NCBI GenBank assembly: GCA_036785375.1
Contig: JAWMAR010000026.1
Coordinates: forward strand, 7,936,001-8,000,000
From: Leucoraja ocellata
Taxonomy: Eukaryota
Length of the DNA stretch: 64,000 nucleotides
Reading direction: 5' to 3'
The position numbers and the translations under genes are program-made. The notes below the pieces were generated by a model. The model did not search any database. It worked only from the letters and a program-made list of their open reading frames with translations, and had not been told where the DNA came from. Below are positions 1-64,000 of the stretch, piece after piece (the stretch's first letter is position 1; each line of letters opens with the position of its first letter).

Positions 1-24749: not shown

Positions 24750-26405
24750 TATGGCGACAACATTATAGCACTTTATTCAACTGTGTCCAAGGTGACTTGT
24801 ATAGGGTGGACAATATTGAGAGTAATGACGCGATGGCGATTATGTCACATGAGGTGTATCATGCCATGAACAAGCTGTCCAACAACAAAGCAAGTGGCTT
24901 GGATCATATCTCTGCTGAACATCTTAAGTATGCGAGTATGAGGATAGCTCTCTACTTGCTATTTGTTTTACTGGCTTTATGATTCATGGCTTGTTGCCAG
25001 ACTCAATGTTGTCTGTCCTGTTAGTGCCGGTCATTAAGGACAAAGCTGGTAAAGTAGGTAGCCTAAATAATTACAGGCCCATAGCTTTAGCCAGCATATT
25101 GTCAAAAGTTTTAGAGAGAGTTCTGCTGGATAGAATAAATGAGTTTGTTAACTCCACAGATAACCAGTTTGGCTTTAAAGCTAAGCATGGCACTGACATG
25201 CATATATGCCCTAAAGGAGATTGTAAACAAATATAGAGGCAAAAACTCTTCAATCCTTATGTGCTTTATTGATGCTTCCAAAGCCTTTGACCGTGTTAAT
25301 CACAGAAAGCTGTTTGGTAAAATGAGTCAAAGAGGGGTGCCTAAATACATTGTTAGAATACTGACCTACTGGTATGCCCAACAGACTATGCAAATAAAAT
25401 GGGGCAATAGGGTCTCAGCCCCGTTTGGGGTTAGCAATGGTGTTAGACAAGGGGAAATGTTGGCCCCAGTCCTTTTTAATCTATATATTGATGATCTGTC
25501 TAAACAATTGAAAGCCTGTAACACTGCGTGATTGGTAATATTTTAGTGAACCATATTATGTATGCAGATGATCTTGTGGTCTTTAGTCCATCTAGCGCGG
25601 GTCTCCAGCAGCTTCTTACTATATGCTCCGTGTATGGTGTGGAACATGACATTAAATATAATGCTAGTAAGAGTGCTGTTATGATCTGTAGAACCAAAGA
25701 GCATAAATGTCCAACATTTCCTGATTTTAAATTGTCTGACAACAATCTTAGTGTCTGTAATAAGGTAAAATATCTAGGGCATATTATTACAGAACAAATG
25801 ACAGATGATGAGGATATTTATAGGCAACGACGCATGCTGTATCTGCAGGCGAATATTCTCTTGCGTAAATTTGGTGCGTGTGCAGATGTGGTGAATATGT
25901 CACTATTTAGAGCATACTGCACACCACTCTACACTGCGCACCTGTGGTCAAACTATGGAAAGACAAGTTTGCAGAGACTAAAGTGGCATATAACGATGCC
26001 ATGAGAACACTGCTAAGGCAACCTAGATGGTGTAGTGCCAGTAATATTTTTGTGGCTGCAGGAGTCAGTACTTTAGAAGCTATCCTAAGACATCACATGT
26101 ATAAATTCATTTGCAGGATAAATGACTCTAAAAATGTGCTTATTGTGGCCTTGTCAAACATAAGGGTTAGCACTACACGCTACGAATCCCAGCTGTGGAG
26201 ACACTGATATCGTTGTCTCGTGGTAGGACATTGATCATTCTTTTAATGTGGATTTTTAACTTATGTATTTTATTTTAAAATATATATAAATTATGGTGTT
26301 TTTATGTGATATACTAAGATTTTATATGTATTTTATGATATTTAATATGCAATGCATTTTTTATGTAATGTTGCCCCTTGTCTGGACCTTGAGTTTATAA
26401 TAAAG

Positions 26406-26482
<77 letters not shown>
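24750..26482 (+). mobile_element. 5'-truncated non-LTR retrotransposon distinct from the local CR1 family, with (ATT)n tail
   Basis: NYRPIAL, NQFGFK, DASKAFDRV, GVRQG, YADD across a few frameshifts; AATAAA then long ATT array. Confidence 0.9.
26407..26482 (+). repeat. (ATT)n microsatellite tail
   Basis: Perfect trinucleotide run. Confidence 0.97.
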
Positions 26483-27236
26483 CAACATTTGAAAACCACA
26501 AGTCATGCATTATGGATGCATAAAATATCGAATTCACCAATATTCACTAATCGGAATCTTGAAATAATTATTTGGTATGAAAGAAAATAATCAATTGATA
26601 ACCACATGCAGCAAGCTTAATAAAGAAAAAAATTAATTCGGAATGCCAACTCACGCATTCGAACGTAAATATAATTAATTAGGAATAATGGAATTGTAAT
26701 AACAAAGAGATGGTCTTAGACCAATTATAAGTTAGCCACGCGGTGTGAGCCCCCTCAATCAAGAAGGAAACGTGCCTATTATAACTTCACAGTACACAAA
26801 AAGAAGGTAGGCGGCAATGAAAGTTAAGAATTACATTTTGGGAATAGATAGGCCGAATGCACAGAGTATTTTACCCAAAGTACGGGAATGAAAAAGTAAA
26901 GGACACATGTTGAAGGTGAGAGAAGAGAAATTTAATTTAAAAAAAAAACTGACGGGCACTGCTTTCACATAGCGGGTGTCTGCAACGAGTTGTGTCAGAT
27001 ACTATAACAGCGTGTATTGGATATTTGGGTACATAGATAGGAAACGTTTAGAGGGATATGGGTCAAAAGCGGGTAGGTGTGATTATTGGGGCATATTGGA
27101 CTGCATGAAGTTTGTCCCAAGGGTCTGTTTCCATATTGTATGACACAATGATATTATGATTATAATCAAATTAGCGAATAAATCATTTATAGAGTAACTG
27201 ACATTTTTCGATTCGCTGCCATATAGCCCGACGTAT

Positions 27237-27368
27237 TTAGTTGTTATTTTTCACCCCGCTATATATTACACTTATTTCTTTTTGTTGCCGTTTCAAATTA
27301 TTTTTGGAGCTTGACGTGTTCAAGGAAGCGTACGCCAGTTGGGTATCAGCAGCAGCCATAATTGCGAT
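27237..27368 (-). CDS. Gene B terminal exon with ITIMs LAYASL and VIYSGV
   Basis: gtgcgcag|ATC...TAA; IAIMAAADTQLAYASLNTSSSKNNLKRQQKEISVIYSGVKNNN*. Confidence 0.8.
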   Translation of the reverse strand: MAIMAAADTQLAYASLNTSSSKNNLKRQQKEISVIYSGVKNNN

Positions 27369-30300
27369 CTGCGCACAAATGTTTGCTATTGTTAATTGGA
27401 CAAGAAAACGACACATCTCTCCAAGTAACACGTATCTGTATTCTCAGATGTGTAGAGTAAAAGCGTGAAACGAACTGTACCTTTGCATACACTGGGCTCC
27501 TCACGTGCTCTTCAGGTTTCTCATATTCTTTGGAGCGGACAAAATCCAAATGGGCGTACATCGGATTACGGCTAACGTTCTCACCTTCTTCCTGGAAATT
27601 CATGAACATTTTAGGATTAGTTATACTACAGATGAAGGCTTCTCGTGGAATGCACTGGCAAGAATAAACGAGGGACAATTATTTTACGTTTTGTCTCGAA
27701 TGACTTATTGCATGAAGACCAATTTCCAGAGGCCAATCGACTGTGGGGAAAACAGTCGCAACTGAACACATCAAAAAATGATAACAGTACATAATATGGA
27801 ACATAGGACAGCATCTGAACACGCCCTTCAGCCCAAAATGTTTGTGCTGAACACGATGCCATGTTAAACCGATCTCATCTATCTGTACATGATCCATATC
27901 CCTTTCCTTCTGCAGATGTCCATCTAAATGCCTCTTAAACGTCACTGTCGTGTCTGCCTCCAACGCCACAGCCGCTAACGCCTTCCAGGCAAACAACAAT
28001 CGCTATGTAAAGAACTTACCCCGTATACCTCCATGAAACATTCTCCCACACACCTTATAGCTATGCCCTCTAGCATTGGACATTTCTATTATGTGCAAAA
28101 GGTTCTGCCGGTCTACCCTATCTATGCTTCAGTCTATCAATTCTGCCCTCAAGCTCCGAATTGCCAGAAAAAAATCTATCCAAGTTTATACAACCCCTTC
28201 GGTCACTTGCGCCTCTCTAATCCAAGCGCATCTGGTAAACCTCTTCTGCACCCACCCCAAATGCGTTCTGTTATGAGGCTTCCAGAACCGCACGGAAAAC
28301 TCCAAATGGGGCTTAACCATAGTCTTATAGAGCTGTATCATGGTTTCTTGATTTTTATAATCACGGCCGTAGCAATGAAGGCAACCATATCATACGCCAT
28401 CTTTACCAGCCTATCTCTTCGTGCTGCAGTCTTCAGTGAGCTATAACTTGGACTCTATGACCTCCCTGCACATCAATTCACTTTAGCATTTTGAGTTTAT
28501 CCTTACATGCGCCATCCTAAAGTGAAACAGCTCAGACTGCTCGGGTTATACTCCATCATACTCCATTGCCATTTCTCCACCCACTTCTGTCGATGATCAA
28601 TAACCCTCTGTATCTTCCGACAACCCTCCTCGCTGTCTGCAACTCCCCCTGTTCTGTTGTTCAGCAAATTTACTCAACAACCCATCTAGATTTATGTCTG
28701 CGTCATTTATATATATCACAAATAACAGAGGTTCCTGTGGAATTCCACTGATCACAGACCTTCAGGCAGATCTTCCTTCGACAAACCTCTGTCGCTCTGA
28801 AGAAGCCAGTTCTGAATTAATATCACCAAATGACAGCGGATCCTGTATATCTTGATATTTTGGATCAACCTATCATGAGGAACTTTATCTTTAAAGGAAC
28901 TAAGCTTCCTTAGATTCGTGTTTGCAGCAGCTACTGCCCTGCCTTCATCGATCTCCTTTGTCATCTGTTCAGAAAACTCAATTACATCAGTAAAACGTGT
29001 TAGGCTGCGCTGGTTATCGCTAATTCGTTCATTCTCTTCCTAATGTCAGTAGATCCTCTCTTGAAGAAGTATTTCCAATTGGTACCCAACCACTAAGGTG
29101 TGGTTAAACGACCTATATTTAGCCACAACTGGTTGAGCCTTGGATTCCCTCTACTTCCCTTCTTAAGCAAAGAAACAACATGGCCACTCTCCAGTACTCC
29201 AGAACCTCGCCTGTGGCTGGACAAGATACAGTAAGATGCAATGAAAATATTCCTTTCACTACATCTGGTGTAAACAATATATATGATATTTATAATCAAT
29301 GCGAACTCCTGTAAATGCATTTTGTATTGTTCTTTATGTCCTCCATTGTGTAGGGTACTGTGAACTTCACTGATTGGGAATACGTTCAAACAGAATAAGA
29401 CGTGGTCCTCATTAAAACGGCTTGGTTTCAACAAAGGCACAATCCTGTCTTTCACAAATGGAATAGTCACATATTAAATTAGCCTTACCCAACTTTGTGT
29501 CCGATTTGTATTTACTGTACGCTTCTTTGCACCTGCTCGGAAAAATGAAATAGTGATAAATAGCCGTGCGACATGGTGGTTTTTTTGCACGCCAAGAACG
29601 TAATATCATGTGATAATTGCCCGATAGAGTTTCACTTTATTCGGCTTCACTACATATGAATAAAGGCTTAAACCACGTTGTTTGTGCCACGCATTTTCCA
29701 AAATGTTGAACGACACAGTGGCGCAGCAGGTAAATACGGAGTTTGAGGCACGTTCTCCCTGTGACCACGTGGGTTTCATCCGTTGCTCCAGTATACTCCC
29801 ACATCCCAAGAATGTGCGGATTTGTGGGTTAATGGACCTCTGTAAATTGCCGCCACTGTGTATTGAGTGGATGCGAAAGTAGGTTAACTTAGAGCTAGTG
29901 TGAACGGATGATCGATGGCCGACGTGGAATCGATGGGTTAAAAGGCCTGTTTCTCTACGCTATCTTTCAACCAATGAAACACATTTTTATCACAAAATTC
30001 ACATATGTTCAGATCTTGACCATTTGGTACAATTAAATGCTGGCTGCTATGTGACGTGTTGAAATAATACATAAATTCAAAATATGTGATCATCAAACAT
30101 TAGTCAAATGCAAAATTGAATATCTTCGTTAAGTCGGTCCTGTTTACTATAATCAAAAATTTTGCCCGTGTAAAAGTTTCATTTCCTCTATTATCAAGAG
30201 AATCGTCTAATTACCAATACGATTATATTATAATATTATACTGGGGTGATAATGTTAAAAAATGGTTGAGAAACATACCTCTATATATAATTGTTATCCC

Positions 30301-33300
30301 GACGATAACGATGAACATTAAAATTAATACCGCACCACCGATACTTCCAGCGATTAGAGAAGCAGATAAACCCTCGACAGCTGTGGGAAGTTAAACCGAT
30401 TACCAAATGTTTATATTTAATTACATTTTAAAGTAGACTTTGCGGGAAACATAACAAGATATTTCAAATGTTCACTCATTGGATTTCACCAGAACCGCTT
30501 GGAATGTGGAAAAAGCCAACAATATCGATTTATAACGCGATTACGAGTGAAATAAATAGATCTTAAGTGAACCTTGTAGGATATTGACCGTCAGGAAACA
30601 GAAAATTGTAGAACATAATACATTAATTTGGATATATTCTGTTCACCAAATCTCGAAGGAGATGTTAATGTCACTGACGCTGGCCAGGATGACTCATTAT
30701 AGACGTCTTCTCCCCACTAACCGTCCCCAATTAATGCAACAGACAACAAGTTAGTGCTCATAGATGGACTGAAAATGCTGGCGTAACTCTGCGGGTCAGG
30801 CAGCATAATTGGAGAAAATGGAGAGGAGACTTTTTTTGTGTCGGGGCACTTCTTCAGGCTGATAGTGGGGTGTGGGGGGTGGAGCAAGAAAAAAACACGA
30901 GGGATCGGGACTAGCACCATATGGCCCCACGCAGGGAGGTTCCCTGATACACCCTCAACAATTTCTCTTTTGACTCCTCTCACTTTCTCCAAGTTAAAGG
31001 TGCAGCTGGACACTCACATCAGCCACAGCTACTGGCTACATATGTGTTGGTTACATGGTACAGTGCTTGTCTCGAATACATCGTCAAATACGTTGGAGCT
31101 ACTTCCTGCCGAGGCCTATTGGATTTCGCCCTTGCTAACTATTTAGAATCCCTTTCCCATTCGCACACTAACCTTTTTGTTCTGGGCATCCTGCGTTACC
31201 AGAGTGAGGCCACAGACAAATTGGAGGAGTACTTCATATTTCGGTATTTGCGCAGATTAATTTTAGGTAGACTCTGTGTCTGTGTTGCAATTGGTTACCA
31301 ATTTCAGCCATAAACGAACAAAAAGAAAACCTTCACCAAGTTAGTGATGATCCGAGCTCAGGCCTGGCTTCGGGAACTGTCTGCATGTACATTGCACATT
31401 CTCTGATATTTTACCAAGGAACTGCTTGTGAGTTAATTGATTATTTTTACATTATTCCACGGGAAGGTGTGATGTTTGTGGGGGCATCATAGTGGACTTG
31501 TAGATCACGTGAAAGGGAATAGGCTACAGGTGCGCGATCGATTGCGGGAAGGGTATTGATGGACTTTTTCTGGGAAGCAACATAGGCTGGATGGACTGTC
31601 CAGCGTCCATCTACGTTGGCAGAAAATAGGAAAATTGCACAAGTTCTAGGTGAATACATTTGCTGCAGAAAATTCGGTCTTTTAAAAATCCGCACATTTT
31701 ATTTTTACTATGAATATTATTATTCAGTGGACTATCCATTATACTATCCGTGGAACACGTTACCTGCACGAGGAACCGTGTAGTTGGCAGTTGCTGGAGT
31801 TAGCATAGAACGGTGAATAATTTTACATGTGTAAACGGTTCCTTCTTTGACTGCCAGTTTCTCCTCTAAAATGCTGACAACTTCATACAATCCGTCTGCC
31901 GTTGATCTTTGTTCATGCCGAAATCCAGATTGGATGACGGAACCATTTCTATGCCAGGTGAGATTAAATTCTTTCGGGTAAAAGGCAGCCGTTATGCACT
32001 GCATTTTCAGGAAATGAGTCGCAGCATTTCTAGATCGAACAGATACAATCTTCAGAGGAGAAGGGACAGCTAAGTAAAGAGGAATAGAATTAAAAGAAAG
32101 GAGAAGAGTCGATTACATCATCCAATCGCATTTTTTCCAACGCTACTTAATTCCATCATAATATTTAAATCGGGAGCCAGATGAAGGTGTAATTCATCGC
32201 AATGGACTCGTTTCTCTAATTCGGCGCAAGAAATATAATTTATATTTCAATAATTTTGTGGAAGCAAAAACCTCGCTCTTTCAATACACAGCATTATATG
32301 TTGATAACATTATCATTAGGAAAATATCAGGAGGATCCCTCGCCTCGGCGTTCGGTGTTAAATTGAAACCGTTGTATTTATTCATCTTACACTCACTACC
32401 TTCAATATACATCAACTCAAATATAATTGCTGTCATGCCCTCTGGCCTATATTTTCAAACGAACCAATCTCAAATAATTTTCCAACGTTATTCACATTTG
32501 TATTCTGGATTAAAGACTTCTGTGAAGCAAAATTCAAATTCGAGCTGCAACTAAAGTACGTAAAAAGGAACTGCAGATCCTGGAAATTCGAAGGTATACA
32601 AATGTGCTGGAGAAACTCAGCGGGTGTAGCAGCATCTATGGAGTGAAGGAAATAGGCAACGTTTCAGGTCGAAATGTTGCCTATTTCCTTCGCTCCATAG
32701 ATGCTGCTGCACCCGCTGAGTTTCTCCAGCACTTTTGTCTAGCAACTAAAGTGCCGTTCGCTCACCATATACGATCAGTTGCTCTCTTGTTTCCTTCCCA
32801 ACCGGTCGGCCCGCTTGTTTTGCAAGACATTTGTATGTTCCGGCGTCCGAGACCGTGACATTCAGCAGGTGAAGGTAGGCGCCTCCTGCCCGCATAGTGA
32901 AGATTTTCCTGCTATCTTCTTTCAGGAAGCCTTTATTTCCATCTTTCCACCAGAAAACCTCCAGGTTTGACAGATTTACATTGAAGGGGAAGGGACACCG
33001 ACAGGTAAAATTTATGCCATTGATCACCGTATTCTGAACAACATTCGATATCGTCTTGCCCGACCTGTTCTCAGCAGCTGTCAATAGATGGTGCAAATCC
33101 AGTTTAGTCATTGATATACAGCAATGGAAATGTAACACTGCAGGCAAAAATCTTATTGCACTCGGCCCAAATATTTACAATGGGAGCCCAGATAATAATT
33201 ATGCCCGCTTTTTGTGTCCTCGTAAAGGTTTCGTAAATTACCATCCTTTCCAGAACTCATACGACAGCAATGACTTCATGGATAATTCGACATAACATTA

Positions 33301-33427
33301 TAAGGTACAACTATCATATCTGCCTAATTTGAAGACATATAAATAAAAAAAACAATAGAAGCCCTAATTTACCCGCATTCAAAATTCCAAGGAAATACAT
33401 CGTCCAAGTTGACACTTTCAGAAACAT
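27237..33427 (-). CDS. Gene B: inhibitory V-C1-TM receptor with four tyrosine motifs (SIRPalpha-like tail), complement join(33427..33373,33077..32766,32069..31764,30380..30279,29532..29489,27591..27481,27368..27237), 353 aa
   Basis: Canonical splice sites, compatible phases, 1062 nt. Neutral TM LIAGSIGGAVLILMFIVIVGITIIY; motifs PMYAHL, PVYAKI, LAYASL, VIYSGV. Confidence 0.85.
27481..27591 (-). CDS. Gene B cytoplasmic exon with PMYAHL and PVYAK(I)
   Basis: tttccag|GAA...AAG|gtacag, 111 nt, phase 0-0. Confidence 0.78.
27800..29220 (-). mobile_element. Highly degraded CR1-like LINE
   Basis: TKEIDEGRAV...DKVPHDRLI...IQNWL remnants. Confidence 0.6.
29489..29532 (-). CDS. Gene B 44-nt cytoplasmic exon
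   Basis: ccgagcag|GT...TGG|gtaagg; GAKKRTVNTNRTQSW. Confidence 0.78.
29714..29970 (+). mobile_element. V-SINE-like tRNA-derived SINE
   Basis: acagtggcgcagcaggt head; cgttctccctgtgaccacgtgggtttc...ctcccacatcccaa core. Confidence 0.65.
30279..30380 (-). CDS. Gene B transmembrane exon (uncharged)
   Basis: cccacag|CT...AGAG|gtatgt, 102 nt; AVEGLSASLIAGSIGGAVLILMFIVIVGITIIYR. Confidence 0.88.
31764..32069 (-). CDS. Gene B C1-set exon
   Basis: 306 nt; AVPSPLKI...MQCITAAFYPKEFNLTWHRNG...DGLYEVVSIL...YTCKIIH. Confidence 0.93.
32558..32741. mobile_element. Fold-back Penelope-type repeat with 11-bp TSD
   Basis: Inverted arms tgctggagaaactcagcggg.../...cccgctgagtttctccagca; GCAACTAAAGT at 32547..32557 and 32742..32752. 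Confidence 0.75.
32766..33077 (-). CDS. Gene B V-set exon
   Basis: 312 nt; NFTCRCPFP...VFWWKDG...AYLHLLNVTVSDAGTYKC...QLIVY|gtgag. Confidence 0.9.
33373..33427 (-). CDS. Gene B leader exon
   Basis: 55 nt MFLKVSTWTMYFLGILNA, GCGG|gtaaat. Confidence 0.8.
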
Positions 33428-34435
33428 ATCGACGACGAAGCACGCCTGGCTGGGAAAGATGAAGGTCTGGTTATTAATCGTCACGGTATATTCTACACTG
33501 ACTCCTCATCACACCGGTCACCCCATGACATGGTCGAGAAATGCGTTGCTTTTAATATAGGGCTTGGCTGAGTGCCTGAAGGCGGAAATGGAGTCAGGAA
33601 ATAGAAGGCTGTTTTATTTGAGGACATCAAACAGTACGCACATCGATCATTTCTCGATTTTCGGCCTCGTGAGAGGATCTAATTAAAATAAGATGTCAAA
33701 TAAGACCCCCCCTCCTAAAATAATTTAGTCTTAATGATAACTAAATTGCGGGGTTGTTCTTGAAATCTCGTGTGGCTCAATTATGCCCTTCATAGGATAA
33801 CCTTGCCCCAATCGAGGCAATGTAATTTCACCCATTAATGTGGTTCGCTTTCAATGTCACCTGAAACATACTAGTAATTGGGGTGAGCTACCCATGAACA
33901 CAAATTGAAACTATGTTTTGTAAAAAAAAAAGCTGTACCTACATGCAAAATCCGCAGAGGATACACGCCTAAAATTGAGATGAGTTCAAATAAATCGACA
34001 ATGAATTTTCCGATCTGAAAGGAAAGAATGCGTCAATCATGTGGCTCTGCATCTGCTAGAATGATCTCCTTCATGTGCAATCACAGAACAATTACGCGCT
34101 TACTTGCAAGGACTTTGAAGAATGGAAACTAAATGCGTGGCTCAATCCGGAACAGGTCAGGCAATAATTAGACCGCACGCAAGTAAAAGAATGTAGAGAG
34201 CGTAATCATTCACTCATTCAAATGTCCTTATTTTTATACTCCGCCTGAAACGATTAAACTAACAGGTCTTCATTACCGGCTACATATAATCTAATTATCA
34301 GACCTTACATGAACTGAAGCGGACCTCCCTAGTACATTTTTTCCTCATTTTAGGTAAGCTTATATTTAAGATGTTAAACGGGCGACAGGCTCACAGATTA
34401 ACGTCAAGATTATATTAGAGTAAGTAAATGTAAAG

Positions 34436-35235
34436 CAATCAATCAATCAACCAATCAGTTTTATTCGTCACTTGCACATAAAGTGCAAGTGAAATGAATT
34501 TGCCAGCAGCGGTACAACGAAAAAGAACACACAAAAACACAATAAAAATTTAACACAAACATCCACCACAGCATTCATCACTGTGGTGGAAGGCACAACA
34601 TTTGGCCAGTCCTCCTCCATTGTCCCCCGTGGTCGGGACTTCAACCATCCGCAGCCGCCGCTGCGGGCGTCCAGATGTGCAGACAAGGTAAAAAGTCCAG
34701 GTAAGTCCTGAATCGGTGCTCCCCTACCGGAGACCGCGACTTCAGGTTGGTGTAGGCCGCAGGCCGGCGGTCGAAGCTCCTGTCCAGGGATGAGGGACCC
34801 CGCTCTTGATGGTAAGTTCCCGCCGCGCCCGCGGGCGAAGTTGGCCGTGGTCCGGCGGTTGGAGCTCTTCTCCTCCCGGGTCCCCGTCGAGGGATCCCAG
34901 GCCCAGGACGACGCCATTGAACGGAGCGCTCCCCTCCGGCGAGCGCCGGCGAGGGCTCGCCCGCTCCAGGCCGAGAGTCCGCTCTGCGCCCACGGCTGAA
35001 GCCTCGGGCAGGTCTCCGGGAAAGGCCGCACCGATCCTCGATGTTAGGTCACGGGGGAGGCGACATGGATAAAACCGAAACGGTTTCTCCCTTACCCCCC
35101 CCCCCCCCCCCCCACCCCACACAAGACACATAGAGGAACATGAAAAACACACATTTAAACATTAAACAAAAAAGTAGAAAAAACGGACAGGCTGCTGGCA
35201 GGGCTGCCGACTTGCAGCGCCCCCTACCGACTGCA
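34436..35235 (-). mobile_element. GC-rich non-autonomous retroelement with (ATTG)n tail
   Basis: Sharp GC shift, simple-repeat tail, related element at 40790..41420. Confidence 0.55.
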
Positions 35236-36904
35236 TTGTTCATATTTATCTTCAATTTAATGTTCCAGGTTGTCAAACGTCGTGTAGATAATGCTATGAG
35301 GTATTGTGTTGAAAGCTTCACAACTAATTCGATTACGAGCTCATATTGGTTGCACGGTTATTCTTCAAATTGTAATGTTAAAGTGAGTTTTAACTGTTCT
35401 CAACTTCGAATTGCAATTCGGAATGATGTGAAGTCGCATTTGAAATGACCGCAATTTAACAAAGGTATTTAATTAGAATAATTACATTGACTAAATTAAC
35501 ATACTTGCATTAAAATCCATTATGCATATATTGCCGTTTGGCGTTTATGGATTGGACAAGTCTGCTTTGGGTTGAACTGGACTGTTGTATCAGTAGGCAG
35601 AACTGTTTAATTTCGTCCGTTTCCATGCACTGTCACAAAATAATACCTGGCGTCGCAGTTTGTTTGGTCCAACGACCTCGTGTGTCAAGTAAGGTTGTAC
35701 ATTAATACCAGTTTATTCTCTCAAAATCCATTTCAATGCACTCTCCCGTTCCATCACCCACCAACGCAACGCACCACCTTATCGACTCAATTTTTCGATA
35801 TATGTGAATTAACGGAGCACGTGGTTAGTACAGGTGCCAGAGATTAGTTCTTGAATAATACAGGTGTCAAAGGTTATGGGTAGAATTGGGTTAAGAGGAA
35901 AGAATAATCAGCCACGATTGAATGTACTTAATGGGCCATATGGCCTAGTTCTACTCCTATCGCTTTATGACCTCATGACGTGGTCAAATGGAGAACGGGA
36001 AAAAACACACTGGCGGCCAGATTCAACCGGGGCTTCCAGTGTTGAGGTGACACACCTGAAAGCCGCACGCATCTCCCGTCTTACTACATCTAAACAGTAA
36101 TCATAAAGCTTCCTCATTGACATCAGTTGGTGACTACGTGATATACGTGAACTATCTGTGAACGTCTGAAATTAGAGAAGCGATGGATACATTTCCATCA
36201 GGCAGAGACATGCTCAATGTTAACTCATTCGGCGTATTTCTGATCAACTATTTGTGATTTAGAGAAGAAATAAAAAGTACGAAAACATCTTGTTTATCTA
36301 AGTGTTGAATGAACGTCACTGTTAAATTAGTTCAAATGAAATAGTGACATGGTGTGGATGCATTTGAGAGGGTGCAGCGGAGGTTTACTAGAACATTGCA
36401 TGGATTAGAGAGTTTCAGCTACAAGGAGAGGTTGGATAAACCTGGATTCTTTTCTATGGAATGTCAGAGGCTGAGGGGATAATAGATCAAATTATTATTT
36501 TTTAAGTGACGGGCATAGATAGGGTAGTCTGTCACAAATTTTATCCTAGGGTGGGAAATGTCCAACATTAGAGGGCATGGATATAAACATATAAACTGAG
36601 TGGGGGAAGTTTGATATTGATGTATGGGGCAAGCTCTTTGCACAGATATATGTTGGCAGAGGGGCTGGAATGCATCATGCCGATCACGGTGTCCCATCTG
36701 CATTAGGCTCATCTACCTGCGTTTGGTCTCCAAAGCCATCCCTGTCCTGTTCAAATGTCCTTTAAATTTTGTTGTAGTTTCAGCCTCAATAATCTCATCT
36801 GGAAGTTCATTTCATATCCCCACTATCACGTGGGAAACTGCTCCCCAGCTCCTTATACAGTTATAACATAACATCCCAAATTCTATACAACATACATCAA
36901 TTTT

Positions 36905-37113
36905 GTTAGCCCTTGATGTCTCCTCCCCTTCCTTGGCCCTCGAGCTGTCTCCTCCCATCCCCCAGCCCTCGGGCTCCTCCTCCTCCCTTTTTCCTTCCTA
37001 CTCTCTGCCACCCCCTATCAGTCTGAAGAAGGGTTTCGGCCCGAAACGTTACATATATCCTTCGCTCCATAGGTGCTGCTGCACCCGCTGAGTTTCTCCA
37101 GCATTTTTGTGTA
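36905..37113 (+). mobile_element. Penelope-type terminal repeat with hammerhead-like core
   Basis: CTGAAGAAGGGTTTCGGCCCGAAACGT at 37023. Confidence 0.65.
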
Positions 37114-37726
37114 CATCCCAAATTCTATACTCATTATCCTGACTGATGAACGCCTATACCTTTTTTTAACCACCTTATCTACCTGTGACACCACTCTCAA
37201 GGAACTATGTACTGTACCAGCACACCTTGACCCTTCAGCTCCACAAACGTTTTGCCGTTTACTATTAAGGTCCTGCCCACATTTCACTTCCCAAAATATA
37301 AAACCTCACACTTAAATGCATTAAACTCGTTAACCATTCATCAGCCCACTTGCCCAACTGAACAAGATCCTGCTGTAACCTTTGATAACCGTTTCGCTAT
37401 CTACAATATTACCCAATTAACAGTCATCTGCAATAATCCGGCTTTGTATGTTCTCATCCAAATCGTTGATATACAGTAACCCACAAACAGCAATGGGCCC
37501 AGCACCAATCCTGGAGGCACACCACTATTCAGAGCCCTCCAATCCAAACCCTCTGAAGAAGGGTCTCGTCCCAAAACGTCGCTCATTCCTTCTCTCCAGA
37601 GATGCTGTCTGTCCCGCTGAGTTACTTCAGCATTTTATGCCCATCTTCGCTTTAAACCAGCAGCTCCAGTTCCTACATGTACAAGTGCCACCCTGCAATC
37701 TTCCGGCACCTCACCCACATTTAATG

Positions 37727-38478
37727 ATAGAAACATAGAAACATAGAAGCTAGGTGCAGGAGGAGGCCATTCGGCCCTTCAAACCAGCACCGCCATTTAT
37801 TGTGATCATGGTTGATCGTCCCCTATCAATAACCCGCGCGTGCCTTCTCCCCATATCCCTTGATTCCACCAGCCCCTGGAGCTCTATCTAACTCTCTCTT
37901 AAATCCATCCAGTGACTTGGCCTCCACTGCCCTCTGTGGCAGGGAATTCCATAAATTCCCAACTCTCTGGGCGCAAACGTTTTTCTCACACTTAAATGAC
38001 CTCCTCTTTATTCTAAGACTGTGGCCCCTGGTTCTGGACTCGCTCAACATTGGAAACATTTTTCCTGCATCTAGCTTGCCCAGTCCTTTTATAATTTTAT
38101 ATGTTTCTATAAGATCCCACCTCATCTATCTAAACTCCAGTGAATAGTATTTTCAATCTACCCTCAAATGACAGTCCCGCCATCACAGGGATCAATCACG
38201 TGAAACTACGCTGCACTGCTTCAATCACAAGGATGTCCTTCCTCAAATTAGGAGACCAAAACTGTACACAATACTACAGATGTGGTCTCACCAGAGCCCA
38301 ATACAACTGCAGAAGAACCTCTTTACTCCTATATTGAAATCCTCTTGTTATGAAGGCCAACATTCCATTAACTTTCTTCACTGCCTGCTGTACCTGTAAG
38401 CCAACTTTCAGTGACCGATGTACAAGGACACCCAGGTCTCGCTGCACCGTCCCCTTACCTAACTTAACCCCATTGATG
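37727..38478 (-). mobile_element. CR1 LINE 3' portion
   Basis: DLIETYKII...[13 protein letters not shown] on the minus strand, tail at 37727. Confidence 0.9.
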
Positions 38479-39314
38479 ACTCATATTTCAGCCAGGTCAA
38501 CTGCAATTTGTTCTCTATCTTCCCGCAGTGTTCTCGAATAAATCTGATCAGGCCCGGAGGATTTCTCTACCTTTTACACGTTAGGACGTTGAGCACCTCT
38601 ATCGTAATACAGACTGCCCTCAAGATACTTCCATTGATTGCCCCCAAGTTCCCTGATCTTCATGTGTTTCATGCAAGGAAAAGCCTAGGATCTATAGATC
38701 TGTGCCTGACATCTATGGCAGATATGTTACTGGAGAGCATTCTGAGATAAGATATATGCAGCTTTATGAACACATGACCAAGAGTTTTGAAGAAGCAAAT
38801 TAGAAGGTTGAAGATGGCAAGGAGAGAGAAAATGTTTTTTTATGGAAGATTCTGCATGCCAAGTTACCCTGGAAAGCTAGATGGCGTGAGAGCTAGCTTA
38901 ATGGGCAGAAAATCTGATTTCTGGAAGGAATAATATTTTAAAAAAATTCAGATTGAAGGCTGTGACTCTTGCTGTGTTCATGGATCGGGGCTGGGTCCAT
39001 TGCTGTTTGTGTTTTATGTCAACAATTTGGATGAGAAGAAACAAGGCATGAGAACAATGTCTGCAGATGCCATTAATGGGGGTGGTATGGTAGACAGGGT
39101 CGGCAAAGACTCGTGTAAGATCCTGACCACGGGTGCTGTCTTATGGAATTTGTACGTTCTCCTTGTGACCACGTGAATTTTCTCTGAGATCTATAGTTTT
39201 GGAATTGTTCACTTTTGGAGTAAATGAAGTAAATGTTCGGCCGGATGTGGTCTCAACTAGGCAGTAGCTTGTTGTAAGATGACAAGTGCATTCTGGTAGT
39301 GAAATTCTATAGCA

Positions 39315-39858
39315 AAAACAAATTGGAAGAACACCATCTGATATTTCGCTTGGGCAGCTTGCAGCCCAGTCGTATGAATATTTATTTCTCTCACTTCTGG
39401 TAGCCCCGGCATTCCCTCTCTCTCTATCCCTCCCCCGCCCAAGTCGCACCAGCTTCTCAATTTCACCCTACAAACAGCTTACAATGGCCTGTTTCCTTTA
39501 TCATCGTTACTTGTTTTGCAGAGCTTTCATTCAGTGTTATTTATCTCTCCACATCACCGTCTATATCTCTCGTTTCCTTTATCCCTAACCAGTCTGCAGA
39601 AGGGCCTCGACCCGAAACGTCACCCATTCCTTCTCTCCAAAGATGCTGCCTGTCCCGCTGAGTTACTCCAGCTTTTTCTGTTTAAGAAACAACTGCTGAT
39701 GCTGGAAAATTCGAAGGTAGACCAAAATGCTGGAGAAACTCAGCGGTTGAGCCAGCATCTATGGAGAGAAGGAACAGGTAACGTTTCGGGTCGAGATCCT
39801 TATTCCTTCGCTGCATAGATGCTGCGTCACCCACTGAGTTTCTCCAGAATTTTTGTCT
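39315..39858. mobile_element. Penelope-like element 3' region plus inverted terminal repeats
   Basis: caccatctgatatttcgcttgggcagcttgcagccc followed by three repeat units in mixed orientation. Confidence 0.6.
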
Positions 39859-40532
39859 AACATTAACTTACCACTTGCTGGTCGAACCTCACTGTTTGGT
39901 GCAAATGAATAATGAATAGACTTCGGTGCCTTGCAGGTACCTTTGAATATCAACATTTCCGCATATCTCACCCTAAAACATATAATGGACACCTGTGCAC
40001 TGTCTCTCCACTGGTGTGCATAATTTAAATTTCCCCTCATGGTACTCCATCTGACACGGCATTTCCTCATTGTATTTCATCTGTCGTGACATCTTACTCA
40101 CCACGTATTTTTAAGGCAACGCTACAATTGGTCACCTTGCCGAATCCACCTGTTCATACTTCTGAAGAAGGGTTTCGGCCCGAAACGTTGCCTATTTCTT
40201 TCGCTCCATAGATGCTGCTGCACCCGCTGAGTTTCTCCAGCTTTTTTGTGTTCATAGTTCAATAAAGGATCATTTCATTCTCATTGGTCACGATCTGCCA
40301 CATTGAGAAATGTCTGTTTATTCCGATTCTTTGCTTTCGAATCATTAACCAAGTCACAATTCACACGTCTCTGCTGATCCCTATTCTATGTGCTCTTTTC
40401 ACCGAGCTCCGATTTTGAAAAGCTTTCGGAAGATTGAAAGTCTGCGGAAACCCCCAAATAAGCAGCAGCCACTTGCAGACGCACCACGGTGTGCACAACA
40501 AGAATTACAAGGCAGCACATGTTTGCGATGAC

Positions 40533-40718
40533 CAGGGCCGGATTTAGATGAAGAGAGGCCCTGGGCTATTCCACTTGCGAGGCCCATCTCAATCCCCTAT
40601 GTAAGGCCCCTTCCAATCAGCCCATGAAGCCGATAGGTAAATCCGGCCCTGCCGAGGCCCACTTGATCTCGAGGCCCTAAACTTAAGCTTGTGAAGCGTA
40701 TACGTAAATCCGGCCCTG
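40533..40718. mobile_element. hAT-type MITE with 14-bp TIRs and 8-bp TSD
   Basis: CAGGGCCGGATTTA...TAAATCCGGCCCTG flanked by GCGATGAC on both sides. Confidence 0.88.
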
Positions 40719-40789
40719 GCGATGACACTTGATCTAACCTTCGCTTTTTGCGGCGATCCTATCCCTCTCTTGCTCTCGCTGCCAAAGTC

Positions 40790-41420
40790 CAAGTTCAAGT
40801 TCGCGTTCATTGTCACTTAATCAACTAAGGTCCAGTGAAATTTGAGTTACCACACAGCCATACTAAGTGAAAAGAGCACAATACACACATAAATTAAATT
40901 TAACATGAACATGCACGACAGTGGAATCAACATTCCTCACTGTGATGGAAGGCAATAAAGTTCAGTCATCTTCCTCCTTTGTTCACCCGTGGTGGTCGGG
41001 GCCTTGAACACTCTGCAGTTCGCCGCTGCCGACAGTCCGATGTCCAGGCCCTCTCGTCGGGATGATCAAAACTCCGGCGTCGGGTCGGATTGGAACAGCC
41101 GCGGCATGCAGTTCCAGAGCCGGCTTCTTCTTACCGGAGACCGAGGTTCAAGTCCACAGGCCGCGCAATCGGAGCTCTTCTTCTGGCGATCCTCGGTAAA
41201 GGATCCCCGGCTCGGCGCCGCGCTCGCAGCTGAAGCTCCGAGCCGGTATCCAGGAAAGGTGCACCACTCCAGGATGTTAGGCCGCAAAAAAAGGGGGGGG
41301 GGGGGGGAGAGATTCGGCACGGAGCAAATCGCATATCGGTCGAAGTAAGTGATTGAAACAATGTTTCCCAAAATACCCCCCCCCCCCATCCCCACATAAA
41401 CTACCCGAGAAACATTGGAA
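40790..41420 (-). mobile_element. GC-rich non-autonomous retroelement related to 34436..35235
   Basis: Shared blocks (tttaaca...cactgtg.tggaaggca, ggagctcttc, gatgttagg) and simple-repeat tail. Confidence 0.55.
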
Positions 41421-42797
41421 ACCAAACGGAAGTTTCACATTTGCTATTTAGAACTACCCTGGAATAATGACTGAATCTATAGAACCTCGGAGGATAATAT
41501 CCAATATATATATTTCAAAATTCTACAAATCTGTGAACAGAAGACTGAAGAGGGTTTCGGCCCGAAACGTTGCTTATTTCCTTCGCTCCATAGATTCTGC
41601 TGCACCCGCTGAGTTTCTCCAGCACGTTTGTCTACCTTCGATTTTCCAGCTTCTGCAGTTCCTTCTTAAACAACATAGAAGACCAGCTGATTAGAATTCA
41701 TCAATGCGTGGACGCATAATCCTCTTCAATGGTGGCAACTGGTCGAGATGCTGCCTCACATTGGCGGGGATCCTAGTTCGATCCTAACTTCGTTCGGTGC
41801 TGTCTGTGTGGAATTTGCAATTTATCGTTGTAACCACATGGATTTCCTACGTATAACCATATAACCATATAACAATTACAACACGGAAACAGGCCATCTC
41901 GGCCCTACAAGTCCGTGCCGATCAAATTTTTCCCCTTAGTCCCACCTGCCTGCACTCATACCATAACCCTCCATTCCCTTCTCATCCATATGCCTATCCA
42001 ATTTATTTTTAAATGATACCAATGAACCTGCCTCCACCACTTCCACTGGGAGCTCATTCCACACCGCTACCACTCTCTGCGTAAAGAAGTTCCCCCTCAT
42101 ATTACCCCTAAACTTCTGTCCCTTAATTCTGAAGTCATGTCCTCTTGTTTGAATGTGTTTACGTGTGCTCTGATTTCTTCCTAGATCCCAAAGACTTGCT
42201 GCTTTGTTGGCTGCTGTAATTTGCCCTTAACGTGCAGGTAGTGGGTGAGAAAGTGGGATAACATGAAACTGGTGTGAAGGGGTGATCGATGGTTGGTGTG
42301 GAGTAGGTGCTCCGATGGGACTGTTTCTGTATTCTTTACATTCTAAATTCTTTAGTAACATTTATGTTTTGAAAGTATTTATTTTCCTTTATCCCATGCG
42401 CCCGTCCGTTATTCAACGTCACATCCATAAGCCTTATTTGACTTTTTCCCAAGGCAGAGATAATGTACAGAATATGATTATTTGTTCTACGCGGGGGTTT
42501 TCTTTTCGCATTCCAACAGCTGCAGTATCTGTAAAGCGCTTAGATTTGACTGGCGTAGCATTTCCTTTCGACACATTCCACGAATCCTATTTATGTATTT
42601 CTCGTTACGTTACTTTGATATTCTACTTTCGATTGGCCATATCATATAAAGCATCGGTAAAAATTAACCGGGTTTGTGACATAAGCGAAGCTGCATCAAA
42701 TCAAAACGTTCCATGATACACAAAATGCGCCATATTCTCTGGATAATATCTGCAACGTCTGTGTTCTCCGTGACACAAAGTGTGCTTTTCAGCGCTA

Positions 42798-42820
42798 TGA
42801 CGTCAAAAAGTGAAACGGAA
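42798..42820 (+). promoter_or_regulatory. CRE palindrome abutting an IRF element and ETS core upstream of gene C
   Basis: TGACGTCA-AAAAGTGAAAC-GGAA about 100 bp upstream of the ATG. Confidence 0.45.
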
Positions 42821-42910
42821 CCATTGCTGCAAGACGCTCGCCAACAAGCTTCACTGCTTGACTCGCTGTCAAAGAGCAAACATCGTTGAATTTCACCCCC
42901 TTTGTTCAGA

Positions 42911-42965
42911 ATGTTTATGTTTGCCGTGCTACTGTATCTCTCGATCCTGCATATGAGTCACACAG
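42911..42965 (+). CDS. Gene C leader exon
   Basis: 55 nt, ACAG|gttaac. Confidence 0.82.
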
Positions 42966-45900
42966 GTTAACATATTTCCCTCTATTAAACGAAAATAACA
43001 GGGAAAAGGTCAATCCGCGAAAAGTATAAGATGTACAACGCTTAATTTTCGGTCGAGCTATTTCAGCCATTTTGATTTTTTTATCAATCCGTTCATTGTC
43101 ATTTCACATGTTTAACGTTTGTTTTTAATTTTGACAGTTACTGAAGAGGCCTCCTCGTTCAGGGCGCGTCAGGTTCCCGATGAGGTAACGAAAGTGAAAG
43201 GTGAAAATGTATCCCTATACTGTACTTTCCCGAACTTCGGTCAGAATGCACTGGTGGATGTATACTGGAAGAGAGACGGTCAAGAAGGGACGTTGAATCC
43301 CACCGCAAACAGTAGGATGATAATGAACAATGTCCTGAAGGGATCGGCCGAATTACATCTGTTGAACGTGAGCTTCCGTGACTCCGGGATCTATTATTGC
43401 AGTGTGAGAGGCGGGAATGGAAAGACTTCCAAAAGCAATGGCACGAGGATTATTGTACACGGTGAGTCTTACTTGATGTTTCGAATCACAATACAAACAC
43501 AGAAATATGGTGTGCTACAGAGTTATAAAGTAGCAATAAACGGACCCTTTCTCAGTCTGTACTAGAAGTTTTGCTCTAACGATTTAAGTAATTGGTTTTT
43601 CGTGATTGTTGGACCATGAGATCTTTGGACAATCATTATTCTTTAATTTCCTATCATTTAGTTATTATTTATATGTGTAGGGTTAATTTTCTTGGCGGCC
43701 CCTCAACTGTATCCAGCGAAAGTATAGATTAAAATTGCAGATAGTAGTCAATTAAATATAAGCTATCATATGTTGGTGAGTATTGTAGCTAAAGTTGTTC
43801 AGTCAAAAAAACATTGCGTTCGAGTCGAGACCTGTGACATCCAGATGATGGAGCATTCTAGGGGGGTCGCGAATGGTGCTCTTTGATGCAGAATATCCAT
43901 GTTTGACCATTTATGTAGCTATTTCTAGTTCAACTAGTAAATGTTAACAACACGTATGTTGTTAGAAGAAACATTTGGTGAATAGTGAGCGTGATATATT
44001 CTAACCGCAATCTTCTGACAGACTATTCTACCATGATTTTAGGAATTCATAGTTTCAAAGAAAATCAATGAGAAAATACTAGTCACAACACATCTGCGAC
44101 TACATAAATTAGTTTCTGCCGACAACGTTATAGCGGAAGTAACAAAAGTTCATGATGAAAATTGTTCAAGAAATTCAGAGGTATAGCAGGGAAGAATAGG
44201 TGGGGTGCGTGGCGGCGCATTAGTATGGGTGGAAGACAAAAAAAATTACATGATAAACGGGGGAAAATCTGAGATTAATGCGACAAGTCACAAACCATGT
44301 AAACAAAGGAGATGAAAGTAGTACCAGAATTCAAATGATTAAATTGCAAATCGAGAATATTAATCAAAACGTTATCCGTCATTTTACTTCGAGTTTCATT
44401 GGAACTCAGCAGAGCGTCGAGTGGGAGAACAGAAGTTACAATACGAATGATAATTACACGTCAGCGTCGTACTCGATTTCTGGGTGGAAATATCCCACCG
44501 CACATTTCAATCCCACATCAGCAACTACTAATCTGAGGAAGAACATTCTTGCCATAGAGGGAGTACAGAGAAGGTTCACCAGACTGATTCCTGGGATGTC
44601 AGGACTTGCATATGAAGAAAGACTGGATAGACTCGGTTTGTACTCGCTAGAATTTAGAAGATTGAGGGGGGATCTTATAGAAACTTACAAAATTCTTAAG
44701 GGGTTGGACAGGCTAGATGCAGGAAGGTTGTTCCAGATGTTGGGGAAGTCCAGAACAAGGGGTCACAGTTTAAGGATACGGGGGAAATCTTTTAAGACCG
44801 AGATGAGGAAACATTTTTCACAGAAAGAGTGGTGAATCTCTGGGATTCGCGGCCACAGAAGGTAGTTGAGGCCAGTTCATTGGCTATATTTAAGAGGGAT
44901 TTGATGTGGCCCTTGTGGCTAAAGGCATCAGGGGTAATGGAGAGAAGACAGGTACAGGATACTGAATTGGATGATCAGCCATGATCATATTGAATGGCGG
45001 TGCAGGCTCGAAGGGCCGAATGGCCTATTCCTGCACCTATTTTCTATGTTTCTATGTTTACTGAATACACACAGACACGCTACCATACCTTGTCCAGTTT
45101 AAGTGCCGTGACATGTATTGCGAAGACGACAAATACCTAAAGCATCCCATCATTTTCGAAACTTATAACTACTCAAAAATCAATTCAACAACTCCTAAAG
45201 ATAGAACATGAATAGGTCCTTCGGCCCACAATTTCAGTGCCGAATATGGTGCCAAACTAAATAAATCTCCGCTCTGTGTGAGACATATCCTTTCATTCCC
45301 TATATTTGCCAATTTAAAAATATCTAAGATGCCCCTATCGGATCCGCCTCTGCAACTACGCATGATGTATTTAAGCTGGAAATGGTATAGAGCAGATTTA
45401 CGAGGATGTTGCCACGACGCGAGGGTCTGAGCTATAGGGAGAGCCGGAGCAGGCCAGGACTTTATTCTTTGCAGCGCAGGAGCGTAAGGGGTGAACTTAT
45501 TGAGGGGTATCTGATCATGACCGGAATAAATCTAGTATATGCATCGCCTTTTACCTAGAGTAGTGGAATCAAGTCCTTGTAAACGAAACATTTCACCACA
45601 TCAAATTACAATAACCGAGGAAAAGAAGTTTGCGTTGCAATTGAGAGATCAATTACCTGGCCGCCACCAGGGATTGTCAGTCCCATGCTCCCTTTTTTTC
45701 TTGGAACGCTTCAATTGCTTTCCACCAGGTGTTCATTTAATTTATTTTTCACGGTCTGATTAGCTCTGCTTCCAGTACATTTCCGATCACTACTTGTGAA
45801 AGATCCGCGGATATTTTCTGGTGAGAGCACTTGCGTAGATCAGTTTGGGATGGAGATCAATGATTTACCCTCCGATGTGGAGATAATGCTTTTGTTACGT

Positions 45901-48900
45901 GGACGGGAGCATAATGGTGACGCTCCTTTGCCTTTTGAGATGGTGTCCTATTTGGAGTTAAGTAATGGATGTTGCTAAACATTTCATTCTATTAAATGCC
46001 CCCCCCCCCCCCCCCCCCCATCAGCTCCTTTTTAATCAAATGCGGAACATAATTTATCCCTCTGAATCATTTCCAGTGGCCTTCCTACCACAGACTGGTT
46101 TACAGTTCCCAGACTTTTGCTTGCAGCCCTCAAATATAGCCACAATATGAGTCATCCACTAGTCTTCATATAGGTATTTACATGCGATTCCTCTGTTGAT
46201 ACACTCTTAATTTGATGTCTTGTTTCATCGATTCTCGGCGTCTGTAGATTTATTCCATTATAAGACACAACCGATGTGTTAACTCGCATCACCACATTCT
46301 AAATTAACTACTCCCCCCCCCCCCCCCCCCCCCCCCCCCACCGCCCTGCCTGCCACCCGATTTCCCTTTTTACCTTTATTATGTACACTAAAACTAAGGT
46401 GTCTTCGTCGTTTATCCTATTAAGATTTATCAGACTACTATTAAAAGTTCATCTTAAATACAACTCTGCAGAACGTTTTTCAAACTTGATCGGATCTTCC
46501 CACAGATTCCCAGTATTGTTTATTGTTGCTCCTAAAAATACCCTTTTCACTCAAAACTTTAGTTATTACCCGGGTAACACGAGATACTACACATTATGTC
46601 AAACGTGCAAATTATTCTGCGCGTTGTCCCTCAGAAGACTTCCACGCATACATAAAGCTGCTTCTGTCTTTCAGCATGTTTCACATATAATACAAACAGA
46701 ACTAAATTTATGATTTCATTAACGCAATTTTCCGTTTGATTGTACCACCTTGAACTCTGCCTTGTCTGGTGTAGCAACATTGCTTTCCCAGCAGATACCC
46801 AAACCCGTCCTATCACCAACTAAAGAGGTCAAGTCCATCTACCTTACTGGAGATTCTACCTACATTACTGGAGATTCTCAAACTATATTTTTATCGGACT
46901 TTACTGGACTTTATCTTGAGTTAAACAGACTCCGGTAATCCTGAATCTGTACAATGTGGACGGCTTGATTGTAATCATGTGTGGTAATTTCGCTGATTGA
47001 ATAACACACAACAAAAAGCATTTCACGGTGGCTCGGTACACGTGATAATAAACTAAAACTGTTAGGCACAAAACAAAAGTGAATCCCCCATGACCAGGAA
47101 ATCTCGGAGACAAGGTAGCTTTAACAAAGAGAGATGACCGAATGCTCTGTGCTCTCTTTCACAGAGACTTGGCTCACCCCTCTTCCCCAGACTCAGCCGT
47201 CCTTGCCGATAGTTTCTCCATTCGTCGCATGGGCAGAATGAAGCCGTTGGGGAAGGTGATGGGTGGTGACACCCGCCTCACATAGCGCTCATATATAGTG
47301 GTCCTGGCCAACTGCGTTATAACAAGTGTTTACTCTACTATATATTTCCAACAACATAGTCAAAATAATTTACTATTAAAGGAACGCCCAAAAAGGTATG
47401 GTATTATCCATTTCGAAAGCGATTACATTGTCTTCTAAATAAAGATATAGGGGTACTAACTCATTTGTCTTAAATTGTTTGCAGTGTCACCGACGCCTTT
47501 GAAGATTAAACAGGTGAACGTTCCTTCCCTGGCCCTAAACTGTACGACTGCTCCGTTTTTCCCGGAGGACTGTAAACTCACCTGGTATAAAGATGACCAA
47601 GAAATCACTTCTGGAATAAGTACCACTACAATACGGAACGACGAGGGATTATACGTTGCTTCCAGCTTCCTGCATGTAGTGGATCGCCGATCGAATTATA
47701 GTTGCCACGTGTCTCACGTCACCCTCCTGGTTCCGACCGTTGAAACTTACAGTTTTCCTGGAATGGGTATGAGGTTTATACCTTCAATAACGTCCTGAGA
47801 TATATCACTGTTTTATGTCAAGGCATTTCATGAATTCCCACCCAAAACGTACGCCAGACCGTTTTTAAGTATTTGGATGGAGATTGCGGGCATGTCTTTG
47901 TTGAAATGGAAAGGTATGACAGTCTACGAAACTAGATACGGGTTAGTAAGAGATATCGCGCAAAGATGACAATTGTGTTTGCATGTTTGTGTAATAGCGG
48001 ACGCTGGAACTCGCTGTTTATCTCCGATTATATAGAGCTCTACAGCATGGAAGCAAGGCCCTTCGGCCCGCCTCGTCCACGCCAAGCAAGTTGGCATTCT
48101 GGACTGGACCCATTTGACCATTTCCCCTCTAAATCTTTCCTATCCAAATATCTATCCAATATCATTTGAAAATCCACAATTGAATACGCTTCTGAAGCTT
48201 CCTCGGAAAGAAATTGCCCCTTGGGAACCTCGTAACCTTCCCTGTTAAGAATCCATTACCCTGGCAAAAACGACTGTAAGCATTCACTTTCTCTACGCCC
48301 ATCATAATTTTATATATTTCAATTAGGTAAACATCCCATGCCTCACGGGAAGAGGTTACAACCTGCTCAGCATTACCGGATAAATCAAGCCATCAAAGTA
48401 ATACGCTGATGAATCCTTTCTGCACCTTTTCCAACATAATGACATGCTACGTATAGGCAGGATGACCAGGACTGCACACAGAACACCAACGAGCACATAC
48501 TTGTAAAGCTGTTTCCCTGCATAATAAGGGCATTGTTTTCTGTTTATATGCAAATTAATTTTCAGTCTTAACGCTGTAACATTGCAGACTAAATCCAAAA
48601 TATTTCAAGTTCCAAGGGACCAATACCACAAGACAGAGGCCAAGGCAGATTTTATAGCATTAAAACAGATGATTTATTTTTCATTAACTCAGATGATTTA
48701 TTTTTCCATCGTTGCTGATCTGTGATGAGATTCAAACAGAAGAGGAAAATGAAAGGAAAGGAGAAATAAGAAAATGTTCGAAAGGTTATACATATAATAC
48801 GGATAAGCGATAATTCCGGCTGATGTGCGTTCCTCTGAACGGTCTGATATGTTCTGTGCTCCCAGACATTTCAAGACAGATTCTAAGGGGAATAGGAGGC

Positions 48901-51542
48901 AACCGCGACTGACAAGAGAAGTTAGGGATAGAATAAAATTAAAAGAAAAGATGCATAACGCAGTAAAGAGTAGTCGGAAGCCGGAGGATTGGGAAACTTT
49001 CATTGGACAACAGAAGGAAACAAAACGGGCAATACGGCTGAAAAGATGAAGTACGAGGGGAAGCTGGCCAGGAACATAAAGAAGGTCAGCAAAAGCCTCT
49101 TTAGATATGTTAAGGGAAAAAGAGTAGCAAAATCAGAAGGCAGACACGGGTGAAATTATTATGGGCACCAAGGAAATGGCAGAGGAGTTGAACAGGTACT
49201 TTGGATCTGTCTTCACTAAGGAAGACACAAACAATCTCCCAGAAGTACTGGAGGACAGAGGATCAAAGGGGGGTAGAGGAACTGAAATAAATTATAATTA
49301 GGCGATGTTCTGCATACCATGGTCCTCAGGGAGGTGGCTCTAGAAATATTGGACGCGCTGGTGATCATTTTCCAATGTTCAATAGATTCAGGATCAGTTC
49401 CTGTGGATTGGAGGATAGCTAATGTTATCCCACCTTTCATGAACGGAGCGAGAGAGAAAACGTGGATATACAGTCCAGTTAGCCTAACTTCGGTGGTGGG
49501 AAAGATGCTGGAGTCAATCATTAAGAGGTAATAATGGAGCATTTGGATAGCAGTAAAATGATTAATCCAAGTCAGCATGGATTTATGAAAGGAAAATCAT
49601 GCTTGACTAAGCTTCTGGAATTTTTTGAGGATGTGACAAGTAAAATGGATGAAGGGGAGGCAGTGGATGCAGTGTATCTAGACTTTCAGAAAACCTTTGA
49701 TAAGGTCCCGCATGGGAGACTGGTGACTAAAATTAGAGCACATGATATTGGGGGTAGGGTATTGACATGGATAGAACATTGGTTGGCAGACAAGAAGCAA
49801 AGAGTAGGAGTGAACGGGTCCTTTTCAGAGTGGCAGGCAGTGACGAGTGGAGTGCCGCAATGCTCGGTGTTGGTGCCGCAACTGTTTACCATATATATTA
49901 ATGATTTGGAAGAGGGAATTAGGAGCAACACTAGCAAGTTTGCAGATGACACAAAGCTGGGTGGCAGTGTGAACTGTGAAGAGGATGTTAGGACGTTGCA
50001 GGTTGACCTGGGCAGGTTGAGTGAGTGGGCAGATGCGTGGCAGATGCAGTATAATATAGATAAATATTAGGTTACCAACTTTGGTGGCAAAAACAAGGGG
50101 ACAGATTATTATCTCAATGGGTTTAGGTTAGGTAAGGGGGTACAGCGTGACCTGGGTGTCCTTGTACACCATTCACTGAAAGTTGGCGTGCAGGTACAGC
50201 AGGTAGTGAAGAAAACCAATGGCGTCGTTCACAGAATTTCAGTAGGCCTTTGATAAGGTGCCTTATGTGAGACCGCTAAACAAAATAGAATCGCATGGCA
50301 TTAGGAATTATCACGGATTGAAGATTGGCTTGCTGGCTGAAGACAAACCGTGGCAATAAAGGGGCCTTTTGTGGTTAGCTACGTTTTAATACTGGTATTC
50401 TGCAGGGGTCGGTGTTGAGTCTGCTACAATTTACATTATATGTTAATTGTCTAGAGGATGAAATTGATGGCTTTGTCGGCAGGTTTTCCGATGATATGAA
50501 GATAGGTGCAGATAGTGTTGAAGAAGCAGGGAGTCTGCAGAAGGACTTGGACAGCTTGGGAGCGTGAGTGTAAACAAGTGGCAGATGGAATGTTGTGTAG
50601 CAGTCATGCATTTGAGAGATGAGAGAAAATGTGGAACCCATCCTGTAATTCCCTGTTTCGTGTAATCTGATTATTTAATGAAGATAACCTCTCTGAAAAA
50701 TTCTAATATTCAGCTTTCATTTCCCTTTAGGAACAAGCCTTAAACTCATCTACTTTCGGGCGGGTGGATTTGCCATATGCGTGTTAATTATTCTAGCGGT
50801 GGTATTTTTTGTCAGGTGGTACGAATTAGACAGTACTGAAGGTAAGATGCGACTTCACCCTTGTCTGAGATTTGCGACATGAGGAACTGCAGATGCAAAA
50901 CGCAGTGCTGGAATAATTCGGCTATTTATGCAGCATCTGGAGAGGCAATGGATAGGGGGGGTTGGGTTTGAGTCACGTGTAAAGAAGGGTCCTGACCCGA
51001 AACTTCATCTACCGATGATCCCCGTAGACGACGCCTAACCCGCTGAATAACTACAACATTTCGTGTTTTCTCCGAAAATAACAATGTTCAATTGAAGGAG
51101 CAACGAGATGAGCTCATGTAACGATTTAAACACCAGGGCCTTTTTCTCCGGCCGTAGCATTATGTCCGTTGGCTGTAAAAGCATTGTTATCGTTTGTAAT
51201 ACAAGATGGCGCTGTTAACATTATGTGAAATGCTGCAAAGGTCGGGTTGTTTAAATAAGGGCAGTTATCACAGGAGAGCGTATTCAAACCAGAGGTTTTG
51301 AACTTTTCCACGCGCTTTTCCTCAGCAGTAGGACTAACGAGGAGAGGATTTGTTCAAATAACAAGAATAGCATGACCGCAATGATCACATTCTGCAGCCG
51401 AACGAATCTGGTCACAAATCGATTCTCAACTGATTATCGGCCGGCAGGTTGTGACATGTTGATAATTAAATTTGGTTGTTTATGTTCTCTGCTAGCCCCA
51501 GAACATATTGTGGACATAACCCACTACTTTGGAAACAAGTGA
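42911..51542 (+). CDS. Gene C: activating-type V(J)-C1-TM receptor (TM Arg, truncated tail), join(42911..42965,43138..43461,47485..47766,50731..50841,51496..51542), ~272 aa
   Basis: Canonical splice sites, all introns phase 1. Leader MFMFAVLLYLSILHMSHT; V with DSGIYYC and SNGTRIIVH; C1 with FFP, WYKD, YSCHVSH; TM LIYFRAGGFAICVLIILAVVFFV; tail APEHIVDITHYFGNK*. Confidence 0.83.
43138..43461 (+). CDS. Gene C V-set exon (germline-joined VJ type)
   Basis: 324 nt; GENVSLYCTFP...VYWKRDG...AELHLLNVSFRDSGIYYCSVRGGNGKTSKSNGTRIIVH|gtgag. Confidence 0.94.
44528..45058 (+). mobile_element. CR1 LINE 3' end in gene C intron 2
   Basis: NLRKNILAIEGVQRRFTRLIPG..., CTATGTTT tail. Confidence 0.92.
47485..47766 (+). 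CDS. Gene C C1-set exon
   Basis: 282 nt; VSPTPLKI...LNCTTAPFFPEDCKLTWYKD...EGLYVASSFL...YSCHVSHVTL. Confidence 0.92.
48866..50220 (+). mobile_element. CR1 LINE internal RT fragment in gene C intron 3
   Basis: QHGFMKGKSCLT...YLDFQKTFDKVPH...FADDTKL. Confidence 0.92.
50731..50841 (+). CDS. Gene C transmembrane exon with Arg (CGG at 50757-50759)
   Basis: 111 nt, colinear with 4412..4522; GTSLKLIYFRAGGFAICVLIILAVVFFVRWYELDSTE. Confidence 0.88.
51496..51542 (+). CDS. Gene C short cytoplasmic exon with early stop
   Basis: Paralogue of 5131..5174, 1 nt shorter, donor changed to CAA|gtgatt; read-through gives AAG TGA. Confidence 0.7.
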
Positions 51543-51744
51543 TTTTCTTGTATAACCTGTCGTATCATGTTCTGCAAATGGACGCCTGTAATTATAATCA
51601 CATTGATGGGCGAACAGGATGGTTCCATTTTTCGTGAAACTCTCTATGTGTCTCGTTTGCAATTTTTCTTATCCTCCCGTATTCTTATGGTATAGTCCAT
51701 GATCGTCAGCGACCAGCGCTTGCGAATCTTTCTCCCAAACAGTT

Positions 51745-52285
51745 ACATAGAAACATATAAAACAGGTGCAGTAGTAGGCCATTGGACCCTTCGAGCCAGC
51801 ACCGTCATCTAATATGATCATGGTTGATCATCCAGAATCAGTACCCTGTACCTGATTTCTCCCCATATCCCTAGACCCTAGAGCTATATCCAACTCTCTG
51901 TTGAATGCATCCAGTGAACTGGCCCCCACTGCCTTCTGCGGCAGAGAATTCCACAGATTCACAGCTCTCTGGGTGAAAACGTGTGTCCTTATCTCAGTCC
52001 TAAATGGCCTACCCCATATTCTTAAACTGTGACTCTTGATTCTGGACTCCCCCAACAAGGGGAACATTTTCTTGCATCTAGCCTGTCCAATCCCTGAATA
52101 GTTTTATATGTTTGATGACGCATCCTTCTAAATTCCAGTGAATATAAGCCCAGTCGATCCATTCTTTCGTCATATATCAGTCACGCCATCCCGGAAATTA
52201 AACTGGTGAACCAACGCTGCACTCTCACAATACCAATAATGTCCTTCCTCAAACTAGGACACCTAATACCTGCATGTTAACTTTC
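51745..52285 (-). mobile_element. CR1 3' end specific to duplicate copy 2
   Basis: [14 protein letters not shown] on the minus strand; absent at paralogous ~5395. Confidence 0.85.
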
Positions 52286-52296
52286 AGTTTATGTCT

Positions 52297-52472
52297 AAGA
52301 AAGAACTTCGGATGCTGGAAAAATCAAAGGTAGTCAAAAATGCTGGAGAAACTCAGCCTGCGAGGCAGCATCTATGAAGAGAAGCAATAGGCGACGTTTC
52401 GGGTCGATACCCTTCTTCAGACTGATCAAACTGAGGTAGAGTCTCGACCCGAAACGCCGCCTATTCTCTACC
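52297..52472. mobile_element. Penelope-type inverted repeat with intact minus-strand hammerhead core
   Basis: Minus strand CTGAAGAAGGGTATCGACCCGAAACGTC. Confidence 0.7.
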
Positions 52473-52911
52473 TTCAGTTTATGTATAACCCGTCTGTGTC
52501 AAGCGAATTAAACACTCCGTGAAGCATCATCACCGAGGCCCATCCTGTTCTAATTCGAAACTCACACGACATTTTTTGTGCAGTAGCTCGTACTGATATA
52601 TGACGGAAAATATTGCTAACATGTCTGAGCCCAGAAACCGCGCCACCTGGATATTTTCCCAGAAGTTATCATCCAACAAACTTCCGGTCAGTGTTCTGCA
52701 CCACACGTGTCAAGATTTGGCTAATAGTCACTAATTATTCAGGAAAAGCAAACCAATTACTTCAATTACTTTTTAGGGCTCTTATCCCAGGGAAGTAGCC
52801 GTTTATAGCGTATAGCACAACCAACTTTCACCCCATTGTTTTATGTTTCCTCGTCTTCGCAGTTGTTTGTAAATGCGGAGTTTATTTCTCTTCCAATATA
52901 TGTTCCCTCAG

Positions 52912-53217
52912 AATGCGACGTGTGCAGATTTGAACGTCAGCGGACAGAGGAAAACTGAGAAAAACAGACGGCACGAAAAACAAACTACCAATGCCCAGGT
53001 AAGATAAAAGCGGAAGGGTGCTCCAATATAAATTCGCGTACGTCGTCCATATAGGCGAATCGGCAGCTAATGATCTCTGATTATTTTTCGATAGGTCAAA
53101 GAAGTGTCTGAAAATAAGCTGACCAATGCTACTCTGGATCTCATCGCTTCTCCGAAAGACCCAAGAACGGAGAAGAATAATGTAACAGAATATGCAGGAA
53201 TGAAGATTTTAATATAG
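52912..53217 (+). pseudogene. Relic ITIM/ITSM exons of gene C (52912..52998, 53095..53217), now out of frame
   Basis: Colinear with 5852..5938 and 6035..6157; NATCADL...TTNAQ / ...LTNATL...TEYAGM; splice sites intact. Confidence 0.85.
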
Positions 53218-54559
53218 CTGCGAAATCATCAAACGTTCATTAACGTTCATCCAATTTCAATTCCATAAACCTTACTAACATTGGGTCACAGATTGTACAG
53301 ATACATTAGCATTTACAAGAGAATCAGCAGTGAGCAGGGAATTTTAATGAGAGATGTTCTACTCTGATATACGTTACCCCCCTTAACGTCGATAGAAATA
53401 CGATAAATGATCAGACAATCGACCAAAGGTTTACCAAAATGTAATACTGTCAACACTTAAAACATATAAGACAAATGGGACACTTACTGATTTTGAAGCT
53501 CCCTTACGAGATCTCGGTACCTAACCCCCCCCCCCCCCCCCCCCGTTATAGCGCAATATATAGTATTCACGACGTTACTCAACGGGGGAAGGGGGACGTG
53601 GGGGGGGGGGGGGGGGGCTGGACAACACACAGAATTAAACATCGCTATAATATTTGAGCAAACTAGATTTTTAATGCATGATTTGAAGTTCTATTCATTA
53701 TTACGTATTTCAGTGGAAAGCTTAAACACAAAAGATAAACAATTAAAACATATACTGTTACTGGTTTTAATTCACACACTTCACACGTGACCAAATGGAC
53801 GCTCACGTTCTGTTGCAAAAACTTGGGGTATCAGAAAATCATCTTATCGGGTGATAAATTATAAAAATCATAAGCATAATCAGAATTTGACTTATTTAAT
53901 TGTAAAATTAATGCAATCTCTCTGGTATACATTAGCTGTAGGATTTGATGAAATCAAATGTTGCTTGCAAAATGTCACAAAAAAGGCAAGAACACAGGGA
54001 TATATCTGCTTTTTTTTCTTTGTGAAAATAGATTTATTTATTTTTGCTTCATTTCATTATTTTGGCTATACTCCATGATTTATACTACTTAAAATACAGG
54101 ATATGAAACAATGAGAATATTACATAAAAAAACAAGGAAATATTCTGGAAGTTTGGAGACCTCAGTTTCACTACTGAGTGCTGTTTTTTTACGGAAACAC
54201 CTAAATCAGTTCCTCTCTATTGCGCCAATACCGAGGAATTCCACAATATAGCCCGAAGACATCCAACGAGCAGTAATAAAATGTGGCTGGAAAACGTAGC
54301 AAAGTTGGGGATTATGAGAACTTTAGGCTTCACCTACGAGGTTAAGGGCAGTTAGAAGGGTGGATGTAGAATATAAGATGAAGCTGACATCAAAACCTTC
54401 TATGTATAAGTGTCTGCGTATGTGCGTGCGTGTGAAGAGGGAACATAGATTATGGAAATTTTAAGTACCTACAGTCGGGACCAGTGTCATTTATACAGGG
54501 TTTGAATTATCAATTCATAAAACAGTCATAGCAGGACAATTAAATATGCCATTTGATTA

Positions 54560-55990
54560 GCTTTAATGGAGTATTTAAAAGGGCCCTGGAGCTATGTGAG
54601 AAACATCTTGTCTAGTCGAAGCAAGGAACTAAGTGAAAGCAGTACTGGAGAATGAAGGTGACTGGCACCAATAAATCTCGTCGACCCAAAAGGCACCACC
54701 AAAATAAAACTTAACAAAATTGCTTTGCAAGTAATTGAGCAAAGGGAGTTAACAATTAGAATGGGGAAAGCGACCGGTCAAAGCAAACGTCAATTTGTAA
54801 AACAGCGGTTATGCTTGACAAGTCTATCGTATTTTTGAGGAATTTACTGACAGAATATGTGAGGGGGAGTCCGTCGTTTTAGTGTATTCATACGACCTGA
54901 AGCATTTCAGTAAAATCTTACCGAACTGACTAGAACAAATTAAAGGTTAGCATGCTGAGAGTAATCAGCAATTAGTTGGCCAACAGAAAAGAAAGAGTGA
55001 AGATAAACAGATCTGTTTTACCATAGTAGCAGGCATCGAGTAGCAGGGTACAATCGAGCTCATTGCTGGGATTTCAGCTAGTCACGATATATATTGATAA
55101 TTAGATCATGGAATTATATAGCTGTTTATCGACAGCATCAAACTGTGTGAGAGGTTGAGCACTCAGGTGGATGCTGAGAAGCTTCATATTGAGATAAAGG
55201 ACAGATTCACGGCGGATGGAGTGCAATCTTAATAAATGCGAGGGTTTCAACTTCCGTGATAATGACAAGAAGGACGATCATTGGCTGAAACCCGATAGAT
55301 TATGAAACGCAGTAAAGCTGGGCATACAGTCGCAGCAAGCAACGAAGGAGGCACATTATAGAATGGTCTTCATATCAAGATGATTCCACAATAGAAGAAG
55401 CATTGTCTCGATGCAGTTGTATAGATATTGCTGATTGCTCTCCTTGAGAGTTGAGTGTATTTTTGTACATTTGACTGTGAACAGATCTTCTTGTGGTGGT
55501 GTGAGTTCAGTGAGATTTCAACAGACTGGTAGACTGCGTCCAGACTGACGTATGCATTGGATTAAATTGGGGCACTTAGGTTAAAATATGGAAGCCTAAG
55601 AAGGTAGCCCACAGAACGCTTAAATATCCACGGTCTAGGAAAGATATGATGGAGTAAGTTTGTTCCCGATTGATGGGAAAATCAGTACCAGGGATCATTG
55701 TCAAAGAATAAGGGAAAATCCACTTCTGACTGTGGTGAGGACCGCGTTCTTCTCTGGGAGTTGAGAACATCTACATATTTATCTATATCATAAATCACTC
55801 GAATCCAAATGCGTAAATACATTAACAATGGAGTACATTTTGTTATAACATGATAGAGACCTGCAGCAGGAAACAACTATCTGGGATCAATGGACATCGG
55901 GAGAAAACAGGAGCAAGACATTGCATTTGCAAGTTCAGTCATGATCATACTGAACGACCAAGCATGTTCGAAGGATCATATGGCCTATCC
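54560..55990 (+). mobile_element. Ancient degraded CR1-like LINE
   Basis: Scattered similarity to CR1 RT and 3' UTR. Confidence 0.5.
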
Positions 55991-56194
55991 CTTCACTAAA
56001 TTCTTCGTTTTATCTCAGTGCTTCCATAAATATCATAACGTACATAAATGTGCCTACAACAGTTATGTTTGCCGAGGAAATTTATTTTGTTCTCCAGGCA
56101 ATTTGACTTGCAGTAACATTTGGAAGCCAAACCAAGGTAATAATTGGGAGAAAGTCCGAGTGTCGTTCGAATGTATCTGCATTATCATACGTGT

Positions 56195-56271
56195 CTATTC
56201 ATCCATACATTCATTCATTCGTCTTGCCTTCGGTTTCTGATCGGCACCTTCTTTCGATGTTCTGCACGTCC
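56195..56271 (-). CDS. Gene D short cytoplasmic exon
   Basis: ctctatag|GG...; at nt 44 the donor position reads AAG|gcaaga; read-through GTCRTSKEGADQKPKARRMNECMDE*. Confidence 0.6.
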
Positions 56272-59200
56272 CTATAGAGAGGTGATTGAGAGAAAAAAAA
56301 TCACTCTTGGCCGAGACAAAGAGTGGTAGCCAATACATCTAGCAGCATATAAAACTTTATATTTTTCTGATTACTTTTGTTTTTGTATACATGTATGCAG
56401 TGAAACTAATATCACGATATCAATAGTTAAAAATCTACAGAATATGAGTCCTCTTCAAGTTGTCGAATCGAAGCAGAATCAATTGCAAAATGAGTTTTTG
56501 CATCACCGACCCATTTTCTCAGACTCCACCCCTTATTCCACAACCTGGCCCACAACACCAAGCATCAATCCTTCATGTACAAATCGGTGACTAGCTCAAA
56601 GGTTAGCTTCCGGGAAACCATGCACCTAGTGAGATGCGGCGGGTGTATTTATAGATTAGCTAACCGCGTTGTGTCCGATCCAATAACACTCTCAAACATT
56701 ATTTTCTCCAGTACATCTGGTTTTCCCCCAGAGATTTACAGGTTTGTAGGTTAATTGGCTTGATATATTTATAAATTGACGTTAGTGTGTGTAGGTTGCG
56801 GGGATCGCTGTTCGGCGCCGACTCGGTGAGCCGGGGGGCTTGTTTCCGCGCTGTATCTCTAAACTAAACTAAAGTATTGCTGAATTCCGATTGGTTAATT
56901 TTACAACAATCTAGAGATCAAGTAGCTTCGGAGTCTTACCTTTATATATCACAATGAAAATAACGATTATGATAGCTATCAATCCTGCTCTTATCCAACC
57001 AACAATCGTGTTATGAGGTGGATTAATAAAAACTGTAAACGATAAAAAAAAAAATAGTGGTTAATTTTAACATATGTACAGTATTATATAATAGGACAGG
57101 CAATCAGTTCAACAGCGTCATTCTGTCTTTTAAAAAAATATATCGATTTGACTTTCCGACGCGAAATAAACCGATGGGAACATTGCCCACGAGCGCAGTT
57201 GCTGGCTTCCATTTCTGTCCAATACCAGTTGTGTGCATATGACTCATATAATGAAAGCATAATTGAGGTGCAGAATTTTTTTTATTTGGCTACAACCAAT
57301 ACTAATTACTTCGAAGTGCGTATATAGCCATGTTGCAGATCGTAACGTGTAGTGATGTATAGCTGTGTCGGTACAACAGGCCATCCTGTGGAATATCCAG
57401 AAATTGGAAATGATAAAAACACGTATTTACTCTTCATCATGTGATTATACAGTGAGGCTAGAAACATCCCCCCGCCATCATTACGTTTATGTCGGCCCTG
57501 ATGTGCCCAACGCTGAGTTCCAGACGGTGCAATATTCGTGGAATATTGGGAATGTAATTGTGGAAATTGAATTTTGGTGTGAATTGCGATCCCAAATCGA
57601 CAGGAATCTTTTAAATTAAATTCAAGAGAGTGGGAAGATAATCCAAGGTAGATTTTGCTCGCTGTGACTGAGCAGTTACAAACGAAGTATCGTACAACAC
57701 AGAAATACATATTCCTATGTGTTTAAGAAGGAACTGCAGATGCTGGAAAATCGAAAGTGCACAAAAATGCTGGAGAAACTCAGCGGGTGCAGCAGCATCT
57801 ATGGAGCAAACGTTGCCTATTTCCTTCGCTCCATAGATGCTGCTGCACCCGCTGAGTTTCTCCAGCATTTTTGAATACACATTCCTATATTTTGTTTATT
57901 TTTTAATCCAGGGTGCCGATGGAAAATCTGTATTTTAGAGCCCTTCATTATATTGATGTACATGACTTAGTATTTCCTTTCCAAAGGTGGATAGATGTTC
58001 TATGTCTTCAGGGTGGCACATAGCGTCATAGGGCGGTGGAGGCCGGTTCTCTGGATGCTTTCAATAGAGAGCTAGATAGGGCTCTTAAAAAAGATAGCGG
58101 AGTCAGGGGATGTGGGGAGAAGACAAGAACGGGGTACTGATTGGGGATGATCAGCCATGATCACATTGAATGGCGGTGCTGGCTCGAAGGGCCGAATGGC
58201 CTACTCCTGCACCTATTGTCTATTGTCTATTGTCTATTGAAAATGGATACAGTCAAAATACACAGTCGACAATGCGCCTTTCCTGCAGAATTTCAATGAA
58301 CTACCTGGGCTTAGGTGTTGCGGCAGCTTCACATTATCCCCTCCAAACACAGAATATTGTTATTAATTTGAGGTAATTAATTAATAACAACCTATCAGCA
58401 GAACTATTAAATTACATTAAATAAGCAATGATTTGGATCGGCATACCCGCGCATCTTTATTGAAAGGATGCGGACAAAACAATTTCCGTCCTGTCTCGTG
58501 ATCTTATTTCAAATGCATCAAATTACAACAGACATCGGTCAGCTTTTATCTTTGATTGCAAGTTTTGTAAGAACCGTGAACTGATTACTTAGTAGACCTT
58601 ATTACATCCATCATTTCGAACCCGGATAATCGAAGAGCAACGTCCTATTCCCCGCTTTTTCTTGGTTACTCTCTCCACCACATTCCTTCGTATGCCTTCC
58701 TGAAAACTCATTTGTTTATTCAAGTCAAGTCAAGTCACATTTATTTATATAGCACATTTTAAAAAACAACTCTCGTTGCCCAAAGTGCTTTACATTTGTT
58801 ATAAGAATAGTATAAACAAACAAACTACATACATATAAACATATAGCCCGCGCTCAGTGGACGTCAGGAAAGGCTTGGGAGTATAGGTAAGGTCTTGACT
58901 TAATGGACGGGGCAGTTCTGATGGGAAGGGGGATGCTGTTCCACAGTCTAGGAGCTGCAACCGGTTTATTAGTTTAAAATTTATTAGTTGTTTGCTTTAT
59001 GTCTATGAGCGACAAATTTAATAACCAACATTTTATTTGAAGCTTTGTCGAATCCTTTTCTCAAAACATCTTATTGACGTCATCTACAACAATGATTCAT
59101 CAAATTGGCTTGTTACTTCATCAACAAAATATTTGTCCAATATAGACACACGGGAATTAATTGTAAAATTTGCTCGTTAGACGTTCTCCATTCTGTACAA

Positions 59201-62200
59201 ATGTCTTTTCTATACAAGCAATGGTCCTTATTCGGGCATGAAACAGCATGCCCTCAATATATTTACCGAAATTCTGGCGTAGGTTTTCTAATTCGGTTAT
59301 TTTACTTCAATGATGATGCAGGCAGATCATGACTAAATTTTCGCCTGTCTCTAATTTAATTACATTGAAACCATCTGGTGGATTTGTTTAAGCATGGGCG
59401 GACGCTGCCTACGTTTAGCAAAGAGTACATTGGAATTTATTGGAAATTGAATTCTAACAACTAAAGTAAGTGAACCTGGAATTATGGAACGCAATTCAGT
59501 TGAAAAATGTCAATTATCACTGATCGTGTAAAATCTGCAAGCGAATGATAATGCCCCGGTGCAAAAAGTAATTTATGGGGAGCATAAAGTTCAAGAATAA
59601 TGGTACATAAATGAAAAACACGCAGAAGTACTTTGTGGAATGTTGTCTTCCCCTGCCTCGACATGTTTAGAAATCGTGAAACAGGAATGAGTAAATCCCT
59701 TGTAAAGTTTAAAGAACCTCACTGGGTGCTGAGTGGATTGGTGCAAAGGAGAATAAGTCCAGTCCAAATCTGGAGAAACATATTGAGGGAAGAGTAAATC
59801 ACATGCCGGGCGAAGCTAACGTAATATGGCAGGAGTATATTTGCATGATAGGTGAGGCCATATGCAGAAAGTGTGACTTTTGCACAAGCGAACATTCGTT
59901 CGTATGCCGAGGTGAATCGCCCTGTTTGACATTTCTAGCAGAAGAAGATTGTAAATCAATCATTCATGATGGAAGACGCATTTTACATCGGTTTATTGCT
60001 CGTACGACTTCTATGTCAATGTGTTCCTCTCATTGCTAGCATTTATGTCTTGCTTCTACATTCGTTCACAGGCGGACGGGTGACAATAACTTTAGCAAAT
60101 GTGTGTTCCTGAGCCATGACTGTCCGCGTTAAAACTGAGAATTCTAAAATACAACCTTAATTCATTTAACGGTATTCATAACTCCCCAGGTGCAGAATCT
60201 GCTAGACAAAGCCAGCTCTTCAAATTATTATACGATCAATTTCGTTGTAATAATTGCCTTAGCTAATCAATAATTATTGTCCGTGCACTAAGCTATGTTC
60301 GAAAGACGTTGAGTGGTGAACTAGTAAATCCACAGCAGACGACTTTGCGAAATCGACAAGGCTGGTTGGGAATAATAGTATTTTGGTGCGCCTGCTGAAG
60401 ATGTGCTGAAAGGAGCGCTGTCACTGAAACAGGCTGGCTGTTATCTGCTAAATGCCCGTGTTTTGCTTCAATTAGGCAAAGGAATTACAGTTGATGAGCT
60501 CACATCAGTGAAAGGGAAGTACACAATATATCAACGGTCCTATATATGCTAAACGAACAATATTATTCTTTATTATCTGCGCCTGTTCATGGGGTAATCA
60601 GGGTTCTAAGTGGCCAAATTATACCGTAAACGTATTGTTATTCTTACCTCGGCTGTAGAAAGTGTAGCTGATATTGGTTGGATTTGGAAGAGAAATATGA
60701 GACACCTGGCACGTATAAACTGTCCCGCTCTCCACATGTTCGGTCTCCGACAGGTAACTCCAAGCCTCGTAGAGTCCTGATGTTGTCTGTGTTTTGTTTG
60801 GCTCCATTTTACGTTTCACATCTGACCCATTTTTGTACCAAGTAATATTCAGATCAAAGGGAAAGAACGTGGCTGTTTTACAAACGAGAATCAGAGTAAC
60901 CGATGTGTTCTCCGGCAGCATGGTGGTCAAGCTCAGAGGAGTTGGTGGGTCTGGAAAATAAAACGATTTTTAAATTTCACCAGTTCCGGTGATTTTCGTG
61001 ACGAATCAAATTTCATTGTAGCCTCGAAAATAATCTTAATTGAACCATATATTTTGCAGCCTAGTTGCATAACGAATGCACTTAAAGCGATTTAAAACTG
61101 TTAAGTTTGTACCTTGTGGTATAAACTAACGTCTAATTTCATTCATTTTAAACCTTTTTATTGTATGCCCTGATTTTACAGTTTGTGTCTATTATACAAC
61201 AGTTACCTTACTTCATAAATATCATATCGTTTCTGTTTTTACTCGCAGCGCAAGTAAATTATGCGTTCTGACATCAAGAGCCAAAGCATTAACTTGAATT
61301 TTCTAAGGTTCACAAAAATGCTGGAGAAACTCAGCGGGTGCAGCAGCATCTATGGAGCGAAGGAAATAAGCAACGTTTCGGGCCGAAACCCATCTTCAGA
61401 CTGAAGGATTTCGGCCCGAAACGTTGCCTATTTCCTTCGCTCCATAGATGCTGCTGCACCCCCTGAGTTTCTCCAGCATTTTTATCTCCCTTCGATTTTC
61501 CAGCATCTGCAGTTCCTTCTTAAACAACTTGAATTTTCAAAACGTCTTCACGATTTATATTATAATTTGGTGAGGTAATTGTACAAAATGTAACCCATAA
61601 TAATAGCTCGACAATCTAAATTTTACAAATATATTCTTTGTCGTTGTTGAAATAAATAAATCGAGCAGAAGATTTATTCAGCAGTAACTTGAGGTCAAAA
61701 ATATGTTTGAGCTAGAAGGTCAGAAAAATATGTGTCCTTGTGTGAAAAAATATTGTAAACTTGGACCAGGGGGAAGTTTTCTATCGCTTGGAAGGTGAGC
61801 GGAGAATACAGGTTAATGCAACAATGTGTAGGACGGAACTGTAGATTCTGGGTTAAACCTGGCAAAAAGCTGGAGTACCCCAGCGCGCTGATGCATCACT
61901 GGATAAAAGGAATAGGTGACGTTTCGGGTGGTGACCCTTCTGCAGACTAAATGTAACAATATAGATCTTGAATGTTGCGTTCCTCAATGATTGACTCGCT
62001 TCACGGCTCCTATATCATTTCAAGTAATCCGGGGCAATCAGAAGTGTGACCAAACTTATACTACGATTAAACATGGTACCAATTGAGCAAGTGCAAAAGA
62101 GGTTCACCACAATGTTGACTGAAATAGAGGACCTTTTTTATAACGAGACATTTGGTGAACTGCGTTTATTCTCAATGGAAGGAAGGAAGCAGAGGAGTAA

Positions 62201-63536
62201 CTTAATAGACGTTTTTGTTTTTAATATCGGGGCCACTCATAGCATAGACGGGGTCTTTCCCCCTGAATAGTGGAATTAAGAACTATGTGGCAGGGTTTTT
62301 AGGTCAAGCGAGAAAAATGTAAAGGAGAAGAGGACGTTTTGCATACCTGGAACATCTACCACCGGAGAGGGTGCAGTACAATAATACCATTGACATTGCG
62401 TTAGACCGGTAATTGCGCCAAGGTTTTCGTGCGGTTCCCGGAGGTTTTTGTCAGTCTCCCTACCTGCTTCCACTACCTGCAGCCTCCGGCACGCACCTGC
62501 AACCTCCGGGAACCGCGCGAAAACCTTGGGCGGGGCGCAAAGTCTCCAGAGGTTTCCGTTCAGATTTCCTAAGTGGGACAGGGGCAATACACTTGTAATT
62601 CGTTACACTTTAGATAAAACAGATGGCAGATGCAAATAAATCAATTAAAAATAATAATCTCCTTGATCAGTACCACATTCGGAACTCTACATATTTTCAA
62701 TCCCAACTACCCGTGTCGTTGGTTTCCGTTCCCGCTGTGTTAAAGCAATTCTAACATATACGCGAAAGGTTTTATAATTCTGTCAAGCAGGAGATGTGGA
62801 AGGCGTCATTTACTCTCTCAATCAGTCTATTCGGATTCTTTGGTAATTGCGTCAAAAATACTCTCTAACCAATCACACAAATCATGTTATTTCAAAGGAC
62901 ACAGGTGATGAATAACGCGGAATTTCTTCAACGTGATTGAGCTAATCGCTTTGAGGTGGTGAAGTTAACCGATCTGGCTCACTCCTCTCCCCGAAACTCA
63001 CCGTAAACTACCAGCTTTGTACCAGTCCCGTTTAAAACTTTGGAACGGGTCAAGCTGCAGAAATAGAGCCCGGCGTCCTTCACTGTCACGTCCTCCACCC
63101 GTAAGACAGCGTTTCCCCCTCTCAGGAAATAAAACTGGATTCGTCTATCTGCACTTTCATCCAGGAATCTATTATCCCCATCTCTCCACCAATGCACTTT
63201 GTACGGCTTGTTGTCTGAGAACATTGGATAAATGCAATAAAGCACTGCCGAGTCACCCCGCATCAAAACTGCTTCTGGAACTTGTGTTACGGTCAACGGA
63301 CCATCCCCACCAGCTGTCGGGAAACGAAAAATCAAACTATAAGGTTTAGGATTAAAGCGAGGTATTGACCAAATTAATTGAAAATTGCACGAAAGGAGAA
63401 AATAAATAAAGATAAAGGATCAGCAAACATATAAACTGATAATTAACTTTCGGTCGGACTGTCTATAGCAAGAGTAAAATATACCGGCGCAGCTGATGTG
63501 GAGAACAATCAATTGCAGTAAGACCCGTGTCATCAT
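56195..63536 (-). CDS. Gene D: activating-type V(J)-C1-TM receptor, complement join(63536..63485,63313..63002,60950..60648,57032..56940,56271..56195 or 56228)
   Basis: Leader MMTRVLLQLIVLHISCA; V with DAGLYFC and J-like NGTGTKLVVY; C1 with FFP, WYKNG, YTCQVSH; TM IVGWIRAGLIAIIIVIFIVIY; 3' end uncertain. Confidence 0.82.
56940..57032 (-). CDS. Gene D transmembrane exon (Arg-containing)
   Basis: gtttacag|TT...AAAG|gtaaga, 93 nt; VFINPPHNTIVGWIRAGLIAIIIVIFIVIYK. Confidence 0.87.
57719..57872. mobile_element. Fold-back Penelope-type repeat
   Basis: Inverted arms; near-identical aataca(t/c)attcctat flanks. Confidence 0.7.
58030..58238 (+). mobile_element. CR1 3' end, (CTATTGT)n tail subfamily
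   Basis: CR1 3' UTR with variant tail. Confidence 0.8.
60648..60950 (-). CDS. Gene D C1-set exon
   Basis: 303 nt; DPPTPLSL...LVCKTATFFPFDLNITWYKNG...SGLYEAWSYL...YTCQVSHISL. Confidence 0.94.
61304..61525. mobile_element. Fold-back Penelope-type repeat with 13-bp TSD
   Basis: Head-to-head units; AACTTGAATTTTC at 61291..61303 and 61526..61538. Confidence 0.78.
62414..62585. mobile_element. Truncated copy of the 10007..10230 MITE
   Basis: Near-identical core and one full TIR. Confidence 0.75.
63002..63313 (-). CDS. Gene D V-set exon (germline-joined VJ type)
   Basis: 312 nt; LTVTQVPE...GDSAVLYC...VHWWRDG...VTVKDAGLYFCSLTRSKVLNGTGTKLVVY|gtgag. Confidence 0.95.
63485..63536 (-). CDS. Gene D leader exon
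   Basis: 52 nt, GCCG|gtatat. Confidence 0.8.
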
Positions 63537-64000
63537 TCACGGCAAAACTGCAGAGAACAGTCGACTGAAACAAGTGTCGAATAAATAGTGAGCGAGGAAT
63601 ACCGCGAGTATGCCTGGGTTCAGTGGGTGTGCCGGAAAGTGAGTTTGCTCATGCTCATCTCGTGCATGAGCTGCCTCTCTGCGCATTGACGCGGATCAAA
63701 GGTGAAGTTAGTGGCTGCTCACACGTTTCCGAAAACTTCACAAAGCATTTGCTGAACAACTACAGACATTCAATGCAGCTAGAAATGGCTGCCATTGCGC
63801 TTTTGCCCATGCGATCTATTAAGCAATGTCCTCGTACTGATCGTCACGAATGTGGTGTCCACTTTGGTGTCCACGGTCGACCTTTGTGAAAATACAGTGA
63901 CGTGTCGCAGATGCGCCCTGCTTTGATTGCGCCAATACTTTCCATTCAACACGCCATGATGCTAGCAAAGTTAAGTCATCATGGAGTATCAAGTAAGTGC

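What the first reader, a model, noticed from the sequence alone, without database searches (positions are those of the whole stretch)
50731..53217. Birth of an activating receptor from an inhibitory one: gene C is a rewired duplicate of gene Z
Seen: the TM and tail exons of C align without large gaps to those of Z (4412..6157). Relative to Z, C has (1) TM Leu>Arg by one base (CTG 4438-40 vs CGG 50757-59: YFLAGG > YFRAGG); (2) the 44-nt exon shortened to 43 nt with donor CAG|gtaatg > CAA|gtgatt, so the tail stops early whether read through (GNK*) or spliced (KMRRVQI*); (3) motif tyrosines changed TAT>TGT (52921), TAT>AAT (52990), TAT>AAT (53125); (4) the last motif TEYAGI > TEYAGM. Established: an N-terminal TM Arg couples NKp30, NKp46, LILRA and FcalphaRI to FcRgamma/CD3zeta, and activating KIR/Ly49 arose from inhibitory ancestors by gaining TM charge and losing ITIMs. 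Inference: the same conversion occurred independently in this lineage, with all steps still legible. Direction is inferred because C retains relic ITIM exons.
Basis: partly seen in the sequence, partly recalled or inferred. Interest (0 to 1): 0.93.

Follow-up and report, generated by a model that had tools for sequence, protein, structure and literature searches.

The report
Inhibitory receptor copy rewired as activating
In a cartilaginous-fish immune-receptor cluster, one copy of an inhibitory signalling tail has gained a membrane arginine and lost its inhibitory motifs, a switch long known from mammalian NK-cell receptors; whether this gene is expressed or works is not shown.

Summary
The C block 50217-53421 is a colinear copy of the Z block 3071-6371, about 77-80% identical. 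It carries CTG>CGG (Leu>Arg) in the TM exon, a 44>43-nt exon, three Tyr codons changed, and I>M.

Contigs of two organisms carry the C block. They are identical to the window in X1. In X3 they differ by about 2% and show no gap in the 43-nt exon.

The genes are V-set + one C1-set receptors of a chondrichthyan family that NCBI names SIRPalpha-like or tapasin-related-like. Ray and shark relatives show that Leu, the in-frame 15-residue exon and Tyr 1, 3 and 4 are ancestral. The direction inhibitory > Arg/ITIM-less is therefore supported.

The same shift recurs in stingrays, with the tail cut at the same exon boundary.

Function is not shown. Two RNA runs gave no reads on C's exons, the new stop should invite NMD, and only the 3' cassette is shown to be duplicated.

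This is a new member of a known kind, the KIR/Ly49-type functional shift (PMC2213150). The scan noted a similar "converted" gene about 29 kb upstream (s1-884690), which I did not check.

The parts
42911..42965 (+). gene C leader exon (MFMFAVLLYLSILHMSHT, ends in phase 1)
43138..43461 (+). gene C V-set exon, open, phase 1-1, canonical Cys/Trp/Cys
   Evidence: (PF07686 E 1.8e-13)
47485..47766 (+). gene C C1-set exon, open, phase 1-1
   Evidence: (PF07654 E 7.7e-13)
49070..50222 (.). LINE-like fragment in the C1-TM intron of C; the homology to Z starts at its 3' edge
50731..50841 (+). gene C TM exon (111 nt); Arg codon CGG at 50757-50759; RRCK of Z replaced by RWYE
51496..51538 (+). gene C 43-nt exon (44 nt in Z); donor CAA|gtgatt; TGA at 51540-42 if read through
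51745..52470 (.). repeat insertion in intron 2 of C, absent from Z
52912..52998 (+). relic tail exon 3 of C (NATCADLNV...TTNAQ in the old frame); in the new frame stop TGA at 52931-33
53095..53217 (+). relic tail exon 4 of C (KLTNATLDL...TEYAGM in the old frame)
4412..4522 (+). Z TM exon, Leu codon CTG 4438-4440
5131..5174 (+). Z 44-nt exon
5852..5938 (+). Z tail exon 3 (NPTYADLNF...TTYGQ)
6035..6157 (+). Z tail exon 4 (ELTYATLDL...TEYAGIRIIK*); AATAAA at 6396

Best explanation
Gene C (leader 42911, V 43138-43461, C1 47485-47766, TM 50731-50841) belongs to a chondrichthyan family of V + C1 receptors with SIRPalpha-like tails. Its signalling cassette descends from an inhibitory, Z-like cassette. 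On C's lineage three things happened. A T>G change put an Arg at about the fifth residue of the membrane helix. A 1-nt deletion in the 44-nt exon, with a weakened donor, ends the tail about 30 residues after the membrane. The old ITIM/ITSM exons were left as untranslated relics. The predicted product is a short-tailed receptor with an Arg in the TM. By analogy it would pair through the Arg with an acidic residue of an ITAM adaptor of the FcRgamma/CD3zeta type and activate instead of inhibit. This is a KIR/Ly49-style functional shift. Shown: the paralogy, the bases and the direction of change. Inferred: expression, the splicing pattern, adaptor pairing and activation.
For: Paralogy and bases.

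Reads: X1 contigs are identical to the window. X3 contigs, about 2% diverged, keep the 43-nt length.

Intact upstream gene: leader, V, C1 and TM exons are open, with phase 1 junctions and AG/GT sites.

Polarity: 7 of 7 Mobula/Hemitrygon relatives have Leu at the site, a 15-residue in-frame e2 and Tyr at motifs 1, 3 and 4. Shark relatives have TVYAQ at motif 2.

One subfamily: C's V and C1 are 50-53% identical to those same ray proteins but only 27-41% to the other three genes of the window. Ectodomain and cassette therefore belong to one subfamily.

TM core: the core of 21 codons differs between Z and C by only 3 replacement changes, L>R, L>V and A>V (counted by eye).

Family logic: Arg in the outer TM goes with no ITIM/ITSM in 13 of 14 Arg proteins; 33 of 46 proteins without Arg have motifs.

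Independent parallel: the stingray proteins P0172/P0173 (Hypanus, Hemitrygon) align ungapped over 182 residues (69% identity) with the ITIM-tailed P0084. They have Arg where P0084 has Gly, and they end 7 residues after the e2 equivalent.

Precedents: hominoid activating KIR, rat Ly49s3 and macaque KIR3DH (PMC2213150, passages). Macaque Arg-KIR bind FcRgamma, not DAP12 (PMC8102735, abstract start as listed in the search).
Against: - No RNA support. Runs X24 (oligo-dT bulk) and X23 (single cell) of the organism about 2% diverged gave depth 0 on the bins holding the C1 exon, e2, e3 and e4, and no RNA joints. Only 5% and 3% of these runs were read, and the tissue is unknown.
- If e2 is spliced to e3, the stop (52931-33) lies 65 nt before the e3/e4 junction, a position expected to trigger NMD (rule recalled).
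- The e2 donor lost its -1 G.
- The juxtamembrane RRCK became RWYE, so positive charges are lost.
- Exons differ between Z and C nearly as much as non-exonic DNA: 55 of 364 against 279 of 1578 (my arithmetic gives z about 1.2).
- The indel deficit in exons is not significant for the C lineage alone (P = 0.24).
- In the listed rows between the window and X3, 5 of 6 changed exon codons are replacements (read).
- Z's canonical AATAAA has no counterpart in C.
- Adaptors of cartilaginous fish were not examined.
Confidence: 0.5

Rival explanations
1. C is a dying or dead gene. The Arg, the frameshift, the weakened donor, the lost tyrosines and the lost juxtamembrane charges are neutral decay of a redundant copy, and no working receptor is made.
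For: - No RNA reads lie on C's unique exons in 2 of 2 RNA runs laid.
- Exon divergence is about equal to intron divergence, and e2 is the most diverged segment at 76.7% identity.
- The stop lies 65 nt before the last junction, which predicts NMD.
- The poly(A) signal of Z is not kept.
- Most exon differences listed between the window and X3 are replacements.
- PMC2213150 notes that activating receptors are often later inactivated (discussion passage).
Against: - Leader, V, C1 and TM exons (256 codons) have no stop or frameshift and keep their splice sites.
- The one frame-breaking event sits exactly where it removes the ITIM tail and nothing else.
- The TM core is conserved.
- The same architecture is annotated in two stingray genera.
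- The RNA sampling was shallow and of unknown tissue.
Confidence: 0.33
2. C makes a surface protein that signals neither way: a decoy or SIRPgamma-like short-tailed receptor. The Arg is tolerated but not used for adaptor pairing.
For: - The short tail lacks motifs.
- 13 of 60 family proteins lack both Arg and motifs by the script's criterion, although two of these (P0103, P0083) carry an Arg that the criterion missed. Signal-less forms therefore appear to exist.
- The SIRP review describes SIRPgamma as such a form (PMC12975943, passages).
Against: An unpaired Arg in the outer third of a TM helix usually hinders surface expression unless an adaptor is present (recalled). In this family Arg and the lack of motifs go together.
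Confidence: 0.1
3. The polarity at the TM site is the reverse. The common ancestor of Z and C had both Arg and ITIMs (a dual receptor). Z lost the Arg (CGG>CTG), while C lost the tail.
For: - Either direction needs one base change.
- Two other genes of the window carry an Arg in the outer TM: gene D ...WIRAGL... at 57032-56940 and gene A ...CVRIIC... at 12302-12204.
- Rat Ly49 shows such dual intermediates (PMC2213150).
Against: - 7 of 7 closest outgroup proteins with the colinear TM exon have Leu. None of the 33 proteins scored as motif-bearing and Arg-free has a charge there.
- Gene D's Arg codon is AGA, not CGG, and its TM exon is not detectably related to Z/C at the DNA level.
Confidence: 0.07
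4. Assembly or sequencing error created the Arg codon or the 43-nt exon.
For: None found.
Against: Contigs of X1 match the window exactly. Contigs of X3, from another organism label, show no gap in e2 and no listed change at 50757-59.
Confidence: 0.02

Closest known systems
Hominoid short-tailed activating KIR derived from inhibitory KIR; rat Ly49s3 (Abi-Rached and Parham 2005, PMC2213150; passages read)
   Same: An inhibitory paralogue is the ancestor. A few point changes place a basic residue in the TM and cut off the ITIMs. The remaining tail sequence is left as a relic. In rat Ly49s3 the order is charge first, ITIM loss second.
   Different: Those use Lys with DAP12 (KIR) or are type II lectins (Ly49), and their function is shown. 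Here the residue is an Arg near the outer end of the TM, the fold is V + C1, the lineage is cartilaginous fish, and function is untested.
Macaque KIR3DH (PMC2213150 passage; PMC8102735, abstract start as listed in the search)
   Same: A TM Arg is combined with a frameshift in the tail that removes two ITIMs. The Arg pairs with FcRgamma rather than DAP12.
   Different: The macaque frameshift comes from skipping an exon, and the cassette was acquired by recombination from KIR2DL4. Here a 1-nt deletion changed the frame inside a cassette of inhibitory type.
Mammalian SIRPalpha / SIRPbeta pair (PMC12975943, passages)
   Same: V-set plus C1-set ectodomain. The inhibitory form has a multi-tyrosine tail (four tyrosines in Z). 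The partner has a charged TM residue and a short tail. NCBI names the relatives 'tyrosine-protein phosphatase non-receptor type substrate 1-like'.
   Different: SIRPs have three Ig domains (V + 2 C1), while these have V + 1 C1. SIRPbeta pairs with DAP12 through its charged TM residue. Orthology and CD47 binding are unknown.
Stingray proteins XP_059849420.1 (P0172, Hypanus sabinus) and XP_072926702.1 (P0173, Hemitrygon akajei)
   Same: Same family. The TM exon is of inhibitory type and carries an Arg in its outer part. The tail ends 7 residues after the e2 equivalent, the same break point as in C.
   Different: A different subfamily (46% identity in C1). The Arg replaces a Gly at a slightly different depth, so the event is independent.
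Family-wide dedicated Arg TM exon (P0167/P0168 Mobula hypostoma, P0170/P0171 Heptranchias perlo, P0015 Chiloscyllium plagiosum)
   Same: It gives the same subfamily an Arg-TM, short-tailed partner. The P0167 ectodomain is 84% identical to the ITIM-tailed P0009.
   Different: It is a different, old exon (..INLCRILLGL..IV[DN][HY]L), conserved between sharks and rays. C does not use it, and none lies near C on the + strand. C made its Arg inside an inhibitory-type exon.

Membership tests
Activating receptor formed by functional shift of an inhibitory paralogue (KIR/Ly49 type) | Signalling cassette paralogous to that of an ITIM-bearing gene | tested here: met
   Colinear at 77-80% identity from 0.5 kb before the TM exon to 0.2 kb past the stop.
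Activating receptor formed by functional shift of an inhibitory paralogue (KIR/Ly49 type) | Basic residue inside the TM helix | tested here: met
   CGG at 50757-59. The Arg is about the fifth residue of LIYFRAGGFAICVLIILAVVFFV. The bases stand in contigs of X1, and no change is listed for X3.
Activating receptor formed by functional shift of an inhibitory paralogue (KIR/Ly49 type) | ITIMs removed from the translated tail | tested here: met
   The 43-nt exon gives GNK* or (K)MRRVQI*. This holds for the two splice patterns considered. The real pattern is unknown.
Activating receptor formed by functional shift of an inhibitory paralogue (KIR/Ly49 type) | Inhibitory state ancestral | tested here: met
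   At protein level only. 7 of 7 closest ray relatives have Leu, an in-frame e2 and Tyr 1, 3 and 4. No outgroup DNA was available.
Activating receptor formed by functional shift of an inhibitory paralogue (KIR/Ly49 type) | Gene expressed | tested here: inconclusive
   Zero depth on C's unique exon bins in 2 of 2 RNA runs, with 3-5% of each run read, tissue unknown, and the organism about 2% diverged.
Activating receptor formed by functional shift of an inhibitory paralogue (KIR/Ly49 type) | Arg-dependent association with an ITAM adaptor and activating signal | not testable with these tools
   Needs co-expression and cross-linking assays.
SIRP family (SIRPalpha/beta) | One V-set and two C1-set domains | tested here: not met
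   One V exon and one C1 exon lie before the TM exon. No further Ig-like open frame lies on the + strand between 43562 and 50731. Relatives are also V-C1-TM.
SIRP family (SIRPalpha/beta) | Tyrosine-motif tail that recruits SHP-1/2 (inhibitory member) | tested here: inconclusive
   Z has PTYADL, TTYGQV, LTYATL and TEYAGI. Binding of SHP-1/2 was not tested. The likeness to the human motifs is recalled.
SIRP family (SIRPalpha/beta) | Binding of CD47; orthology to SIRP genes | not tested
   Only the names given by NCBI's pipeline are available.
UrIg / UrIg2 (PDB 9dmx) | VJ domain followed by many C1-type domains (nine in nurse shark UrIg2) | tested here: not met
   9dmx is the best solved-structure match of C's C1 exon (E 3e-15), but C has a single C1. 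The architecture is taken from a passage of PMC12227049.
Unprocessed pseudogene | Disabling change in otherwise required coding sequence, and no expression | tested here: inconclusive
   No stop or frameshift in the leader, V, C1 or TM exons. The only frame change removes the tail. No RNA was seen.

The most novel reading that the evidence does not exclude
C is a working activating receptor made de novo inside an inhibitory-type cassette, in a cartilaginous-fish V-C1 family that also owns an ancient dedicated Arg-TM exon. With the independent stingray case, which breaks at the same exon boundary, and perhaps a second converted gene 29 kb upstream, this would show two things. First, the KIR/Ly49-style 'functional shift' is a recurrent, family-wide route. 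Second, it operates in the oldest living jawed-vertebrate lineage, with the intermediate steps still readable in the DNA.
Probability: 0.4. Interest if true: 0.5.

Novelty: new member of a known kind. Interest (0 to 1): 0.35.

Why it matters
Paired inhibitory and activating receptors are a general feature of vertebrate innate immunity. How activating partners arise has been worked out mainly in primates and rodents.

This locus gives a clean, base-by-base example in a cartilaginous fish. The TM exon was recharged by one base, the tail was removed by a one-base deletion, and the ITIM exons were left with intact splice sites.

If C is functional, it extends the 'functional shift' route to the base of jawed vertebrates. 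Arg-adaptor pairing would then become testable in a lineage whose NK-type and myeloid receptors are almost unstudied.

If C is a pseudogene, it is an ordinary by-product of birth-and-death evolution in a receptor cluster.

The concept is not new in either case. The three searches aimed at this family, which cover open-access papers and bioRxiv only, listed no title or abstract start describing this chondrichthyan V-C1 family or its paired forms.

Tried and rejected
Led nowhere or rejected:
- Closer outgroups. The C1 exon of C was searched against 1.84 billion representatives. Best identity was 54%, and no protein of the window's own species or of a near relative was found (best 65% to any window exon).
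- A search with P0009 residues 216-350 and a profile search with A3 returned only Mobula, Hemitrygon, Heterodontus and Heptranchias proteins.
- UrIg membership was rejected: one C1 against many.
- No ancient-type Arg TM exon lies near C.
- An in-frame alternative donor for C's e2 exists only at 14 nt (ATT|gtggac) and looks poor (by eye).
- Tests on indels, substitution rates and Tyr hits do not separate 'functional' from 'decaying' for C.
-, a bacterial promoter/terminator scan, was a mistaken call and says nothing.
- The species was not identified: run and organism names are coded.
- I did not open any supplements. Those of PMC12227049 and PMC2213150 may list further shark V-C1 genes or KIR reconstructions that bear on novelty.

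Full report
WHAT IS THERE. The window holds a cluster of receptor genes, each built from a V-set exon and one C1-set exon (Pfam, 8 of 8 exons tested). Three lie on the minus strand: V 18361-17903 / C1 17514-17095; V 33174-32749 / C1 32112-31747; V 63419-62982 / C1 60969-60622. One lies on the plus strand: gene C, with leader 42911-42965, V 43138-43461 and C1 47485-47766. At the left edge of the window lies the 3' part of a further gene, Z.

A self-comparison shows that C 50217-53421 and Z 3071-6371 are colinear copies, 76.6-80.3% identical. They are interrupted by a repeat insertion of about 726 bp in C (51745-52470) and a Z-specific insertion (about 3463-4185).
- CTG>CGG at 50757-59.
- e2 of 43 instead of 44 nt, with donor CAA|gtgatt instead of CAG|gtaatg.
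- TAT>TGT, TAT>AAT and TAT>AAT at the first three motif tyrosines.
- ATC>ATG in the last motif.

Read-through of e2 stops at once (GNK*). After a 43-nt e2 the e3 frame reads MRRVQI*. I worked the junction codons out by hand and neither built nor searched a joined model.

ARE THE BASES REAL. Contigs of run X1 match the window exactly over both halves of the block. Contigs of X3, a different organism label with about 2% of letters different, cover the TM exon and e2 without gaps. Their listed changes are at 50736, 50762 and 51511, but none at the Arg codon. The table was cut (290 rows not shown), and X3's letters in e3/e4 were not displayed. X1 may be the sample behind the assembly. An assembly error is very unlikely.

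WHAT FAMILY. The C1 exon's best solved relative is shark UrIg2 (9dmx, E 3e-15). [quoted passage not shown]

A scan of 1.84 billion representatives with C's C1 exon brought a large set of 200-450-residue proteins from sharks, rays and the elephant fish. NCBI names them 'tyrosine-protein phosphatase non-receptor type substrate 1-like' (SIRPalpha-like), 'tapasin-related protein-like' or 'signal-regulatory protein beta-1 isoform 3-like'. Best identity was 54%, so the window's own species is not in that library.

The closest subfamily (Mobula birostris, M. hypostoma, Hemitrygon akajei: P0009, P0151-P0156) is colinear with C and Z exon by exon: V, C1, a 36-residue TM exon, a 15-residue e2, then two tail exons. 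C's V and C1 are 50-53% identical to these proteins, but only 27-41% to the other genes of the window. C's ectodomain and its cassette therefore belong together. Mammalian SIRPs have V + two C1 domains (PMC12975943). These genes resemble SIRPs but fail that defining feature.

DIRECTION OF CHANGE.
- At the Leu/Arg site, 7 of 7 ray relatives have Leu.
- e2 is in frame in all of them.
- Tyr 1 (SYADL), Tyr 3 (L-x-Y-[AT]-C) and Tyr 4 (TEYAGI) are kept.
- Shark relatives have TVYAQ at Tyr 2, whereas the rays have Asn there (ELTNAL) in an otherwise inhibitory tail.

C's states are therefore derived, and the loss of Tyr 2 carries little weight. A dual Arg+ITIM ancestor is not excluded. I give it 0.07.

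THE SAME THING ELSEWHERE IN THE FAMILY. I examined 60 stored family proteins that have a TM after the C1 signature (taken from 188 stored; 97 are of 200-470 aa, and 86 of these have the signature).

| | no ITIM/ITSM | with motif |
|---|---|---|
| Arg in outer TM | 13 | 1 |
| no Arg | 13 | 33 |

Isoforms and orthologues are counted separately, so these numbers describe rather than test.

Two kinds of Arg forms exist:
- One uses an old, dedicated exon (..INLCRILLGL..), shared by Mobula, Heptranchias and Chiloscyllium. Gene A of the window resembles it.
- The other, like C, has an Arg inside an inhibitory-type TM exon. Examples are Hypanus/Hemitrygon ..ILRCAMG.., Heterodontus ..LLISRCAWGG.., Hemitrygon ..LLISRCVW.. 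and Scyliorhinus ..GFRYTVGG...

The Hypanus protein aligns ungapped with an ITIM-tailed Mobula protein up to the last residue of the e2 equivalent and then ends after 7 residues. That is the same break point as in C.

Gene D of the window has Arg before Ala-Gly, as C does, but with codon AGA and an unrelated exon.

DOES C WORK. In favour:
- 256 upstream codons are open, with correct phases and splice sites.
- The TM core is conserved.
- The only frame-breaking change removes exactly the inhibitory tail.
- The architecture recurs in annotated genes of other species.

Against:
- No reads on C's unique exons and no RNA joints in a bulk oligo-dT run and a single-cell run of the organism about 2% diverged. 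Only 5% and 3% of the runs were read, and the tissue is unknown.
- In the spliced form the stop lies 65 nt before the last exon junction, which should invite NMD (rule recalled).
- The donor is weaker, and RRCK became RWYE.
- Exon divergence (55/364) is close to that of non-exonic DNA (279/1578).
- The indel deficit in exons (1 against 5.5 expected, P = 0.026) cannot be assigned to C's lineage (P = 0.24).
- Three of four tyrosines hit has P = 0.06.

I put 'Arg-TM, ITIM-less receptor that activates through an ITAM adaptor' at 0.5, 'decaying gene' at 0.33 and 'signal-less receptor' at 0.1.

LIMITS OF 'DUPLICATE OF Z'. The homology to Z starts at the edge of a LINE fragment in C (49070-50222). 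No C1-like exon lies in the 4.4 kb before Z's TM exon. Only the cassette is shown to be duplicated. Z's ectodomain, and whether Z is a complete gene, remain unknown.

COMPARISON AND VERDICT. The mechanism matches the 'functional shift' that produced hominoid activating KIR (a TM Lys plus a stop in the first ITIM), rat Ly49s3 (charge first, ITIM loss later) and macaque KIR3DH (a TM Arg plus a frameshift removing the ITIMs) (PMC2213150, passages). Macaque Arg-KIR use FcRgamma (PMC8102735, abstract start as listed in the search).

The finding is real and neatly legible, but it is a new member of a known kind and its function is unproven. In the three searches aimed at this family (open-access and bioRxiv only, supplements not opened), no listed title or abstract start described this chondrichthyan family. 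An unchecked note of this scan (s1-884690) reports another 'converted' gene with relic ITIM exons about 29 kb before the window. Interest 0.35.

Noticed in passing
window 57032-56940 (minus): The TM exon of the gene with V 63419-62982 / C1 60969-60622 reads ..GWIRAGLIAIIIVIFIVIYK. Its Arg (AGA) sits directly before Ala-Gly, the same R-A-G context as in gene C. The inhibitory genes have L-A-G (Z) and I-A-G (30380-30279).
   Followed up: partly
window 12302-12204 (minus): The TM exon of the gene with V 18361-17903 reads ..[11 protein letters not shown]... It resembles the Arg TM exon shared by sharks and rays (INLCRILLGL.. in P0167, P0170, P0015).
   Followed up: partly
window 1-4411: No C1- or V-like exon lies upstream of Z's TM exon within the window. 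The homology to C starts at 3071, and a reverse-transcriptase-like open frame (3439-3930) sits in the intron. Z's Ig exons lie further upstream, or Z is an orphan cassette.
   Followed up: partly
window 6396 and 53421-54280: Z has AATAAA about 240 nt after its stop. The Z/C homology ends just before that point, and C has no signal there. C's next signals are ATTAAA at 53634 and 53742 and AATAAA at 54275.
   Followed up: no
window 53527-53617: A run of about 19 C and a run of about 18 G flank roughly 55 nt just downstream of gene C. This could be a hairpin-forming element or an assembly oddity.
   Followed up: no
P0009, P0151-P0155 (Mobula, Hemitrygon): The ray proteins closest to C/Z have Asn instead of Tyr at the second tail motif (ELTNAL) but keep the other three. 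That tyrosine has therefore been lost independently in a receptor that is still ITIM-bearing.
   Followed up: partly
P0172/P0173 against P0084: The stingray Arg-TM proteins end 7 residues after the e2 equivalent (MKRTVST / MKRTIST), conserved between two genera. This is a stable short-tailed architecture with the same break point as gene C.
   Followed up: partly
window 47694-47748, run X3: In the last 147 nt of C's C1 exon the second organism differs at 4 bases in 3 codons, all replacements (N>V, S>F, Y>H). Two of them move towards the family consensus (SVYTC, VFH).
   Followed up: partly
window 48800-50400 and 51750-52550: The repeats in C's introns are abundantly represented in both RNA runs, on both strands. 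Loose ends show that these reads come from other copies.
   Followed up: no
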